DNA of 64,000 nt, from positions 62,001 to 126,000 of the IMG/VR virus record IMGVR_UViG_3300030419_008158. One strand, written 5' to 3'. How positions within the stretch are numbered: position 1 is the stretch's first letter; the number at the start of each line of letters is the position of its first letter. The translations under genes were made by a program, and so were the position numbers. Below, piece by piece: positions 1 to 64,000 of this stretch. Below the pieces are notes generated by a model. The model saw only the letters and a program-made list of their open reading frames with translations, was not told the DNA's origin and did no database searches.

Positions 1-1349
1 TGGGACATTTGCTTCTTTTCAGCATCTTCAGCTTCAGCAGCTATTTGTGAGTAGCTAATTCCTTGTTTATCCAGCGCAAAGGCAGCATCGAGACTTTTTG
101 CCGGCATTCTTGTAATCTGAGCCAAGTACATTCTCTGCTGGTAGTTAAAGTCTTTCAAGTTGTGTCCAGCTCTAAAGAATGATTTTCTAATAATGTCTAT
201 TTTTTCAGCCGGATTTTGGGCTGACATTAGCTCGACAGCATCAACATTCATTTGGAATTGCTGAGCCATCTGAGAGGCTGCCTCTACTGTGTCTGAGAAA
301 CCCGCAAAAGACTGCATGATGTTTGCCATGTCTTTTATCTCGAGTCCCAATTTCCTTGCATAAGCTGTAATAGGCGCAAATGCTTTTGGTCCCAAATGAC
401 CGAAGTTCTCAACGTCTTGCGTGAGCTCTTTCATTCCTTTGGCCATGTCCTTGACACCCATGCCAAATCGCTTAGCGGTTCTTACTGCAGTCTTGCTAAA
501 GCGAGTTAGAAATTTCTCAGGATCTTCGCCACGGGCCTCAGCAATTCCCATAAGTTCAGAAAATTCTTCTTTAGAAACCCCCAAACCTCTCTGAAAAATG
601 ATAGCCTTATCACCCATTGTCTCGAAATGTTTTTGCAGTCGATAAAAATTGTCTCCTGCAGCTGCTGCAAGCTCTGTGAGATCTTTAAGAAGAGCAGCAA
701 TACCATCACGACCATACCCATAAACATTTCTAATTGTAAGTCCGGTACCGGCTAAACTTTTACCGCTATGTCTTATTTTGTTAAAGGTGTCACGAACGGA
801 CTTTCCTGGTCCTGATGCTAAATCGCCCATAACATCTCTAAGCTCTTCCATCGCTTCAGCTATGGGACGTCCAGCAGAGCCCTCTTGAGACATTTCAACT
901 AGACTGCCAAAAAGTTTAAAAGGAAACGTAAAGAGAGCAAATGCTGTTTTAGCCAAAGAAGCCGCGATGCTCAAAACCGCACTAGCAACATTTTTAATGA
1001 TGCTGATTCCACCACTAAAAATACTCCCCAAAGAGCCGAATACTTCTCCCAGTACACTAAATCCGCTGCTAGCTTCTTCTGCAGCATCAGCTGCTTCGTT
1101 GAGAGAATCTTCCAGCTCTTTGGCAGCATCGTTGCTGTCTTTTAGCGCATCTGAGCTGTTTCGAAGTGCACTCGTCATGCTGCGAACATTTCTTGTGGAT
1201 CTACTCGAGCCAAGACTAGACGCTAAATTAGATGCTAAGTTACTTTGCGTGGAAAGAGTCTTATTTTGCTCTGCTAATAGCTTGTTTCGTTCAACTAAAG
1301 CAGCATTGATATCTCTTTCAAGCTGTAGCTGTTGTGTTAGATCCGCCAT
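1..1349 (-). CDS. Tail tape measure protein, N-terminal part (runs off the left edge)
   Basis: Absent from the ORF track because truncated. Manual translation from ATG 1349 gives MADLTQQLQLERDINAALVERNKLL... and stays open to position 1. Helical, Ala/Ser/Leu/Lys-rich with a hydrophobic segment (FSVLGEVFGSLGSIFSGGISII). Lies directly downstream of tail tube and chaperones. Confidence 0.85.
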   Translation of the reverse strand, partial: MADLTQQLQLERDINAALVERNKLLAEQNKTLSTQSNLASNLASSLGSSRSTRNVRSMTSALRNSSDALKDSNDAAKELEDSLNEAADAAEEASSGFSVLGEVFGSLGSIFSGGISIIKNVASAVLSIAASLAKTAFALFTFPFKLFGSLVEMSQEGSAGRPIAEAMEELRDVMGDLASGPGKSVRDTFNKIRHSGKSLAGTGLTIRNVYGYGRDGIAALLKDLTELAAAAGDNFYRLQKHFETMGDKAIIFQRGLGVSKEEFSELMGIAEARGEDPEKFLTRFSKTAVRTAKRFGMGVKDMAKGMKELTQDVENFGHLGPKAFAPITAYARKLGLEIKDMANIMQSFAGFSDTVEAASQMAQQFQMNVDAVELMSAQNPAEKIDIIRKSFFRAGHNLKDFNYQQRMYLAQITRMPAKSLDAAFALDKQGISYSQIAAEAEDAEKKQMS

Positions 1350-1354
1350 GTTCA

Positions 1355-1363
1355 CTAAATATC
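1355..1363 (-). promoter_or_regulatory. Putative late promoter motif GATATTTAG upstream of tape measure gene
   Basis: Recurring intergenic ATAnTTA motif, 5 nt upstream of ATG 1349. Confidence 0.6.
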
Positions 1364-1374
1364 TTAAAGTGAAA

Positions 1375-1644
1375 CTAGGTGAAACGTCTTAGTTTGGCAG
1401 GTACCTGGTCTCTTTGGAACCCGGACATGGCTCTTGAAGCTGAATCGTTGGAGTGGGCTGCTCTAGACTGTCCCCTAGCTGAGTCCATTTCTTTTACGAG
1501 GCGCTCTATAAACCACTCTCTTTGCCAGACTGGTAAATTCATGCACTCTGAGTATGTAAAGCCCATATAGTACATGAGTGTAAAAGTGGGCTCAAGAATA
1601 AATTGTTTGTCGTTAGGCGTCAGGCCAAAAAAAGCTAGCGCCAA
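1375..1644 (-). CDS. Tail assembly chaperone, T4 gp51-like / lambda gpT-like; possibly made as a frameshift fusion
   Basis: FTLMYYMGFTYSECMNLPVWQREWFIERL resembles the gp51-type motif (F.LM...K.S..E..NM.PWER). Overlaps the upstream gene by 32 nt across a T7 run; TTG start. Confidence 0.7.
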   Translation of the reverse strand: MALAFFGLTPNDKQFILEPTFTLMYYMGFTYSECMNLPVWQREWFIERLVKEMDSARGQSRAAHSNDSASRAMSGFQRDQVPAKLRRFT

Positions 1645-2467
1645 TAGGCAAACTCACCTCCGATTGCTCGTAACAGTGATCACATGTCATCCATGCCTTC
1701 ATTTCAATGCCTGGCTCGTTATCATCCATAAACTTTCTAAGAGAACGGCTATCTTTAGCAGGCATATTTCTAACAAACAAAGAAATTTTATTTTTATCTT
1801 CGATTCCATCGATTGAAATGATTGAATGCAAGAGACGACTAGTAACAATATTGTCCACATCTCCACCGAGCTTCTTTTTCTTTCGTCGGTCTGACTCAGT
1901 GCTCATATTGGTCTCGTCTTTGCCTGTTAAGAATCTAAAAACAACTTTCTTTTTTGAAATTGGAAGTTCATACTCGAAAGCATTTTCTCCCGGACTTATT
2001 GGGTCTATAGCAAGCCTTTTTATAGGTAGTTCTGAAAGTTGAAATTCAGGACTATTCTTCTCATCGCATTCAGGACAGTTAACTTCTACTTTATATTCTG
2101 ATCCATAGCCCGTAATTCTAATTGCAGTCATAAGAGCATTTCTGTCTCCAGAAATCAGCTTTTCGACGTCTATTGATTTATCCACTATGCAAGACCTTAG
2201 AAGTTCGCTAATTACTGTTCCCTTCTTGATCAAAGCCCGAGAAGTCAAAATATCCTCTTCACGAGCTGTCATTGCTCTAATTTCAATAGTTTCTTTGTTG
2301 TAAGATGAACTATCAGATGAATATATTTTTCCCTCTGATGGAAGAGGGACAGACTCGACAGGGACTTCCATGCCAAAATCATCTTTCATCACATTTCGTG
2401 TTGAAAATCCTTGTGCACTGGCCTGTTGTGCTGTAAATACTGAATTTCCGTCTCTATTGTCGCTCAC
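1613..2467 (-). CDS. T4 gp26-like baseplate hub / tail assembly chaperone
   Basis: VPLPSEGK, RAMTAREEDIL, GDRNALMTAIRITGYG, CPEC and CDHC zinc motifs and C-terminal FFWP. AGGAG RBS before the GTG start. Confidence 0.8.
   Translation of the reverse strand: MSDNRDGNSVFTAQQASAQGFSTRNVMKDDFGMEVPVESVPLPSEGKIYSSDSSSYNKETIEIRAMTAREEDILTSRALIKKGTVISELLRSCIVDKSIDVEKLISGDRNALMTAIRITGYGSEYKVEVNCPECDEKNSPEFQLSELPIKRLAIDPISPGENAFEYELPISKKKVVFRFLTGKDETNMSTESDRRKKKKLGGDVDNIVTSRLLHSIISIDGIEDKNKISLFVRNMPAKDSRSLRKFMDDNEPGIEMKAWMTCDHCYEQSEVSLPIGASFFWPDA
1627..1633 (-). other. Candidate programmed ribosomal frameshift site (U7)
   Basis: Minus strand reads AGC TTT TTT TGG in the upstream frame and GCT TTT TTT GGC in the downstream frame, at the classic chaperone position between tail tube and tape measure genes. 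Confidence 0.55.
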
Positions 2468-2489
2468 GTTATCTCCTGTTAGTTACTAA

Positions 2490-2496
2490 TAGGTAT
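2490..2496 (-). promoter_or_regulatory. Variant late promoter motif (ATACCTA)
   Basis: One mismatch to ATAnTTA, between the tube terminator and the chaperone RBS. Confidence 0.35.
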
Positions 2497-2530
2497 AGCA
2501 GTCCTATTGTTTGATTGTCGGCAAAAGTGT

Positions 2531-2566
2531 AAAAAAAAAGGGCTTCGAAAAATTCGAAGCCCTTTT
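2531..2566 (-). terminator. Rho-independent terminator after tail tube gene
   Basis: Perfect stem AAAAGGGCTTCGAA/TTCGAAGCCCTTTT with a 3-nt loop, running into T9 on the minus strand. Confidence 0.9.
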
Positions 2567-2584
2567 GCACAGCAATGTTTGCTT

Positions 2585-3073
2585 TTAGTATTGCAGTACG
2601 CAGTTGTCAAAACGAATTGTAAGAGAAATCTCTGTGGGCTCAGATGTTCCGTAATCAAGCGAACCAAAGTCGGCAGCTGTCAAGAATCCACCCTTAATGT
2701 CCCAGAGCTCTACAACCGTTCCAATTGGATCAAGCATCTTGAGCTGAATGTCTCTTTTATAAAAATCCGCGTAGCCGGCGCGGCCCGAGACTGATTCGAA
2801 ATGTGTTCTTATCCATTCCATGACCTGCTGCGCACCAGACGGAGCGATAGGGTCGTGAAGTGTAACGGACAACGTTTCAAAAGATGCCTTACCAGCGACA
2901 AAGCGCTTGTGGTTAATATACGGAATCTCAATTTCTTCAATTGAAACATTGGGACGAGATGCCGTCTTTACGATAAAAGCGTCAATACCCTCGATAGCAA
3001 GAACCCACCTAAACTGTCTTTTGGGCTCAAACTTGTTGGGTAGCATATCTGTAACTGCGAGTGTTTCTGCCAT
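2585..3073 (-). CDS. gp19: Tail tube protein (T4 gp19-like)
   Basis: FEPKRQFRW, RPNVSIEEIEIPYIN, VMEW and YKRDIQLKMLDP..VVELW motifs; 162 aa; follows the sheath genes. Confidence 0.92.
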   Translation of the reverse strand: MAETLAVTDMLPNKFEPKRQFRWVLAIEGIDAFIVKTASRPNVSIEEIEIPYINHKRFVAGKASFETLSVTLHDPIAPSGAQQVMEWIRTHFESVSGRAGYADFYKRDIQLKMLDPIGTVVELWDIKGGFLTAADFGSLDYGTSEPTEISLTIRFDNCVLQY

Positions 3074-3095
3074 TTTAATCTCCTAGCTGTGCATA

Positions 3096-3103
3096 TAAGT
3101 ATG
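3096..3103 (-). promoter_or_regulatory. Putative late promoter motif CATACTTA upstream of tail tube
   Basis: ATAnTTA motif in the 42-nt gap, followed by AGGAG RBS. Confidence 0.55.
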
Positions 3104-3115
3104 CAGTAATCAAAT

Positions 3116-6100
3116 TTAGATGCTGTTACTAACAACAAAATCAAGCGACACAAATTCAACCGATCTCGTGGGCTGCAAGAAGATGCGGCCACGAATGGTA
3201 TTGTTCTCGATATCCGCCTGTGTCGTGGTGGTAGTATCGATTATTACTCTAAATCTATCCAATCCGCCTTGTGACTGCACATCGGCGAGAATTGGCTGAA
3301 CTCTTGCTTGAAAAGCCGCAATTGTTGCTGCCTGGTTGGGCTCAAACAAGAATGTTCTAGCAACGTCTCTAACACGGCGTCTGACGTCGATGAGCAGCCT
3401 TCTAACATTAACTCTATCAAGAGCACTTTGTGCTGCCAGTAGAGTCTTCTGTCCAAAGACCGTTACACCGCCCGAAGATGTTACATCACCAATAATTGGG
3501 TTGATGTCTGCTGTGTAGAGATCGTCTCTGTTTTGCTGTAAAAGCTCAACTCCGGGATAAATTGCTGATGGGAGCACGCCTCTGGTAAAGCCAGCGGGTG
3601 CAAACCAAGGATGTGCCAAGGAATCGTTGAGAGAGAATGCTCCCAAAACGACCGCCGTAGCAGGTGCTTTTACATTTGTTCTTGTTGCGGGATCTGCTAC
3701 AACAACATCAGGATAATAAGCAGCTGCAAATGAAGAGTCAAGTGCACGTCCCGAAAATCTATTTATTGTATTTGCAACGCTTGGAATCTGCAAAGAGGAA
3801 GTTACAAAAGTATCAACTTCATCCTTTTCTTCTACATCCATCAGGAAGAGAGCGTCGAATCTTCGCTCTGTGGCTTCCATCGCGTAGTCTGTAACTGCTG
3901 GGTGTCTAATTCCCGGTATTGCCAGGAGCTGTACATCTACATCTTGCTTTGCTTCCATCAAGTCCATGGCTTTTCTATAAGCTGCAACCGTTGGACCAGA
4001 TTTTCCTCCCTGGTTTGTGTCTGTCATTTCTCTTCTAACAGCTGCATCGCTCAGCTTAGCTTTGTCGCTATTGAAGACATTGACTCCGTCCCATCCTCCA
4101 ATCATCGGAAGTGTAAACTTGAGATATTTTTGTGTGGGAACATGCGAGAAATCTTTTGAAGGATCCAAGAATCGAGATCCGATGCCGGCGGTGCCGTCTC
4201 TGTTTGTAAGAGTAGTTGCCGCAACTCCGTTTCTCTGGTACTTGGCAGCTGCCCATTGTTGTGGGTCTGGCCTATCATTTGATCCAGTAATAACCTCGAC
4301 TCTCTCTAGAGAAAAGAAGTTGTTATTGAATTTGTCAGCGTCAAGAACGGATCCAGCAACATCAGCTGTCCCCTCGTTAGACCCTACCCACGGATTCTCG
4401 TTGACCGTGTGGAAATTTGGGAACCACTTAGCAAACGATAGGAGCGAAGTATCGATCTTTTCGTTGGCGTTGGGGCGAGCGATGCTGGTCTTGTTTTCAA
4501 ACTGGACACCCCACGTAAAGTCTACCTTTACATTTTTCCGTGGAGACACACCCACTGCGATGTTTTCTCTCATTGGAATTGGAGGCTGTACGACTCTTGC
4601 CAGCTCATCACCTGAAATGCCTACATCATCTGTAATTGCTTGAGTTGAGTAAAGTCCTGTCAAAATGGAAGTCTTGTCAGACGTTCCAGATGTCACTAGG
4701 TGGTGTACTCCTCTAAATCCTGTTGGGAGAGCAGACGCATCAACTGCACCATTCTTTAACTCAGAGCTTATTTCAACTCTAACAAAGTTTGAAACATTAG
4801 CATAGTCGCCCTCTACAACGACTTTTTGAGCTCCGCTGGACGCATCAAAGTCAAAGAATGTATTTCTATCTCCGATTCGCTTAGCAATATAGTTGTCACT
4901 TGTAAGATCAAGTGAGCACCCTCTGAAGGATTCTACTACTTGAGGATTCAAATCATTGTCGAGGAAACGTCTCACTAGAACATCAAATGTTCCATATTTG
5001 TTGTTAGCTTTGCTTGATGCTTTGACATTTTCAATTGTGATCTTAAATTCACCAGAACCAATTGATCCGTCAGACAGCGTGTGGAATCTAAACAGATTTG
5101 TATTTCGTGCACCAAACTTTTGAGAAACAATAAAGGGAGAAAATGCTGCACTAAATCTATCTTCCCAGTTTTCAAAGTTTGGAGTTCCAACTTTTGATGC
5201 TGTTGTAGTAGTGCCTGTGTTTCTCGCCTGTGAACCTGTAAGGAGCATGACTGCCTCTTCCAGATTGGAACGCGCTCCACCCGATACACCGCCTGTTCTT
5301 GCATCTCCGCATAAGTCAGTGATAACATTAGTTCCTGTTACAACTGCCAAGTTTGTGCTAACATCGTAATGTGCATACAAGTAGTGACCAGCATCCTGAA
5401 TTTTCTTAGGATCTGTGTTGAAGACATTGACGAAGTAGTTCGGTGCAGCCGGGTCCATAGAAGCGGTCAGAACATTGTTGTATTGGTCGTTCTTCTTAAG
5501 ACCGTTGACAAGCATCACGAACTGATTTGTGCTTGTGTTGATCGATCCTATCGGTGCACCGGCGTTCTCGGAAGCAGTAAACACCAAGCTTGCTGCCCTA
5601 TCGTCTGCGACAGCATTGTTGGGCTCAAGCGTTGAACTTAGCCCCAAAACCACTCCGGAAGGCGCCATAAGCACACCTCGAAGAATTGGGTGAGCTATGT
5701 TCTGTCCAGATGTCTGTATGCCTGCTTCACTAAAGATCGTAGATCCGGCTGATTCTGACATAAGAGTGACAAGCATGTGTGTTCTACCAAGGATGCTGTT
5801 TCCATCGTCACCTCCGGAAAAGTTTGATTCCGTGATACCGCCGTTTATCGTCAGGCGATCAGCATCTCCATTTGTGACTGCTGATATTGTTGTGTTGCCA
5901 AGTCGACCTGACGTTACTTGAGCTACCGTAATAGTGTCATCAGTTGCCGTAGTTGTAGACAAAGTTGCAGTCATTCGTCCGCTGTGACCAAGCGAGGACT
6001 CGATAGCAGCTTTGATTTGTGCTGCAATTGTGCCTTCGGAGCTTAATCCCTTGATGTCTGCAAGAATTGAAACCCCGTCTGAGCTCGTATCGCCTGTCTC

Positions 6101-6643
6101 ATAGGAATCAGCTAGCGCGTCGTGAGTCTGAAATTGCCTGCTTGTACCATCTGAGGAGACCAGGGTGAATTTCATGTCTCGTAGCTGTGCTGGGTTGGAT
6201 GTCTTTACAATTATTGTTGCCGTAGCAGCTGTACCAGCTGCTGTGATTGCACCAGCTTTTTCGTTGTTCCCTAGAAGACCGTTGGCTTGCGGGAGTCTAT
6301 CACCGACAACAAAGCCTGCGTTGTTTACACGACCCGCATTGTCACCTGTTGATTTTCTGGCTGTTCCGTCTCCGGCGCCTAGAACACGAACGTAAGTACC
6401 TGCCCCTGCGTTTCTAAGCCACTCTCGCATAGCGATTGGGCCAAATTTTTCCCCATCAGAGTTTCCAAAGACAGAGATGAAGTCTTGGAAGGTTGCAACA
6501 GTAACTGGAACGAATGCAGGACCTCTAACAGCGGTTCCTACCACACCAGCCGGTATGCCTGTTGGGGATATCTGTGTTGGACCCGAAAGATCAATCTCCC
6601 GGGTTACCACGCCTGGGCTAACTGGAAATGTTAACTCTGCCAT
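3116..6643 (-). CDS. gp18: Tail sheath protein, paralog 2 (gp18-like)
   Basis: N-terminal SPGVVTREIDLS and GPAFVP; C-terminal PWFAPAGFTRG, INPI, FGQKTL, ALDRVNVRRLL and FEPN. Confidence 0.95.
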   Translation of the reverse strand: MAELTFPVSPGVVTREIDLSGPTQISPTGIPAGVVGTAVRGPAFVPVTVATFQDFISVFGNSDGEKFGPIAMREWLRNAGAGTYVRVLGAGDGTARKSTGDNAGRVNNAGFVVGDRLPQANGLLGNNEKAGAITAAGTAATATIIVKTSNPAQLRDMKFTLVSSDGTSRQFQTHDALADSYETGDTSSDGVSILADIKGLSSEGTIAAQIKAAIESSLGHSGRMTATLSTTTATDDTITVAQVTSGRLGNTTISAVTNGDADRLTINGGITESNFSGGDDGNSILGRTHMLVTLMSESAGSTIFSEAGIQTSGQNIAHPILRGVLMAPSGVVLGLSSTLEPNNAVADDRAASLVFTASENAGAPIGSINTSTNQFVMLVNGLKKNDQYNNVLTASMDPAAPNYFVNVFNTDPKKIQDAGHYLYAHYDVSTNLAVVTGTNVITDLCGDARTGGVSGGARSNLEEAVMLLTGSQARNTGTTTTASKVGTPNFENWEDRFSAAFSPFIVSQKFGARNTNLFRFHTLSDGSIGSGEFKITIENVKASSKANNKYGTFDVLVRRFLDNDLNPQVVESFRGCSLDLTSDNYIAKRIGDRNTFFDFDASSGAQKVVVEGDYANVSNFVRVEISSELKNGAVDASALPTGFRGVHHLVTSGTSDKTSILTGLYSTQAITDDVGISGDELARVVQPPIPMRENIAVGVSPRKNVKVDFTWGVQFENKTSIARPNANEKIDTSLLSFAKWFPNFHTVNENPWVGSNEGTADVAGSVLDADKFNNNFFSLERVEVITGSNDRPDPQQWAAAKYQRNGVAATTLTNRDGTAGIGSRFLDPSKDFSHVPTQKYLKFTLPMIGGWDGVNVFNSDKAKLSDAAVRREMTDTNQGGKSGPTVAAYRKAMDLMEAKQDVDVQLLAIPGIRHPAVTDYAMEATERRFDALFLMDVEEKDEVDTFVTSSLQIPSVANTINRFSGRALDSSFAAAYYPDVVVADPATRTNVKAPATAVVLGAFSLNDSLAHPWFAPAGFTRGVLPSAIYPGVELLQQNRDDLYTADINPIIGDVTSSGGVTVFGQKTLLAAQSALDRVNVRRLLIDVRRRVRDVARTFLFEPNQAATIAAFQARVQPILADVQSQGGLDRFRVIIDTTTTTQADIENNTIRGRIFLQPTRSVEFVSLDFVVSNSI

Positions 6644-6672
6644 TTTTTCTCCTGCTTGTATCTACTTATCAT

Positions 6673-9600
6673 TTACTCAAAGCTCACGCCACTGTTTGTG
6701 ATGATAAAGTCAATTGCTATAAACTCAACAGCACGGGTTGGAACAACCTGAATTGACGCCCTTAGTCTATTTTGTTCGACGTCAGCTGCTGTATTATTAG
6801 TATCGTCGCAAATGACCTTGAAGGCCTCGATTCCTTGTCCTGCCTGAACTGCTGTTAGCTGTTGAACTGTTTTGGCGACAAAATCAGCTCTTGTAGCTGC
6901 ATTATTCTGCTCAAACACGATGTTGTTTGCGATTCCTGTGACTCGTCGTTTGACGTCCAGAAGCATTCTTCTAACATTGATTCTGTCAAGTGCAGATTGT
7001 GCAACTTGAAGCGTCTTTTGACCAAAAATTACGAAGCCTGCGCGTGGGAACGTGGCAATTGGGTTGATTCTTGCATCGTATAGATCGTCTCGATCATTAG
7101 ATGAAAGTCTATTTTCAACATTTGACACGAAGGACAGCGCGCCTCGACTGAATCCGGCCGGGGCGAACCACACCTGCTTGTCTCTATCATTGAATCCAAG
7201 TGCTCCAACTGCGGCAATTGAAGGTGGTACTTCCACAACTCGATTATTAACATCATCATTGATATTGACATTCGGGAAGTATGTAGCAACGTAATTGTTG
7301 TCAATTGCTCTACTTTCAAACTGTGACACTGTTTTTGTCACATCAGATCTATTGCCTGAGTCATCGTATAGTCTGGTCGTATCTTTGTCGTACTCGGGTA
7401 TGTCCATGAGATACATAGCAAGCCCATACTTTTTGACCGCATCAGACGCGTGATCTGTGACGTAAGAATCTCTAGCTCCGGGCACTGCAAGAAGGTTAAT
7501 TCTTGTTGTGACTGGGTTTGTTATTATGTCAATTCCTTTTTGCAGTGAGTAGACCTGGTTGTTTCTTCGGCCAGCTCCTGCTGGGTTTTTCGGTGCCGTT
7601 CCATCACCACCCAAACCGATGACGGGATCAGTAACATTTTTTCCGCCAACGTCAGCAGACAATGCCCTGTCGCGGAAATAGAATTGATCCTCGTCAAGAA
7701 TATTAACTCCGTCGAACCCACCGTAGAAGATGTTTGTATACTTGGCAAACCCTGTAAAACGATTGAACAGAGCTGAAGACGTTGCAAGAAGCGACGCCAT
7801 TGTAATTCTATTGCTTCTAGTACCGTCATTGACTGTATACGTCGTTGAATTTGGTATTCCGTTTCTTACGTAAGCTGCTTCAAGTATATGTTCTGATGCT
7901 GTTCCTGTTACGCGAGTCGTTACTTCTGAAAGAGTGTCTGCATGATTGTACAGAGCGACTCGTGCTAAAGAAAACTTATTGCAGTTGAACACATCTTTTC
8001 CGGAGCCTGTAACCAGTGCATCCAGCTTCTCAATTCCCACGAATTTTGTGTATGCTCTAACAAGTGGGTTGATGCCTGCACCTTTGTTCGCATCTAAAGC
8101 AGCATTTGTCATTCCTAACACTGAGTCTGTGGAGGAAGACATCGGCGTGGGATTTGTTTTAACACCCCAATACAGACGACCGTCAACTCTTTCATCATCT
8201 CCAGGTTTACCTAAAAAGTCCGGGCTAGAGTTGACTGGCCCTTTTGTTACCTTGACTCTGTAAGGCATGGGAGGAACAATTGAAGCAGATGCGGGTATTC
8301 CGTCCACACCGTTTGTCAATCTTCTAGTAACTGCATCACCATATGTTGTTCCGTCAACTGTAAGAGCAGAAGTAGGCCCATCTGTAAGCGTGTCTGTCGT
8401 CTTGAGAGTGGGTATTCCACGATAGCCAAAGGGAAGTGCATCCTTGGGTGTAATTCCCTTGTCCGCTTGCTCGTTCATGACTATTCTAATTCTGGCAGAA
8501 ACATTTGGATATTTTCCTGTCACAACTAAGCGTCTTTCGTCCGGATCTTCCTGATCGAAATCGAATCTTACTTTTTTGTCTCCGATGAGACGTGCAACAT
8601 AACGATCTGATTTTGGATCGAGAGAGCAGTTTGGATATCTTTCAAGAATTGAAGAATTTCCGTCACTATCTTCAAAAGATCGAACTTGAACTTCAAATGA
8701 TCCAAAGGGCTGCTTTTCATTTGTCGAAGCTTTAAGACCCGCAATTGAAATTTTGAATTTTTCATTTGCATATGCACCATCATCTATACACTCAAAATGG
8801 AAAAGATCAAATTCTGCCTTGCCATAAGGTTGAGAAATGAATGATGTAGTTCTTGGTGTTGTATATCGAGTATCAAATCTACCGAACAGCACTTCAAACT
8901 GATTAGTCAAAGGATCATCACCGGAAGTGTTTTGTGTTCCGCTCAAAATTCTAACTGAAACATTGCCAGAATCTGATATCACTGGGGCTAAGTCGTGCTC
9001 GACAGCAAAATCTGCATAAAGCAAATGCTGCTCTTCTTGGAATCTCAGGGGATCTGTATTGAGAATTTTACCAATGTATGCTCCGTCGCTTGGATCTAGA
9101 GAGGCAGACAAAATACGAAGCCCTGCAAATGTCTCATCGGATCCGTATGTCTTGCCCTCAGAAGAGCTTAGAATTAGCTTGAAATATTTTGACTGCGTTA
9201 GAGAAGATCCACCAATTGCTCCAACTTTTGCTTCGTTTGTAGCCGCTGAAACATTAAAAAATGCATCGTTATCAAGCGTAAGAAGTCTTGTTCCTGAAGA
9301 TAGCAAAACCATCCCTCTGATCAAGCTCATATCATTTGCGCTTACGATGCTGTCGTTGTCTGTAAAGACTGGAAAACCGTTGGCTTCTTCTGCAGCTGCA
9401 TTGTGTCTAGCAGTAATAAACTGAACTGAGCCTTTTGAGGCCATTAGACCGTTTGCACCCGCTGCTGTATCAAGCGTCCCGGACACTATAAACCCTGCAT
9501 TCGAAACGACGCCTGCAGTTCGTGTATTCCCTATATGTGTTGCTGTTTCGTTTGCGCCAGCACCCAAAACTCTAACGTACGTGCAAGCTGTTCGCTGATC

Positions 9601-9822
9601 CAGCCATTTTTGCACTGCATACGGTCCAAATCTTTTGGGATCAAGTGATCCGAACTTTGTTTCAAAGTCTTCAAACGATCCAACTGTAACCGGTACGAAA
9701 GCGGGTCCCTTCTGCGCGGTGCCTACAATTCCCGCTGGAATTCCTGTTACCGACGTGGTTCGACCCGATAAATCGATTTCTTGATCGAAAAATCCTGGCG
9801 ATCTAAAAGTCTGCTCTGCCAT
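6673..9822 (-). CDS. gp18: Tail sheath protein, paralog 1 (gp18-like)
   Basis: SPGFFDQEIDLS, KGPAFVP, WFAPAGFSRG, RINPIATFP, FGQKTLQ and LDRINVRRML. Confidence 0.95.
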   Translation of the reverse strand: MAEQTFRSPGFFDQEIDLSGRTTSVTGIPAGIVGTAQKGPAFVPVTVGSFEDFETKFGSLDPKRFGPYAVQKWLDQRTACTYVRVLGAGANETATHIGNTRTAGVVSNAGFIVSGTLDTAAGANGLMASKGSVQFITARHNAAAEEANGFPVFTDNDSIVSANDMSLIRGMVLLSSGTRLLTLDNDAFFNVSAATNEAKVGAIGGSSLTQSKYFKLILSSSEGKTYGSDETFAGLRILSASLDPSDGAYIGKILNTDPLRFQEEQHLLYADFAVEHDLAPVISDSGNVSVRILSGTQNTSGDDPLTNQFEVLFGRFDTRYTTPRTTSFISQPYGKAEFDLFHFECIDDGAYANEKFKISIAGLKASTNEKQPFGSFEVQVRSFEDSDGNSSILERYPNCSLDPKSDRYVARLIGDKKVRFDFDQEDPDERRLVVTGKYPNVSARIRIVMNEQADKGITPKDALPFGYRGIPTLKTTDTLTDGPTSALTVDGTTYGDAVTRRLTNGVDGIPASASIVPPMPYRVKVTKGPVNSSPDFLGKPGDDERVDGRLYWGVKTNPTPMSSSTDSVLGMTNAALDANKGAGINPLVRAYTKFVGIEKLDALVTGSGKDVFNCNKFSLARVALYNHADTLSEVTTRVTGTASEHILEAAYVRNGIPNSTTYTVNDGTRSNRITMASLLATSSALFNRFTGFAKYTNIFYGGFDGVNILDEDQFYFRDRALSADVGGKNVTDPVIGLGGDGTAPKNPAGAGRRNNQVYSLQKGIDIITNPVTTRINLLAVPGARDSYVTDHASDAVKKYGLAMYLMDIPEYDKDTTRLYDDSGNRSDVTKTVSQFESRAIDNNYVATYFPNVNINDDVNNRVVEVPPSIAAVGALGFNDRDKQVWFAPAGFSRGALSFVSNVENRLSSNDRDDLYDARINPIATFPRAGFVIFGQKTLQVAQSALDRINVRRMLLDVKRRVTGIANNIVFEQNNAATRADFVAKTVQQLTAVQAGQGIEAFKVICDDTNNTAADVEQNRLRASIQVVPTRAVEFIAIDFIITNSGVSFE

Positions 9823-9857
9823 GTCTTCTCCTGTTCGTTACTTACGAAGCTCTGTTG

Positions 9858-9865
9858 TAAGTATC
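9858..9865 (-). promoter_or_regulatory. Putative late promoter motif GATACTTA upstream of the sheath genes
   Basis: ATAnTTA motif in the 104-nt intergenic gap. Confidence 0.55.
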
Positions 9866-9926
9866 TGTTTCAAAGTAAAATTGCACCAATTCGTGACTGT
9901 ATATTTTTTTTATCCACCACATTATC

Positions 9927-11261
9927 TTAAATAACTTCCCTGTAAACGACTTCACCTTTTCTACTGGTACGTGTCTTTACATAGGACCTAACGTCCTCAT
10001 TGTCACCCGTAAAAGGATTAACTTCATTTTCTAGAACTGTAGTTCTTACAGGTGTTCCACTCCCTCCCTTTTCTTGCGAACCCGTCACAAAAGCTGGGTA
10101 AGAGACGATATCATTTGATGCACCGCCAATCAGGGCAGTATCTTCCTGGTCAAAATTGGTCACTCCTGGGTGTCGAGGATCAGTGGAAGACCTACTTCTT
10201 GCACCTGCTATCGATTGACCTGGAAGTGGCGCATTAATATTTCTATCGTCTAAAATATAATCATTCGGATCGCCACTTGGAATGTTAGAATTTTTTACCT
10301 GATTTTCTATCTCACCATTGACAAAATTCATCCCAAATGTAAGTTGAGGTGCTGATGTTGTTGAGCGAAGTCTGTTTGGAGCACCCGGATATGTTTCTCC
10401 CAACAAATAACCAGGAACCTTTAGGGTAAATGATGTTCTGATTATTCTCTCGTCATCTGTAAAATCATCAAAATTATTGCCTGGATCAAAATTTGATTCC
10501 AAATAAGCTACAAATGTATATCCTTTTTTTGTTTCTAGACGAAAAGTTCGACCACCATAACTTTGCATGTTAGACATTATTGCCATTTCGATATCATTCA
10601 TTTGCTGGATGTACTGTGCCCATATCGTTACTTCATATGTTGCTGTTATGAACTGTACGGGAGGCATTTCGATAACTTCGAATATATTGTTCTTGTTGTC
10701 TAAATCCAACAAGTTTCCTCTTCTAACACCCAAAGGAACAAGCGAGCCTGCCCTTCTAGAAGCTATTCGACCGGGTTGTGCATTCTGGTATGCTTTTGAT
10801 CCTGTTGTAATAAATGCAGCCTGGGTCGGAAGGTCATCAGAGCTCACCAAGCCGAGCTTATTTACAATTCTTTGATATCTTGCATCCTTTTTTGAAAGCT
10901 TCTTTTTTATAATATGTGGTACCGACTGGTTAGATGCAAGACCCATCTCGTTTTGCGACACCACACCCTGTCTCATCATTGACACTACAGGTAAAATTAG
11001 GGCATTATTTTTATCTCTTAGTGGTTTTTTTCTCGCAATAAGCGCAAATCTTTCACCTGCAGCAAAAACCACAGGAACCCTTTTTGTTTTCTTTTTGTAT
11101 GTGTAGTGAATTGGTAGATCACGATCAAATAAATCAAACACAGCACGATCTATATCTTCTATGGTGCAGCTAGGAATCTCTAGAATTGCATCTGATGCAT
11201 TTTCTTTGTCAATTGGTACCGTACCTTGGAGGTGAGCCTCTGTTGTCTCTCTAATACTCAT
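9927..11261 (-). CDS. Tail completion / sheath stabiliser (gp15-like)
   Basis: VPVVFAAGERF, LILPVVSM, P....TYEVTIW..YIQQMNDI and ERIIRTSFTL match gp15-like proteins; located between neck and sheath genes. Confidence 0.7.
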   Translation of the reverse strand: MSIRETTEAHLQGTVPIDKENASDAILEIPSCTIEDIDRAVFDLFDRDLPIHYTYKKKTKRVPVVFAAGERFALIARKKPLRDKNNALILPVVSMMRQGVVSQNEMGLASNQSVPHIIKKKLSKKDARYQRIVNKLGLVSSDDLPTQAAFITTGSKAYQNAQPGRIASRRAGSLVPLGVRRGNLLDLDNKNNIFEVIEMPPVQFITATYEVTIWAQYIQQMNDIEMAIMSNMQSYGGRTFRLETKKGYTFVAYLESNFDPGNNFDDFTDDERIIRTSFTLKVPGYLLGETYPGAPNRLRSTTSAPQLTFGMNFVNGEIENQVKNSNIPSGDPNDYILDDRNINAPLPGQSIAGARSRSSTDPRHPGVTNFDQEDTALIGGASNDIVSYPAFVTGSQEKGGSGTPVRTTVLENEVNPFTGDNEDVRSYVKTRTSRKGEVVYREVI

Positions 11262-11264
11262 AAA

Positions 11265-11930
11265 CTAGCTCTCATCATAAAAAGAAGACGATATTCCCGA
11301 ATCATCTCCTTGAGGTGATACTTCAGCTGGGCCTGAAATTGGTTTTGTGAGTGTGCCGTTTTTCTGCAACTCTCTTACATCCCCTGTTTTGCCTAAACGA
11401 TTCTCATCAAATCCTCGTTGTTGCACAAATGTTTCCTGTACTGACCCAGGATCTGTATAACTTTCGTCTGTAGGGCCATGTGGAACAAGATCAATCTGTC
11501 CTTGACGTGCCTGCTTCCCAAGCAACTGAACGCCCATTGCATGTTCAATTTGCCCATAAATGTTTGACTCTACTTGTTGTTGAATTATTTCAAAAAAAGT
11601 TGCATCATAAGAAAAGTAATCTCCAATTCGAACGTCTATGTTTCTATCAAGCAAGTCTCGATTGTGAAGATAGACATTAATATCATAAACTCCTTCGGCG
11701 CCGTATCTATTAGTTCTTATAGACTCGGGTTGATATTCTACCCTGGCTTCAATTTCTATAGGCACGTCGAAAACCTTATTGAGTGACTCTTCGTACACAT
11801 CATGTATTTTTGTTACATCGTGTCTGACGGCGTAATAGTATATTTTTTGACCTACAACGTCTTTGATAAGCTCTTTATTGACGTCGTTTATGAAATCAAT
11901 TTCTCTGGGTGATAAAAATAGACGAGACAT
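11265..11930 (-). CDS. Neck / head closure protein (gp14-like)
   Basis: ELIKDVVGQKIYYY, VYEE and IGDYFSY...FFEI motifs; synteny. Confidence 0.7.
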   Translation of the reverse strand: MSRLFLSPREIDFINDVNKELIKDVVGQKIYYYAVRHDVTKIHDVYEESLNKVFDVPIEIEARVEYQPESIRTNRYGAEGVYDINVYLHNRDLLDRNIDVRIGDYFSYDATFFEIIQQQVESNIYGQIEHAMGVQLLGKQARQGQIDLVPHGPTDESYTDPGSVQETFVQQRGFDENRLGKTGDVRELQKNGTLTKPISGPAEVSPQGDDSGISSSFYDES

Positions 11931-11935
11931 TTACT

Positions 11936-13105
11936 TCACCCTATAAAAATTGCGCGGCCGTTAGGTATCGGTATTTTCTTGAGAATGTTTGTCAAGCTGT
12001 CAGAAGCCGCGGCTTCGTCCTCAAGCATCTTACTGTAAGTTAGCTCTTCCAGCATTTCAGACAACTTGGTTCTTAAGCTTTCTTTTTCTTCTCTTCCCTG
12101 AGAAATCAGATCTGCGCCGTTTAACTGCAAGTCTCCTCCCGGAATTGGCACAGAAGAAAACTTACTCCTTACAAGCCCTAAAAGCTCCTTTGACAAAGCT
12201 ATTGTATACTGCCTGACCCACTGTCGGCCGACAGAGTTCACCTTAGAGAAAGAAAGATTTCCAAAAGGTACATTTGACATGTTTGAAACCCCATAAATTC
12301 CGGGATCATCAATAGATGGATTCATGGGGTCTGGAGCAAACTGGACTCTCATCCATAATTTTTTTGGATCAGACTTTGTTGGAACGGGAAAAATTCTAAT
12401 ATTTTGCCCGATCACCTTGTAAGAATAATTTGATCGCCTCACCCTGCTCGACATGTCCAGCTGTCCGCCGCGCAGTACGTCCTCGAATACAGGTAAAACA
12501 TAAAAAACAGTTTCAGGCGTAAAGGACTCAAAAGAAAACTCATTGTTCAGGTAGTTTATTGCGCTTGTGCTGTCAAAAAATCTATAAGCTGCCTGGCCTG
12601 AAAAATGAAACACTTCCATGATTTTCATTTTCGAAGAAGATGTGTTTAGACTGCTTGAAAAAATTAAGTTACCAGAATCGTCTTTTAGTGTGTCATAAAT
12701 GTTATAATCTTGCTGATCCTTTACTAGAGTAATAGAGCCTGAGATTGCATTATAAGAGCCCCCGAGGCCCGCTTCCATAGCATACGGCTCAGCTCTTCTA
12801 AGCATAAACTCCAAATTTTCTCTTGGGAATCTTTGCTCGAACCCTTCTAGCGTACCTGTAGCAAATCCCAATAAGTTTGCTAACTGTGATTTAATCTGGT
12901 ATTGGTTTATGAGTGAGCCATATTCACAAAAAGACTCTTCAAAGCATGCCCATATCTGCTTTTTTGTCAATTCCACGCTAAGAACATCATCACCCAGCTT
13001 TCTCTTGACAAACGTGACCATTGCGTCAGCTTCTGTTTGAAACTGCGTGTCGCTGTCAAATAAACCGAACGGGGTGGGATTTAGCGTGTTTAGAAAACTT
13101 GTCAT
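11936..13105 (-). CDS. Neck protein (gp13-like head-tail adaptor)
   Basis: RKLGDDVLSVEL, WVRQYTIALSKELLGLVRSKF and PGGDLQLNG are gp13 hallmarks. Start moved to ATG 13105 behind GGAG. Confidence 0.85.
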   Translation of the reverse strand: MTSFLNTLNPTPFGLFDSDTQFQTEADAMVTFVKRKLGDDVLSVELTKKQIWACFEESFCEYGSLINQYQIKSQLANLLGFATGTLEGFEQRFPRENLEFMLRRAEPYAMEAGLGGSYNAISGSITLVKDQQDYNIYDTLKDDSGNLIFSSSLNTSSSKMKIMEVFHFSGQAAYRFFDSTSAINYLNNEFSFESFTPETVFYVLPVFEDVLRGGQLDMSSRVRRSNYSYKVIGQNIRIFPVPTKSDPKKLWMRVQFAPDPMNPSIDDPGIYGVSNMSNVPFGNLSFSKVNSVGRQWVRQYTIALSKELLGLVRSKFSSVPIPGGDLQLNGADLISQGREEKESLRTKLSEMLEELTYSKMLEDEAAASDSLTNILKKIPIPNGRAIFIG

Positions 13106-13120
13106 TGGCAACTCCAATGA

Positions 13121-13129
13121 CTAAATATC
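13121..13129 (-). promoter_or_regulatory. Putative late promoter motif GATATTTAG upstream of neck genes
   Basis: Exact consensus copy in the intergenic gap. Confidence 0.6.
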
Positions 13130-13148
13130 TTTTAGAATGATTTTTGTA

Positions 13149-13478
13149 CTAAACGAATTTTTCTACGAAAAGAACTGCTGCCATTAAAAATTGAATCACT
13201 GCAAAGACTGTAATAGCCTTTGTTTTGAATTTTTCAAGATCAGCAACTTGATCACGAAGATCTCTCATTTGACTGGGTGAATATATTTCATCCACTTTTT
13301 CCTTCCATGATCTAAGCTCATCAACCTTATCTTCTCTAACTTGCATTTTAGCAATTTCTTGCTTTACAGTTTGCAATTCATCTTTGAGATTATCAATGCC
13401 GTCAGAAAGTGTCTCTAGCTCTTTGAGAACTAGCCTTGAATACTCGTTCCAGCCATTTTGTTGATCATTAGCCATCAC
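13149..13478 (-). CDS. Coiled-coil protein with C-terminal transmembrane helix (holin-like / membrane anchor, function unknown)
   Basis: Heptad-rich body followed by AITVFAVIQFLMAAVLFV; ATGA overlap with the PAS gene. Confidence 0.6.
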   Translation of the reverse strand: MMANDQQNGWNEYSRLVLKELETLSDGIDNLKDELQTVKQEIAKMQVREDKVDELRSWKEKVDEIYSPSQMRDLRDQVADLEKFKTKAITVFAVIQFLMAAVLFVEKFV

Positions 13479-14029
13479 TCTTCCTCACTTTCTAATAATA
13501 AATGACGCAGCCTACTAGAACTTAGTGCTCTTTCTGCCTTTTGATGAATTATTTTATATGCACCTCTTCTTCCTTGTGTCTCTTTAAAGATATCTTCTAG
13601 ACAAGAAAGTATTATTGCATTCGATGTAACGTCCCAAGATACACCGGTGACTCCGCAAACCTTTCCATTGTCGTCTTTGCGAGGAAGAAGCTTAACATAA
13701 AAAACACTGTCTTTCGACTTGGCAAAATAGTCAACTTTTTCCCCACAAAGAGCTTTTTCATGTTTTTCAATGGACAAGCTCTTAACCTCTGGGCAAAGAA
13801 AAAGATTTTCTAAGCAGTTTGCTTCATGCGCAACAAACCCATTACCTCTTTTTGAAAGTATTGTTCTTTCTAAAGATATAGACCACATAGTCACAGGAAT
13901 AGGAAATGTTTCAAAAAACTCCTCAAAAAGGCGCATGTCTTTTTTTAGCTGATCGTCTCGATCGCTCAATTCGTTAACTAGATCATGCAATCTAGTCATA
14001 CTTTTTCTTCTTGAGGATTTGCTTTTCAT
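13475..14029 (-). CDS. Stand-alone PAS (PAS_4-like) domain protein
   Basis: N-terminal coiled coil, FFETFPIPVTMW, HEKALCGEKV and the PAC-like VKLLPRKDDNGKVCGVTGVSWDVT, followed by a short helix; no output domain. Confidence 0.75.
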   Translation of the reverse strand: MKSKSSRRKSMTRLHDLVNELSDRDDQLKKDMRLFEEFFETFPIPVTMWSISLERTILSKRGNGFVAHEANCLENLFLCPEVKSLSIEKHEKALCGEKVDYFAKSKDSVFYVKLLPRKDDNGKVCGVTGVSWDVTSNAIILSCLEDIFKETQGRRGAYKIIHQKAERALSSSRLRHLLLESEEE

Positions 14030-14308
14030 TTAAAGCAAGCTCTTTACTCGATCCCATACCCAGTGCCAACGTGAGGCGCCGAGTGCTTGCTCCCCTTCTT
14101 TAACGATCAGAAGTATGTCTTCAATATCTTTGGGTGAAAGAGTTCTATCAGCATCTCTAATTGCGCCTCTAACTAGATCCCAATCTGGACCCGCATCTTT
14201 TTTCGGAGCAGAAGCCCTTTCAGCTCCAGCAGCTTTCTTTGGTGCAGACTTCTTTGGTGCAGCCTTCTTGGGCGCTGCGGTCTTTTTTGTCTCTTTTTTC
14301 AATGCCAT
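14030..14308 (-). CDS. Small basic protein with histone H1-like Lys/Ala/Pro repeats
   Basis: KKTAAPKKAAPKKSAPKKAAG; GGAGG RBS before ATG 14308. Confidence 0.7.
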   Translation of the reverse strand: MALKKETKKTAAPKKAAPKKSAPKKAAGAERASAPKKDAGPDWDLVRGAIRDADRTLSPKDIEDILLIVKEGEQALGASRWHWVWDRVKSLL

Positions 14309-14340
14309 GATTTCCTCCAAGCACATTTATTTGACAAATT

Positions 14341-14349
14341 CTAAATATG
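14341..14349 (-). promoter_or_regulatory. Putative late promoter motif CATATTTAG for the three-gene PAS cassette
   Basis: Motif lies just downstream of the MCP terminator. Confidence 0.6.
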
Positions 14350-14385
14350 CCTTCTAACAAAACAGACATACGAATTGTTTGAATT

Positions 14386-14418
14386 AAAAAAAAGGGCCCG
14401 GCCAAAATGACCGGGCCC
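14386..14418 (-). terminator. Rho-independent terminator after major capsid gene
   Basis: Minus strand GGGCCCGGTCA-TTT-TGGCCGGGCCC followed by T8. Confidence 0.9.
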
Positions 14419-14442
14419 AACGAACCAACTTATCTAATCAGA

Positions 14443-16323
14443 TTAGATAATGTTCATATCGAGGCACGTAACTGTACCGTAGAAGTCGGAACGAACCATC
14501 TTCTTACCGTATCGAGTCATGACACCCTTTCTCGGGGTGAAGTCCTCAGGAGCGAAGATAGTAGGCGTTACGATCAGCGGTACGTACGGAGCATAGACGT
14601 AGCCAGTCTCGAGGTAGCTTCCACCCTTGTAGCCGACGAGGACCTTGTTCCGTGGGAAGTAAGGATCCTTGTAGACTGTGAAGCGGTTGCTAAGAGTACC
14701 AACCTTGTCAGCACCGATGACCATTCCGCTTACCTGTCCGTCTCCATCCAGTGAGAACGAAGGCTTGAAGTAAACCGAAGCCTCGAGGATGGTGGCAACG
14801 TCAGGACCGACAACAACAAAGTTTGCCGAGCCGCGGAGCGTCTTACGGTGAATCTCATTTGCAACATCGATGATGGTTTCGATGAGAGTCTCGTACCACT
14901 CACGAACGGTACCAGTGAAGTTCGGACCAGGAGCATTGGAGCCAGTTCTAAGAACTTCTGCACCAGTTTTCTTGTTGACGAACTTACCGGGCGAACGTGA
15001 CCAGTAGTAAGTAGCCGCACCTGCCTGGGTGAGAAGATCATTGAGGATCTCTCGATCAAGCTCTAGAGCGATCTGCTCGGACAGAATCTGAGTAAGCTCA
15101 ACCTCAGCGTCGAGGCTGTGGTAAGCATTCAAGTCCTGTGCCAGTTCTGGAGACCAACGAGCGCGAAGCTTGCGAGTCTCAGCAACAACAGCAATACTCT
15201 CCACCTTGATATCAATCTCTGGGATTGCAGGTGAAGGTGTCGACCCAAAGTCAGATTCAAACGCCGGGATGACGAGAGTGTCTGCAGCATTGGAATCGCT
15301 ATCTAGACCAGCTGAAAGGACCTTACCTAAGTTCATGGTTCCGGCAGCAGTTCCGGCAGCATTTGCACCTGAGCAAATCATCAGCAGCGCAGCATTTGTC
15401 GTGCTAGCTGTTACGAGAGGATCGGGTGTAAATGTAGAACCATCCCAAGTACCAAGCTGGTTGAGACGACGAACGTTAGCTGATGTTCCTCGCTGAATGG
15501 CCTTTCCGTCGGTGTCGTTTCCAACTGCCTTGTACGGACCAACTGCTGGGATTGTGAACTCCTTCACAAGTGAAAGATCAGCATTGTTGAAGTCAGAGCT
15601 ATTATCAAGATCAACGAGGACCGCTGTGTAAACAGCATCACCGCTACCTTCACCGGCACCAACTGAGTTGTTCTCAATAGCATTGGTAATCTGCGGATCA
15701 AACTGCAAGAGCTTTCCGTCTGTACCGGTTGCGACAAGAACGTTTCCAACTGCGAATGTACCCGTTCCAGCATCAGCACCTGATGCTAGCAGTGTTACGT
15801 CAATATTTCCGTAAACACGGGAGAATCCGGATCCAGCAAGGTCATATTGACCGCCAACTGCCAACGATCCAGAGCGAACGCCCTTACCAGCAGGATCATT
15901 GTAAATTGAAGAACCTGTGGGGTAAGGATCGGAATCTCCGACTGATCCAGCCAATGCACCACCGTATGTGTAGTCCAAGTAAAAGAGCAGACCGGAAGGA
16001 AGGCTCATGGGCTGGATGGAAACGAGATCGTTAGCGATGAGTCCGCCAAAAACGCGTCGAACGATCGGAAAAGCGATGTTTGTGAAACCACGAAGATCGC
16101 CTGAAGAAGAAAGGTTGCCGCCACCGGTTGAAACCGAGGAAGCCTCCTTAAGAACCTGACTCGCCTGATTTTCAAGCATGCGAGCCATATTTTCACGGTG
16201 TGTACCGTCGAGGCCTCGAAGCAAACCGGTTCGGTTCCACTTCTCGACCAACTGCTTATTCTGAGAGCCCAAGTGGCGAGCTCGGATCCCCTCAGTCAGC
16301 ATTTCAAGATTAAAACTAGACAT
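14443..16323 (-). CDS. gp23: Major capsid protein (T4 gp23-like)
   Basis: LLRGL..ENMARMLENQ, FPIVRRVF, VSIQPMSLPSGLLF, TRKLRARWSPELAQDLNAYH, YAPYVPL and PRKGVMTRY. Confidence 0.97.
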   Translation of the reverse strand: MSSFNLEMLTEGIRARHLGSQNKQLVEKWNRTGLLRGLDGTHRENMARMLENQASQVLKEASSVSTGGGNLSSSGDLRGFTNIAFPIVRRVFGGLIANDLVSIQPMSLPSGLLFYLDYTYGGALAGSVGDSDPYPTGSSIYNDPAGKGVRSGSLAVGGQYDLAGSGFSRVYGNIDVTLLASGADAGTGTFAVGNVLVATGTDGKLLQFDPQITNAIENNSVGAGEGSGDAVYTAVLVDLDNSSDFNNADLSLVKEFTIPAVGPYKAVGNDTDGKAIQRGTSANVRRLNQLGTWDGSTFTPDPLVTASTTNAALLMICSGANAAGTAAGTMNLGKVLSAGLDSDSNAADTLVIPAFESDFGSTPSPAIPEIDIKVESIAVVAETRKLRARWSPELAQDLNAYHSLDAEVELTQILSEQIALELDREILNDLLTQAGAATYYWSRSPGKFVNKKTGAEVLRTGSNAPGPNFTGTVREWYETLIETIIDVANEIHRKTLRGSANFVVVGPDVATILEASVYFKPSFSLDGDGQVSGMVIGADKVGTLSNRFTVYKDPYFPRNKVLVGYKGGSYLETGYVYAPYVPLIVTPTIFAPEDFTPRKGVMTRYGKKMVRSDFYGTVTCLDMNII

Positions 16324-16370
16324 TTTTATTTCTCCTAATGAATTTGTCTAAACGAATAAATGAATTGGCC

Positions 16371-17987
16371 TTATTTGCCAATTCCAGCCAAGACTGCCCA
16401 TCTATCCGTCTCAACGCCATTCTTGGAAGGCTGTGCCGACCGGGTTGATCTGGAGGACGATCCGAGAGTCCTTCTAACAGACTCGCTAAGGGTCTTACCA
16501 CTACGGCCTCTCCGCGCGAGTGACTCGGAGAGAGACTTATAAAGCAGCTTTGCTTCACGGAGCGTCTTGGCATTATCTAAAGCCTCAACAATTGCTCTTT
16601 GCTGTTTTACAGTCAAGTTTTTATTTTGCAGAAGCTTATTTGCATAAAGCAGCTTCGCATTGAATAGATTCATTTCAACAAGCTGTCTCTTAAGTTGAGA
16701 AGCAGCCTTCTTGTACTCAGCAGCCTCACGAAGTGCTTTTCTAACTGCTGTATTTCTTCGGGCAGGACGTCTTGATCGGGGTCGTCGACTCTCTGTCACT
16801 GTTCCGAGTTCATCTGCAAGAACATTGAGAAGAGTATCTTCGTCGACTTCAATTACGTCACCAACTGACTCTCCGTCACCAAAGTTATCAAGAACGGCAT
16901 CATCGACACCCTCTTCTTGCTCTCTAAGACGACGTGCTTTTCTTAGGCGACTAAGCTCTCGTCGAAGAACTGATTCATCGATCTCATAAATCTCCTCCAG
17001 CTCGACGTCCTCTTCTTCAGCTTCCGCGTCATCTCCGAGCTCTAGATCGTCATCGTCCTCGAGCTCGTCATCAACAACTTCAACATCCAAACCGAGAGCA
17101 TCTCCAAGATCCTCTAGCGCAGTAGTAGCTGCATCAACATCTACATCTTCTCCGCCGGCCTCTTCAACCTCTACATCGTCGACTTCGACCTCTTCGGCCT
17201 CCATCTCATCCTGTTCGTACATTCCTTCTTTCTTCATCTCAGCATCCTCCGCTTCGAAGAGAAAGTCGAAAATGTTCTTCTTGTGCTTCACTGACATTTC
17301 TCTCATCTCCTTTATGGTAGAATTCAGCCTTTTGACGAGGCGCTGAGAACCTCTTCCACTTTGCCGCAAATCGATTTGAAGAGAGACCGCCTCTCTTACT
17401 AGCGATGTGAAGCTTAGTTCGAGTCGATGCTGCTGGTCAGAGCTAATTCGGCTCTCCCTAACAACACCCATTACATCCCGGAGCTTTTTTACTCTTTCTT
17501 CGAGACGTGTAATTCTATGTTCGAGATTTTTATCTTGTACAAAATCTCTTTTGATTAGTTTAGCAAATGCTTCTGCCATTGTGAGATCCGTCATCAACTC
17601 TCCGTCCTCATCGCCCTCTTCTTCGGAAGGCTCGACTTCAATATTGACGTCTCCTGCAGCGAAAACAGAAACTGCAGCATCTGATGCTGCATCCATCACT
17701 TCTTCGCCAAAATCTACATCAGGCATATTATCTACTATGGAATCCAGGTTCAGATCAGCAGTATCCTCAACGGGTTGCATATCTAGGGAATCTTCAGCGG
17801 GCTCTAAAGAAAAATCTTCTTCATCTTCCTCAGCGTCAAACTCTTCCTGTTCGAATAGAATTCTGTTATTGATCATTTTTCTAATTTGAGGAGTTATCGT
17901 TTCCATAATACGATCTTTTGCAGATTGCTCTGCAACCTCTCTTATCTTTTTTGCATCAAGTAATGCTTCGTCATACAATCTAGACAT
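16371..17987 (-). CDS. Prohead core / scaffolding protein (gp22-like position)
   Basis: Highly acidic with coiled coils, EMNLFNAKLLYANK and C-terminal RWAVLAGI; immediately upstream of MCP. Start set at ATG 17987 behind GAGGTG. Confidence 0.8.
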   Translation of the reverse strand: MSRLYDEALLDAKKIREVAEQSAKDRIMETITPQIRKMINNRILFEQEEFDAEEDEEDFSLEPAEDSLDMQPVEDTADLNLDSIVDNMPDVDFGEEVMDAASDAAVSVFAAGDVNIEVEPSEEEGDEDGELMTDLTMAEAFAKLIKRDFVQDKNLEHRITRLEERVKKLRDVMGVVRESRISSDQQHRLELSFTSLVREAVSLQIDLRQSGRGSQRLVKRLNSTIKEMREMSVKHKKNIFDFLFEAEDAEMKKEGMYEQDEMEAEEVEVDDVEVEEAGGEDVDVDAATTALEDLGDALGLDVEVVDDELEDDDDLELGDDAEAEEEDVELEEIYEIDESVLRRELSRLRKARRLREQEEGVDDAVLDNFGDGESVGDVIEVDEDTLLNVLADELGTVTESRRPRSRRPARRNTAVRKALREAAEYKKAASQLKRQLVEMNLFNAKLLYANKLLQNKNLTVKQQRAIVEALDNAKTLREAKLLYKSLSESLARRGRSGKTLSESVRRTLGSSSRSTRSAQPSKNGVETDRWAVLAGIGK

Positions 17988-18001
17988 GCTCACCTCTGTC
18001 A

Positions 18002-18010
18002 CTAACTATC
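18002..18010 (-). promoter_or_regulatory. Putative late promoter motif GATAGTTAG for scaffold-MCP
   Basis: ATAnTTA copy overlapping the stop codon of the upstream gene. Confidence 0.45.
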
Positions 18011-18631
18011 TACTAAGTTTGGAAAACCATCTTCAATTGACTTCTTTTTTGCCAAATCTTCTAGCGTGTAAGTATCACCCTCGTCTTCAAATTCATCTTT
18101 AGACACCTCATCTTCGTAATTTAGGGGCGGTGGAGACTTAGACCAGCCCTGCAAAGTTCCTGTTCTTTTAAAGCTAGAACCTCCGGATCCGGGGGCAGAA
18201 AATGCTGCACTATTACCAGAGAGTGATGGTCCTTTTCCCTTGTAAGCTTGAGGAACAGACGACATAGAATCAGAAAATACAGCAATTTCTTGTAAAACTT
18301 TTTCTTGTCGCCAAAAACAATCAGAAAGCTTTGTGTTACCACCAACAAAATAAAATGGGTCTGAACTATTTCCTGCTAAAGAGTCTGTCGCAGAGTAATC
18401 TAGACTTTTTTTCGAAACTGCCTCTAAAGAGTCATCTGACATTTCTATGTCCAGGACATCTTCATATTCATCTGGTTCTCTGTAGGGAAAAGATCCGTTT
18501 AGACTTCTGGGAGACTGGAACTTTGTTTTAGTGGTTCCATAACCCAAATCAATTCTCGCATCATTATGACTAACAGCAGCTACATGTGAAGCCGGGCTGG
18601 ATGTTCCTTGTCTTCTAGAGGGTTCGGCCAT
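18002..18631 (-). CDS. Hypothetical protein in head module
   Basis: 209-aa ORF packed between head genes. Confidence 0.6.
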   Translation of the reverse strand: MAEPSRRQGTSSPASHVAAVSHNDARIDLGYGTTKTKFQSPRSLNGSFPYREPDEYEDVLDIEMSDDSLEAVSKKSLDYSATDSLAGNSSDPFYFVGGNTKLSDCFWRQEKVLQEIAVFSDSMSSVPQAYKGKGPSLSGNSAAFSAPGSGGSSFKRTGTLQGWSKSPPPLNYEDEVSKDEFEDEGDTYTLEDLAKKKSIEDGFPNLVDS

Positions 18632-18658
18632 GTTCGTAAGACCTTATCTGCTTTATTC

Positions 18659-19231
18659 CTAGCTTCCCTGACGATCGACGATCGACTTGGCTTGGTCTTT
18701 TAGGTTAGCACGAGTCGTGATATTGTCGCCCACAAATGCAGATCCGTTTGGAGATAACTTATCAACAAATGCATCAGGTGCATCAGGCTTAGTATCTGGC
18801 GTTATGCTTCCTTCACCCGGTGACGTTGGATTAGGAACAAAACCAGTAGCCGGCTTATGCTTTACATTGGCGTCACTAAGTGCTTGTTCTGCTAAGTTAG
18901 GTGGAGACGGATTGCCGTCAACATCATTGTTCCCAAAGTCCAAGTCATATGTACCTAGGCCGAACGACGAATCTGTTACAGTTCCCTTAACGACGTTTGA
19001 AATATACCACTGACGAAGTTTCTCGGGATCAGAATAGTCCAGTTTGTCTGCTTCACCAGGAGCTTCAATTGAAGACTCTGAATATCCCACTAAGGGAGAG
19101 CCTCTAAATATGTTGAGCAAGGACGAGTTATTGCGTGTCCCTTTAGCGCCCTCGACGCCGGCGCCGCCAGCACCCGCTGTATCTGGCTCTATTGAGTTTT
19201 GTCTATGATTTGTCTTTACTTCAATGGCCAC
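18659..19231 (-). CDS. Hypothetical Gly/Pro/Ser-rich virion protein (head module)
   Basis: 190-aa ORF with GGGAGG RBS and a PNPTSPGEGS motif. Confidence 0.65.
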   Translation of the reverse strand: MAIEVKTNHRQNSIEPDTAGAGGAGVEGAKGTRNNSSLLNIFRGSPLVGYSESSIEAPGEADKLDYSDPEKLRQWYISNVVKGTVTDSSFGLGTYDLDFGNNDVDGNPSPPNLAEQALSDANVKHKPATGFVPNPTSPGEGSITPDTKPDAPDAFVDKLSPNGSAFVGDNITTRANLKDQAKSIVDRQGS

Positions 19232-19251
19232 TTTTCGACCCTCCCCTTATT

Positions 19252-19533
19252 TTAAACGCGCTTGGCAATCCTATTGGCAAGACGCTGTTTTGTTTCACGA
19301 ATTTTCTTTATTCGCTTGACAAGCTTCTTTTCTTGTATCTTTAGAACTTTGATATGATCTATGTCTTTTTCAAGCGAGTCAGCATACTCATCTGCATCAA
19401 CTTCTTCTGCATCGACCTTTTCAGTCGGCTCGAGATCACCACCAGTGATAGCTTCTGCCTGTAGCTTTCTTGCTTCTTCTACAACAATCCTTTTCAGGAA
19501 ATTAGGTGTAATTTTTCTAACTCTTTTTGCCAT
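19252..19533 (-). CDS. Putative internal head protein with KIT...LKRIV.EE leader
   Basis: RKITPNFLKRIVVEE leader, acidic middle and basic coiled-coil end; GGAG RBS. Confidence 0.6.
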   Translation of the reverse strand: MAKRVRKITPNFLKRIVVEEARKLQAEAITGGDLEPTEKVDAEEVDADEYADSLEKDIDHIKVLKIQEKKLVKRIKKIRETKQRLANRIAKRV

Positions 19534-19564
19534 TTTTATCTCCATTCGCTTATGCGATCATTAG

Positions 19565-19572
19565 TAAATATG
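19565..19572 (-). promoter_or_regulatory. Putative late promoter motif CATATTTA
   Basis: Consensus copy in the short intergenic gap. Confidence 0.55.
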
Positions 19573-19573
19573 C

Positions 19574-20035
19574 TTAAAGTGGACCAGGTGTCGTTCTTTC
19601 TAGAACTTCGCTCCAATTTTTTGTCGCCTCACCAAAAAGTGTGCTAATATCAATTCCTGCAGAACCTCCTCCTACTGCTGGTGACAAAGGAGATTCAAGA
19701 TTTTGTGATGTTGTGGGCATTTGACGCTCATGTCCCATCTGCTCTTGAAGTGTTGTTCTTGCTGTGTCTGCCAAGATGCTTTGCAAAACAGGATCTGAAG
19801 TTGCTGCTGAAGCGGCTTGATTGACTTTTGTATCAAACGTAATGTGATCAGATGCACTTGGTTTTCTTTCAAACGCTTCGTCCATTTGATCAAACAAGCT
19901 TTTCTTTTTTGATGGCTGCTTTGTACGATTTCTCTTTTCAGATATTACATCTGTTTCTCCAAGCCCTTCAGATAAAATTTCAACAAGGCACTCTTTGACT
20001 ATTCCTTTTAGCATTCTTTTTGTAATTTTAGCCAT
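19574..20035 (-). CDS. Putative internal head protein with KITKRMLKGIVKE leader
   Basis: Leader similar to that of the 19252 ORF; ILSE and VISE candidate protease sites. Confidence 0.6.
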   Translation of the reverse strand: MAKITKRMLKGIVKECLVEILSEGLGETDVISEKRNRTKQPSKKKSLFDQMDEAFERKPSASDHITFDTKVNQAASAATSDPVLQSILADTARTTLQEQMGHERQMPTTSQNLESPLSPAVGGGSAGIDISTLFGEATKNWSEVLERTTPGPL

Positions 20036-20430
20036 TAGCCCACTCCTTCAAACCCATTAGATCCCGTCATTGCAGGAAATTCTCTGACGTTTGTAAGACC
20101 TGCAACTATTGTAAAACTGGTTGTATTTTCTGCTGCCAGTATAAAGACTTCAGTGCATTTAACAGGTATCACAGGGCCGGCTGTTGAGGCGGGAACATAA
20201 TATCTATTCTTAGTTTCTGTACCTTTTATGCCGTTCTCAGTAAATCCCACATACAAGCCGTTGGCATCTGGATTTGAAACTTGTAAGAACTGCGTCACAT
20301 ATGGAAAAGCTACTCTAATTGGCGTCGAAGCTCCTGCTTCTCCCGAAGCTGAACCTGTCACGAATGGAAATCCACTTACTTGAAATTCCGATGTAGATCC
20401 ATGGTGTGCTTTTGCGTAATGTATGCTCAT
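20035..20430 (-). CDS. Hypothetical beta-rich virion protein (possible head decoration)
   Basis: FQVSGFPFVTGS, beta-strand pattern and C-terminal GFEGVG; TAATG coupling with the protease gene. Confidence 0.55.
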   Translation of the reverse strand: MSIHYAKAHHGSTSEFQVSGFPFVTGSASGEAGASTPIRVAFPYVTQFLQVSNPDANGLYVGFTENGIKGTETKNRYYVPASTAGPVIPVKCTEVFILAAENTTSFTIVAGLTNVREFPAMTGSNGFEGVG

Positions 20431-21035
20431 TATTTCCACTCCTTGATATCGTTGAATAGTCTAAACAAGCGATCCGATTTTGTGAAATGTCGATCTAAAT
20501 CTGCTCGGGAAAAGTCTTTTCCCTCCTTCATCATAAAGGCACCTGGTGTGGAAGGTTCAGAGACGTAGTCCCAACAAATAAGTTGAAAATCATCTTGGAC
20601 CACATCGTAGTCGCCGTCTCTTCGTGTAGACCCCACCCCTCTAGAAGAGATACCCAAAGTCACTCCAGATTCAACAAGACTTTGAAGAATTTTTCCGCTG
20701 GGGGTATCAAGAAGCTCTACAGTACCATAACACACATCACCATCCATATGAGCCTCACGTATTATATGCGAAGCATTTTTTAGCTCCACAACTGAGGAGT
20801 CTGGGTGGTCGCACTCGCCGAGCGCTCTGTTTTCCTGGATAAATTTTTGATAGTTTCTAACTTCTCTTTCCAGAATTGCCTGGGGATAAATTCTGCCGTT
20901 TTGATTCAGGGTGTCTGCTTTCTGCAGAATGCCTTTCATAATAATTTTACCACCATTTAGCTCTTTACTTTCTTTAATTTGCTCAGGGGTATAATTGAAT
21001 GCCAGCCATTCTGTCAATAGTTTTCTATCACTCAT
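20430..21035 (-). CDS. gp21: Prohead core protease (T4 gp21, peptidase S77)
   Basis: NQNGRIYP, RALGECDHP, ASH, TPSGKI, GISSRGVGS and DYVSEPSTPGA. Confidence 0.95.
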   Translation of the reverse strand: MSDRKLLTEWLAFNYTPEQIKESKELNGGKIIMKGILQKADTLNQNGRIYPQAILEREVRNYQKFIQENRALGECDHPDSSVVELKNASHIIREAHMDGDVCYGTVELLDTPSGKILQSLVESGVTLGISSRGVGSTRRDGDYDVVQDDFQLICWDYVSEPSTPGAFMMKEGKDFSRADLDRHFTKSDRLFRLFNDIKEWK

Positions 21036-21852
21036 TTGAACTCATCTCCTCGAGCAAGTGTATAAGATGTAATGTCTTGCTGACAACGTTGTCAGATTTT
21101 TCTTCCGGTAATGATTCGACATTTTTTCTAACATCATCTATGCTCTCACTAAGTAACTTATTTTCGCACGATCTCTTAAATTTTATCAATGCAGCCTCTG
21201 CTCTGACTTTTGTCTCCTTGACTAGCTCGATAAATTCTTCTTCACTACCTAAAATAGACGTCTCGAGAATCTTTTTCTGCTCTTTGCTGATCTGGTTTTT
21301 ATATTTGCTTTCAAATTTTTCAAACATAATTTTTCGGACCAGAGGATCAAAATTGTCACTCTCTGTTGATTGTGTGTTCTCGCTTCTAGACAACCACTCA
21401 ACTATCACTTCTTCATATTTTGCCTTTTCTGTATAATCTAAGTGAGACGATCCTCGCCACTCATTTAGCAAAGATTGAACAGTTGCAAATAAACGATAAT
21501 TTGAAATCTTGAGATCATAAAATCTCATAGATTCACTCATTGTTGTGTTGATATCCTTGATTAGTAGAGATTTTTCTTGTCGAAGTCTCTGTCTATCATG
21601 ATTTTTTGCTGCTCTTTTGCTTTCTTTTAGAATTCTTTCCGCGATAGAGCGTGAGCCTACTGGAACATTCACCATTGCATTAAAGAGACGAAATTCTCTG
21701 TAAAGCTCCGTTCCAGGTCTAAAATGTTTTGCTATAATTTGAACTGCCGTCTCCGCAGATTTCTTGTCTTCGGCGATCAGAGAACTAGCGACGTATCTAA
21801 CTAATTGCTCATGAATCAAACCGACGTTGCGTTTTTTGTTATGCTTCGCCAT
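21028..21852 (-). CDS. Hypothetical protein between portal and protease
   Basis: 274-aa helical ORF beginning KHNKKRNVGLIHEQL; overlaps both neighbours. Confidence 0.7.
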   Translation of the reverse strand: MAKHNKKRNVGLIHEQLVRYVASSLIAEDKKSAETAVQIIAKHFRPGTELYREFRLFNAMVNVPVGSRSIAERILKESKRAAKNHDRQRLRQEKSLLIKDINTTMSESMRFYDLKISNYRLFATVQSLLNEWRGSSHLDYTEKAKYEEVIVEWLSRSENTQSTESDNFDPLVRKIMFEKFESKYKNQISKEQKKILETSILGSEEEFIELVKETKVRAEAALIKFKRSCENKLLSESIDDVRKNVESLPEEKSDNVVSKTLHLIHLLEEMSSNE

Positions 21853-23758
21853 TTCGGTCTTCTCCGTTGTTGTCGACCTCTTCTGATAAGAGAGATTTTC
21901 TATTAATATTTATAATGCTGTCCATAGATAACATCATTCTTTGTAGATCATTGGTAAGTCTAGGGCGCCCAAGTTCACTATTGTGCTCTGGCATGGGGTT
22001 TCCTAAAAAGTCGGAATCAAAAGGTTTGTTAAGAGAATCTTGGCCGCGACCAGATTTTCCAACAGAGACCATTTTGGCAAAATCGGGCATGTGAGTAGAT
22101 CCCGGGCCATTTCTTACTTTTGTACTAGCTTTTATAGGACCGCCAAATGCATTTAGGCGACGCTCAGCCTTTTCAGGGGCATTTTCATCGTCCATAGATA
22201 AGTCTAAAAAGTAATCATCATTATCTTCAATTTCTTCTTTTTCATCATCGGGTGTGCTTCCTGGAAGTGCTGTCAAAAGATCACCCTCGGGTCTATCTCC
22301 CGAAAATAAATCTCCAGCTTCATCTCCGCCTTCATCTCCCCCACCTTCATCAGCAGCTGCATCAGTTGCCCCGGCTTCGACTTCCGCGTCTTCGATCTTA
22401 TCAGCAATTCTTCCGTCTTTAATGTCAGATATTTCTTCAGATGTAAGGCCTAATATGTTTCTTCTAAGCCATGCCCTATCGACAACACCTTCTGGTGCAG
22501 TCCCTGCTATCTCAAACTGTGATCTTATAAGTTCTAATTTTTGTTGTTGTGCAACTGAAGATGGGTTTGTCAAGAGAAGACTAAAATCTGACAACTGCTC
22601 ACCTTCAAATCCATGACAATATAAGTGAATCATGGCCAACTTATTTAGTTCCGCGATCATTGTCTTTTGAATTCTCTGAATTGTTCTAGAAAATCTAATG
22701 TCTTCTTGTGCTAAAGTTGCTTTAGCACCTACATCTTCATCGTAACCCAAATAAGCTCGAGGAATCTTTAGCGCCGCGAAAAGTTTTTTCTGTATGTACT
22801 GAACGTCTTCTATTGCTGCTGTATTTTGGCCGCCGGCGAGCGTATCAATTTTTGTCCCTGTTTCACCGCCTCGAACAGGCATAAAATAATCTTCATCTAC
22901 TGAGTATGGATTATAACGATAGTCTACCTGACCATTTCCTTTGTCTATTACAGGCTGTCGCTTTAGGCTGGTCTGTGCTTGTTGCATATAGTTTTCAATT
23001 TCATCGGGTGCAATATTACCCACGTCAATATAGAATACTCTGCGCTCGGGAGCTCTAATCACTCGATAGACAAGCATGGCGTCCTCCATAAGAATTAGCT
23101 GGCGCCAAATTCTTCTCGCTGATTCTAAGACCGAGGCGCCGTACGGAAGAAACGCATCGTTTCCTAACAACCTAAAGTGACTTATTTGCCAATTTTCTAA
23201 AACTTGGTTTCCCTGCGTTATCCATCGAAATCTAACTGCCATTGGGTCTTCTGCATCAAACCCTTCTTCTCTTTCAATTTCACTAATTGATATTGGATAT
23301 GCGTTGATGACGCCATATTCCGGAGATATATCATTAAAGAGAAAAAAGTCACCATACTTGCATAGATTTCTTGCCCACATCACCAAATTAAAGTCAACAT
23401 TGAGAACATCATAAAAAAGCTCCTCAAGAATCTCTTGAACTCTGTTGTTTTCCGAGTATATGTGAAGAACTCTTCCCTTGTCATCACCGCTCACTGTCTC
23501 TTCTGCGTATATGTCTAATGCAGCTCCAATTTCAGGAGTTGCCTCCATTTCGCTAAAGTCGCTATACCGAGACATTCTATCAAATGCCCCATACGCGCTT
23601 AATGTACTGTTATATACGTCACTGTGTGCTTTTCTAAAAACTTCTAATGCTGAAGATGCGCCGGTCTGGCTAAAGTCGCGCACTTTTCGGCGAACAACCG
23701 GTCCAGAGCGGAACAGCTTTGTAAGCCTGGTAAAAAGTGATCCCTTGTTATCTGCCAC
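21839..23758 (-). CDS. gp20: Portal protein (T4 gp20-like)
   Basis: LMEDAMLVYRVIRAPERRVFYIDVGN, EDYFMPVRGG, TLAGG and LFAALKIP; acidic C-terminal extension. Confidence 0.95.
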   Translation of the reverse strand: MADNKGSLFTRLTKLFRSGPVVRRKVRDFSQTGASSALEVFRKAHSDVYNSTLSAYGAFDRMSRYSDFSEMEATPEIGAALDIYAEETVSGDDKGRVLHIYSENNRVQEILEELFYDVLNVDFNLVMWARNLCKYGDFFLFNDISPEYGVINAYPISISEIEREEGFDAEDPMAVRFRWITQGNQVLENWQISHFRLLGNDAFLPYGASVLESARRIWRQLILMEDAMLVYRVIRAPERRVFYIDVGNIAPDEIENYMQQAQTSLKRQPVIDKGNGQVDYRYNPYSVDEDYFMPVRGGETGTKIDTLAGGQNTAAIEDVQYIQKKLFAALKIPRAYLGYDEDVGAKATLAQEDIRFSRTIQRIQKTMIAELNKLAMIHLYCHGFEGEQLSDFSLLLTNPSSVAQQQKLELIRSQFEIAGTAPEGVVDRAWLRRNILGLTSEEISDIKDGRIADKIEDAEVEAGATDAAADEGGGDEGGDEAGDLFSGDRPEGDLLTALPGSTPDDEKEEIEDNDDYFLDLSMDDENAPEKAERRLNAFGGPIKASTKVRNGPGSTHMPDFAKMVSVGKSGRGQDSLNKPFDSDFLGNPMPEHNSELGRPRLTNDLQRMMLSMDSIININRKSLLSEEVDNNGEDRNGEA

Positions 23759-23773
23759 AATGTCTCCTTGTCA

Positions 23774-23782
23774 CTAAATATC
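23774..23782 (-). promoter_or_regulatory. Putative late promoter motif GATATTTAG upstream of portal
   Basis: Exact consensus followed by AAGGAG RBS. Confidence 0.6.
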
Positions 23783-23817
23783 TAATTCCAGAAATTATAG
23801 ACAAGAAGAGAAAAACG

Positions 23818-25416
23818 TTACTTTACAAGCCAATCAAATTCATCAATATCTTCTTCAGCTCTCCTCTTAGCAGAGTATGCATCAGCTGGCATTGGAATAA
23901 ACGGGTTCATGTTGTTGAAGTGACGAACAGGCTGTGGTGCTTTTTTATCTTTTGCATTTACTGCAAATCCGCTAAGCATTGCTTTTGAAACATCGACATT
24001 TTTTACGAAATGAGTAGTTCCTGCCTCAACAAGAGAATTTCCTATCGCAAGAGACATTACTAAGTCGTCATGTGAGCCTTTTTTAGCTTGTGCTTTATTG
24101 CCCTTCCACACGAATGTCTTTAGTTCTTCTATAAGCCTTCCTGACCTTACACGCAGTGTTTTATTTCTCAGCCTTTCTTCCAAGAGCGTCAATATTGGCC
24201 CGCGAGTTGCTACATTTGTATGAAAGCCAATTTTGCCTACTGAAGCTGTTGGATCATTCCCATAAAGAGTATTGAACTTGTCTTTGGCTGACTTGAAATA
24301 AAGATTATTGTAACCCAGTTCCACTAGCTTTAATATTGTAGTGTAACCAAATGTATTGTTTTCAGGACAGACTAGTGCATCGTTAAATCTTTTACCCGCT
24401 TCTGCCAAAAGAATTCCAAACTGATCGGGTGGTATTTTTCCTCGAAACTCGGCAATTTGTTCACAAGTTTTAGAATCAATAACTTGAAAAGCAGAGTAGT
24501 CACCTCCGTCTCCTCTGGCAACGTCAGCAGAAATTACATATTGACCGTCTTTTTCTGGGTATTTCCACTGCCAGACATTCCCTTCTGGGCCCCACTTTTC
24601 AATTGGAGTCTCGACTTGCATTCTTAGCATTTCAACAATTTCACCAGAAACAAATGTGTCGCCTGAAGCGGAAAAGTCACAAAGCAACTCTTGAGCGATT
24701 TGCTTCTTTGACATATTTCTTGATTCTGCCTCTAACCAAGCTTCGTCTCTTTCTGGATGCACCCACCACGGAAGTTCAATGTGATTAAATTGGTTTTTTC
24801 CAAGTTTTGCTTCTTCAGCCAGCTTGTGATACATCCCGCCAATACCATTGGGTGTGCTTATTATTACAGCTCGTCCACCTGTGGAAAGAGTAGAGTATAG
24901 CCCCATCCAAAGCTCATCAAAATTTCTAATAAAGGCAGCCTCGTCAACTATCAAAAGTGAGAGTGCTTCTGATCTACCGGCGTCTTCGGAGGTCGGAATT
25001 GCCTTTATTTGTGAACCATTTGTAAACGCCACATGTGTTTTTGTCCTTTCTTTGACGGCAGGTAAAACAAGCCATGGAGGAAGTGCGTCGAGGGCAATTT
25101 TTACTTTTTTTATAAAGTTTTGTGCGACAGCTAATTTGGTTGCAATAACGAGAACATTTTTATCTCTATAAAATATAGCTAGCCAGACTGCATATATTGC
25201 CGATACTGTGGATAAGCCTAGCTGTCTAGATTTGACAATTACATTGAATCTATGCTCATTATAAGCTCTAACACAGTCATCCTGAAACGGGTATGTGTCA
25301 AACTTAATTCTTCCTCGTTGTGGGTGTTGGATTTTGGCATACTTGTTAATGAAGTAGACAGGATCCTTTCCGCACTTCACAATTTCTTTTGCTTGCGAAG
25401 CTGTTGGCCCAGCCAT
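23818..25416 (-). CDS. terL: Terminase large subunit (T4 gp17-like)
   Basis: KCGKDPVYF, KSRQLGLS (Walker A), LIVDEAAF (Walker B), ISTPNG, SADVARG and HDDLVM nuclease motifs. Confidence 0.96.
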   Translation of the reverse strand: MAGPTASQAKEIVKCGKDPVYFINKYAKIQHPQRGRIKFDTYPFQDDCVRAYNEHRFNVIVKSRQLGLSTVSAIYAVWLAIFYRDKNVLVIATKLAVAQNFIKKVKIALDALPPWLVLPAVKERTKTHVAFTNGSQIKAIPTSEDAGRSEALSLLIVDEAAFIRNFDELWMGLYSTLSTGGRAVIISTPNGIGGMYHKLAEEAKLGKNQFNHIELPWWVHPERDEAWLEAESRNMSKKQIAQELLCDFSASGDTFVSGEIVEMLRMQVETPIEKWGPEGNVWQWKYPEKDGQYVISADVARGDGGDYSAFQVIDSKTCEQIAEFRGKIPPDQFGILLAEAGKRFNDALVCPENNTFGYTTILKLVELGYNNLYFKSAKDKFNTLYGNDPTASVGKIGFHTNVATRGPILTLLEERLRNKTLRVRSGRLIEELKTFVWKGNKAQAKKGSHDDLVMSLAIGNSLVEAGTTHFVKNVDVSKAMLSGFAVNAKDKKAPQPVRHFNNMNPFIPMPADAYSAKRRAEEDIDEFDWLVK

Positions 25417-25421
25417 AATGT

Positions 25422-25802
25422 CTATTCCATTTCGAGAGTATGATTCATTCGATAATAAGCAACTTTTCTCGGAGAATTAGATGTTGATTGAATCAGCTCT
25501 ACATTATCAGACATTGAAACATCTGTCAATTTAAGCGCATTTCCAGATGCCTCTTTGAAATCTTTCTTCAATTTTGTAACATAATCTAAGAGGCGAGAGT
25601 GCGACTCTTCTTTGCAGCGATTTACCTGCTCTGTAAGGCCGGTCTCAGATACAAAATGAACTAATGTTGTATATTTGAGAGTCATCGTATTACCCGCAAG
25701 ATCACACTTTATAGAATAATCACCTGCAGGTGATGACATCTTTCCGTAAGTTGTGTTGACTAAGTTTCCTAATACGTTCACATCATTGAATGTCATAATC
25801 AT
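25422..25802 (-). CDS. Hypothetical protein upstream of TerL
   Basis: ORF likely starts at ATG 25802 (ATGA overlap) or 25796. Confidence 0.65.
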   Translation of the reverse strand: MIMTFNDVNVLGNLVNTTYGKMSSPAGDYSIKCDLAGNTMTLKYTTLVHFVSETGLTEQVNRCKEESHSRLLDYVTKLKKDFKEASGNALKLTDVSMSDNVELIQSTSNSPRKVAYYRMNHTLEME

Positions 25803-25978
25803 TTCCTTGCAATTTTTGGTCGCCAACCACTGTTCCATTTATCAGCATTCGGGTAGTAGTAAGTATCTACACAATCAGAACATGCACCGTGTTCCAAGAA
25901 CGTATTCATGTCAACATCATCTTTAAGGACAATTTTGCACACTTGGCAAACGTGTGCCTTCTCATAGCGGTCTACCAC
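25799..25978 (-). CDS. Small zinc-finger protein (CxxC...CxxC, GWRP)
   Basis: CQVC...CSDC...WNSGWRP; probable GTG start at 25978 behind GAGGAAG. Confidence 0.65.
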   Translation of the reverse strand: MVDRYEKAHVCQVCKIVLKDDVDMNTFLEHGACSDCVDTYYYPNADKWNSGWRPKIARK

Positions 25979-25994
25979 AAGACGATAACTTCCT

Positions 25995-28900
25995 CTAAAG
26001 GAATGTGACTTTTGAGTCATGACCTTTGCTTGCTGAGATTTCAATGACATTGTCGACCACGTCCTTTACTGTATCTACATGTGATATGATTAATATTGTT
26101 TTGAAAGTTTTTGTTAAACTTCTTAGAAGAGCAGTACAGGACTCAATATTTGATGAATCAAGTGCGCCAAATCCCTCGTCAATAATCAACATATCAGACT
26201 TTGGAAGGGAAGAAACTCTTATAAGTGCTGTTCTAATAGCTAGAGATGCCATCATCTTTTCCATCCCGCTGCAACACTCAATAATTCTTCTAGAATCACC
26301 GTAGTCAAGTATGATGTCCATTCCTTTGTTATCAGATTCTAACTCTACTGTAAACCCTGTTACACCAGTAAGAATATTTGCAATCTCTCTATTGATTACA
26401 GGAAGCTTTCTCTTGACGATCTGTAGAGGAATTCCATCTCGGCTCAAAGACTTATTGAGCAAGCTCAAAACTGTATATTGTAAATTATTTTCTTCGTAGC
26501 ATATACGATCTTTTCTTAGCTGTTTAATCTCTGCGGTCAGCAATCCGATTCGCTCTGAAAGGCTTTGAATTTTTCTTTTTGCTTCATCTCGTTTATCTTG
26601 AGCAATTTTTCTTTTCTTTACAAGAACATCTCTCTGCTTTGCTGTTTCTTCATCACACTGATTTACTCTCATTTTATCCAAAATAGAAGATGCCTTTATT
26701 TTTTCCTGTTCTGTGCTTCTAATTCTGGATTCTAATCTGACAGATTCTAGATTGATAGTTGAAATTCTCTGGCGAATGTGGGATATTTTTTGATCATGAT
26801 CTTCTTTTTCTCGTAGCTTTTCATCGACATTCTCCTTCAATAGCTTCTTCATCTCTGACTTAAGTGCCCTTACATATTTTCTGGACTTGTTCAAGCCTTC
26901 TTGCTTTTCAAGCATTGATTTTTCTGCTTTTTTTGCACTGATTATGTACTTGCACGACGGAAAAGAGTCTCCGCACGGAACATTAGAAAGCTTTTTTACT
27001 TCTCGCTTGTCAGATTTTAGTTGTGCAGCTTTTGTCTCAACCTCTCCAATTGATGTAAGCAACACCTTCTCTGTCTCTGTTATTTGTGTCTTTACTTCTC
27101 TCAATCGATCATGGTCAATTTCTGAAGCTTGACTTGTAAGGCTCTCCATAGACTCCCGGAGTGTTTCTTTTTCGATCTTTTTGGAGTCTAAATCAGCTGT
27201 CATCGCGACAAACTCAGACTCAAGCTGTTTTGCCTTTTCTTCTTGATCTTTTACTTCGGAAGCTGTATATTTCTCATCTCCTGGTTGACTCTCTAAGGAT
27301 AAATTTAGTCCACTCAAAATTTCGTTTATCTTTTCAAGCGCTTGTACTTCATCTTCTCTTTCTTTTTTTCTCGCTTCTATTTTTGTCTTTTTGTCATAAA
27401 TTTGAGCATCAAACTCTTTTTCAGGAAGCTTTGCAAGCGCAGATTTTGCAGCTGTAACTTCGATCTTCAACACATTTTGAAGTTGGTCTAGTATGTCAAG
27501 TCTTAAAAATTTTGCCAAAATTGTTTTTCTTTCAGCTGATCCGTGCTTTACAAACCTATTGATGTCTCCTTGTGATGCCAGCGATGTTAAGAGAAAATCA
27601 TCCAGTGTCCCTATTTTTTGTCTCAATATTTTTTCAGTTTGTCGACGCTGCTCATCGGAAAGATCTTTTACTGGTGTTCCTGTGTCGTCACACTCAAACA
27701 GATTTAAATGAGTTGTAGCGCTAACTTGCCCTTTTCTGTTTGTCTTTTTTACTGTCTGTCTATCAATAAGGATATTTTTTCCTTTTTTACTCACAACTGC
27801 TTTGACACGACAGTGATTTTTTCTAGCATTGACAACATGCATGCTTTTCATGGGCCCTCTATCTGTACCATTAAAGAGCGCATATGTTAGCGCGCCGCAG
27901 ATAGATGATTTACCACTCCTGTTTTTTCCAAAAATTCCCGTAATTCCAGTGGAAGAATCAAAATTTACAATATTGTCGTCGCCATACCCAAAAATATTTT
28001 CAAACTCTATCTTTCTAACCGACCATCTACCAGATGCAACATCATCAGAAATTTTTGCCTTATTCCAAGCATCTGCAAGAGATTTTGACATCAAATCTAG
28101 AGTTCTGTCGCTTAAATCTGTGTTCGAATAGTAATCTTTCACCAAAGACCAGACTGACTCATAGCTGTCCAGGGCTTCATTGTCTTCAATCATTTCGTCT
28201 GAAATTTGTCTAGCATCTTCAGTTTCTTCTGTTTTAAAGACTACTTCTTCTGGCGAGGAAACACCTTTTATTGCTGCCCTTATCTGTGTTCTTTCTGCCT
28301 GTGTTACATTCTCGCTCACCCTAATTCTAAATCTGGATCTTTCAGGGTTTTCTTCTACCAGTGTCTGTAAATCATCAATATCCCCTGTGTACTTTAGTGT
28401 GACAAAAGGGGAGTTGTGATAAACTTGAATATGCTTTGCTCGAAACTCTTTTTTATCAATTACCCAAAACAAGAATCCTTTGTCGGGAGTTTCGCCATAA
28501 TTTTGCTGTATTGTAGAGCCGCAATACGCCACTCTGTCTGTCAAGAATTGTTGTTTATGAATATCACCCAAAAGCGTGTAGTCAAAATCTTTGAAAAAGT
28601 CGACACTAGTAGAGCTTTCTAGAGACCAGTTTTCATCTGTTTTTGATCCGTGCACTGGTCCGTGAAATGTAGCTATGTTGATCTTGTTGGGATCGGGCAC
28701 AACAAACTCCCACCCCTTTTCATCAAAACAACTAAAGACACATAAATTATATTCGTTCGTAATAGGGTAGACTCCGGATTTTTTATAGAGTTTGATTCGG
28801 CAATCATCAATGGCATTTATTATCGGTGTGATTGCATCCTCTCTATCCGGATTTAAAATAAGACCGTCATGATTTCCTAAGGTGACATGGACCTCAGAAA

Positions 28901-29114
28901 TTTCTACCAGACTTCTAAACCACCATGTTAAATGACTTATAAGCTCCGGAGAGATACCCTGTGTCTTAGAGTGGACAATATCGCCCGCAATAAGAATAAT
29001 GTCTGGCTGTAATATCCTAAGTTTTTTATATGCATCTTCAAAGCTCTTCCTGTACTCATCATGTCGAGTCAAACTTCTCCAATGAACATCTCCAAAGTGA
29101 GCAATTTTAATCAT
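25995..29114 (-). CDS. Fused Mre11/SbcD nuclease - Rad50/SbcC ATPase (T4 gp47-gp46 fusion)
   Basis: Metallophosphoesterase motifs GDVH, GDIVH, GNHD, FHG and GDIH; then Walker A GKNRSGKS, Q-loop SLASQG, long coiled coil, CSGME signature, IIDEGFGALD and ISH. Confidence 0.92.
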   Translation of the reverse strand: MIKIAHFGDVHWRSLTRHDEYRKSFEDAYKKLRILQPDIILIAGDIVHSKTQGISPELISHLTWWFRSLVEISEVHVTLGNHDGLILNPDREDAITPIINAIDDCRIKLYKKSGVYPITNEYNLCVFSCFDEKGWEFVVPDPNKINIATFHGPVHGSKTDENWSLESSTSVDFFKDFDYTLLGDIHKQQFLTDRVAYCGSTIQQNYGETPDKGFLFWVIDKKEFRAKHIQVYHNSPFVTLKYTGDIDDLQTLVEENPERSRFRIRVSENVTQAERTQIRAAIKGVSSPEEVVFKTEETEDARQISDEMIEDNEALDSYESVWSLVKDYYSNTDLSDRTLDLMSKSLADAWNKAKISDDVASGRWSVRKIEFENIFGYGDDNIVNFDSSTGITGIFGKNRSGKSSICGALTYALFNGTDRGPMKSMHVVNARKNHCRVKAVVSKKGKNILIDRQTVKKTNRKGQVSATTHLNLFECDDTGTPVKDLSDEQRRQTEKILRQKIGTLDDFLLTSLASQGDINRFVKHGSAERKTILAKFLRLDILDQLQNVLKIEVTAAKSALAKLPEKEFDAQIYDKKTKIEARKKEREDEVQALEKINEILSGLNLSLESQPGDEKYTASEVKDQEEKAKQLESEFVAMTADLDSKKIEKETLRESMESLTSQASEIDHDRLREVKTQITETEKVLLTSIGEVETKAAQLKSDKREVKKLSNVPCGDSFPSCKYIISAKKAEKSMLEKQEGLNKSRKYVRALKSEMKKLLKENVDEKLREKEDHDQKISHIRQRISTINLESVRLESRIRSTEQEKIKASSILDKMRVNQCDEETAKQRDVLVKKRKIAQDKRDEAKRKIQSLSERIGLLTAEIKQLRKDRICYEENNLQYTVLSLLNKSLSRDGIPLQIVKRKLPVINREIANILTGVTGFTVELESDNKGMDIILDYGDSRRIIECCSGMEKMMASLAIRTALIRVSSLPKSDMLIIDEGFGALDSSNIESCTALLRSLTKTFKTILIISHVDTVKDVVDNVIEISASKGHDSKVTFL

Positions 29115-30067
29115 AACAAAGACCCACTCTTAATACTCGAAATTTTATGACTAATTAGCTCTTCATTTGTCCAAATTTTTGCTTTTGAAATTACACTCAT
29201 TACGCTTTTTTTCGTCCTGTCTCCCAAATCTTTTCCTGCAACTGAAACTCTATAGACTTCGCACCCTGCCATGTCAAGGCGTTTACAAACTTGATGTGAT
29301 TTTTCATCTGCATCTTCATCAAAACATACAATGACAGTCGACCGATTTTTTACAAGATTTTTGTAAAGCAAAGAAGATTTCGACAATGTTGATCCTAGCG
29401 CCACTGCTGTGTTATCCGGGCACTTTACAGCATCGAAAACCCCTTCAACTAAAATTATAGGCTGTTTCCAGTCCAAATCTATCTCATTAAAAATGATAGT
29501 ACTTTTTGGAACCTTTGCATTATTATACTTGAACTTTGTCTCATCTATACATCTTGCAACATAATAATTCAGCTTGCCTGTATTGTCAAATGACGGAAAA
29601 ATTGCTTTTCTTCGAAAGTAAAAGTTGTTTGAAACACAAATTCGCCAGCGATACATGTCCAATCTAGAGAGACCACGAGACAACAAATAGCTGTAAACTG
29701 CCCGAAAATCCGGATCAACAATATTGTCTGTTATCAACATTATATCATCTGGAAGATCAACCGGATCTATTTCAACTTCTTTTTTATCTATCGTGTGACC
29801 AACGTCACAAGAAAATATTTCACGACAGTTTTTGTAGTATTTTTTTGCATACTTTCTAAAAAGAAAACCTATGTTCTTTCCTGAAGTGTTGCACACCCAA
29901 CAGTTATACCACCCAGTATCTAGCGCAATATACAGCTTTTTTTTATCTTTTCTAGCGTCGTTACATTCCGGACATGAAACATGAACATTTTTACCATCAG
30001 TCTCTAGAAAACCTTTTCCAAACGCGCTCTCTATTAACTTTAATTTTTTCGACTTCTCTAGATTCAC
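29111..30067 (-). CDS. DNA primase-like protein (zinc ribbon + TOPRIM)
   Basis: CPEC...CWVC zinc finger, LVEGVFDA, FDEDA and KDLGD. Confidence 0.85.
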   Translation of the reverse strand: MNLEKSKKLKLIESAFGKGFLETDGKNVHVSCPECNDARKDKKKLYIALDTGWYNCWVCNTSGKNIGFLFRKYAKKYYKNCREIFSCDVGHTIDKKEVEIDPVDLPDDIMLITDNIVDPDFRAVYSYLLSRGLSRLDMYRWRICVSNNFYFRRKAIFPSFDNTGKLNYYVARCIDETKFKYNNAKVPKSTIIFNEIDLDWKQPIILVEGVFDAVKCPDNTAVALGSTLSKSSLLYKNLVKNRSTVIVCFDEDADEKSHQVCKRLDMAGCEVYRVSVAGKDLGDRTKKSVMSVISKAKIWTNEELISHKISSIKSGSLL

Positions 30068-30657
30068 TAAATAATTGTAGGATCTAGATCCTCAATGTTC
30101 AAATAATCACAGCCCCACAATGCCATGACAAATGAGTCAGCTATGTCATAGCAAAAATCTTCTTTTCTTTCTTTTCCCTTGTTCGGACCTGATTTTAGTA
30201 TTTTAGTGGGCCAGGAAAAATTTACCATGTCAGGATGCAAAGAAACCCAGTTCAAAACCTGCTCTTTTGTGCTCACATCAGATTTTCTATCAATCTTGAG
30301 ACCCACTTTGTTTCTGACGGAAATTACATTGCCTAAAACAACTGGCGCATTTAACGTGCTTCGAGCAATCCAGCTAATGGCGCCGTTGAATCGATTTAGC
30401 GTACATATTGTTCTAGCAGACGACATATTCCTTCTAAATGCCTGCAAAGATTCTTCAATTACAATGACGTCTATCTTGTGATCTAGAGAAAGGACTTTAA
30501 GTACATCACGAACCTCGCAGGATTTCACGTAAAGACCTTTTTTCTTACTTAGGGGTATTGCCATGGTCACAAGGACTCGATGTCTCTGCGGGCCCTCTGT
30601 GTCCATTATGCAAATACCCACATTCGATGTTGATACATCTAAACCTAATACTTTCAA
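30067..30657 (-). CDS. ruvC: RuvC-like Holliday junction resolvase
   Basis: VLGLDVSTSNVG, VIVIEE and DIADS catalytic acidic residues. Confidence 0.85.
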   Translation of the reverse strand: MKVLGLDVSTSNVGICIMDTEGPQRHRVLVTMAIPLSKKKGLYVKSCEVRDVLKVLSLDHKIDVIVIEESLQAFRRNMSSARTICTLNRFNGAISWIARSTLNAPVVLGNVISVRNKVGLKIDRKSDVSTKEQVLNWVSLHPDMVNFSWPTKILKSGPNKGKERKEDFCYDIADSFVMALWGCDYLNIEDLDPTII

Positions 30658-33143
30658 AAATCCATCCGAAGCCTTACAGTAAACCTATCCCCGTCTCTTT
30701 TTACTACAGGTTGAGAAAAATTAGCTCTTCCAACAACATTTAAATTGCTGTCATGAAGCTGCACACCTGTCAAATATACGAATTCTTCTGCTATTTCATT
30801 TGGGCTGTCAGTCGGTACTAACTTTCTATAAGCAGGATTTGACGAAGAATTAATGAGGCCCTTATCTGCTAAAACATTTATTTCTAAAACGTGAATATTT
30901 CTTTGTCCTTCAAAAGACAATTCCCAAGCATCTGATCCGAACAAAGGAAGGTTTGGTGACTTTATGACAATGATTCCCTCTTCGTATATGACATTGCCGA
31001 CTGATGCCCAATGAGCATGCGGAGTAACAGAGTCCGCTCGATACAAGTTTCCAAATCCGTCATCTCTTAGAGTTATTTGCATTCTTCCGGCGCTTCCAGT
31101 CACTGCTAAATCTTTTATAGTGACAGATTCTGGTTTTATTTGATCACCATAAAACATATTAGACACATCAAAAAATACAACTTGGTTAGAACTGGGGTCT
31201 TTTGTTCTCTGCAGGATTGTAAGAATGCTTCCCGCAGCTGCCGATGGGTCTTCGGGTGGAGCACTAAGAACAGGAGTTAAAATTGTTCCTAGCGGGCTAC
31301 TTGACAAAACATCTCTTGGATCATTTGCATTTGGCAGACTAGCCGTAGACACCATGTCATTCAAGTCAATTCTAGAAAGGTCAAATACACCAAAATCATC
31401 CTTAAATTTATCTAAATCAGAGCCAGCAACTGCACTTTTATGTGTTCCTGTGAGTAGCATTTGAAAATTTGGAGTAAATTTTCCATTGTCGCACGGCAAA
31501 ACTGTGATATTTCTTTTTCTATTGCTTCCTGCTTCATAAATAAAATAGTTGGCTGTTTTCGCGACTGGTGTGGTCTCTTCAACCCTTTGGGCTTCTAAAC
31601 CTATTGGTCTAGGATATAATCCTCTCACAAACTCTCTTGTAAAGTTAGGAAGATTTATTTCATGGCCTCCGACTCCGAAGGACATCGCGACATTGAACGG
31701 ATCATCAGAAGAGCCCTCTGAATAAAAGAAGGGTGTTTGATTGATGTAACGTGTGGGCGACACTTTGGTGAAAAACGGAGGCAAATAGAAAAGCAAGCCT
31801 CCAAAAGAACTTCCTGACAAGTAATGATTTGACCCTGTTACACCTATTCTCTTTTCATAAGGATCATATTCAAAGCCCTGAAGGGATGAAGTAAAAATTT
31901 GATCATTGTCTCTGTACGAATCAAAAATTTTCAAATCATGAATTTCAGCGTTTAGTGGGTGGCGCAGCTGGTACCCGGAAGGCTCTTGATCAGCAATTGA
32001 AGGAATATAAGCAGTTCCAAACTCTTGTGATGAATCTGAGTTGAAAAACCCTGCAATTTGATTGTCGCCTGTATTTTGTCCTTCATAAAAATTTCCAACA
32101 AACAGTGCGTCTGAATCGAACTGTGTGTTACTTCCCGTGTAAATCGGTGCCATAACAGAAGCAGATGTTATTACAAATTCTGACACTGTATGACTATCAA
32201 TTACAAAAGATCCCGTTCCGTTTTGAACTTCAGATCCGCCCCACCTAATCGAAACATGGTGCCAATTGTTCTTAGAAAGAGAATTATCAGGTGAAACAAA
32301 GAGAAATCCAGGGTCAGCAGAAGTGCCTGGTGCAGTTACACTATCGCCTGAAATTGTTATGTTTCTCGGTGAGATCTCAGCACTTTGACTTAACTGCAAA
32401 AGAAGTCTAAACCCATCTTTTTTTCCATCCAAGCCATATGATGTTCCGGTTACAAGACTTACAGCATACGATGAAGACATGTGAAGTATTGTGCCGGCAC
32501 CAAATTCGTCTCCAACATTTTCTTCACTGTATCTTGGGTTGATATAAAAGTCAAATGTGAAACTTGAGCTAGGGGCGTAAAAATTTGTATCTTCTAATGC
32601 AACTGTTCCTGTTCCTGCCGGGTAAATAAGTGCCGATCCTGTTGGCAGGTAAGAGCATGTAACAAAATTTAAGGAATGATAGTTTGTATATGAGTATTGT
32701 AGTGTTGGGTAAAGATTTCGATAGTATGGAAAAAGTGACTCTTTGACCACACGCTTTCTTTGAAAATCCGGATTTAGTCGAGCACCCGGCTCGAATCTTG
32801 TAACACTTTGCCTCTTGTCAAAAACTGAAGAAGATGGGATGGTGTTAACTTCTCCCATGTAGCTTTCAACTGATGCGTAAAAGTTTGAATTACTGGACAT
32901 AGCAAGAGCGTGTGCCCTGGTATTTTCAATCCCGGAATCATTGGCGGGATTTTTATCCAGACCTACGTCAGAAAAAACATCTTTTAATGTCGAAGATCCA
33001 TCAGAAAATAAAGGAAGTGTACCGCTAATCCCTTGGTTCACAGAGCTCGGAGCAGTCGAAGAGGCTGACGAGAATGTTCTTCTCGGATTTGCAAGTAGTG
33101 TATACCTCTCAATATTTTCCGGACTGATCCTTATGATTGACAT
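30654..33143 (-). CDS. Baseplate/tail fibre-associated protein with LamG-like domain
   Basis: FTFDFYINP, NNWHHVSIRW and EIHDLKIF (LamG); C-terminal GVQLHDSNLNVVGRA...RMDF tail-collar-like motif. Confidence 0.65.
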   Translation of the reverse strand: MSIIRISPENIERYTLLANPRRTFSSASSTAPSSVNQGISGTLPLFSDGSSTLKDVFSDVGLDKNPANDSGIENTRAHALAMSSNSNFYASVESYMGEVNTIPSSSVFDKRQSVTRFEPGARLNPDFQRKRVVKESLFPYYRNLYPTLQYSYTNYHSLNFVTCSYLPTGSALIYPAGTGTVALEDTNFYAPSSSFTFDFYINPRYSEENVGDEFGAGTILHMSSSYAVSLVTGTSYGLDGKKDGFRLLLQLSQSAEISPRNITISGDSVTAPGTSADPGFLFVSPDNSLSKNNWHHVSIRWGGSEVQNGTGSFVIDSHTVSEFVITSASVMAPIYTGSNTQFDSDALFVGNFYEGQNTGDNQIAGFFNSDSSQEFGTAYIPSIADQEPSGYQLRHPLNAEIHDLKIFDSYRDNDQIFTSSLQGFEYDPYEKRIGVTGSNHYLSGSSFGGLLFYLPPFFTKVSPTRYINQTPFFYSEGSSDDPFNVAMSFGVGGHEINLPNFTREFVRGLYPRPIGLEAQRVEETTPVAKTANYFIYEAGSNRKRNITVLPCDNGKFTPNFQMLLTGTHKSAVAGSDLDKFKDDFGVFDLSRIDLNDMVSTASLPNANDPRDVLSSSPLGTILTPVLSAPPEDPSAAAGSILTILQRTKDPSSNQVVFFDVSNMFYGDQIKPESVTIKDLAVTGSAGRMQITLRDDGFGNLYRADSVTPHAHWASVGNVIYEEGIIVIKSPNLPLFGSDAWELSFEGQRNIHVLEINVLADKGLINSSSNPAYRKLVPTDSPNEIAEEFVYLTGVQLHDSNLNVVGRANFSQPVVKRDGDRFTVRLRMDF

Positions 33144-33171
33144 ATGACCTCACGTTTTTCTCGCAAAACGA

Positions 33172-34428
33172 CTAGAAATCCAAGCGAATTCTAAACGTGA
33201 TATCCTTCTCGTCATTCTTTTCAATCGGCCTAGAAACTTTTGCCACTGCAAGAAGATTTCCAAACTCATCATGTAAACCAACTGTTGTAGGCATAGTAAA
33301 TGTTCTTTGTGTATCTTCTTGACCAGAATCGATTACGCGAATTCTACCTGCAGAATTCACAAATGTTGGATTTGTTGAATAGTTGAATTCGTCAGCAGTT
33401 GCCCTACAGAAAACTAAAGTTGAATTAATGTTTGTATTGTTTTGGAAAGTAGCTGCTGTTAAAGTTCCGGATTGGAACCGAGTGGATGCTATATGATCCA
33501 CAATGTTATCAATAGAAGCAGATGTAAAAAAGTCAGGAATTAATTTTGCAAACTGATTTTCTGTCGAACCAGGTTTCATATCACCCATTATCACTGTGCT
33601 ACCGGCGACAACAGAATCAATTGTTCCTGACATTTTCTGACTTCCGGAGAAAATTTTCGCGGCGTCTAAAACTACTGCTCCTATGTCATAGAATATAAGC
33701 CCTACAGATTCGTCTGTATTTGCAGCATTTCTAATATTTCCTACTGCGCCGCCAAACGTACGTTTTTGATTTGTTGAAGCACCAATATCGGTAAAAATTG
33801 CTGAGCCTGACGTCGAAGTTAGCTTGAGATTTTTAACGCCTCCAACATCAAGTGCCTCATCGTCGCTCTTGGTGGCTGCAGATGCGCTTTGATACATTCG
33901 AACAGCAAATGTCTCTCTTTTAATGCCGTCTCGAGCAAAAAGACGCTTAAAAGACATGAATACCGCGTTGTCAATTCTATCTGTAGAAACATCAGCAGGA
34001 GATGTGTTTATGGCAAAAGGAGAGTAGAATGCTTGATTTGCATCTCCTAGGAGTGTGCTAGCGTACTGTCGATAGATATCAACCTTTTCTCTCATCATCA
34101 GGCTAGAAGAGGGAAATAACATTTTTCCCGAACTATCTTCACCCGTCTTTGTGTCTTGAACAGTGTCACTTCCTGAAAAAAGCCCGACTGTCATATCTAA
34201 TATTGGGTTCGCTGTCTGGAGTGTGAAATCCTGATCGTAAATTGTCTGGAAAAGTGAAGAAGTTACACTTCCAGCTGCACCCGTAACAAATACTTGATAC
34301 GCGCGTCTCGTACTCGATCCAGAAACATCTTCCTGAACTACGTCGACCAGCTGATTTAGAACTGATCTTGTTACCTTTATATCTTCCGGTGAAATTCTTT
34401 TAAAACTACCACCAACTACTCTTGCCAT
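33172..34428 (-). CDS. Baseplate / tail fibre attachment protein
   Basis: EFNYSTNPTF and C-terminal VGLHDEFGNLLAVAKVSRPIEK...IRLDF; C-terminus paralogous to the 30654 ORF. Confidence 0.65.
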   Translation of the reverse strand: MARVVGGSFKRISPEDIKVTRSVLNQLVDVVQEDVSGSSTRRAYQVFVTGAAGSVTSSLFQTIYDQDFTLQTANPILDMTVGLFSGSDTVQDTKTGEDSSGKMLFPSSSLMMREKVDIYRQYASTLLGDANQAFYSPFAINTSPADVSTDRIDNAVFMSFKRLFARDGIKRETFAVRMYQSASAATKSDDEALDVGGVKNLKLTSTSGSAIFTDIGASTNQKRTFGGAVGNIRNAANTDESVGLIFYDIGAVVLDAAKIFSGSQKMSGTIDSVVAGSTVIMGDMKPGSTENQFAKLIPDFFTSASIDNIVDHIASTRFQSGTLTAATFQNNTNINSTLVFCRATADEFNYSTNPTFVNSAGRIRVIDSGQEDTQRTFTMPTTVGLHDEFGNLLAVAKVSRPIEKNDEKDITFRIRLDF

Positions 34429-34440
34429 CTTATATCACCC

Positions 34441-35136
34441 TTACTTTGAAATTGACACCTGGAACTCTTTTCTAAGCCCAGATTGGTCTCCGACTATTGC
34501 GACGACGGATGTGATAGTCGTTCCGTCCCCATAAACACTAAATGTAGTATCGTCTAATCCTGGCTGGAGCTTTAGATCGAAGGAGACCTTCGATCCATTT
34601 GCACTTGTTGTTGACTGTCGAACGACATTGTAGCTAGCAACTCGAGAATTTGGTTCTATTTGTAATGCAGCTTTTCCACTAATTGTAAGAAATCTATCGG
34701 GAACCAAAACTGTAAATGTCACATCACTGGTGCCATCTGGAATTCTGGTATCAGCATCTATTTTCTGCTCTGCATTTACTGTTCGAGATGTAGTAGTGTT
34801 TCTTGTAAAAGTTACAGCACCGTTTGTCATCTCTGTTCCCTCAATTGAAAGAGTCGGTAATCTAACAATTGTGGGATCGGGCAGTGTTAGCATTCTATGC
34901 TTAAGCGCCAAGTCTCCCTTGGTTTGTGCTTCAAATATAGGTGTATTCTTTGTGATTTTTTCTTTTCCCACAGTCCTTCCAAACTTTTCGATAACTGTGT
35001 AATCTACTTCATCATCTGCTAAAGAAAAGAATGCAATTCTAAAACTACCATTATTATCTGCTAATTTCCTTCTACCAATATCAGTAAGTACAGCATCAAT
35101 TATTATGTTATTTGTGCTGTGATCTAAGAATCCCAT
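34441..35136 (-). CDS. Baseplate / tail-collar-like structural protein
   Basis: DAVLTDIGRRKLA...FFSLADDEVDY...TPIFEA. Confidence 0.65.
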   Translation of the reverse strand: MGFLDHSTNNIIIDAVLTDIGRRKLADNNGSFRIAFFSLADDEVDYTVIEKFGRTVGKEKITKNTPIFEAQTKGDLALKHRMLTLPDPTIVRLPTLSIEGTEMTNGAVTFTRNTTTSRTVNAEQKIDADTRIPDGTSDVTFTVLVPDRFLTISGKAALQIEPNSRVASYNVVRQSTTSANGSKVSFDLKLQPGLDDTTFSVYGDGTTITSVVAIVGDQSGLRKEFQVSISK

Positions 35137-35166
35137 GTAACTACTCCCATTTGCTCCTGCTGTAGG

Positions 35167-35174
35167 TAAATATC
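35167..35174 (-). promoter_or_regulatory. Putative late promoter motif GATATTTA
   Basis: Consensus copy in the 45-nt intergenic gap. Confidence 0.55.
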
Positions 35175-35181
35175 GTAAAAA

Positions 35182-36957
35182 TTATGTTGTTCGTAAATCA
35201 TCAATTTTGATTTCAACATCTGCTGAGGTTTGAAGGTCTACATTTATTACATGTAGCTTGTACTTCCCAGACTTCTCGCTAGTTGTAAAAACATTAGACA
35301 CGTTTCCATCTCTGTCTGCTGTAAGTTTTGCGTCAGGGGTAAAATATACCCTGGCTGTTCTTCTACCGCTGTCAAACAATGCATCTTGTGAAAAACTGTC
35401 GACAGCGATATTCTCATCAAGCCTAGGATCAACAAAGAAATTAGGATATTGCTTTGGAGCGCCGGGCCTGGAAATATTTCTTAAAATAATTTTATTTCTA
35501 GGGTTGTCAAATGATACCAATGTTTGAGAAGAATATGTCGATGTGTAACCGTGAGCATCAACAGCACTGACTGCATAAATCGCATCTGGTGACTCTCTGT
35601 TGAACGTTTTATCTTCGAAATACGTTTGCATTCCTCTCGCATTTGTTATTTTGTCGTCTCTAACTTTTTCTGGCTTTAGAGTTTTTACCTTTGAATCGTC
35701 AAAGTCAATCTCGCCAATACACATAAAGGGTTCATAAATGGAAGAACGTTTGAAAATTTGAAAATATTTTACGTCTCTAGATCTTCCGATTGGTGGCTGC
35801 CACGTCATTATCAAACCCTTTCCGTCGTCATAATTAAATTGATAAAATACACCGTCAGGAGGGTCAGGTGCCATAAATTCCTCTGTTATGACTGTCACTT
35901 CCTTACTAGGTTTGGATTTGATAAAAAATGTAACTCTTCCCTTTCCTTTATACCATGCACTGTTAAATGATGTTATTGCTGTTATCATGTACACGTTCTT
36001 TACGTTATACGTGTATTTAGAGCCGTATACTATTCTAGTGTCGATATAGTTTGTATTTTCTGTACCCCTCAAGAGTATTTCTGTAGTTCCTCTCTTCTTT
36101 CCAGAGGGTGTCATTTGTGACTTTGCCAACACATATCCCACATGTGATACAGACAACAATCCAGACTCAGCCCCTTCGGGAACAGCCTCCCACGCATAGG
36201 GTGCTATGTTAATCTCGAGATCATCGCTAGTAAGATCAGACGACCTCGAACTCTTGAATTTTCTAGAAATCTCAGAAATTTTTGATCTTTCTATAGTAGC
36301 TGACAGGGGTGAAGCATCGTCGGTTCCTGAAAATGATGCATGGGCCACACGCATATTGAGCTGTGTATTGATTTTGATATTTGATGCAACGTCGTATAAA
36401 TCTAGATTTTTTCCTTCTTCAATAAAGTTTACTAAAAGTTTTCGCTTGTCAGGTTCAACAAGAGATTGTAAGTGTTTTTTGGCCAAGCCGGTCTTTAAAG
36501 AAAGCTTAGTTGTTTGATCGCTATCTTCAAACGGTATCTCCAAGAGATCACTTAGCGCTTCTAGTTTTTGAGATGCCCTAAGACGAACATCAGGATCAGA
36601 CTCAGAAAGAAACATAAAAGAATCAGTTGTAACAGAAGCTTCGTCTTGTATGTGCTCTAATCCAAACGATTGATAAGCTCCTGCATTCTTCTGGTCGTTG
36701 ATATTTCCAAATTCTATGATTGTTCCGGGTGAAAAATTTATATCAATAAGCCTGGGTATTTCTGACCTGAGTGTTCGCGATTTTATCAATCTTTGCGTGC
36801 TTTTTGCTAGAGAACTTCCGGGAACCCTGGGATCTCCACTTGAATTGATTCTTTCATCAGAAGAGAAAAAATTATAAACAAATTTTGCCTTTATGTCTGA
36901 TGGGTCTGGTACGTCTAGAATTGAAAATTGACGACTAGGCTTTGATTGTGATGTCAT
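35182..36957 (-). CDS. Structural protein with FN3/Ig-like domains
   Basis: YIDTRIVYGSKYTY, LIMTWQPP, YFQIFKR and YAVSAVDAHG FN3-like patterns. Confidence 0.6.
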   Translation of the reverse strand: MTSQSKPSRQFSILDVPDPSDIKAKFVYNFFSSDERINSSGDPRVPGSSLAKSTQRLIKSRTLRSEIPRLIDINFSPGTIIEFGNINDQKNAGAYQSFGLEHIQDEASVTTDSFMFLSESDPDVRLRASQKLEALSDLLEIPFEDSDQTTKLSLKTGLAKKHLQSLVEPDKRKLLVNFIEEGKNLDLYDVASNIKINTQLNMRVAHASFSGTDDASPLSATIERSKISEISRKFKSSRSSDLTSDDLEINIAPYAWEAVPEGAESGLLSVSHVGYVLAKSQMTPSGKKRGTTEILLRGTENTNYIDTRIVYGSKYTYNVKNVYMITAITSFNSAWYKGKGRVTFFIKSKPSKEVTVITEEFMAPDPPDGVFYQFNYDDGKGLIMTWQPPIGRSRDVKYFQIFKRSSIYEPFMCIGEIDFDDSKVKTLKPEKVRDDKITNARGMQTYFEDKTFNRESPDAIYAVSAVDAHGYTSTYSSQTLVSFDNPRNKIILRNISRPGAPKQYPNFFVDPRLDENIAVDSFSQDALFDSGRRTARVYFTPDAKLTADRDGNVSNVFTTSEKSGKYKLHVINVDLQTSADVEIKIDDLRTT

Positions 36958-39900
36958 TTTTTCACCATAGATTGCCCGCTAGTAACTAGCACCTCATAAT
37001 TGTATATTCCAAACGTTCCTTGTGTAACGTCACTTTTTGCCAAATCAGACGCATACTGATTGTCTGACGTTGTGGGTTTTCCCGACACTATTTCTGTTGT
37101 ACTACTATCCCCAAATGTACTAAACATGCTGTTGTCACAAATAACTGCTACAATTCTGTCAAAATAAGTCGGACTAAATATTTGCCTTTCTATAGAGCCT
37201 GCTGTGAACAGTGTGCTAGAAAATATGTCATAAAAAATCTCTGCCTTTCCAAAATTCAGTTTTTTCATATTTGAGACATGTTTGTTGGACATTTTAGTAG
37301 TCTCTACTGCTGTCAACTTTAGCATCTTATCATAATTCAAAAACGAAGAATTATCAGTCTGTATAAAGACACCTGAAAATGTTCCGTCTTCTAAACCTGC
37401 AGCAATGCCTAGATTGTTGGCTAAAATTTCTGATCCTGTATCTCTTAAAGATTTTTTAAAGTCTGTAAGACTCTCGACAAAAAAATCGTTCGGCGATAAA
37501 ATAGAAATTATTTTCTTAATTAGGTGTGATTTTACTTCATTTTTTACTAAGTTTCGAGCATCAACTTTAGATGCCGCACTGTTTATGAATGTCAAACCAA
37601 GCTGCCCATTTTCTAACAACACTTCGTTGACAACAGCATCGATGTTATTGGGCGGTTTAGTTGCAAATGAATCAAAACTTTTTGAAGAAACTGTTGGTGA
37701 CGTTGAAAAAAGAAAACTTATTCCAGTTGATTTTTCCCCAGTAATTGAATCCACTCTAGAAACGTTTGCAGACATTGTCGACTCAGCAATAGGAGACAAA
37801 AATCCTTCTGCTATCTTAAACTGAGGATATATTGTGTTATCTAGATACTCTGTTGGTAAGCCTACAAAGAATATGTTTACTGATTCTGAAGGTGTTGCAG
37901 ATAATTCCTCACACAAAACCTTTATTGCTGCTAATTCACCTACTGTAATTTTTGGGTTTCTTTTTGCAGGAGAATTTTTTGCCCTTACTATTTCCTTTAG
38001 CCTTTTTTTACTAGCCGCCAAAGATGCATCTGTTAAAGAAAGCAAATAGTTCTTTCCGATATCTGTGCTTGCAAATGATGAAAACGCATCTGACACTTCA
38101 TCAGACTCAGAAGTTCCTGCTAGCTTTGATGATAAGTCAATAAGCGACTGAGTTTGCTGCCTGACATAATCAAATTTTGCTGCATAAGATGCCAATGCAA
38201 GATAAGGCAAGTCTCTTTCAGCGGCCAACTCTTCAAGTAGCTCAACAAAAGATGAAAAAGATTGTGAACTACCACTAAAAACTTTTCCACTAATATCAAC
38301 TGAAGGGCTTTCTAGATCCAAGTTTGGAATTAGACCCTCATCATTAAATGCATTTTGAAAAGTTCCGGTTTCAAGACCTTCTATAAGAAGCTCTAGTGCC
38401 CTAGACGTAAAGTGATTAGATGATCCTTCACCAAACTGTCCCCTTACACGAATCACAACGTGCTCTGCACCAATAATAGCAGACGCTTTTGGCCAAAATT
38501 CATTTTTGAGTGCTTTGGTGAAGTTTGCTGACACTTGGGTGTCGCTCATCAGAACCTCGGAATTAGTTGGTCCCAAAATCTTATACATTAAAGTGGTTGT
38601 TGATAACACACTACAAAGATCTACAACAGACTCAAAAAGTAAGCAAAGAAGAGAGCTGCCATCGATTTTTGACAATCTAGTCACTCTGTTAGAATTTATG
38701 AAATTGGCTTCTTTGTTTTCAGACTGTGCTAATGATGCTGCTTCAATAGTTGCATCCACAAATAAGGATGCCAGTTGGTACATCATAGAATCTTCATTTT
38801 CTGCAATTTCATCCACAAGAGAAAGAAGATTCATATCAAAAATCTCTGGATTTTCTATGTTGTCTGTCTTAGATAACGATGACATCCCGTACACTAGCAT
38901 TCTTGCATTGCCTGTCATTGGCTCAACATCAAAGATATTTTTTTCTTTTGCTGCCATACGAATGGCAGAAGTGTCTAACCCTATGCTCTCATCTTCTGTA
39001 TTCTTTGTGACATCTTCTGTCTCTATAGTGAATGTGTCTTTTGATGATGAACCTTCTTTTTGTATGCTTACTTTGGTTTTTTTCTTTCCAGTGCTATCAG
39101 TCCAGCTAATAGAGTCAGTACCTGGATGAACTATCAATTCGTCTCTTTTTTGCAAAAGCTTATAAGCTATTTTTGCGCACATCGAAAACATTATAGTTCT
39201 CGCCACCTGTGGACGCGTCCATCTAGATTTCTTAATTTTTGTTCTACCTATTGTTGATAAAATTGCCAATTCAGCAATTTTATTTTTATCAGCGTATGTC
39301 ACGTCTCCTGATGCTGCCTGTATTCCGACGTTTACTATTTTTAGAATTTTTGCATAAAGGCCGTGAGGTGTTATGATTTGCGGATCTGCATCTCGAAATG
39401 TTAGCATCTTATAAAACTCTAGAGCATCATCACAACTTTTTTGGGCAGACATTAGTGCGCTATCAAAAAAACCCATTTTATTATTTGTAGGTGTTCTAAT
39501 AGTTGTTTTTGCAAACTCAGAAGTTGAAGTTGTGACTGTGCCAGCAGAGTGGTCGCTCTTATCAAAATTCATGCCGTCAAAAAGAAGAACCTTCTTGCTT
39601 CCCGGAGATGTCTCAATTCTTGCAGAACCCTCTTGTGATACTAGTAAAAAATCAGTCAAACTATTTTCATAAGATGTCTCTGTTGTAGCAGAAGCAGCAG
39701 AGGCACCCGTATAAGTCATAGGAAAATCTAAAGAGTCTGATCCAAATCTTTGCCCTAAGGGAGTTTGAGAAAGTCTACCTAGACCAGCTGAGACTAACAG
39801 CTCATTAGCAACCATGGTTGTCATTATCATCGATCGACGATAAGGATCCTCTTTGTTGATTTGATAAAAAAAGTTTCTGTCACCGTAGTATGCTAATCTG

Positions 39901-40820
39901 GAATTTGTAAGAATCATAGATCCGTTTTCAAAAACTGATCCTAGATCTGCCAAATCTTTTCCAAGAGTTTTTATGCTTGGTACTGTCGGTGTCGGAAAAA
40001 GCGGTTTACCAAGTGCAAATGGATTTGCGTTTAAGAATTGTTGATTGGGGCCGGGCTCTACAAGATTTGTAGTCATTCCGTTTTTTAGAAAATTTTCAAC
40101 AATTCTTAAGCACATCATCAAAACAGTTGTTGCTGATTTTGAAGAAATTATGCTGCTTGCATTTGATTTTACAAACATTCCCGTCACTAGCTGAACCGGA
40201 TCGACAATTGCTGATAGCGGTGTGAATGGTGTAAGTGGACCTATATTTTCTATTTTTTGTAATGCAATTTGTGCAATACTGTCTTTACCAGACTTTAGAG
40301 ACATTATATCATCAAACTTCCTAATCTCGGCTAATATGACATCCGCAAGATCTATATTAGACTTTGCTCTAAGAATGTTTGCCTCTATTTGTTCGTTCTT
40401 CTGATCAAAGAATGTCGCATCATTTTCTAGAATTTTTTCAAACAATGACTTGGCATATACCCTAGAAATTTGATCTTCCATGAAAGCTTGATAAATTGAT
40501 GCATAAACGGTTGAATAGGGCTTTCCTTGAAAGTCAACTGTTCTCTGAGACAATACTGCAATGGGCTCTGCTCTATTAGAAGAAAATCCGGCGTCCTCAG
40601 ATGTCTTTGCCTCTGTTGAAGATTTCGATGTATTCTCTACTGTGTTTTGGTAGCTGTTAGGGTCAATTGCCGCCTGTGCTCTTACAATCTTTGCAGGAGA
40701 CTTTTCTATAATAGGGATCAATTCAGAATTTGTGATCGAAGAAGCTGACTTTGTCTCAACGACTTCGCCATCAACAAAATCAGGTTGGGAAGATATTTTT
40801 ATTTCTAATTCTTCTAACAT
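36954..40820 (-). CDS. Large hypothetical protein (1288 aa), probably virion-associated
   Basis: Long ORF coupled to structural neighbours; no recognisable motif. Confidence 0.65.
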   Translation of the reverse strand: MLEELEIKISSQPDFVDGEVVETKSASSITNSELIPIIEKSPAKIVRAQAAIDPNSYQNTVENTSKSSTEAKTSEDAGFSSNRAEPIAVLSQRTVDFQGKPYSTVYASIYQAFMEDQISRVYAKSLFEKILENDATFFDQKNEQIEANILRAKSNIDLADVILAEIRKFDDIMSLKSGKDSIAQIALQKIENIGPLTPFTPLSAIVDPVQLVTGMFVKSNASSIISSKSATTVLMMCLRIVENFLKNGMTTNLVEPGPNQQFLNANPFALGKPLFPTPTVPSIKTLGKDLADLGSVFENGSMILTNSRLAYYGDRNFFYQINKEDPYRRSMIMTTMVANELLVSAGLGRLSQTPLGQRFGSDSLDFPMTYTGASAASATTETSYENSLTDFLLVSQEGSARIETSPGSKKVLLFDGMNFDKSDHSAGTVTTSTSEFAKTTIRTPTNNKMGFFDSALMSAQKSCDDALEFYKMLTFRDADPQIITPHGLYAKILKIVNVGIQAASGDVTYADKNKIAELAILSTIGRTKIKKSRWTRPQVARTIMFSMCAKIAYKLLQKRDELIVHPGTDSISWTDSTGKKKTKVSIQKEGSSSKDTFTIETEDVTKNTEDESIGLDTSAIRMAAKEKNIFDVEPMTGNARMLVYGMSSLSKTDNIENPEIFDMNLLSLVDEIAENEDSMMYQLASLFVDATIEAASLAQSENKEANFINSNRVTRLSKIDGSSLLCLLFESVVDLCSVLSTTTLMYKILGPTNSEVLMSDTQVSANFTKALKNEFWPKASAIIGAEHVVIRVRGQFGEGSSNHFTSRALELLIEGLETGTFQNAFNDEGLIPNLDLESPSVDISGKVFSGSSQSFSSFVELLEELAAERDLPYLALASYAAKFDYVRQQTQSLIDLSSKLAGTSESDEVSDAFSSFASTDIGKNYLLSLTDASLAASKKRLKEIVRAKNSPAKRNPKITVGELAAIKVLCEELSATPSESVNIFFVGLPTEYLDNTIYPQFKIAEGFLSPIAESTMSANVSRVDSITGEKSTGISFLFSTSPTVSSKSFDSFATKPPNNIDAVVNEVLLENGQLGLTFINSAASKVDARNLVKNEVKSHLIKKIISILSPNDFFVESLTDFKKSLRDTGSEILANNLGIAAGLEDGTFSGVFIQTDNSSFLNYDKMLKLTAVETTKMSNKHVSNMKKLNFGKAEIFYDIFSSTLFTAGSIERQIFSPTYFDRIVAVICDNSMFSTFGDSSTTEIVSGKPTTSDNQYASDLAKSDVTQGTFGIYNYEVLVTSGQSMVKK

Positions 40821-40827
40821 AAGCTAC

Positions 40828-40836
40828 CTAAATATT
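40828..40836 (-). promoter_or_regulatory. Possible late promoter motif AATATTTAG
   Basis: Overlaps the stop codon of the upstream gene, 7 nt before ATG 40820. Confidence 0.35.
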
Positions 40837-43800
40837 ATAGAAAAACATTGCAGCTTCCTTCTCACTGCTTTTAGAGTCTTCAGCGCTTTCTGATGAGTAA
40901 CTGTCATATGAACCCCCTGCAGAATTAAATCCTTCGCCTGTGTCGTTTGAAAATGACTCCTGGTTGCTTGCATCTGTAAATTGTCCGCCTCCTTCACCCG
41001 TATATGTGCCCGTTGTCTTTTCTATAAACTCACCAAGTGACCATTCTCCTCCTGAATTTTCTTCTGGTGGGCTTCCTTGACCACCCGTACCATACCCAAA
41101 CGGATCTTCGGCAGAATCTTGTTGGAATAGATCATCTGGATCTTGTTGACTCATTTCCTTTTCCTTGCTTGCCATGTCCACAACTTCCTGGTTCTCCCAA
41201 AATTCCCCGTCCCCTAGTTGTTTTACAGTACTTTTTGGTGACTGGCTTGTTGGACCTAGAGGAGAGGATCCAAATGCCGGAGTTTCGAAGGACTCATAAT
41301 CAGGTATGGCCTGGTCCCAATCCGTGCCTTTCCACAGATCGTGTTGAGGATGCTTTGGCTCCTGTGGCATATGACCTTCCCAAACAGTTCCCGCCTGATC
41401 GTTTCCCTCACCTGGAAAGCCGGGTGGTAAAGGCACGGGATCCTCTGGGACTGGTGGGGGTATTGGTGTAAATAGCTTTCTATGACTTCTTGGATTTGCA
41501 CCTATTGGTACTACTTTGTTTTTCTTTCCAAAGCTTCCAAAGATTGCCCCTACAATCATATTTGCAGGCAAAGAAAAGTATTTTGTGCTTTTAGCTACAG
41601 GAGAGCTAATAGTTTCGTCATCATCAAAAGAGACAGCTGTGACTTGATACTTTTTCTCTCCTACAGCATTATGATAACGATCGTCTCTAAAAGTATAAAA
41701 GCCACTTTCAGGTGAGTTAGAAACAGTTCCTAGTAAATTTTGCTCTCCGTTGATTGTACAGTAAACATTGTAATAGCTCACATCTTGTACATTTCCAAAC
41801 ACGTTCCACTCTAAAGTCGTGTGATACGTTCTATCTGTTGCTGTAAGTGTTTCGATTTTGGGTGCGTCTTTCTTAAACTTTACTGTTTTGACAAATTCAA
41901 TTCCAACCTGGGCTTCTGTTATTAGTTTCTCAATTGATACACCCGACTTTACTTCTGCTTCTGGTGGAAGAACGCCTAGACGATCATATATTTTTCTTGA
42001 AAATCTAGAAGCTTTTTTCTGTATCTCTTGATCGATATCTGTGTTGATTCCAACTGTAGAAGACTGTAAAAATACAGTTGGATCTTGCAAGCAAACTTTA
42101 AACACATACCGATACTTCTCTCCAAAAAGAGGCGCCGGTAGTTTCTTTTGTTGTCTAATTGTGTTATCATCAACAAAAACACCGACAGGTATTATTCCAA
42201 AACTAACTCTTTTGCCGGAAGCTACTTCGTACCTTTCGACTATCATCATTACGAAATTTTTAGCTTTTACTTTGTCTGCCTGAAGCTCTGCAATAAATTC
42301 GCTGCTCACACCGGCATCTCGAAGTGCTTCAATTACTGCATTGAACAGCTCAGCCTGCTCAGTTACGTCTATTGTAAATCTAGAAGTCGGAGATCCTGTG
42401 TCATCAATTCCAGTCTCAGGATCACTCACATTAATGTTAAAGGGAATGCTTTCAATAGGGAACCTTCTTATGATAATTTCATCTTCGTCAGAAATAACTT
42501 CTTCATGAAGGCTGGACATTCCCGGAAAGCCCACCCGATACGCGGCAAAATATCGATATTTTCTTCCCAATACTGCTGTTTCGTCTCTGAATCTTACATC
42601 TGCTCTTTTTCCTGCAATTAAAGCTTCATAGCTTCCTTCTTCTGTCGGTATTTCAGTTACTGTGTCACTAAAATTTCCGTATTTTCCGAGCTCCTGTCTC
42701 AGGAGGCGGACCGTATAAACTTCTTTTGTTAAAGTTGTAACATTTACGCTTATAAAGTTTTCATCGTTGATGGCAAATATAGAAAGTGGGACTGCAGCAG
42801 AATTTTTAGGGTCGGTAATTTTTCTAAAATTATGAACTCTAACAGATGTAAATTCACCCAATGTCCCGTTTCCATTGACAACAACAAATCTATACGTCAC
42901 TTTATTGGGCTTGACATTGTCTACTGCATCTTTGAACTCTAAAGTATCGTCCGAACCAAATGTCATGTCAGTTACAGTTTGTACTGTGGGACGTACTAAG
43001 AGAGGATTTTCAATTATTCTTACAACTCTTACCTGTGATAATGTTGGATCTGTTCTCGTCACCCTAAATTGAACAGAAGCATATGATGTATGCGTGATCA
43101 TAACGTCTGGCGGCTCAGGATTTGTCAAAAATTCCATCAGTTGCTTTCTGTGTAAGATTACAGAATGCATAGGAATAAAAAATCTAGCTTTGTTGCCCTT
43201 TTTTTCAGAAATAATGGGAGTAACTCTTACATAAATTTTTCCAGAACCTTTAATTTTCTCCTTCTGTATTAGAACATTTCTATCAATCAGACGTCTAATT
43301 GGAAGCAAATCAAAAACTGTTGTGTTTGTCTTGGTATTTTCGGTGGTCTTTGTATCTTTTGAGCGTGCTAGATCACTATTTTGTTTTCCTGTACGAGATT
43401 TTTTAGTTATTTTTCTTATATTCCGAAGGCTTTTGCCTGTACGAAGTGTTCGAAGCGCATGTGTTCTAGATTTTTGAAAATGAATACTGGATGAATCATT
43501 ACTTGATGCCAAAGAAATAGCACTTGCAATATCTACTGTAGAAAAGTTTCCTGAAGCTGCTACTGCTGCTGGGTCGTTTCCATTTACCTTTGCAATCTTG
43601 GACTGCATCTTATAGCTAGTAGAAGTTTTTGTTTGTGTGGGCGGTGTGGACACCGCGTCCGGATAACCCGGCTGCGCTATTGAAACTACTCGATGCATTG
43701 AAGCGTTGCTTTTTTTTGCCTTGACTATGTTGTTAGAATTTTGGCCTGCAACTGTGGTGATAACTTCATCCTGTTTTTCAAATTCTATCTGAAATTTTCC

Positions 43801-44067
43801 CACACTATATGCATCATTTATCGCATATTTTTGAGGATTAGCTGTAAACATTTCAAATTGCAAGCCCTCAACACCCAATAACGATGCCTTTCGATCATTG
43901 ACAATAATCTGCGATTTATACACAAAGAAACCTTCATCAGAAATGAACTGATTTTTTTCTGTATATTCAACCTCATTTACAATGTCAATCAAATCAAACT
44001 CGGGCACATCAGAAGCGTACTGAAAAAGATCAGATGTCAAAAATGTTCTAACTTTTAAATTTGCCAT
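40828..44067 (-). CDS. Large structural protein with FN3/Ig-like repeats and disordered acidic C-terminus
   Basis: FKD...VTYRF, FRD...KYRY and LEW...YYNVY...YQVTAV repeats; Pro/Gly/Glu/Ser-rich last ~220 aa. Confidence 0.6.
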   Translation of the reverse strand: MANLKVRTFLTSDLFQYASDVPEFDLIDIVNEVEYTEKNQFISDEGFFVYKSQIIVNDRKASLLGVEGLQFEMFTANPQKYAINDAYSVGKFQIEFEKQDEVITTVAGQNSNNIVKAKKSNASMHRVVSIAQPGYPDAVSTPPTQTKTSTSYKMQSKIAKVNGNDPAAVAASGNFSTVDIASAISLASSNDSSSIHFQKSRTHALRTLRTGKSLRNIRKITKKSRTGKQNSDLARSKDTKTTENTKTNTTVFDLLPIRRLIDRNVLIQKEKIKGSGKIYVRVTPIISEKKGNKARFFIPMHSVILHRKQLMEFLTNPEPPDVMITHTSYASVQFRVTRTDPTLSQVRVVRIIENPLLVRPTVQTVTDMTFGSDDTLEFKDAVDNVKPNKVTYRFVVVNGNGTLGEFTSVRVHNFRKITDPKNSAAVPLSIFAINDENFISVNVTTLTKEVYTVRLLRQELGKYGNFSDTVTEIPTEEGSYEALIAGKRADVRFRDETAVLGRKYRYFAAYRVGFPGMSSLHEEVISDEDEIIIRRFPIESIPFNINVSDPETGIDDTGSPTSRFTIDVTEQAELFNAVIEALRDAGVSSEFIAELQADKVKAKNFVMMIVERYEVASGKRVSFGIIPVGVFVDDNTIRQQKKLPAPLFGEKYRYVFKVCLQDPTVFLQSSTVGINTDIDQEIQKKASRFSRKIYDRLGVLPPEAEVKSGVSIEKLITEAQVGIEFVKTVKFKKDAPKIETLTATDRTYHTTLEWNVFGNVQDVSYYNVYCTINGEQNLLGTVSNSPESGFYTFRDDRYHNAVGEKKYQVTAVSFDDDETISSPVAKSTKYFSLPANMIVGAIFGSFGKKNKVVPIGANPRSHRKLFTPIPPPVPEDPVPLPPGFPGEGNDQAGTVWEGHMPQEPKHPQHDLWKGTDWDQAIPDYESFETPAFGSSPLGPTSQSPKSTVKQLGDGEFWENQEVVDMASKEKEMSQQDPDDLFQQDSAEDPFGYGTGGQGSPPEENSGGEWSLGEFIEKTTGTYTGEGGGQFTDASNQESFSNDTGEGFNSAGGSYDSYSSESAEDSKSSEKEAAMFFYNI

Positions 44068-44070
44068 ATC

Positions 44071-45030
44071 TTAGTCCAGCACCACGGTAAAAATGCACAA
44101 AAAAGTTTCAGAGCCAAAGCCGTCTCTCATAATTTTTCCAACATAAAAAACTCTCTTTCCAGGGCTTGTTGGATCATCATCAGTAAATTCTCCAAAGTCA
44201 ACTACAGAAAGCTTCTGAATACCTCCCAAGTCTTGCTCAAAAAACTGAACTATTATGTTATTTGCTCTGGAAGATTCTGTGAACTCGAAGTCAATGTTGG
44301 GCTTTCCTTTTAGAGACTTTAGTAAATCATCAATTGATATTATTTCTCTTTCGTTAAGTTTTGGATAATTTGCTAACGGCACCCCTTCTGTGGCACCCGG
44401 GAGAGGCACATTAACAGGAGGCAAATACTTGAAATTTGGAAAATCTGCAAACCTTCTATCAGAGAAAATGCTAGGTATTTGCTCTAAGTGGCAGCTACCG
44501 ATACCTTTTTCAGCTCGAAAATAGTTTGTTGAGTCTTTGATATTGAAAGTGCCAGTCAGGGGTGCAATTTTTACTTGTTGATAAAAAGAAAATTCGTCAA
44601 TGGTTTTTATTATTCTTTGATCTGTCAAGTTTTTGGTAATGCCATCTAGTACTCTTGGAAGTGCTACAGACAAATCACTGCCGCTTATAATATTTGGATG
44701 TGTCATAATCCCAGTATTTACTGACCCTGAGACTAGCGCTCCTCCTGCTATGTCAAAATCTTGTGTTCTAAATGGACGCAAGGAGAAGCCAGCTTCGAGC
44801 TCGGGTATGATGACGTCTTGGAATCTATCGTGTGCTTCAAAGAACACTCTATCAGATGCATCTTCCGCAAGATCAGGATTTTTTTGACTTCCCGAGGACT
44901 CATAAAATGTATGCATGTCTGTGAAGGTGGCAAAATGAATTTGCATTTCACCAGTGCCAGCTTGTCGCTTGCCCTCATGAGTTATTACAAAGTCTATCGA
45001 CCTTTCTTTGTTGTTTAGAATTCCTGCCAT
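44071..45030 (-). CDS. Baseplate-associated structural protein (N-terminus paralogous to the 34441 ORF)
   Basis: DFVITHEGKRQ...FATFTD...FFEA parallels DAVLTDIGRRK...FSLADD...IFEA. Confidence 0.55.
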   Translation of the reverse strand: MAGILNNKERSIDFVITHEGKRQAGTGEMQIHFATFTDMHTFYESSGSQKNPDLAEDASDRVFFEAHDRFQDVIIPELEAGFSLRPFRTQDFDIAGGALVSGSVNTGIMTHPNIISGSDLSVALPRVLDGITKNLTDQRIIKTIDEFSFYQQVKIAPLTGTFNIKDSTNYFRAEKGIGSCHLEQIPSIFSDRRFADFPNFKYLPPVNVPLPGATEGVPLANYPKLNEREIISIDDLLKSLKGKPNIDFEFTESSRANNIIVQFFEQDLGGIQKLSVVDFGEFTDDDPTSPGKRVFYVGKIMRDGFGSETFLCIFTVVLD

Positions 45031-45038
45031 TACACTAT

Positions 45039-45047
45039 CTAATTATC
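45039..45047 (-). promoter_or_regulatory. Putative late promoter motif GATAATTAG
   Basis: ATAnTTA copy 8 nt upstream of ATG 45030. Confidence 0.5.
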
Positions 45048-45083
45048 AGAATATTTTAGTTAAAAATGACCATTGAGAGAATG

Positions 45084-46193
45084 CTATGAAGCACTTGCAC
45101 TCAAAACATTGTGTATTATAGAAGTATTAACTCCAGTCACTGTTGTATAATTTAGCTCATATGCACCCATATCATTTGGTTTGGCACTGCTACTAACATT
45201 CATTACTTTATGTGGGTAAACCCAGGTTAAAGATCCGCTTGTAAAATCCACAGTTCTTGTAGACCCAACTGCTGCGCCCAGACAAGGTGAGTCTTCACTT
45301 AGCTTCAAAGATCCGACGACAAGAAGAGGATCGGCTTCAAGGTCGCCAGTTCCAGGTCCTCCGGAATAGTTTGTTGGTGAATTTTCACCTTTGTGATCAT
45401 AAGTTCCTGTCACGCAATTATAAGAATGTGTGCCATTCGTAGAAATGGCGGCAATAGTGCAAGAAGCAGAAACTACTATATTGTATTCTGCTGTTCTTGA
45501 TCTAATTGCATATTGTCGAGACCCGTGGTCCGATCCGCTTCTAGGACAATTACTAACTGTGTTGTGTTGTATTGTTGGAGAGTCTCTTACACCGTACCCT
45601 CCGTGAATTGCTGAGCTGGCACAATTATAAATCAGGTTATTTTTGATGATACATTCTTCAAAACCTCGATATCCATATCCCGTACAGTCAAATATCTCGC
45701 ATCTTTCTACTGTCGTTCCTTCGTCTGTTGTGTATATCCCTGTTCCGGTTACTTGGTGAATCTTACAATCCCTTATAAAAGCTGTCTGTCTAGATGTGAC
45801 CTCTTGTATTGCTGCATGATTGGCTGTGTTGGATCCGAATCTTTTAAAAGTTATGCCCTGTATGACCCAATCAGTATAGTGCTTTATAGCAAAGTCAGCA
45901 TTGTAACCGCCATCTAGTGTAGGACTACATCCGGAACCTGCCTTAATTACAAACTCTCTAGGGAGCCATCCTGTTGTGGCTTCAACTTGATTGCTTGTAT
46001 TGTCAACTCCAGCAGTGCCGTTTGTCACGTCATATGTAGCACTATCATTGATGATTATGGTGTTGCCGTATGTTATTCCCGACCCTGTATTTCCTGCTAT
46101 GTGAAAAGCATGTGACAGAGTTCTGAATGGTGACGCTTCACTTCCAGCGTTCGAATCATTGCCCGAATCTTGCGACACGTAATAAGTAGACAT
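45084..46193 (-). CDS. Right-handed parallel beta-helix (pectin lyase-like) tail/adhesin protein
   Basis: YYVSQDSGNDSNAGSEASPFRTL N-cap, repeated IRDCKI/VERCEI/IKNNLI/IQHNTV coils, SPCLGA and DMGAYE. Confidence 0.8.
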   Translation of the reverse strand: MSTYYVSQDSGNDSNAGSEASPFRTLSHAFHIAGNTGSGITYGNTIIINDSATYDVTNGTAGVDNTSNQVEATTGWLPREFVIKAGSGCSPTLDGGYNADFAIKHYTDWVIQGITFKRFGSNTANHAAIQEVTSRQTAFIRDCKIHQVTGTGIYTTDEGTTVERCEIFDCTGYGYRGFEECIIKNNLIYNCASSAIHGGYGVRDSPTIQHNTVSNCPRSGSDHGSRQYAIRSRTAEYNIVVSASCTIAAISTNGTHSYNCVTGTYDHKGENSPTNYSGGPGTGDLEADPLLVVGSLKLSEDSPCLGAAVGSTRTVDFTSGSLTWVYPHKVMNVSSSAKPNDMGAYELNYTTVTGVNTSIIHNVLSASAS

Positions 46194-47048
46194 CTAGGAA
46201 ATCTCCACCCACGTTGGATCCGGATTAAAATAAAGCAAAATATCACCAGAATGTATGTCTAAGCAGTATCCCACAATTCTAACGATATCATTAGTCCCGC
46301 TTGGGGCGGTAAAAGTAAACTCGGCAGCTGTCGTTGACACGTAAACTGGATAACCAATCACAGCTGTTCCACCCACAGCAGAAGAATCCAGCCTGACGTA
46401 TCCCTTTACTAACATTCCATTCGTTGTTGGAGTTGATCCCAGGGCGATAGCTAACATTTGGTAAGCTCCTGAGTCTCGTGCATTTGCATTAGACTGTGTC
46501 CACGTTCCGTCTGTGTGCAAGTAATATAGATACCCAGCAGCTGTCGACCCTGTGCCATATTTCAGTATTTCTCCACCACCTTGTCCTGCTGTTAGACTTA
46601 CTTCAAATGTTGGACTGGAAAAATTGTCAGTAACAGTCATTGCTGTGTTTCCGTCAGTTCCTCCCACATTCATAACTGTAAAGGATCCAGATGTGCCATT
46701 CAGCCGATCTGCGCCGCTATCATATGATAAATTGCCGCCCGAAAATCCGCCCGAGCCGTCATTAGTTTGAACTGCATTTCGGCCGCCGCCCGGTGAAGCA
46801 CCGCCCCCAGCCCCAGTACCAACTCGAGTTCCATCATAAAATAAAGCTCCAGTAACTGCATATAGACGAGCGCTTGTATCAGAGGGTGGCTCTGCACTTG
46901 GCATTTTTATTCCTTTGTTGAAATTCTGAGCGCCCACGCCCACTTGAATCCCATTAGGAAATACAACTGATTCTATTTCACCCGAAAGTGAATTCTTAAG
47001 AACTATAAAGTCTTTTCTGTGCAGCTCTGTTTGAGAAAAATTTGCCAT
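46194..47048 (-). CDS. Tail fibre-like protein
   Basis: Gly-rich segments (SPGGGRNAVQTNDGSGGFSG) and a C-terminal beta domain (APSGTNDIVRIVGY...FNPDPTWVE). Confidence 0.6.
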   Translation of the reverse strand: MANFSQTELHRKDFIVLKNSLSGEIESVVFPNGIQVGVGAQNFNKGIKMPSAEPPSDTSARLYAVTGALFYDGTRVGTGAGGGASPGGGRNAVQTNDGSGGFSGGNLSYDSGADRLNGTSGSFTVMNVGGTDGNTAMTVTDNFSSPTFEVSLTAGQGGGEILKYGTGSTAAGYLYYLHTDGTWTQSNANARDSGAYQMLAIALGSTPTTNGMLVKGYVRLDSSAVGGTAVIGYPVYVSTTAAEFTFTAPSGTNDIVRIVGYCLDIHSGDILLYFNPDPTWVEIS

Positions 47049-50000
47049 TACGGCACCGAAACTGGAGCTAATACTATGTCCGGATTGTCTGCTCGTTCTT
47101 TTGTTTGACCGTCATAATAGGGCAAGGAAGAAGTCGCAAATCGACTTAGATTTTGAGAATGTGTCTTTTCCGGAGAGGACTGCCCACCTGTTGTCGTATC
47201 TTGCGGCACAAAATTAATGCTGACTGGGTATTGTACAGATCCACCCTCTATTGTTGCTGGAAACTTTCTCTGCTCCAGCATATCTCTAAACTGGCCGTAT
47301 TTGTCTCTTCTAAATCTAGCATCTACAGACGATCCAAAAATTCCGGCCAAGCCGTACTTATACCCTCTAATAACAGGGCGCCATCTCTTTGGTGATACGT
47401 GAGTGCGTTCAAAAATAGGTGCGCGATTTACGCTATCGCCGAAACCCCACAGGGCCTTTTTTTGGTTTCGCAGCGCTTTTCTTCCTTTGACCACATCGCC
47501 GCGATCGTTAGACACATAACCACTTGCAGGCACAAGATCTGTATCGGAGAGCAGATAGACATCATCAATTACATACTGCGCAGAACCTAGATCCGTATCT
47601 GATGCGTTATAGGTTTGTATGGGTGGATTTCCAAAACCTGCAGCAAAGAATCGCTTTTCATTTTTTTCATAAGCAGGTATAAACCACCAAAACGGTATCA
47701 CTCCTCGAGAAGAAAATCCCATTCCCGGAACACCCGGCATAATTGTAGCACTCCCCACATCTGATATGGATCCGGCGCCGTAACCCAGAATATCTAAAGT
47801 GGCCAAAACGTCCGGAGGATAGCTGTCGTAAAGAGTTCCTCTTTGGTCAGTCAACCTTACAAATCTCTGTATAGATCCCGATGGGCCTGCTTGACCTGCA
47901 GCAACTGAGTATTCTACTTGTCTTACGTCAGGAGCTTCCGGCACTAAATTATTTAGAGAATCTAGTGCTAGCATAGAACCTGTAATTACTAGATCAACGT
48001 AAGAGCCCGACAACGCAGATCTTGGACCCACGTCCCACTGGTCATAAACTGGATTATCAAAATGCAGCGCCTCATGAATAGCATCAGAAGTAAGAGGCTG
48101 TCCTGCTTCCATTTCTACAGGAAGATTGTCACGAATTAGAGACCCGTAAAAAGTAATCTTTCCTGCGCCCGGACTAAGTGTTGTTATAGACTCAGCAACA
48201 TATCCTTCTGTCAGCTTTCCTGGGTTGCTAGTGAGGGACTCTTTGCCGTTGCTAATAAAATTAGGTGTATTTGAATAACCAATTACAATTTTAGACGACG
48301 GGTCTAGAATGTAAGGTGATTCTCTTCTAAGATCTTCTTCGACAACTCTCATAGGATTGACACGCGTACCACCGCCGGCTGGGACTGCACCGGGTCCGAC
48401 GAGACCCGCGTTGTGAAAGGTCCCGTTTATTCGAACACCAGGGGTTCCTCTGATGAATGAGTGTCCACTGGAAGCACCTGTTAGCTGTCGGCCGCCGTAA
48501 TAAGATCCGAGGAGCTCCATATAAGCACTCCAGCACGCAGAGGTATTGGTCTGGTAGAATATTCCACGAGAGGCGCTCTTGGCGAGCGGAAGAGGACCTA
48601 GGGCGGGGGACAATGGGTAAGTTCGAGGTGCAAATTCCAACCTATAAGAACCTGTTATAGGTGTTGCCCTGACATTAGATGCCGGTTGGGTCTGCACGAC
48701 GGGCCTAATAATATTTAGATCTCTGCGCCATGATCCTGTCAGAGGGGTTGTCCCTACCTCCGCAAGATGAGCAATTTCCCCAACGCCGATCAGATCTTTT
48801 GTCTTACCTAGACTTTGTGTAACCGGAGATGAGTCCGCAGCGGGGAGCGTCGGTTGTGTCCCTCCAAAAAGTGGGGAAAAAGTTTTTATTGTAGTGCTGT
48901 TGTCAGTATTATCAAACTGATTTAGCAAGAAAAATTGTTTAACACAGGGCCCGCGAAGGAGGTCTCCCGAAATGTTCTCGGGTCCAAATGATGCAGAAAA
49001 ATCTATCACAATTTTTTCTACCAAGAAAGGGTGTGAAATTGAGGAACTCATGCAGTATGTTTGACTTCCTGTCGCGTCGTATTTTTCCGAAAATGGAAAA
49101 CCATAACTAGAAACAGGTAGACCGACATAAGAGCACATTTGATCATCACCGTTGTAATTGTTGATCATTCCGGAGGGCGCAAAAGCCACTAAACCTCTGC
49201 TTCGTATACTCTGATCAAAGTTGAGAATATCGACATTTGAACCTGTAGATAAATCACCGAGAACTTCCCACTTCTCATCGGCAAAATTATAATACGCAAT
49301 TCCGGAATTGACCCCCTCACTATAACCCTCTGCATTTGGTAAGGTGCCGGTGGAAAATGCAACATTTGTGGGAATTCTGGGATTTATATCAATTGTAAAT
49401 GATGTTTTCGACCCTAAGCGCTGGCTAAATCCAGGCAAAACTCCAGAAGTAGTTCCTGTGGCATAAAATTGTGAATCATTGTCGATATACAGCCTAGACT
49501 CATTAAACGGGCTGATATTTTCTCCGGGTGTAAAGACAACGTGTGCGTCTGCCACGCCCGCAGTGGAATTGCCCTGTGCTGTTATTCCCCCAAGCTTGTT
49601 CGGTGTAGCAACGCCCCCAGAAACAAATTTATGTCTTGCAAACAAATTTGTGGGATAAAGCTTTTCACCGGTATCAAAAATTATAGTGCTTGTGTCGTCG
49701 AATGTTGACGCAAACTTTCCGGAAAAGTCAGGATCACCGGTTCTCATTATTGTGGGATAGGACCCAGTACGCACATCTTGATCATGCAGCATTACTCTGG
49801 GTGGGTTACTGATCACACCGGACTTGTAAACACCTTGGGTTACCTCATACAACGCCTTGACGTCTGTTACAGACAATACTGCATTCCAAATTCCCATTTC
49901 GGAAACTTTCCCGGAGAGTTTATTGCCTGCGCCTCTGTAAAGTGTGCCCCAATAAAGATCATTTGATCCTGCGGTCATTCCCGAATATGTGCCCTGCACG

Positions 50001-50632
50001 GAACCTTCCCCGCTGCTGTCTAGGACACCGTCAACATATATTGAAATTTCTCTATCGTCGTATATGCCGTTGTAAGTTACCACAAGATGATGCCACTCAT
50101 TGCTGCCCAAAAGGCCAGCTGTGGCTGTGTGCAAATAACTATAGTTGTTACTGTCTGTATGAAATGAGACCCTCAGGACCCCCCCTTTGGAGGTCTCACG
50201 AATGGCGTACTCATTTTGCTTACCCATGATCCAGGCCCAGGTGGTGGCATTTGGGTTTCCTTTTACCCACATCGAAATTGAAAACGGTGAAGGTCCGGTG
50301 TTATCATCAAAACTAAGATCATCGCTATCTGCAGTCTTTATAAAAGATAAATCAGCTGTAGAGTGACAGTTAAAAGAGTCGGGATTAAAGCTGACCGGTC
50401 TTAGAGAGAAGGGTGTGTCAATGTCATTTTGAACCGGAAGATGGTCAGTGTTCCACCTGTCGTATGTAACAGTGTGAGAATTTTTAGAAGCATCAACAGC
50501 AGAATCGCCGGGTTTGTCAGTGGGTCCCGGGCGGATCAATAACACTAGATTATCTTGCTTGTCATACAGGCCGTTTTGAGTTACAAACGATTTTTTGTAG
50601 TCAACCAGTATATTTCTTTTTAAGTGTCCCAT
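47048..50632 (-). CDS. LamG (concanavalin A-like) domain baseplate/tail protein
   Basis: FSISMWVK, EWHHLVVTY, IYVDG and GKVSEMGIWNAVLS..VKALY; C-terminal FRRDKYGQFRDMLEQR. Confidence 0.75.
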   Translation of the reverse strand: MGHLKRNILVDYKKSFVTQNGLYDKQDNLVLLIRPGPTDKPGDSAVDASKNSHTVTYDRWNTDHLPVQNDIDTPFSLRPVSFNPDSFNCHSTADLSFIKTADSDDLSFDDNTGPSPFSISMWVKGNPNATTWAWIMGKQNEYAIRETSKGGVLRVSFHTDSNNYSYLHTATAGLLGSNEWHHLVVTYNGIYDDREISIYVDGVLDSSGEGSVQGTYSGMTAGSNDLYWGTLYRGAGNKLSGKVSEMGIWNAVLSVTDVKALYEVTQGVYKSGVISNPPRVMLHDQDVRTGSYPTIMRTGDPDFSGKFASTFDDTSTIIFDTGEKLYPTNLFARHKFVSGGVATPNKLGGITAQGNSTAGVADAHVVFTPGENISPFNESRLYIDNDSQFYATGTTSGVLPGFSQRLGSKTSFTIDINPRIPTNVAFSTGTLPNAEGYSEGVNSGIAYYNFADEKWEVLGDLSTGSNVDILNFDQSIRSRGLVAFAPSGMINNYNGDDQMCSYVGLPVSSYGFPFSEKYDATGSQTYCMSSSISHPFLVEKIVIDFSASFGPENISGDLLRGPCVKQFFLLNQFDNTDNSTTIKTFSPLFGGTQPTLPAADSSPVTQSLGKTKDLIGVGEIAHLAEVGTTPLTGSWRRDLNIIRPVVQTQPASNVRATPITGSYRLEFAPRTYPLSPALGPLPLAKSASRGIFYQTNTSACWSAYMELLGSYYGGRQLTGASSGHSFIRGTPGVRINGTFHNAGLVGPGAVPAGGGTRVNPMRVVEEDLRRESPYILDPSSKIVIGYSNTPNFISNGKESLTSNPGKLTEGYVAESITTLSPGAGKITFYGSLIRDNLPVEMEAGQPLTSDAIHEALHFDNPVYDQWDVGPRSALSGSYVDLVITGSMLALDSLNNLVPEAPDVRQVEYSVAAGQAGPSGSIQRFVRLTDQRGTLYDSYPPDVLATLDILGYGAGSISDVGSATIMPGVPGMGFSSRGVIPFWWFIPAYEKNEKRFFAAGFGNPPIQTYNASDTDLGSAQYVIDDVYLLSDTDLVPASGYVSNDRGDVVKGRKALRNQKKALWGFGDSVNRAPIFERTHVSPKRWRPVIRGYKYGLAGIFGSSVDARFRRDKYGQFRDMLEQRKFPATIEGGSVQYPVSINFVPQDTTTGGQSSPEKTHSQNLSRFATSSLPYYDGQTKERADNPDIVLAPVSVP

Positions 50633-50633
50633 A

Positions 50634-51617
50634 CTACTTCTTCAATCCCCCGTACACAATCGAATCATATCCATAATTGTCATTTTGTGAATAGACAAAG
50701 CCGTGACGAGCGATGACTACAGAGGATCTTACATTATTTGTTCTATTAGACCGGTATGTAATAGAAGCGCTAACAATACCTTGAATCATTACATTTCTAA
50801 TGTCGTTATCTAGAATGTCGCTTTTATAAAAAAGCTCTCTTTGAGACGTATCAGTGTACGGACCTATATTGCGTTCAGCGTCTGAAAATACACCTGGTAG
50901 ATCAATTAGCCCCGCAAAAGATTCTTGAGAATCGTAAAACGGCCTAGTTGAATCATCTCTTAGATCGATCTTGTCATCGACTACTAAAGACTCTCTTTTC
51001 ACATTTGTCATGGAGTTGTCCCCTTTGACGCTGTGTGAAATGTACGGCATCTCGATAGATGTTCTATCTGCAATTTTTCTAATGTCAAAAGGCTCGATGA
51101 CACCATCAAATGAACTCGGTTGTGATCCAGCATTAACCAAGCTAATTGGTTGTACGAAAGTGATTGCATGGCTTTTTATAATACCCACCGGGTCGAATTT
51201 ATCGCACTCTTCGTACGGCTCGCTGCCTTCATATCCCGGTGTTTGTCCTAGATCTCTCTTTTCAATTACATGATCCAGGACTTCTGTGACTCTTCCGGCT
51301 GTGTCTAGAGAGACCATCGAGCCAGATCCGGCTATTCCTATGCTTTCATACTCAAGCAAAGAATTGAAAAAGTTTTGATTTTGCACTACACCGTCAAGTG
51401 CAGTAACAAAACTAATGTTGCCCCTAGTCTTTAGCTGTGTGTATCCCACAAGCTGGGAAAGATCTTTTATTTCTGCACCCTGTACGAATGGTGATAGAGA
51501 GGCTGTATATACTAACCCTACAAAAGTCACCGTCGTCCCAGTGGACACCAGTTTTATTTCTGTGGGATCTGTAGGAGTAGGAGGCGGTACGGGCCTCAGT
51601 GATTCAGGTAATGCCAT
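50634..51617 (-). CDS. Hypothetical baseplate-region structural protein
   Basis: 327-aa ORF with DGVIEPF and C-terminal DSIVYGGLKK; coupled to neighbours. Confidence 0.6.
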   Translation of the reverse strand: MALPESLRPVPPPTPTDPTEIKLVSTGTTVTFVGLVYTASLSPFVQGAEIKDLSQLVGYTQLKTRGNISFVTALDGVVQNQNFFNSLLEYESIGIAGSGSMVSLDTAGRVTEVLDHVIEKRDLGQTPGYEGSEPYEECDKFDPVGIIKSHAITFVQPISLVNAGSQPSSFDGVIEPFDIRKIADRTSIEMPYISHSVKGDNSMTNVKRESLVVDDKIDLRDDSTRPFYDSQESFAGLIDLPGVFSDAERNIGPYTDTSQRELFYKSDILDNDIRNVMIQGIVSASITYRSNRTNNVRSSVVIARHGFVYSQNDNYGYDSIVYGGLKK

Positions 51618-54600
51618 TAGAACTTCCTCAGTGAACCAACAATTTGCTGGAGTCTAATTACTTCTTTTCCGCCCCTGTCTTCCTCTCCCAAGTACAAATC
51701 GTAATATTTGTAAGAAAACTTTGCTCTTTCTAGCGCGTGACTTTCTATGACGTAAGAAGATCCTAAAAATCTAGTATCGCCAGGGATCATTTGTTCAAGT
51801 ATATCACCAATAGTATCATCAAAAAACTTAAAAAACTCAAAAAACGACAAAAAATTAACTTTCTTTGTCAGACGATTGAAATAAATTCTTCTAAGATTTC
51901 TCAAGCTAGGGTAGTCCTGCGAAAATACAAGCTCAGGACTTCCAATCAGATTGTCCAGAGCATTAAGGGTTGAAAATATGTTCATAATATCTTCGTTTAA
52001 CCCTTGCGTAACAGAAATTTCTACAGCAACTCGATTGTCATCTTGAGGCTGCTCATTTTGAGGTATGTCATGTAAAGGTGCAAAGGAAGCACCTGACTCT
52101 CTTACGTTTTCTAGACTTTTGTAACTTCTTACCCTTATCTTGTTAGGATTTTCGCCTGATTGGAAATTACTTGAAAGCACATCAAAATCAAACCTTTCCG
52201 GTAAAATTACTCTTTTTGAAGATTCAAACCCTGTTCCGGCAAATGTATTACTATTTTGACTAAAGTCAAATCCAGTAATTTCACCGCTAGAATCGGACTC
52301 AGTGATAGGCTGGTCAAGGGATACATCCAATCTTAGCTTTTGAAAAGATCCGCTTGTATTTGTTACAAAACTAAAATTTGCTTCTGGGTCTTTGACGCCA
52401 ACTGACTTGAAGTTTTTTGAATGTGTCTTGGTCTCTTCCTCCGAAAGCCCCTTAGAATAAAATCTAAGCGAGGAAAGCATTCCTGTGAATGTAGTGTATC
52501 TGCTTTCTGGGTAATCATTGTTCACGGTATCATTGAGGAAAGCGTTTGATGATGTGTTGATGCTCTGGCTTCCAATTACAAGAAATGTTCCGCTCGAATT
52601 ATAATTCTCGCTAAATTTTTGAGCATAGTTTGTACCATTTCTGGCACCATCGTCAAAATAGCTTGATGTTGTATAGAATTGCTCTAAGCCTGCAGGGCTA
52701 AATTTTGAAGCTCGAAGGAAGTATGAAGAAGATGTATATGTGTCTATTAGATCGTTTCGATTTCTTCCAAAGCTAATTTGCCATTTTCCGCCATCAAAAA
52801 TATCGACGCCCGTAAGTGTAAGATTCAGACCCTCAGAGTCTGTGACACTATTAGGGCGACCAAATAAAGTAACTGATCCTGTAATAGATGATAGGGGCAC
52901 GGGTTTTCTTGCGACGCAATTATACATGACATTGTGTTCATTGCCCAATGATCCTGTTGTGTGAATACGAACAAGGCTCTGTTTTGTTGTGTGACTTATT
53001 TTGTTAGTGAATTTATAGCGACCTTCAAAAGTCCACGACCCAGATGTAAAATATCCATCGGATACTTGGCTAGTACCTAACTCACCTTGTGTCCCCCAAG
53101 CTTCAGGTTTTCCAGGTTCAGTTCTCGATCCTGATAAAAATGAACTCTGGAGGAATGGACGTCCGGGGTCAATTCCTTGCGGGTTTACAGTTCCTGCATC
53201 TGCCAGCGTTCCTGACATGTTGAGCATGGCTGCTATTTCGTGTCTTCTTATAAAAGAATCACCTAAGTTTCTAATGGAAGATCCGCCGTATTCTCTAATT
53301 CTAATCGGGCCATTTGGTGATATTCCTAAATTAGACAAAAGAGAGCGAACGCTTGCCATCGTCCCTCTGGACGATAATAGGTAGGGCAAGTCTGAAAATA
53401 TTCTTCTCCAAAGCATGTTTTGTACAGTTTGGATTGCTGTTGTAGTTGTTCTATCCTGTCTTACATTTTTACCGTCAAGAAACTGCTCTGCGCTTAAAGC
53501 ACCAAACATTTCAGGAAGATCTACTCCATAATATCGAGACAGCCACGGTAAAAGCTGATTGCTAACTGTTTCATTTGTAAGCACGTCTACTTTCAACAAA
53601 CGCTTGAATTCGTCGATAAACATTTTTAGTTCATCAAATGATTCTGCAAATGTAAATAAAATTGCTGCTATAATTTGAGGCTGCCCTACAGTAGCACCAC
53701 CCGGCTGGTCTATTGCAGTACCAATATCATCAGAAAGACCAGCATTTTCTGATTCGAATCCTTCAAATGATGATGCATCTCTAAGATAGTGTGGAGGTAT
53801 TAGTCGTGTGACTATATTGGGATTAGATGCATCATACTGCTTTGCTTCTGTTAAAAAAGAAGAATTTAGACTTGTCAAAGAAGAAAATGAAGGAAACAAA
53901 GAGATTGTTGAGGCGCGGGATTCTCCGGACATAGGTGAAGAACCAAACGTGTCTGTGCTTCTTTGGTTCATCGAAAAGTTAGATATCGAAGAATGCAAAC
54001 TATTTCCTGAATAATCTAGGACTAAATTTGATCCATTTCCGGAAAATGTTCCTGAAGGTTCGTTAAGACGAAAAAGAAGCTTTAAATCTTTTTGTGCAAA
54101 AACTTCCTGGTATTGCTGCTTTCTTATTTCTTTTTGTGTTTTTCTTTTGTGCCAAAACCTGATGTCGTCAAGGGCGCCCGACAACGTTTCAGCTGGAGTC
54201 ATTACTGTTCCCGCAATAGTTTGAGATGAACCACTTCCAATATAAAGCGGTGATGTAGTAAAGTCAATACTTCCAATAGCAGCAAAAGAAGAACTAGACT
54301 CAAGAGCTGCATCTCTATAAAGAAATAGCTGGCCCGGGCCGGCGGATTTATCAAAAACAGCAGCTACGTGCTGAAAGTTACCCTTTGTAATCTCCATGGA
54401 AGTTTTGAGACTTTGTGACCCAGATATGACTGCCATCACCAAATTTGCTGTCTCTGTACTTGAAGATTCTTCAAGATATACAGTAATGCCATTGTTAGAT
54501 GATTTTTTCTGAAAAACTATTTGATTGTCATTAGCAATTCCCGGAACAGAAAAGTGAAACTCTAGAGTAAAAGGACTATTTTTAGGATCCAAGACGCCTT

Positions 54601-55084
54601 CGCCTGTTGGATTTTTTGAAAGTGTCGGTGTGGTTGATCCTTTAAAGTCTTTTACTTCAATAAATGTTCCGGGAGAACTAGGGGAAGCAGATCCGCTAAA
54701 AGCAAGATAACCTGACCTTGAAGGGAACTGATTGTACACATACTTTTCAAATCCTGTCAAGCTATCAACAAATGCAACAATTTCGCTAAAAGTTCCGTCA
54801 AAAGGCATCTTGTTGATAATTTTATCGAAAGCTTTTTGAACTTTAGCTTCGGCACTATTAAAAAATGTATGATTTGAAAAATTAGAAAAATCTACATTGA
54901 GCTGCTGCGTACTTTTTAGTGCTGATCCTGGAGAGTCGTAACGAAATGTTCCTGTCAAAGGAGATGCTTTTTCATCAACACCCTCTAGAGTAACAGACCT
55001 GACGGGTGCGGAATTTTTTCGATTTCGACGAATGCCTGATTTAAAGAGCAGACTCTCTACACCCGTATTACTAGATCTGGCCAT
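51617..55084 (-). CDS. Baseplate wedge protein (gp7-like position) with two LamG-like domains
   Basis: LIPPHYL, FDELKMFID, WRRIFSDLPYLLSSRGT..SVRSLL...IREYG wedge motif, two LamG-like inserts and IESHALER. Confidence 0.7.
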   Translation of the reverse strand: MARSSNTGVESLLFKSGIRRNRKNSAPVRSVTLEGVDEKASPLTGTFRYDSPGSALKSTQQLNVDFSNFSNHTFFNSAEAKVQKAFDKIINKMPFDGTFSEIVAFVDSLTGFEKYVYNQFPSRSGYLAFSGSASPSSPGTFIEVKDFKGSTTPTLSKNPTGEGVLDPKNSPFTLEFHFSVPGIANDNQIVFQKKSSNNGITVYLEESSSTETANLVMAVISGSQSLKTSMEITKGNFQHVAAVFDKSAGPGQLFLYRDAALESSSSFAAIGSIDFTTSPLYIGSGSSQTIAGTVMTPAETLSGALDDIRFWHKRKTQKEIRKQQYQEVFAQKDLKLLFRLNEPSGTFSGNGSNLVLDYSGNSLHSSISNFSMNQRSTDTFGSSPMSGESRASTISLFPSFSSLTSLNSSFLTEAKQYDASNPNIVTRLIPPHYLRDASSFEGFESENAGLSDDIGTAIDQPGGATVGQPQIIAAILFTFAESFDELKMFIDEFKRLLKVDVLTNETVSNQLLPWLSRYYGVDLPEMFGALSAEQFLDGKNVRQDRTTTTAIQTVQNMLWRRIFSDLPYLLSSRGTMASVRSLLSNLGISPNGPIRIREYGGSSIRNLGDSFIRRHEIAAMLNMSGTLADAGTVNPQGIDPGRPFLQSSFLSGSRTEPGKPEAWGTQGELGTSQVSDGYFTSGSWTFEGRYKFTNKISHTTKQSLVRIHTTGSLGNEHNVMYNCVARKPVPLSSITGSVTLFGRPNSVTDSEGLNLTLTGVDIFDGGKWQISFGRNRNDLIDTYTSSSYFLRASKFSPAGLEQFYTTSSYFDDGARNGTNYAQKFSENYNSSGTFLVIGSQSINTSSNAFLNDTVNNDYPESRYTTFTGMLSSLRFYSKGLSEEETKTHSKNFKSVGVKDPEANFSFVTNTSGSFQKLRLDVSLDQPITESDSSGEITGFDFSQNSNTFAGTGFESSKRVILPERFDFDVLSSNFQSGENPNKIRVRSYKSLENVRESGASFAPLHDIPQNEQPQDDNRVAVEISVTQGLNEDIMNIFSTLNALDNLIGSPELVFSQDYPSLRNLRRIYFNRLTKKVNFLSFFEFFKFFDDTIGDILEQMIPGDTRFLGSSYVIESHALERAKFSYKYYDLYLGEEDRGGKEVIRLQQIVGSLRKF

Positions 55085-56643
55085 TATCCCTTAACCTCAA
55101 AAATAGAATCTCTATTTTGCACCAAATAGCTAGTTCCACGATCTATAACATAGAAATCAAATGCGTAAGACCTTCCGGGAACTAGAGCTTGCATCTTGAA
55201 ATCAAAAAACATCCCTTCAGAGTCAGTGGATACTTTTGTCGAATTAGTCTTGTTATCGTAGGGAAGAATGATTTTTCCCGTAACTCGGTCGACGACCTGG
55301 TAGTAAATTTTTTCATATATTATGCTTTTTAGTGAGTAAGGCGTCTTTACAGGCGCGGAATTTTCGTTTATCAAATCGCGCCCGAATAGTTTGAATCTGA
55401 CTGTATCATCCTTGTTGTAAGATTTTTCCGCATTTGTTATGATCAATTGAGGCTCTCTAGACCCAAACTGTCCGGACTTTCTAGTCGGCTGCTTCATTAC
55501 AAATGTTCCAGTATGAAATGCCACAGTCCCATCAATTGACTTCCAATATGTTGTAAATTCAACTTCTCCTTTTTCTCTAAGGAGCTTGGAAATGCTGTCA
55601 CGCTTATTATAAAGACTGGAGTCAACAGACGATAAACCAAATGATGCTGAATATACTCCCGTCATATAATTTGTGCTTCCATCTGCCTTTATTGTTCCCT
55701 GGGAGTGCTGACTTCCCGTTACGTAATAATTGAACAAACCTTTTTTGAGATGCAGCACAAAACAATTTTGTCCTGATATTTCTGATAAAGAAGACCCACT
55801 TACCAAATTTGCCCTAGATGATCTAAGATAAGAATTTAAGAATAAAGTTCCGCTTGCATCAAAATAAAAATCCTGATGATTGTCTTGAATTGAGTCGTCA
55901 AATTTTACAAGAAGTCTGGGTCTGAGAAGTGGATTTGCAACATGTCTAGAAGCAAATCTTTTTACAAATCTTGTCTTAGTATCTGTCTCTTCTGATCCTG
56001 TATAGGATAGCCGAAAGCCAACATCTGGAATTTGTCCTGCAATAGTAGCTGAGACTAGATTGGTCACGTCTATCTGCAAGTCCTCTGTCCCTTTTTGGAA
56101 TAACTGCTTCTTCTCGAACGATACAACACCATTGCCGTCACTTAAGTTTCCGCTGGTGATATAATCAATATTAGTAGATGCTAAAAGTCCACCTGCATTT
56201 GCACCAGATGTATACCACAAATTGTTCTGGGTCGTATATGACGCAGTGACAAAATTTGAAACATGAACATCAGAAAATTTTCCCGTGTCTATTCCTTCAC
56301 CCTCATCAAATGTCTGTGAAAGCGGATAAACAGAAAGTGTAAAATTTCTCGGTATTGCATGACCGGTCATTATGTCTTTCATTTCAAGCGTTGCTCTAAA
56401 GGTGCTACTATTCAAGTCAATAATAGATCCCGTTAGATCGCTTATGGGAGATAGATCAAATCTTACCAGTGCTCTAGATATTTCTGTCTGTGACGATGTC
56501 CCGTTTAGTGTTGTTTCATTGTAAAGTTTGAAAAGATCTAGTGTTGCCGCTTGTCCTACATTAGCATCTTTAGCCCTGAAATCACCGTCAATTATCTTGT
56601 CTGTGATATATGTGTCTGAGCTGGCCGTACATATAATAATCAT
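55084..56643 (-). CDS. Baseplate protein with DNRLRE-like N-terminal domain
   Basis: DTYI, SRALVRFDLS and DVTNLV...GF...FASR...RPRL pattern; start at ATG 56643 behind GAGGAAG. Confidence 0.6.
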   Translation of the reverse strand: MIIICTASSDTYITDKIIDGDFRAKDANVGQAATLDLFKLYNETTLNGTSSQTEISRALVRFDLSPISDLTGSIIDLNSSTFRATLEMKDIMTGHAIPRNFTLSVYPLSQTFDEGEGIDTGKFSDVHVSNFVTASYTTQNNLWYTSGANAGGLLASTNIDYITSGNLSDGNGVVSFEKKQLFQKGTEDLQIDVTNLVSATIAGQIPDVGFRLSYTGSEETDTKTRFVKRFASRHVANPLLRPRLLVKFDDSIQDNHQDFYFDASGTLFLNSYLRSSRANLVSGSSLSEISGQNCFVLHLKKGLFNYYVTGSQHSQGTIKADGSTNYMTGVYSASFGLSSVDSSLYNKRDSISKLLREKGEVEFTTYWKSIDGTVAFHTGTFVMKQPTRKSGQFGSREPQLIITNAEKSYNKDDTVRFKLFGRDLINENSAPVKTPYSLKSIIYEKIYYQVVDRVTGKIILPYDNKTNSTKVSTDSEGMFFDFKMQALVPGRSYAFDFYVIDRGTSYLVQNRDSIFEVKG

Positions 56644-56650
56644 TTCTTCC

Positions 56651-58495
56651 TCACACAGCTGTTCCAATTACATCAAACGAAGGAAACTTTAGCTCGAATA
56701 TTGATCCTCGATCAGGTATTATCATACCTTTTGTTTGACTTTGTTTAAAATCAAATGTATTGGTGTTATAAACCCTATCTTCAACTTGCCCAAATCGAGG
56801 AAATACTTGAAGATCGACAAGTGAGATAACAAAATTAGAATTGATAATAATGTTTGTAATGTCATCAATAATAATTGGCTGATCTATGTTGAAGTATTCC
56901 TTTTCAAAAGCCAGACTAATTGCTGAATTTATCGATGTAAGCACTTGATTTTTGTTGGCATTTTCTGCTACAAAAACGCTGTACTTAATTCCAAAGTTTA
57001 TTACCTTTGCATCCAAAATATCTACGGCATCACCTACCAAGCGAAGCTCATTTAAATAAGTGCTTACATTTTTTTTCAAAGAGTCAGGGGCCACGCCTAG
57101 GCTTCCGTCTTCATTTTTTGAAAGCACATAAACAAGTGCAGAACCGGGATTTATAGGATTGGGTGCTATAGATGCCCTATAGATTCTTCCAAACTCACTA
57201 GGTAGCGTATATAGACGCGCCAGTAAATCTTCTTTTGACACCACTCTTCTTTGAGATTTTCTTGCTGAAGTGATGCGGGCTTTTAAGTCAGTTAGTGTTG
57301 GAGCTTCATCGCCTCCCCTAGCAGATTCTGGATTTGTCACTAAAACTGATTGTCTTACAGTGAGCGCATCGGTTGCACTAGGATTTCTTCTAAATGTTAG
57401 CGAAAGAACATCTACTGACTCGATTGCGTTGGACGAGACATTGTGAGACAATCCTCCCCCATGTCTATATCTGACTGTTAAGTTTGTTCCGCGAGGACTT
57501 ATACCTAAAGTTTGCGTCTCTAAAAGTGATGCTGGATCTATGCTAAACCTAGGTACAACAGTCTTTCCATACAAATTGAGAGAAAGCTCGCTGGGATCGG
57601 GTATAATGTCATCGTCAAGTGTTCCTGCATTGCCGCTTCCAAACCTTACAGTAGTCAATTGAGTTGTTGGGTCATAGCGTCGAGTAAATCGATAGGGTGC
57701 TGCTATGACTCTCATAAAATAGGGGACCTGTGATGCATCTGCTGTTTGATTTTTTGTCTTTAGAAATACAGTATCTTCGCTCAAAGATGACACTTCATAA
57801 TATGTGTTAGAATCAGTATCTTTGATAGACAGAATAGCAGTGATAAATTTTTGTGATAAAGTAAACTCTCTAAATGGTACAAATGTATCTGACACTGTTA
57901 TAGTTTCTGTCGTTTCCTCTCCTGAGACTGCTATTACGTCCCTGGAGACTTTAAATGATTTTGGTTGGCCATTGGCCTCTGTAGCAGATATTATGTAGCT
58001 GGCTAAAAAATTACCGTCTTCGTCTTGCTCAGAAAAATCTATGTCTTCTGTCGTGGTAAATGTTACACCTGTAAAAGAAGATGTTTGTGTTCCTGCCAAT
58101 ATTACGGGCATTGCGCTTCTTTTAGGCAAATACAGACCATTGACCTGCTCAGCAGGAACTGTTATTGTAAATTTTAAACTTACAACAGACGGAGATGCCC
58201 CAACTATGTCGACTCCCGCATTTCTTAGGTGTGTGATAATGCTGTCAGACTCAACTGCCCGCAGAGGGTCAAGTTCTCTGAAGGCGTGGTCTAAATAAAA
58301 ACTTAGTGAATCACCAACTGTTGCTGCAAAATCCAAAAACATTCCGCCAACTGATGGTTCAGAAAAGTCCTGGATTTTATCCGGAAAGTATGTTCTAGCT
58401 GTATCTAAAAGCTGCGCTCGTATTGTCTCAAAATCTCGAGCAATATACGTTCTATTTTGCTCTTTTTTTATCTTTTTCTTTACTTGAAATGCCAT
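56651..58495 (-). CDS. gp6: Baseplate wedge protein (T4 gp6 / baseplate J-like)
   Basis: RDFETIR, DFSEPSVG, GDSLSFYLD, FGSG, YRHGGG..NV, GGDEA and QRRVVSKED. Confidence 0.88.
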   Translation of the reverse strand: MAFQVKKKIKKEQNRTYIARDFETIRAQLLDTARTYFPDKIQDFSEPSVGGMFLDFAATVGDSLSFYLDHAFRELDPLRAVESDSIITHLRNAGVDIVGASPSVVSLKFTITVPAEQVNGLYLPKRSAMPVILAGTQTSSFTGVTFTTTEDIDFSEQDEDGNFLASYIISATEANGQPKSFKVSRDVIAVSGEETTETITVSDTFVPFREFTLSQKFITAILSIKDTDSNTYYEVSSLSEDTVFLKTKNQTADASQVPYFMRVIAAPYRFTRRYDPTTQLTTVRFGSGNAGTLDDDIIPDPSELSLNLYGKTVVPRFSIDPASLLETQTLGISPRGTNLTVRYRHGGGLSHNVSSNAIESVDVLSLTFRRNPSATDALTVRQSVLVTNPESARGGDEAPTLTDLKARITSARKSQRRVVSKEDLLARLYTLPSEFGRIYRASIAPNPINPGSALVYVLSKNEDGSLGVAPDSLKKNVSTYLNELRLVGDAVDILDAKVINFGIKYSVFVAENANKNQVLTSINSAISLAFEKEYFNIDQPIIIDDITNIIINSNFVISLVDLQVFPRFGQVEDRVYNTNTFDFKQSQTKGMIIPDRGSIFELKFPSFDVIGTAV

Positions 58496-58974
58496 TAGTT
58501 TGCCACCACGATTGAAACCTCTACTATCTGATTAGTTGCATTAATTGACGGGATCGAATACCCCACCTTTATTGTATTTACTATTACGTCTCCCTCCGGA
58601 GTTGCCGACGTTTCAAATGTTTCTAGCGAAACATAGGGCAAATATTTTGTAACAGCAGCAGAAATTCTTGCAAGTGCTTCTTCGATAACATCATTAGAAG
58701 TCATATCATAAGACAGCTCTTTTAAGTTCGCACCGTAGTCTGTAAGCATCAATCTCTCTCCGTGATTGGTGCTCAATAAATTTTTCATGTTATCCCGAAC
58801 TTGATCGACAAGTCTTTTTGACATCTTAAACATCGACTCTTCATCTTGCTCAAAAGAAATAGGCGTCAATATCCCTATGGGAAGACTTACAGCTGTGTCT
58901 TCCTTCATTGTCTGGACCTTACTTTGCAAGTTCCCAACAGATTTGAAATCGTATATTTTTTTAGCCTGTGCCAT
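58495..58974 (-). CDS. gp25: Baseplate wedge / sheath initiator (gp25-like)
   Basis: QVRDNMKNLLSTNHGERLMLTDYGANL and KYLPYV. Confidence 0.88.
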   Translation of the reverse strand: MAQAKKIYDFKSVGNLQSKVQTMKEDTAVSLPIGILTPISFEQDEESMFKMSKRLVDQVRDNMKNLLSTNHGERLMLTDYGANLKELSYDMTSNDVIEEALARISAAVTKYLPYVSLETFETSATPEGDVIVNTIKVGYSIPSINATNQIVEVSIVVAN

Positions 58975-58990
58975 TTTTCCTGCTCTTGGA

Positions 58991-58999
58991 CTAAATATC
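58991..58999 (-). promoter_or_regulatory. Putative late promoter motif GATATTTAG upstream of wedge genes
   Basis: Exact consensus followed by AGGA RBS. Confidence 0.6.
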
Positions 59000-59061
59000 C
59001 ATAAGTTCGACCTTCTTAATTGAACCGGGAATCTTTACATTGCAAGAAAGCAACAAGCTCA

Positions 59062-59628
59062 CTATGTAAGCATACCTTGTGCATCCCCAGTTGCAGGAGA
59101 AGTAAATGCAGGAACAGGAGCACTCCCTGGTGGCGGACCCATAAATCCTGCAACCGTTACGTTTCCATCAATGTTGTACGTAGTAGTTACCTCTCCTGTT
59201 GCAGCAAATGCATGCACTCCATTTCCAATACCTTCTGCTAAGGTTCTTATGATGCCATCAGAGTCTGCGCCGTCTTTTTTGCCTTCTTCTCTTGAGTCAA
59301 TATGAGCACTTTCAATATCAGCAGCTAAATCTACGTCTGTTGAAAATTTCAAATCACCATTCGGGCCTTTTGCTGTTCCCGGTGAAACAGTGGCTCCGGC
59401 GCCAACAAGAGGAGGCAGTGCTGTAGCAACATGACCAGGCGGAATTATGTGATCAGTGACGACCTTGGCAGTCTCCATGTATTTTTTAATTGCTGCGGCT
59501 AACTCTTCAGAAAGAGTTTTGATAATTGCATCTGAGTCTGCACCTGTATTTTTTCCTTCATCTCTTGCAGTCTTATAGGCATTTTCAATATCAGTCAAAA
59601 GTGTTGATTTATCTAGTCCTTGACCCAT
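59062..59628 (-). CDS. Spike-associated protein with two tandem copies of an ~90-aa repeat
   Basis: Two copies: DIENAYKTARDEGKNTGADSDAIIKTL and DIESAHIDSREEGKKDGADSDGIIRTL. Confidence 0.7.
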   Translation of the reverse strand: MGQGLDKSTLLTDIENAYKTARDEGKNTGADSDAIIKTLSEELAAAIKKYMETAKVVTDHIIPPGHVATALPPLVGAGATVSPGTAKGPNGDLKFSTDVDLAADIESAHIDSREEGKKDGADSDGIIRTLAEGIGNGVHAFAATGEVTTTYNIDGNVTVAGFMGPPPGSAPVPAFTSPATGDAQGMLT

Positions 59629-59849
59629 TATGTAAGCTCTCCTGTGCCCGTTGTCGGCTGTGGAACCATGTTTCCACCTGGTGCAGTCTGCTGTGTTCCA
59701 GTTTGCCCTGTTGTGACCACCAAAGCAGACTTTGTGTATTTATCAATAGCCTCAGAAAGCTCAGTTGCAAGTGTTGTAATAATTCCATCAGAGTCGGCCC
59801 CCGTTTTCGCGCCTTCATCTCTTGCAGTCTTATAGGCATTTTCAATATC
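59555..59849. repeat. 38-bp exact direct repeat (59555-59592 and 59812-59849) shared by two adjacent genes
   Basis: ccttcatctcttgcagtcttataggcattttcaatatc occurs twice, with a degenerate third copy near 59282-59319. Confidence 0.9.
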
Positions 59850-59885
59850 TGCAATTAGAGGTTCTATTGCTGCTGATAGTGGCAT
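59628..59885 (-). CDS. Spike-associated protein with one copy of the same repeat
   Basis: DIENAYKTARDEGAKTGADSDGIITTL...TTGTGELT. Confidence 0.7.
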   Translation of the reverse strand: MPLSAAIEPLIADIENAYKTARDEGAKTGADSDGIITTLATELSEAIDKYTKSALVVTTGQTGTQQTAPGGNMVPQPTTGTGELT

Positions 59886-59887
59886 TT

Positions 59888-61516
59888 TTATTCTCCAAAG
59901 ATTCTTTCAGACTTAACTTCTGTTATTCTGGGCTTGAGAGTTCCAATTCCAGCTTTAAGATCTGTGGCTGCCTGAACTATCTGAGGAGATGGGGCGCCAA
60001 AGCCGGGTGTTGTATTTTTCAAAGCTGTGGCTGCGAACTTATCAATCTCTTTCATTAGATCGTTCCAAAGGTCTTCCAGCTCTTTGTATTTTATGTAAGG
60101 CTGGGCCTCGCCGTCTCCCGGACCTTTGCCTGCGCCTCCATCTTTTTTCTGTCGACCTAAAAATATTTTGCTTCCACTTATCTGTACAGTTCCATCTGAC
60201 TCGATATAGATGCATGCAAGATCTTTGTCCGGATCTCCTTCTTTGACAATTCTAATAGTCCCCTGGACCTTTTCTAGCTTGGTCGGCAACTTATTTTCAT
60301 ATGCTTTGGTAGGTAAATTTCGAGCAACTATTCTGATGTGATCCGACTTTACAGCGATACATGGTCCCGGGTCCACGGGCTTATAGTCAGTTGCAAATCC
60401 CTTTGCCACTATTTGATCTAGACCCAATTTTTTATCAATATCTGATTTTTCGGATGCATAAATTCTTGCTGCATCAACTACAAAGTCAGGGTCGCCTTCG
60501 CTAGGGTTGGTTTTTGGATTTCCTTGATCGGGCGGAGCGAAACCCTCGTTGGCATTTTCTTCGTCCCTATCTTGTGTTTCGCCTGGATTTTTATCAGTTT
60601 CAAATTTTTCCAGTGAATTCTTGACAACAAAGGGTTTTGTACTATTCTTTTCTCCGCCGGCTTGAGCTTTTTTTCTCTCTTTTTTTGCTTCGTCTGCATC
60701 TGGTTCAAAGTATCGCCCTCGCCCGACAACAACATCAATGGCACCAGATTTTTCAACCACCTTATCGCTAGAATTCGATTTTTCCCGGGCGTCAGGTCGA
60801 ACAACTGCATCGAACCCTCTGTCTGTCCCTAAAGAAATTGCTGTATTATTAGAACCCTGTATTACGAGATCACCCGGGCGATTTGTGAATCTGGGTACAG
60901 GCTCGATAGACATCTGGGCGTACTCTACTGCGTCAGAAATAACTTTTACAATAGCATCATTGAACCCACCGATTACATAGTCTTCCTTATCAGTAGGATC
61001 ATTTGGAAAGCCAGCAATTCTTTTATCGTCTACAGGTATCGAGGCAGATAGTTCACTTTTTGCTACTCTGGAAAAAGATGTCATGTTGACATCTTCATTT
61101 TCTAAATCTTCAGGCACCCTAGAAAGCCAGTAATATGTTCCTGCTCCTTTTGGTGCGATCGGAAGCTCTCTAAAAACCCATACTAGCTCACCTGGCTTTA
61201 TTGGCATTGAAAGATGGCTAGAAAAGAATGGATAGCAAATTAAATCTTGATCCACATCTTCAGATGAGCCGTCAGTTATAAGCCGACAGATAACTGAGTT
61301 TCTGGGAGCTTTGTAATAAAGTTTTTCCTGCCCTTTCAAAAGACCTTCAGGCGTTTCATCAAGTCTCAAAGAAGGATCACACAATGTCTGAATTACAACG
61401 CCTCTGTGAATTATCGGAGTCGAGGATAATTTCGTTATTGCATTTTCTGTTTCATTGAGCCCGCCGCCGCTCTTGGAAGACTTTCCGTAAACAGCTCTTG
61501 AAGCACCATCACTCAT
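59888..61516 (-). CDS. Baseplate hub/spike protein (gp5/gpV-like)
   Basis: YPFFSSHLSMPIKPGELVWV..YYWL (OB-fold-like), PGDLVIQGSNNTAISLG, KSDHIRIVAR and IFLG...S..IF.E; upstream of gp25. Confidence 0.7.
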   Translation of the reverse strand: MSDGASRAVYGKSSKSGGGLNETENAITKLSSTPIIHRGVVIQTLCDPSLRLDETPEGLLKGQEKLYYKAPRNSVICRLITDGSSEDVDQDLICYPFFSSHLSMPIKPGELVWVFRELPIAPKGAGTYYWLSRVPEDLENEDVNMTSFSRVAKSELSASIPVDDKRIAGFPNDPTDKEDYVIGGFNDAIVKVISDAVEYAQMSIEPVPRFTNRPGDLVIQGSNNTAISLGTDRGFDAVVRPDAREKSNSSDKVVEKSGAIDVVVGRGRYFEPDADEAKKERKKAQAGGEKNSTKPFVVKNSLEKFETDKNPGETQDRDEENANEGFAPPDQGNPKTNPSEGDPDFVVDAARIYASEKSDIDKKLGLDQIVAKGFATDYKPVDPGPCIAVKSDHIRIVARNLPTKAYENKLPTKLEKVQGTIRIVKEGDPDKDLACIYIESDGTVQISGSKIFLGRQKKDGGAGKGPGDGEAQPYIKYKELEDLWNDLMKEIDKFAATALKNTTPGFGAPSPQIVQAATDLKAGIGTLKPRITEVKSERIFGE

Positions 61517-61517
61517 T

Positions 61518-61895
61518 TTACCCCTCTATTTTCTCAAAAATATCGTCTGCATTGACCATTTTTTGAGCTTCTATTTCTTTTGTCACCAATCCGGCAAGAG
61601 CAAGGAGCTGATCGTTGGCTTTTGTCATTCTTTCTAGATACTTTACAATAATCGGCCCTAAAGTCGAATGTTCAGCAGCAGTTCCGCCCAGCTCCTTAAA
61701 TGCCTGCGTAAAAAGTGCGCTAGCGCAAACTCTGTCATTTTTTGCATTATTATAAATTTCTAGCCACAAAAACATTTTTCTCTGGTCTAGATTTTCTACA
61801 TTGTCTAAAATCTCTTCAAACTCTGTTATTTTTTTATTTGCATCTTTGTCTGATTCCAGAAGTTTTTCGATTTTTTTTACATCTTGTGCTTTCAT
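61518..61895 (-). CDS. Hypothetical helical protein
   Basis: EIYNNAKNDR, GPIIVKYLE and KANDQLLALA. Confidence 0.65.
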   Translation of the reverse strand: MKAQDVKKIEKLLESDKDANKKITEFEEILDNVENLDQRKMFLWLEIYNNAKNDRVCASALFTQAFKELGGTAAEHSTLGPIIVKYLERMTKANDQLLALAGLVTKEIEAQKMVNADDIFEKIEG

Positions 61896-61903
61896 TTTCA
61901 AAC

Positions 61904-62278
61904 CTATCTATAGTTGCGCCAATTCCACAAAGGGCGCTTTGACAAATAAGTTGTTTTTCTCTGATTGTCGTATGCTTCCTTTTCAAAGGGATTTTGATTG
62001 TACCCTTCTACAAAACTTCTGTGCTTTAGAGAACCCCACAGAAAATAAAAAGTGTAGACAAGCCAGTGAAAAAGAAACAACATCTCAATTTGCTGAATGT
62101 AATGAATCGTCTCATGGCGCTTTGATGTCTTTGACAAAGACCCTCTAGAAAAAACAAAGCACAAAATATTAACTGCTCCAATTTCAATCGGTGACACCTT
62201 TGAAAGCCAAATCGGCACCTTGCTGTTCTCAAAAATCCACGGCGTTCTTCTTGAAAGCCACTTTCTTATGACGGACAT
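61904..62278 (-). CDS. Small zincin-like HExxH protein with hydrophobic segment
   Basis: RHETIHYIQQ.E, a hydrophobic helix and NPFEKEAY (third ligand candidate). Confidence 0.65.
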   Translation of the reverse strand: MSVIRKWLSRRTPWIFENSKVPIWLSKVSPIEIGAVNILCFVFSRGSLSKTSKRHETIHYIQQIEMLFLFHWLVYTFYFLWGSLKHRSFVEGYNQNPFEKEAYDNQRKTTYLSKRPLWNWRNYR

Positions 62279-63021
62279 TATAGACCTCCTTTTTCTTTTT
62301 CTTCCACCACTAATCTAGAATAAATCTTTCTTATTTTGCTCATTGATTTTGTCAAGTGCTTTTTTTCCAAACCGGAAATCTCGCACAAGTAAATGTAAAT
62401 CGACTGTTTATTGATAAAATCAAGCTCTTGAGCATTATCAAACAATTTTTCAACTGCACTAATTGTAATCAGGTCTCTATCGTCAGATAGATGCTCTCTT
62501 ACTTTCTTAACTCTAGCTATGTTTTCAGCTCTATTTTCACTGTTAATGATTAGCTCTTCTGTTGACGGAAGCTCAACATATCTATCAATTTGCTGCTTTA
62601 TCAGAGAATCGCCCTTGCGTGACGTTACTTCGTCCAAATAAACGTGCTTGAAATACTTTTTTCTATGACTATTTGTCGTATTTATTAGAAAGTTTTTAGC
62701 AACTACATTGAAATAGCTGAATGCTTTGGACCCTTTGGCTGGGTCCCACTTATGAAGTGACTTATAAAGAAAAAAGCAACCCTCCTCTATGAGTTCTTGT
62801 GTGTTCATAAGCGGAGACTTAAATCCGTAGACGTAGATCAGACTTTCGACCAATTTTTTCATTGCTGGAAGAATTTCCTGACCGTATACTTGTTCTCTCT
62901 CTTTTTTCTCTTCAGATGTCAGAAACTTTACAATTGAAACTTCTGTATCTTTGGTAAAATACATCACACTTTTTTGACCAGGGCGCCTCTTTATTCTTTT
63001 TCTGCCTTTTTTTGCCGCCAT
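62278..63021 (-). CDS. Phage sigma factor (T4 gp55-like, probably late transcription)
   Basis: N-terminal YF, ELIEEG..FL...KWDPAKGSKAFSYFNVVAKN (sigma region 2-like) and a C-terminal HTH-like segment. Confidence 0.65.
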   Translation of the reverse strand: MAAKKGRKRIKRRPGQKSVMYFTKDTEVSIVKFLTSEEKKEREQVYGQEILPAMKKLVESLIYVYGFKSPLMNTQELIEEGCFFLYKSLHKWDPAKGSKAFSYFNVVAKNFLINTTNSHRKKYFKHVYLDEVTSRKGDSLIKQQIDRYVELPSTEELIINSENRAENIARVKKVREHLSDDRDLITISAVEKLFDNAQELDFINKQSIYIYLCEISGLEKKHLTKSMSKIRKIYSRLVVEEKEKGGL

Positions 63022-63309
63022 TTATTCTGTCTCCTGTTCTATGTTTTCTATATTTTTTGTAAGCGCTAAAGCAACTGAGTGCAGAGAATCTCTTACAGCA
63101 CTTATGTCGTTAACGACAGACTTTACTTCGGCACTGTCATAAAACAGGGGGCGCTTTAGTACATCTGACATCGTATCATACTTTTCATCAATTACATCCA
63201 GGCATTCTTCGATGGTGTCTTCAAGGCGAATAATTGTGATTCCCAACTTTATATTCTTGTAGACTGAAATGCTCAAAAGAATTCCTAGTATTGTAGCTAA
63301 GTAAATCAT
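63022..63309 (-). CDS. Small membrane-anchored hypothetical protein
   Basis: N-terminal hydrophobic helix, then coiled coil and LFYDSAEV. Confidence 0.65.
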   Translation of the reverse strand: MIYLATILGILLSISVYKNIKLGITIIRLEDTIEECLDVIDEKYDTMSDVLKRPLFYDSAEVKSVVNDISAVRDSLHSVALALTKNIENIEQETE

Positions 63310-64000
63310 CTATAGGTGTTTTCTCACGATACTCTCAAACTTTTCTTGTAATGCTTCCAAAGAGTGAGATTTGATTAGTTTTTCAGAAAGATTTTTCGCA
63401 TGAGCGCTAAACTGATTGGGTTTTTCATACACAGCTTTCATTTTTCTGCAAAAGTTTCCCTCTCTTGGATTTGCCCAAGCTGATCCGGCTACAAATATTT
63501 TTCCGTCAATTCTAGCAGGAGGTACAGGGCACATATCAAACTTTACTTTCTGAAAACTGGCGCCTTCCAAAAACTCTGTATGGGCAGACCAGTCTGTTGC
63601 AACAACTGGAAGTCCAGAAACTGCTGCCTCAAGCAGGGGCAAACCAAACCCTTCCCCACGAGTTGCAGACATATATCCTATAAGTTTCTGACTCTTGTAA
63701 ACATTTTTCATTTCCTCTCGAGTCATTGTGCCGTGCATCATATAGAGTTTTGGTGCTCTGTCTAAATTCACACTTGAAGAAGCCCTCACCTGTCTTAAAG
63801 TTTTTCTGACCAACTCTCTGTCTATTGTAGTGTCTCTTCCTCTAGATGTCTTTACAATCAACCCTACATCTTTTTTCCCTTCAAACGCCTTCAAAAACCA
63901 AAGAATACTCGATAATAAATTTTTTCTATCTGCATCAGGATTATCGCTAGTTAGAGTGCCTACTGTTAGAAAGTTTTTGTCTGTCGGTATGTCTTCTAAA
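63310..64000 (-). CDS. Glycosyltransferase family 4 (GT-B), C-terminal part
   Basis: Frame open to the window end (...DRKNLL...), with RGEGFGLPLLEAAVSGLPVVATDWS signature. Confidence 0.9.
   Translation of the reverse strand, partial: LEDIPTDKNFLTVGTLTSDNPDADRKNLLSSILWFLKAFEGKKDVGLIVKTSRGRDTTIDRELVRKTLRQVRASSSVNLDRAPKLYMMHGTMTREEMKNVYKSQKLIGYMSATRGEGFGLPLLEAAVSGLPVVATDWSAHTEFLEGASFQKVKFDMCPVPPARIDGKIFVAGSAWANPREGNFCRKMKAVYEKPNQFSAHAKNLSEKLIKSHSLEALQEKFESIVRKHL

What the first reader, a model, noticed from the sequence alone, without database searches (positions are those of the whole stretch)
13149..14349. Self-contained three-gene cassette with a stand-alone PAS sensor inside the morphogenesis region
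Seen: between the MCP terminator (14386-14418) and the neck promoter motif (13121) lies a unit with its own motif (14341) and three tightly coupled genes: a histone H1-like basic protein, a PAS-domain protein with no kinase or DNA-binding output, and a coiled coil with a C-terminal TM helix. The PAS core carries several Cys/His residues (HEANC, LFLCP, HEKALC, KVCG). Known: PAS domains sense redox, oxygen, light or ligands and are unusual in phage structural modules. Inference: a late-expressed sensor-membrane module that might tune lysis timing, or jam host two-component signalling by pairing with host PAS kinases through its coiled coils.
Basis: partly seen in the sequence, partly recalled or inferred. 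Interest (0 to 1): 0.72.

Follow-up and report, generated by a model that had tools for sequence, protein, structure and literature searches.

The report
Phage PAS protein with membrane partner
An uncultured marine T4-like phage carries, between its capsid and neck genes, a stand-alone PAS-fold protein translationally coupled to a small tail-anchored membrane coiled coil; the pair recurs in many related marine phage contigs, but what it does is still unknown.

Summary
On the minus strand a strong terminator follows the major capsid gene. Then come an ATATTTAG promoter-like motif, three abutting genes, and the same motif before the gp13-like neck gene.

The three genes are not one equally conserved unit:
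- ORF3 is the core. It has 540 clusters at 50% identity and 361 IMG/VR loci. A mid-membrane Gln or Asn is kept in 94% of representatives.
- ORF2 precedes ORF3 in 45 of 68 informative loci. In about 20 others a 72-93 aa helical protein takes its place, and some of these share ORF2's N-terminal helix (E about 1e-8). The PAS core is therefore an add-on to a simpler partner.
- ORF1 (a basic tail plus a small domain) occurs only in the nearest relatives.

The function remains inferred. I favour a cytoplasmic sensor docked on a membrane effector that controls a late membrane event, with low confidence. A complex prediction gave no answer, no RNA run was listed, and no cultured phage carries the pair.

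The parts
14386..14418 (-). Intrinsic terminator after the major capsid gene (11-bp stem, 9 G-C pairs, loop 3, T8 tail)
   Evidence: Equivalent GC hairpin plus T-run after the MCP gene in relatives.
14341..14348 (-). Promoter-like motif ATATTTAG, 32 nt before the ORF1 start
   Evidence: Enriched 9 vs 2.5 expected and strand-biased. Related GATA[TGC]TTA motifs before the first gene after the MCP terminator in relatives.
14030..14308 (-). ORF1, 92 aa: Lys/Ala/Pro-rich N-terminal tail (about 35 aa) plus a small C-terminal domain. GGAGG at 14314-14318.
   Evidence: Only 3 homologues in 5.8 billion proteins. An iterated HMM finds ORF1-like genes in L008, L009, L027 and L062 directly upstream of ORF2 or of the short partner. 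No Pfam, PHROG, NCBIfam or PADLOC family.
13475..14029 (-). ORF2, 184 aa: stand-alone PAS protein (N-terminal helix, PAS core, three C-terminal helices)
13907..14020 (-). ORF2 residues 4-41: long N-terminal helix with the conserved L..L..LV.EL.DRD.QLK.D motif. This part is shared with the short PAS-less partners.
   Evidence: An HMM of this segment hits the 83-aa partners of L092, L093, L095, L096 and L114 at E 1e-8 to 4e-8. The next nine hits are also short genes lying just upstream in the ORF3 module.
13616..13906 (-). ORF2 residues 42-138: PAS core (strands 46-52, 56-62, helix 80-94, strands 99-104, 109-118, 124-133), ending in a PAC/DIT-like G..G..WD(V/I)T.N motif
   Evidence: aligned ranges 42-138. 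PAS_4 sub-threshold in 18 of 30 family members.
13149..13475 (-). ORF3, 108 aa: tail-anchored coiled coil. Its start overlaps the ORF2 stop (TGATG).
   Evidence: AF2 helices 6-64 and 67-107. 1073 homologues. 540 clusters at 50% identity. 361 IMG/VR loci.
13164..13217 (-). ORF3 residues 87-104: C-terminal transmembrane helix, preceded by FKTK and followed by only 4 residues. Conserved mid-membrane Gln95.
   Evidence: Hydropathy 1.99. Q in 95 and N in 5 of 106 cluster representatives. The Lys-rich N-flank implies an N-in/C-out topology (inference from the positive-inside rule).
13121..13128 (-). Second ATATTTAG motif, 15 nt before the gp13-like start
   Evidence: The same motif lies at the same place before gp13 in L002, L004, L007, L008, L025, L027, L030, L057, L062, L119 and others.
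13101..13121 (-). 8-bp hairpin that buries the GGAG and ATG of the gp13-like gene (start at 13105). Its 5' arm starts at the last base of the motif.
   Evidence: Not part of the cassette, but it marks the cassette's 3' boundary.

Best explanation
ORF2 and ORF3 form a late-expressed two-protein module at the cytoplasmic face of the inner membrane.

ORF3 is the conserved core. It is a tail-anchored protein: an 85-residue coiled coil faces the cytoplasm and runs as one helix into a single membrane span. That span carries a conserved Gln, which suggests that it pairs with other membrane helices.

The gene upstream of ORF3 encodes its partner. The partner's defining part is an N-terminal helix. In this clade a PAS domain with an intact PAC/DIT-type end and three further helices is joined to that helix.

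I infer three further steps:
1. The partner docks on ORF3's cytoplasmic coiled coil.
2. The PAS domain, by binding a small ligand or sensing cell state, changes how ORF3 assembles in the membrane.
3. This sets the timing of a late membrane event, most probably of the lysis or holin-accessory type. This would combine the roles of XhlA/SPP1 gp24.1 (a C-terminal-TM helper of a holin) and T4 RIII (a small cytoplasmic holin regulator).

ORF1 is a fast-evolving accessory gene of the same transcription unit, found only in the nearest relatives.

Shown: the folds, the gene coupling, the co-occurrence, and the modular origin of ORF2. Inferred: binding, sensing, and the membrane event.
For: Architecture:
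- PAS fold of ORF2.
- ORF3 is helices plus a TM.
- The Lys-rich flank places the coiled coil in the cytoplasm (sequence).

Coupling:
- TGATG overlap between ORF2 and ORF3.
- ORF2-type gene directly upstream of ORF3 in 45 of 68 informative unique loci.
- 29 of 54 gp13-anchored loci have ORF2 and 43 of 54 have ORF3.

Modularity:
- Short 72-93 aa partners replace ORF2 in about 20 loci.
- The ORF2 N-helix HMM hits five of them at E about 1e-8, and the next nine hits are also short genes lying just upstream in the ORF3 module.

Independent PAS link: a divergent ORF3 relative (P0348) is followed, with abutting genes, by an unrelated bona fide PAS protein (PAS_3 38.5 bits, TIGR00229 6e-15). That protein does not align with ORF2.

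The TM is an interface and not just an anchor: Gln/Asn95 is kept in 94% of representatives.

Lysis pointers:
- A distant ORF3-like gene lies directly after a GTA_holin_3TM holin (29.8 bits, above the cut-off; phrog_3427 holin) in L037.
- XhlA is the only named family among ORF3's language-model neighbours (0.92, 174 features).
- SPP1 gp24.1 has the same build and cooperates with a canonical holin (PMC6316719; PMC5589764).

Late timing: the promoter-like motif is shared with the neck, portal-side and other structural genes.
Against: - No physical interaction is shown. The complex prediction scored 0.11 against a mark of 0.32 and counts neither way.
- No sequence homology to XhlA: the HMM finds nothing in the genome, and hhalign to SPP1 gp24.1 gives no alignment.
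- The L037 relative is only 35% identical and was found through a seed pattern taken from ORF3, so it is an ascertainment-biased lead.
- No endolysin, holin or spanin was recognised anywhere in the 284-kb genome, so no lysis cassette can be tied to the module.
- Most contexts are morphogenesis genes: neck, portal, terminase, baseplate.
- No conserved cofactor ligand was found in the PAS core. H90 is lost in divergent members.
- No transcript data are available.
Confidence: 0.3

Rival explanations
1. Morphogenesis factor. ORF3 tethers an assembly step at the portal vertex (prohead initiation, neck attachment or packaging) to the inner membrane. In function it would resemble T4 gp40. ORF2 or the short partner would act as an adaptor or chaperone, with the PAS fold serving only as a protein-binding module.
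For: - ORF3 lies directly before the gp13-like neck gene in most loci.
- Other relatives lie between portal and prohead protease (L050, L051), after a terminase and before a probable portal (L209), or between a baseplate gene and gp13 (L210).
- It shares the late-promoter-like motif with structural genes.
- ORF3 is about as conserved (55-89% identity) as the MCP and gp13.
Against: - The family is absent from the nearest cultured relatives with homologous MCP (immuto, Mel-JY01, RM378), from LR756508 and from T4.
- In G006, a record of the same clade (MCP 66%, gp13 61%), the module lies about 116 kb from gp13, next to a helicase-like gene.
- In L214 it lies beside a clamp-loader-like gene (my reading of the sequence).
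- The MCP-to-gp13 slot is a hyperplastic region that also holds PhoH, an oxygenase and a glycosylase-like gene.
- T4 gp40 has no TM and no similarity to ORF3.
- A plain tether would not need a conserved mid-membrane Gln.
Confidence: 0.25
2. Other host-directed accessory function at the membrane. Examples are superinfection exclusion, interference with a host membrane protein through the Gln-bearing TM, or shut-down of a host envelope process. The PAS domain would be an optional regulator.
For: - The module sits in hyperplastic accessory-gene slots and moves within genomes.
- It is confined to one uncultured marine lineage.
- The conserved TM face is compatible with binding a conserved host membrane protein.
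Against: - Exclusion and takeover genes are usually early genes, whereas this unit sits behind a late-type motif.
- No match to any PADLOC defence model beyond coiled-coil noise.
- The high conservation and wide spread are unusual for exclusion genes.
Confidence: 0.15
3. Jammer of host signalling. The output-less PAS protein would heterodimerise with host PAS sensor kinases and block two-component signalling.
For: - The PAS domain has flanking helices and no output domain.
- The nearest structural matches are PAS domains of sensor kinases.
Against: - About 20 of 68 loci keep the module without any PAS domain.
- ORF2 is always tied to ORF3, not free-standing.
- ORF2 evolves fast (29-86% identity) while ORF3 stays at 55-89%. 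That does not fit mimicry of a conserved host kinase.
- No close cellular homologue was found. All 85 homologues come from metagenome sources, and every context examined was phage-like.
Confidence: 0.05
4. Chance ORFs or annotation artefact.
For: None beyond the small size of the genes.
Against: - Hundreds of conserved homologues of constant length.
- A confident fold for ORF2.
- Ribosome-binding sites and coupled starts.
Confidence: 0.01

Closest known systems
PAS/PAC sensor domains of bacterial signalling proteins (e.g. TodS PAS1 5hwv, Vibrio sensory-box kinase 3mxq, ThkA 3a0s, CitA cytoplasmic PAS 5fq1)
   Different: - No kinase, GGDEF, HTH or other output.
- Below Pfam's curated threshold: 13.7 vs 23.1 bits.
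- No conserved heme His or flavin Cys.
- Encoded by a phage and coupled to a separate membrane protein.
Stand-alone and output-linked PAS proteins of phages (BFVD A0A6J5KZZ3 'PAS domain, uncultured Caudovirales phage'; an ESM Atlas viral PAS_4 cluster of 159 members; phage VP882 VqmA, PDB 7dwm)
   Same: Phage-encoded PAS folds exist and are structural neighbours of ORF2.
   Different: - VqmA carries a DNA-binding domain and is a transcription factor. ORF2 has none.
- None of these is described as paired with a tail-anchored coiled coil.
- No sequence relationship to ORF2 was shown.
XhlA (PBSX) / SPP1 gp24.1, Pfam PF10779
   Same: A small protein with an N-terminal cytoplasmic coiled coil, basic residues, then a single C-terminal TM with 2-4 residues after it. 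It works only together with a second protein, the holin XhlB/gp26 (PMC6316719, PMC5589764). It is the only named family among ORF3's language-model neighbours.
   Different: - No detectable homology.
- XhlA sits in a holin-endolysin cassette of Gram-positive phages. ORF3 sits by neck or head genes of marine T4-like phages, and no lysis enzyme is nearby.
- XhlA has no PAS or helical partner gene.
T4 holin T with its cytoplasmic regulator RIII (from general knowledge of T4 lysis inhibition; not tested here)
   Same: A small helical cytoplasmic protein that acts on the cytoplasmic part of a single-TM membrane effector to set lysis timing. This is the logic proposed for the short partner or ORF2 and ORF3.
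   Different: - T has an N-terminal TM and a large periplasmic domain.
- No homology was sought or found.
- RIII has no sensor domain.
T4 gp40, membrane-associated initiator of head vertex assembly
   Same: Similar size (114 aa) and a proposed role at the membrane in head assembly. It is the functional analogue in the morphogenesis rival.
   Different: gp40 has no hydrophobic span and no similarity to ORF3, and it lies among replication genes in T4.

Membership tests
PAS domain superfamily (ORF2) | Five-stranded antiparallel sheet flanked by helices, in the order A-beta, B-beta, helices, G-, H-, I-beta | tested here: met
PAS domain superfamily (ORF2) | Sequence match to a Pfam PAS model above the curated threshold | tested here: not met
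   PAS_4 13.7 bits vs cut-off 23.1. 18 of 30 family members match weakly, best E 3.9e-4. The PDB profile search gave nothing significant.
PAS domain superfamily (ORF2) | PAC/DIT-type motif at the end of the last strand, leading into a helix | tested here: met
   G126, G129, W132, D133, T135 and N137 are invariant or nearly so. Helix 135-150 follows. That this is the DIT motif rests on general knowledge of PAS signalling.
Heme, flavin or Fe-S sensor PAS | Conserved cofactor ligand (His on the F-alpha helix, LOV Cys, Cys cluster) | tested here: not met
   H90 is invariant in the close set but is replaced by Phe or shifted in L018, L020, L023, L024 and L026. C143 and the HEANC and KVCG residues are variable. 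Only C79 is kept family-wide. Actual binding is not testable here.
Two-component sensor kinase or one-component regulator | HisKA/HATPase, GGDEF/EAL or HTH output domain | tested here: not met
   No such domain in ORF1-3. The residues after the PAS core are three short helices.
XhlA family PF10779 (ORF3) | Match to the XhlA profile | tested here: not met
   No match at E<=1 in the genome. 1 of 31 family members reaches E 0.0039. hhalign to SPP1 gp24.1 gives no alignment.
XhlA family PF10779 (ORF3) | N-terminal coiled coil plus a single C-terminal TM in a protein of about 80-110 aa | tested here: met
XhlA family PF10779 (ORF3) | Encoded in a holin-endolysin cassette and needed with the holin for lysis | tested here: not met
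   The neighbours are MCP, ORF1, ORF2 and gp13. No lysis enzyme was recognised in the genome. Only the distant L037 relative adjoins a holin. The lysis activity itself is not testable here.
Holins | Small membrane protein that forms lethal membrane lesions at a set time | not testable with these tools
   One TM with a conserved Gln. No holin family match.
T4 gp40 (head vertex assembly chaperone) | Sequence similarity to gp40 | tested here: not met
   hhalign E 0.13, probability 0.4%. gp40 has no hydrophobic span.
Histone H1 / HC2-like nucleoproteins (ORF1) | Match to an H1 or HC2 family model, not only Lys/Ala/Pro-rich composition | tested here: not met
   0 Pfam, PHROG or NCBIfam families. 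The Atlas neighbours are below noise (0.77), with HC2 in 22% of one cluster.
Co-conserved three-gene cassette | All three genes kept together in relatives | tested here: inconclusive
   ORF2-ORF3 adjacency in 45 of 68 loci. ORF1-like genes occur only in four distinct loci (L008, L009, L027, L062) and in the contigs of P0207 and P0208.

The most novel reading that the evidence does not exclude
A previously undescribed phage switch. An intracellular PAS sensor, interchangeable with a sensor-less helical partner, gates a SNARE-shaped tail-anchored coiled coil whose Gln-bearing membrane helix assembles into, or acts on, a membrane complex. This would let a large group of marine myoviruses couple a late membrane event (lysis, or membrane-bound assembly) to the physiological state of the host.
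Probability: 0.2. Interest if true: 0.8.

Novelty: new variant of a known kind. Interest (0 to 1): 0.5.

Why it matters
Phages are known to sense signals through a few routes, such as quorum-sensing receptors, arbitrium, and T4 lysis inhibition through a periplasmic sensor. A cytoplasmic PAS sensor wired to a membrane effector in a late operon would be a different route for reading host state.

The ORF3 family is large (540 clusters at 50% identity, 361 IMG/VR loci), is confined to uncultured marine myoviruses, and has no annotation. Natural variants with and without the PAS domain give a ready-made comparison for working out what the sensor adds. If the role is lysis timing, it bears on how burst timing is set in abundant ocean phages. 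If the role is morphogenesis, it would identify a membrane-anchored assembly factor in a lineage that lacks a gp40 homologue.

Tried and rejected
- Complex prediction of 2 x ORF2 plus 2 x ORF3 scored 0.11 against a mark of 0.32. The tool says it is not evidence either way.
- tblastn of ORF2 and ORF3 against 50,697 GenBank phage records found nothing.
- The ORF3 profile against immuto, Mel-JY01, RM378, LR756508 and T4 found nothing.
- The sequence-profile search of the PDB with the ORF2 family found nothing significant.
- Pfam, PHROG, NCBIfam and PADLOC hits for ORF3 are coiled-coil noise only. They include DUF7201, FlgM, CENP-F, Rad50, PbeC and LmuB, all below cut-offs.
- Search for the lysis genes of this genome. 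Eight small membrane proteins gave no family beyond weak Rz-like coiled-coil hits for one. Phage_lysozyme, Amidase_2 and SLT profiles found nothing.
- T4 gp40 as a homologue was rejected.
- Whole-length homology between ORF2 and the short partners by hhalign was weak (E 0.0074, probability 5%). Only the N-terminal helix HMM gave significant hits, and the C-terminal HMM gave none.
- Downstream giant proteins of the relocated modules (L033, L035, L081, L129) have no family, no match in this genome, and no match to each other.
- Records that lack ORF3 upstream of gp13 are 7-31% complete fragments, so absence cannot be concluded.
Full report
**Setting**

The window is bases 62001-126000 of a 284,429-base IMG/VR virus record that CheckV rates complete. 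Almost all genes are on the minus strand.

Around the finding, in the direction of transcription, the order is:
- an acidic 543-aa scaffold-like protein;
- a 626-aa major capsid protein (Pfam Gp23, E 9e-76);
- the three small genes of the finding;
- a gp13-like neck protein (phrog_211 head-tail adaptor; Pfam Phage_T4_gp13 in relatives);
- two further genes in the gp14 and gp15 positions, the second with only a faint match to the T4 gp15 family;
- a 1049-aa ORF whose counterpart in relatives has a weak sheath-family match.

The nearest GenBank phages by capsid protein are only 38-48% identical: an uncultured 484-kb phage, Microcystis phage Mel-JY01, Flavobacterium phage immuto and Rhodothermus RM378. 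This is therefore a distant, uncultured marine branch of the T4-like myoviruses.

Transcription signals:
- The capsid gene ends with an 11-bp, 9-GC hairpin and a T8 run at 14418-14386.
- ATATTTAG lies at 14348-14341 and again at 13128-13121.
- The 8-mer occurs nine times in the window against 2.5 expected. No shuffle in 100 reached nine.
- Eight of the nine copies are on the gene strand, and six lie 5-32 nt upstream of start codons.
- In relatives the same motif, or a one-base variant (GATA[TGC]TTA), sits before gp13 and before the first gene after the capsid terminator. It is therefore a conserved signal. My reading is a late promoter of the T4 TATAAATA type, which is an inference.

Gene coupling:
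- ORF1 most likely starts at 14308, which has GGAGG 5 nt upstream. Its homologues are 92-94 aa.
- Its TAA stop is followed at once by the ATG of ORF2.
- The ORF2 stop and the ORF3 start overlap as TGATG.
- No terminator follows ORF3. The only hairpin there (13121-13101) has no T-run. It buries the ribosome-binding site and ATG of gp13.

**ORF2 is a PAS protein**

- AlphaFold2 with a 30-sequence alignment gave pLDDT 86.5 and pTM 0.72.
- The model has a long N-terminal helix (4-41), the canonical two-strand, helices, three-strand PAS core (46-133), and three C-terminal helices.
- Foldseek against the PDB, AlphaFold DB clusters and viral BFVD returned PAS domains throughout the top of each list. 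E-values reached 1e-5, 7e-8 and 7e-6.
- At the sequence level the match is sub-threshold: PAS_4 at 13.7 bits against a cut-off of 23.1. It recurs in 18 of 30 family members.
- The family keeps a PAC/DIT-like motif, G..G..WD(V/I)T.N, at the end of the last strand.
- No output domain is present. ORF2 is the only PAS-like gene in the genome.

**The Cys/His argument does not survive comparison**

In the close set, H90 is invariant and C79 and C143 are nearly so. In more divergent members (29-43% identical), H90 is replaced by Phe or displaced and C143 is lost. The HEANC and KVCG residues vary even within the close set. Only Cys79, in an F.C(P) motif, persists.

**ORF3 is the conserved core**

- It has 1073 homologues by word-seeded search.
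- An exhaustive profile search found 540 clusters at 50% identity, of which 209 have E below 1e-10.
- 361 loci in IMG/VR encode a relative.
- Length is nearly constant at about 100-120 aa.
- AlphaFold2 predicts helix 6-64, a break at Ser66-Pro67, and helix 67-107 running straight into the membrane span 87-104.
- The span is preceded by the nearly invariant FKTK and followed by four residues. By the positive-inside rule the coiled coil therefore faces the cytoplasm.
- Across 150 cluster representatives the best-kept positions are W9 (121 of 124), W57-K58 (144 and 134 of 148) and the mid-membrane Q95 (Q 95 plus N 5 of 106).
- A conserved polar residue in the middle of a lone membrane helix points to helix-helix pairing in the membrane, not to a passive anchor. 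This is an inference from general knowledge of TM oligomerisation.

**Co-conservation**

In 73 non-redundant ORF3-bearing viral loci, 68 had enough upstream sequence to judge.
- 45 have an ORF2-family gene immediately upstream, with a gap of -28 to +5 nt.
- About 20 have a 72-93 aa all-helical protein in the same place and with the same overlap.
- The rest have neither directly adjacent.

In a sample anchored on gp13, 43 of 54 loci have ORF3 upstream and 29 have ORF2.

**ORF2 as a partner helix plus a PAS domain**

An HMM of the ORF2 N-terminal helix alone hits the 83-aa partners of L092, L093, L095, L096 and L114 at E 1e-8 to 4e-8 in a database of 2359 ORFs. The next nine hits (E 0.014-0.09) are also short genes lying just upstream in the ORF3 module. 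An HMM of the ORF2 C-terminal helices hits none of them.

ORF2 is therefore best read as a partner helix joined to a PAS domain. Whether the PAS domain was gained or lost is not resolved.

**An independent PAS link**

A divergent ORF3 relative (P0348) is followed, with abutting genes, by a 158-aa bona fide PAS protein (PAS_3 38.5 bits, TIGR00229 E 6e-15). That protein shows no alignment to the ORF2 family. A second, independent pairing of ORF3 with a PAS protein is the strongest hint that the link is functional. It rests on two short contigs.

**ORF1**

ORF1 has only three close homologues and no family. An iterated HMM finds ORF1-like genes in L008, L009, L027 and L062. These have a basic low-complexity tail plus a C-terminal domain with D(P/G)TLS..D and GG.KAL. 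Each lies directly upstream of ORF2 or of the short partner. ORF1 is a fast-evolving companion restricted to the nearest relatives.

**Where the module sits**

- Mostly it lies between the capsid gene and gp13. That interval is a hyperplastic slot. In relatives it also holds PhoH, a 2OG-Fe(II) oxygenase, a glycosylase-like gene, a sulfotransferase-like gene (the last two read from their sequences) and small beta-rich proteins.
- Other relatives lie between portal and prohead protease, after a terminase, after a baseplate gene, next to a ClpP-like protease, or beside a clamp-loader-like gene (my reading of the sequence) and a homing endonuclease.
- In G006, a record of the same clade (MCP 66%, gp13 61%), the module is about 116 kb from gp13.
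- The family is absent from the nearest cultured relatives and from T4.

This pattern fits a mobile accessory module better than an indispensable structural part, although a link to the portal vertex cannot be dismissed.

**What it may do**

Two pointers lead to lysis.
- A 35%-identical ORF3-like gene in L037 lies directly after a GTA_holin_3TM holin. It was found through a seed taken from ORF3, so this is a lead only.
- The only named family among ORF3's language-model neighbours is XhlA.

XhlA and SPP1 gp24.1 have the same build. They act only together with a canonical holin (PMC6316719; PMC5589764).

Against this:
- There is no sequence homology to XhlA.
- No lysis enzyme or holin could be recognised in this genome.
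- The complex prediction gave no answer.
- No RNA run was listed.

**Verdict**

The unit is better described as a widespread two-gene membrane module (a partner helix with or without PAS, plus a tail-anchored coiled coil) with a lineage-specific third gene.

My best guess is a cytoplasmic sensor docked on a membrane effector that times a late membrane event, at about 0.3. A membrane-tethered morphogenesis role follows at about 0.25.

My searches of the paper library found no description of this module, and no cultured phage carries it. It is a moderately interesting, well-defined target for experiment.

Noticed in passing
window 13101-13128 (minus strand); L007, L008: An 8-bp perfect hairpin (GTCATTGG / CCAATGAC) buries the GGAG and ATG of the gp13-like gene. 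Its 5' arm begins at the last base of the ATATTTAG motif. Transcripts started at that motif would lack the arm and be translatable, whereas read-through transcripts from ORF1-3 would be closed. This resembles the arrangement known for T4 genes e and soc. The same pairing occurs in L007 and L008 but not in all relatives.
   Followed up: partly
window 1355, 13121, 14341, 23774, 40828, 58991 (minus strand): ATATTTAG lies 5-32 nt before start codons of six genes. Relatives use GATA[TGC]TTA at the same positions. This is a candidate late-promoter consensus for the lineage.
   Followed up: partly
window 14443-16323: The major capsid protein is 626 aa. The Gp23 Pfam match covers mainly residues 360-616 in two stretches, so the N-terminal half carries a large region not covered by the T4 model.
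   Followed up: no
L013 1264-5344; L014 60-3515: Two tandem capsid-protein paralogues (65-68% identical to the window's MCP) precede ORF2 in these relatives. This may be a gp23/gp24-like duplication.
   Followed up: no
L050 945-4193; L051 951-4199: The T4-type portal gene of this more distant phage carries an intein (Portal_T4 / Intein_splicing / Portal_T4).
   Followed up: no
window 16316-16573 (minus strand): An 85-aa alternative-frame ORF overlaps the 3' end of the scaffold gene and ends at the MCP start. Its peptide is conserved in L027, where it is fused in frame to the MCP ORF. This may only reflect nucleotide conservation of the scaffold gene's end.
   Followed up: no
G000:C1:12392-13340 (outside the window): Two overlapping genes encode 163-aa and 158-aa membrane proteins with coiled coils. 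One has weak Rz-like spanin hits (E 0.02). They are the only spanin-like candidates seen in the genome.
   Followed up: partly
L033 4049-4551; L035 5273-5778; L036 1671-2280: Where the ORF3 module is relocated away from the neck genes, it travels with two further conserved small genes (about 69 aa and 77-81 aa). It is followed, with abutting or overlapping starts, by a large protein (303-1079 aa) with a similar N-terminal helix and no known family.
   Followed up: partly
window 13149-16323 and relatives: The interval between the capsid and neck genes is a hyperplastic slot in this wider phage group. It holds PhoH in immuto and Mel-JY01, and a 2OG-Fe(II) oxygenase, a glycosylase-like gene, a sulfotransferase-like gene and small MPKV..TN.KGLVQ proteins in metagenomic relatives.
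   Followed up: partly

What the first reader, a model, noticed from the sequence alone, without database searches (positions are those of the whole stretch)
59062..59885. One-repeat plus two-repeat gene pair at the spike-tip position: possible pseudo-trimeric non-PAAR tip
Seen: directly after the spike gene, an 85-aa gene has one copy and a 188-aa gene has two copies of a helix-helix-beta unit (DIE.A....R.EG...GADSD.II.TL...TG.G). Each copy has a different Pro/Gly loop, and a 38-bp exact DNA repeat is shared between the genes. No PAAR motif is present. Known: T4 gp5.4/PAAR caps the trimeric spike at this position. Inference: 1+2 = 3 units form an asymmetric heterodimer matching the three-fold spike. 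The exact repeat suggests recent duplication or gene conversion and could allow recombinational loop shuffling.
Basis: partly seen in the sequence, partly recalled or inferred. Interest (0 to 1): 0.6.

Follow-up and report, generated by a model that had tools for sequence, protein, structure and literature searches.

The report
Split three-part cap for phage spike
Two small neighbouring genes of an uncultured marine giant phage most likely build a three-part cap for the tip of its cell-puncturing spike from one plus two copies of the same module; well-studied phages use an unrelated protein (PAAR) there, and relatives build the same cap from three identical chains or one fused chain.

Summary
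An 85-aa gene (59628-59885, -) carries one copy and a 188-aa gene (59062-59628, -) two copies of a ~90-aa unit made of two helices and a beta part. They lie directly between a central-spike gene (59888-61516) and gp25-like/gp6-like baseplate genes. A 38-bp exact repeat links the two genes.

In every relative examined, the unit genes follow the spike gene, and the units per locus number one (11 contigs) or three, never two or four. Three units come as 1+2 genes (7 loci) or as one fused gene (5 loci). Unit positions are orthologous across split and fused forms, and a fused form is sister to a split form.

A fused relative folds confidently (pLDDT 93) into a fold with no solved analogue. A five-chain model of three spike C-termini plus both proteins supports binding (ipSAE 0.81, best control 0.00). 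It shows cyclic pseudo-threefold packing, with contacts to the conserved terminal loop of all three spike chains.

No PAAR domain exists in the 284-kb genome. The exact repeat is a recent short gene-conversion patch, not a recent duplication. Loop shuffling has no support. All evidence is computational.

The parts
59888..61516 (-). Central spike gene (542 aa): N-terminal OB-fold, beta-helical middle and a C-terminal helical hairpin.
59891..60088 (-). Spike residues 477-542: two helices (477-500, 511-534) joined by the near-invariant loop TPG(F/Y)GxPSPQ, ending in the near-invariant tail SERIFGE. This is the proposed docking platform.
   Evidence: Helices come and conservation across 15 spikes. 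The same tail directly precedes the unit genes in further contigs.
59981..60019 (-). Spike loop residues 500-512, which the 85-aa protein touches in all three spike copies in the model.
   Evidence: Interface list (contacts with expected error under 8 A).
59628..59885 (-). Cap gene 1 (85 aa): one unit, position U1.
   Evidence: It groups with U1 of another split locus in the unit tree. It was the partner, with pLDDT 88-90.
59344..59628 (-). Cap gene 2, first unit (residues 1-95), position U2.
   Evidence: In the unit tree it sits among U2 units of both two-unit and three-unit proteins.
59062..59343 (-). Cap gene 2, second unit (residues 96-188 plus the stop codon), position U3, with the longest Pro-rich distal loop.
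   Evidence: It sits among U3 units of two-unit and three-unit proteins.
59555..59592 (.). 38-bp exact repeat, copy in gene 2 (helix 1 of U2).
   Evidence: The window's copies show 0 mismatches, against 9 in the same patch of relative L035 and 7-8 between orthologues.
59812..59849 (.). 38-bp exact repeat, copy in gene 1 (helix 1 of U1).
   Evidence: A contig from an independent study spans 59555-59841 without a difference.
58495..58974 (-). gp25-like baseplate wedge gene (159 aa), the downstream boundary of the cap position.
   Evidence: PF04965 E 4e-8 and phrog_43. It holds the same position in relatives.
56651..58495 (-). gp6/Baseplate_J-like wedge gene (614 aa), genomic context.
   Evidence: PF04865 E 3e-10 and phrog_219.

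Best explanation
The two genes encode the two chains of one heterodimeric cap. One unit (85 aa) and two units (188 aa) pack side by side around a pseudo-threefold axis. The result is a six-helix bundle continued by a beta structure built from the three Pro/Gly-rich hairpins. The end of the bundle that carries the conserved EG..GADSD inter-helix loops sits on the three TPG(F/Y)GxPSPQ loops at the end of the trimeric central spike. The differentiated beta/loop end therefore forms the leading point of the tail. The cap fills the role that PAAR/gp5.4 has in T4, other myophages, T6SS and eCIS: a pseudo-threefold piece closing a threefold spike. Its fold is different, and it docks on a helical-hairpin platform instead of a blunt beta-helix. 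On tail contraction it would be the first part pushed into the host envelope. The family keeps three ways of making three units: three copies of a one-unit chain (ancestral-like), a 1+2 pair as here, and a fused single chain. Shown in silico: the repeat, the synteny, the one-or-three rule, the orthology of unit positions, and the confident fold and interface. Inferred: presence in the virion, distal orientation, homotrimer state of single-unit relatives, and a role in penetration.
For: A unit profile finds 224 proteins in 1.84 billion. The real hits have 1, 2 or 3 units and never 4. In every locus with upstream DNA, the spike homologue directly precedes the unit genes and a gp25-like gene follows. 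Units per locus are one in 11 contigs, 1+2 in 7 loci (window, L004 group, L012, L027, L028, L030, L035) and three fused in 5 loci (L022, L023, L024, L031, L032). Every two-unit gene with upstream DNA has a one-unit gene before it, and no three-unit gene has an extra unit gene. Unit positions are orthologous across split and fused forms (18 label changes against a shuffled mean of 72.6, 0 of 200 shuffles as low). On the spike tree the fused L024 is sister to the split L028 (99/98), inside the window's clade (100/100). AF2 of the fused relative P0002 gives pLDDT 93.1 and pTM 0.88, with three equal helix-helix-strand blocks. In one search, ESMFold2 folded spike 380-542 x3 plus the 188-aa and 85-aa proteins. 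ipSAE was 0.81/0.79/0.81 and the best of 3 controls was 0.00. That mark was reached by 58 of 80 solved complexes and 2 of 110 mismatched pairs, and these counts hold only roughly for this multi-chain job with my own alignments. The runs share at least 98% of contacts and the partner's pLDDT is at least 88. In that model, helix 1 of U1 packs on helix 2 of U3 and helix 2 of U1 on helix 1 of U2. Equivalent residues (47 of the 85-aa protein; 47 and 138 of the 188-aa protein) meet at the axis. The partner touches spike residues 500-512 in all three copies. PF05488 is absent from the complete genome.
Confidence: 0.68

Rival explanations
1. The pseudo-trimer forms and binds the spike C-terminus, but only as an assembly factor. 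It would be a clamp or chaperone that registers the three spike chains during folding and then leaves, like phage fibre or spike chaperones encoded just downstream of their client. It would not be part of the virion.
For: The gene sits directly downstream of its predicted client. Binding to the last-folded C-terminal part of the spike would suit a trimerisation clamp. No virion data exist.
Against: The distal beta/loop parts are highly conserved among close relatives, although they make no predicted contact with the spike. Some fused relatives add extra domains, which is more typical of an exposed tip than of a chaperone. The genome has no other tip candidate such as PAAR.
Confidence: 0.13
2. 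The heterodimer is a structural baseplate part located elsewhere, for example around the spike or between spike and hub like the phiKZ pin ring, and not at the distal tip.
For: The gene lies inside the baseplate module. Orientation in the virion is only inferred. The phiKZ central region has several small accessory proteins (PMC13250141).
Against: One 85-aa unit touches the same terminal loop of all three spike chains. Those loops must therefore meet on the axis at the free end of the spike. One cap per trimer fits a tip and does not fit a six-fold ring.
Confidence: 0.1
3. The two genes are independent paralogues. Each would form its own oligomer or alternative tip used in different virions, or one is redundant.
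For: Single-unit relatives manage with one gene.
Against: Two-unit genes were never seen without a one-unit gene in front of them. Fused three-unit genes replace the pair in sister phages. The interface model scores 0.81 against 0.00 for controls. The two genes are translationally coupled (TAATG).
Confidence: 0.04

Closest known systems
PAAR-repeat proteins, including T4 gp5.4 (Pfam PF05488)
   Same: A small protein encoded next to the spike gene. It has an internal threefold repeat that lets a non-trimeric entity close a threefold spike. Some members carry extension domains. It is the proposed leading point of a contractile injection device.
   Different: There is no sequence or fold relation. 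Here the unit is two helices plus a beta hairpin region, not a beta cone, and there is no conserved Cys/His metal site. It docks on a helical-hairpin platform, not on the blunt end of a beta-helix. It exists as 3x1, 1+2 and fused 3 units, whereas PAAR is, to my knowledge, always one chain.
phiKZ spike gp164 with monomeric spike tip gp163.1 (PMC13250141)
   Different: In phiKZ the tip is one chain joined to the C-terminus of the beta-helical domain. Here the spike has an extra helical hairpin and the tip is made of two chains.
Apex domains of P2 gpV and phi92 gp138
   Same: They are the membrane-attacking end of a gpV-type spike. Both proteins appear among the fold matches of the window's spike.
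   Different: Those apex domains are part of the spike chain and, from established knowledge, enclose an iron ion bound by histidines. The last 100 residues of this spike contain no histidine (read), and its tip is made of separate proteins.
Threefold pseudo-symmetric six-helix proteins (mitochondrial carriers, e.g. UCP1 8hbv)
   Different: The score lies in the range of common helical arrangements. Those are membrane proteins without the beta part, so this is geometric analogy only.

Membership tests
PAAR / gp5.4 (PF05488) | Match to the PAAR_motif profile (three PAAR repeats) | tested here: not met
   Neither protein hits Pfam at E<=0.1. PF05488 has no match at E<=1 in the whole 284-kb genome, while the control genomes gave hits.
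PAAR / gp5.4 (PF05488) | Conical all-beta fold | tested here: not met
   The model of the fused relative has six long helices plus strands. No PAAR structure appears among the Foldseek or VIA-align matches.
PAAR / gp5.4 (PF05488) | Binds the distal end of the trimeric spike as one pseudo-threefold entity | tested here: inconclusive
   The model supports it (0.81 against 0.00, with contacts to all three spike copies). This is prediction only, and the platform is a helical hairpin, not a beta-helix end.
gpV/gp5/VgrG-type central spike (for the 542-aa neighbour) | N-terminal OB-fold followed by a trimeric beta-helix, encoded next to gp25/gp6-like genes | tested here: inconclusive
   The gene order requirement is met. 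Fold matches point consistently to spikes but are weak, and the model has pLDDT 57. No Pfam or PHROG hit.
Spike-cap unit family (unnamed, defined here) | Match to the unit profile: helix, conserved EG..GADSD loop, helix, V.T strand, Pro/Gly loop, terminal G.G.L strand | tested here: met
   All three window units match at E 1e-30 to 4e-37. The profile finds 224 proteins.
Spike-cap unit family (unnamed, defined here) | Encoded directly between the spike gene (ending ..SERIFGE) and the gp25-like gene | tested here: met
   True for the window and for all relatives with flanking DNA.
Spike-cap unit family (unnamed, defined here) | Units per locus number one or three | tested here: met
   The window has 1+2. 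The survey gave 11 loci with one unit, 7 with 1+2, 5 fused, and none with two or four.
DUF937 / YidB (JGI's label for relative P0152) | Match to the DUF937 profile | tested here: not met
   The only Pfam row at E<=0.1 for the 188-aa protein is HsbA at 0.094. The label is an automatic name.

The most novel reading that the evidence does not exclude
A previously unrecognised protein family replaces PAAR as the spike-tip cap in a broad group of uncultured marine myophages. Living genomes of this group preserve all three steps of symmetry breaking at a threefold axis: homotrimer, 1+2 heterodimer and a single fused pseudo-trimer. Fusion and fission still occur between sister phages, and short gene-conversion patches still pass between the paralogous units.
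Probability: 0.6. Interest if true: 0.78.

Novelty: new variant of a known kind. Interest (0 to 1): 0.68.

Why it matters
Spike-tip proteins decide how contractile tails, pyocins, T6SS and eCIS open the target envelope and what they carry. So far essentially one solution is known: PAAR, or an apex domain built into the spike. A second, unrelated solution would widen the parts list for engineered nanosyringes and for annotating phage baseplates. Its stoichiometry is visibly evolving from 3x1 to 1+2 to 1x3, which gives a clean natural example of how a symmetric oligomer becomes an asymmetric single chain. Asymmetry may also be what allows one-per-spike additions, such as the extra domains in some fused relatives. 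The family is confined to uncultured marine phages, so these genes are 'hypothetical' everywhere today.

Tried and rejected
- **Known families:** Pfam and PHROG scans of both proteins and the spike gave nothing.
- **PDB by sequence:** only noise.
- **Other structure libraries:** BFVD (the library of predicted viral protein structures) and the ESM Atlas returned only uncharacterised phage relatives.
- **Cultured phages:** tblastn of the 188-aa protein and the spike against 50,697 phage records found no match. Distant cultured kin found through the gp6-like gene (Flavobacterium phage immuto, Microcystis phage Mel-JY01, a 484-kb uncultured phage) have no recognisable unit gene. The 371-aa protein after the immuto spike shows no internal repeat.
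- **Spurious profile hits:** the long hits P0082, P0146, P0149 and P0150 (4-6 stretches) match only profile positions about 30-70. The one I read (P0082) is a TPR-like repeat protein, so I rejected them as spurious.
- **Recent duplication as the source of the 38-bp repeat:** rejected. Outside the patch the units are about 50% identical, and the unit positions are old.
- **Loop shuffling or deletion between the repeats:** not supported. No joint or indel appeared in four marine runs. These were contigs only, so rare variants would be invisible.
- **JGI's name 'YidB (DUF937)' for a relative:** not supported.
- **Monomer AF2 of the spike:** poor, pLDDT 57, as expected for an intertwined trimer.
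- **Extra domains of longer fused relatives:** no Pfam match.

Full report
**Setting**

The window is bases 62001-126000 of a 284,429-bp virus record that CheckV rates complete. It holds near-identical DNA only in marine metagenomes. All genes around the finding are on the minus strand.

The order is as follows:
- a glycosyltransferase (63310-63999)
- a 95-aa ORF (63022-63309)
- a sigma-70-like protein (62278-63021)
- two small ORFs
- a 542-aa protein (59888-61516)
- the 85-aa gene (59628-59885)
- the 188-aa gene (59062-59628)
- a gp25-like wedge gene (58495-58974; PF04965 E 4e-8)
- a gp6/Baseplate_J-like gene (56651-58495)
- large proteins with Laminin_G_3 domains

**The observation**

- The two ORFs have the stated coordinates. 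They overlap by one base (TAATG), and each has a GGAG a few bases upstream of its start.
- One unit in the 85-aa protein and two in the 188-aa protein align over their full length at 38-52% identity. They share the conserved helix-1 motif, an EG..GADSD loop and a V.T strand. The Pro/Gly-rich segments differ in all three.
- The DNA itself shows a three-copy 90-nt family.
- The 188-aa protein finds the 85-aa gene at E 3e-15.
- The 38-bp exact repeat lies at 59555-59592 and 59812-59849.

**Is the neighbour a spike?**

Sequence methods are silent, apart from a weak profile hit to the T4 gp5 beta-helix (E 0.54). A monomer AF2 model is poor, as expected for an intertwined trimer (pLDDT 57). Its better parts are an OB-like beta domain (residues 36-133), beta strands at 350-447 and two C-terminal helices.

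The fold matches are individually weak but point one way.
- Foldseek puts phage SN cell-puncturing protein Orf41 and the E217 baseplate at ranks 1-2 (E 0.025 and 0.07). The P1 baseplate, P2 gpV and the cyanophage A-1(L) baseplate come further down.

Together with the position directly before the gp25-like and gp6-like genes, I take it as the central spike at roughly 80% confidence. Unlike gpV or gp5, it ends in a helical hairpin. The loop of that hairpin, TPG(F/Y)GxPSPQ, and its last residues, SERIFGE, are the most conserved part of the C-terminal region across 15 homologues.

A profile of seven units was searched against 1.84 billion representative proteins. It found 224 proteins at E<=1e-3. 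Among the best 150, re-scored per unit, 96 have one unit, about 26 have two and 24 have three. The few proteins with more stretches match only a part of the profile. The one I read (P0082) is a TPR-like repeat protein.

Genomic context was then read for 16 viral contigs and for contigs of ten chosen proteins. In every case with upstream DNA, the spike homologue, ending in SERIFGE or a close variant, directly precedes the unit gene or genes. Where downstream DNA exists, a gp25-like gene follows.

| Units per locus | Loci |
|---|---|
| One | 11 contigs (L003, L009, L010, L011, L013, L015, L017-L021) |
| One plus two | 7 loci (window, L004 group, L012, L027, L028, L030, L035) |
| Three fused | 5 loci (L022, L023, L024, L031, L032) |

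One further two-unit gene, L014, sits at a contig edge. No locus has two or four units. Every two-unit gene with upstream DNA is preceded by a one-unit gene. Single units fit a homotrimer.

**Orthology and evolution**

In a tree of 148 units, labels by position (U1, U2, U3, solo) are strongly clustered. There are 18 label changes against a shuffled mean of 72.6, and none of 200 shuffles was as low. U2 and U3 of two-unit proteins intermix with U2 and U3 of fused proteins. The split and fused forms are therefore the same three-part object cut differently.

On a spike tree, the window groups with two other split loci and one fused locus (support 100/100). The fused L024 is sister to the split L028 (99/98). 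Fusion or fission has thus happened between close relatives. At least three changes between the single-unit and three-unit states are needed on that tree.

**Structure**

The fused relative P0002 was folded with an alignment of 24 fused proteins. It gives pLDDT 93.1 and pTM 0.88, with three equal blocks of helix, helix and four strands.

Nothing solved resembles it.
- Foldseek's best E is 0.04.
- Predicted-structure libraries return only uncharacterised phage proteins of 186-453 aa.

**The complex**

ESMFold2 folded three copies of spike residues 380-542 together with the 188-aa and 85-aa proteins, the 85-aa protein being the scored partner. My own alignments A4, A5 and A6 were used.

- The model supports binding; it does not show it.
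- The score was 0.81 (runs 0.81, 0.79, 0.81) and the best of 3 controls was 0.00.
- That mark was reached by 58 of 80 solved complexes and 2 of 110 mismatched pairs. These counts hold only roughly, because the job used my own alignments and more than two chains.
- The runs agree in at least 98% of contacts, and the partner's pLDDT is at least 88.

The listed pairs show helix 1 of the 85-aa unit on helix 2 of U3 (residues 127-138). Helix 2 of the 85-aa unit lies on helix 1 of U2 (residues 10-18). The equivalent residues (47 of the 85-aa chain; 47 and 138 of the 188-aa chain) meet in the middle. That is a cyclic pseudo-threefold arrangement.

The partner also touches spike residues 500-512 in all three copies. 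These loops must therefore meet on the axis at the free end of the spike. The partner's contact list includes its own inter-helix loop (residues 21-33), which is the unit's most conserved motif. I infer, without pair-level proof, that this loop end faces the spike and the beta/loop end points away.

When the 188-aa chain was replaced by an unrelated protein, the partner no longer docked confidently. Docking confidence therefore belongs to the whole cap.

**No PAAR**

PF05488 has no match at E<=1 anywhere in the complete genome, while the control genomes responded.

**The exact repeat**

In the window, the 38-bp patch has 0 mismatches between U1 and U2. In relative L035, whose gene 1 is 84% identical at protein level, the same patch has 9 mismatches and the longest exact run between the two genes is 9 nt. 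Orthologues differ at 7-8 positions in the patch. Outside the patch, only about half of the shared residues use the same codon.

This is a recent short gene-conversion tract in the window's lineage, not a recent duplication. An independent 28-bp exact patch joins U1 and U3 in L027, so such events recur.

The patches lie in helix 1, not in the loops. The distal loops are identical or nearly identical between the window and its 80-84% identical relatives. A diverged contig shows mostly third-position changes there. The loops are therefore under purifying selection.

A crossover between the two repeats would leave a two-unit protein only. No such joint or indel was seen in four marine runs, and one contig from an independent study matches 59555-59841 exactly. 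These runs are kept as contigs, which cannot show rare variants.

**Comparison with what is known**

The role matches PAAR/gp5.4 and the monomeric tip gp163.1 on phiKZ gp164 (PMC13250141). All are a small protein, encoded beside the spike, that closes a threefold spike with a pseudo-threefold body.

Membership in PAAR fails on profile and on fold. What is new is the fold, the helical-hairpin platform and the three interchangeable stoichiometries. Some fused relatives carry an insert of about 110 aa or a 244-aa N-terminal extension, and a 453-aa cluster exists in the ESM Atlas. This recalls PAAR proteins with extension domains, but none of these additions has a Pfam match.

The only names any source gives to relatives are 'hypothetical protein' and an unsupported automatic 'YidB (DUF937)'. 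No cultured phage in the collection has the family at tblastn sensitivity. Flavobacterium phage immuto does have a spike with the same C-terminal hairpin (E 3e-7).

**Verdict**

The gene-conversion idea is supported, while the recent-duplication and loop-shuffling ideas are not.

My confidence in the full model, a heterodimeric pseudo-trimer capping the spike tip in the virion, is 0.68. The heterodimer itself is considerably more certain than its place in the virion.

Noticed in passing
window 59891-60088 (-); L037 1903-3039: The spike ends in a helical hairpin with a near-invariant TPG(F/Y)GxPSPQ loop and a C-terminal SERIFGE. This is unlike the beta-helix or apex ends of known spikes. A 378-aa protein of cultured Flavobacterium phage immuto has the same C-terminal domain (E 3e-7). 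There it is followed by an unrelated 371-aa helical protein annotated 'DNA repair ATPase RecN', which may be another kind of cap.
   Followed up: partly
L027 1887-2150 and 2164-2757: An independent 28-bp exact patch (encoding KENGSKDGA) joins the one-unit gene to the second unit (U3) of the two-unit gene. Short conversion tracts between cap units therefore recur in different lineages and between different unit pairs.
   Followed up: partly
P0020/P0023/P0033 (385 aa; L023 2510-3667); P0061 (559 aa; L031 744-2423): Some fused three-unit caps carry an insert of about 110 aa between units 2 and 3, or a 244-aa N-terminal extension with Asp/Gly-rich stretches. An ESM Atlas cluster of 453 aa shares the fold (TM 0.88). 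None of the extras has a Pfam match. They could be one-per-spike cargo or binding domains.
   Followed up: partly
window 51617-55084 (-) and 47048-50632 (-): Two proteins of 1155 and 1194 aa each carry a Laminin_G_3 (concanavalin-like lectin) domain downstream of the wedge genes. The relatives have the same arrangement. They are likely peripheral baseplate or receptor-binding proteins.
   Followed up: no
window 62278-63021 (-): A 247-aa protein with a weak Sigma70_r2 match (E 2e-4, below the Pfam cut-off) sits just upstream of the spike module. It keeps the same position in relatives (L003 3052-3783; 250-aa gene in L024). It may be a phage sigma factor for late genes.
   Followed up: no
window 61904-62278 (-): A 124-aa ORF contains an HExxH-type motif (HETIH) next to hydrophobic stretches. 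It has only a weak DUF3810 hit (E 0.043). It may be a small membrane metallopeptidase-like protein. No ORF of this kind was called at that position in L024.
   Followed up: no
window 59555-59592 and 59812-59849: Logan's de Bruijn contigs of the probable source run break exactly at the 38-bp repeat. This yields a separate 38-nt unitig and a 279-nt piece between the copies. Short-read assemblies of this locus can easily be fragmented or mis-joined.
   Followed up: yes
window 63310-63999 (-): A family-4 glycosyltransferase (Glycos_transf_1 E 2.5e-8; also matches GT4-conflict) lies upstream of the structural module. It is conserved at that place in relatives L024 and L028.
   Followed up: no
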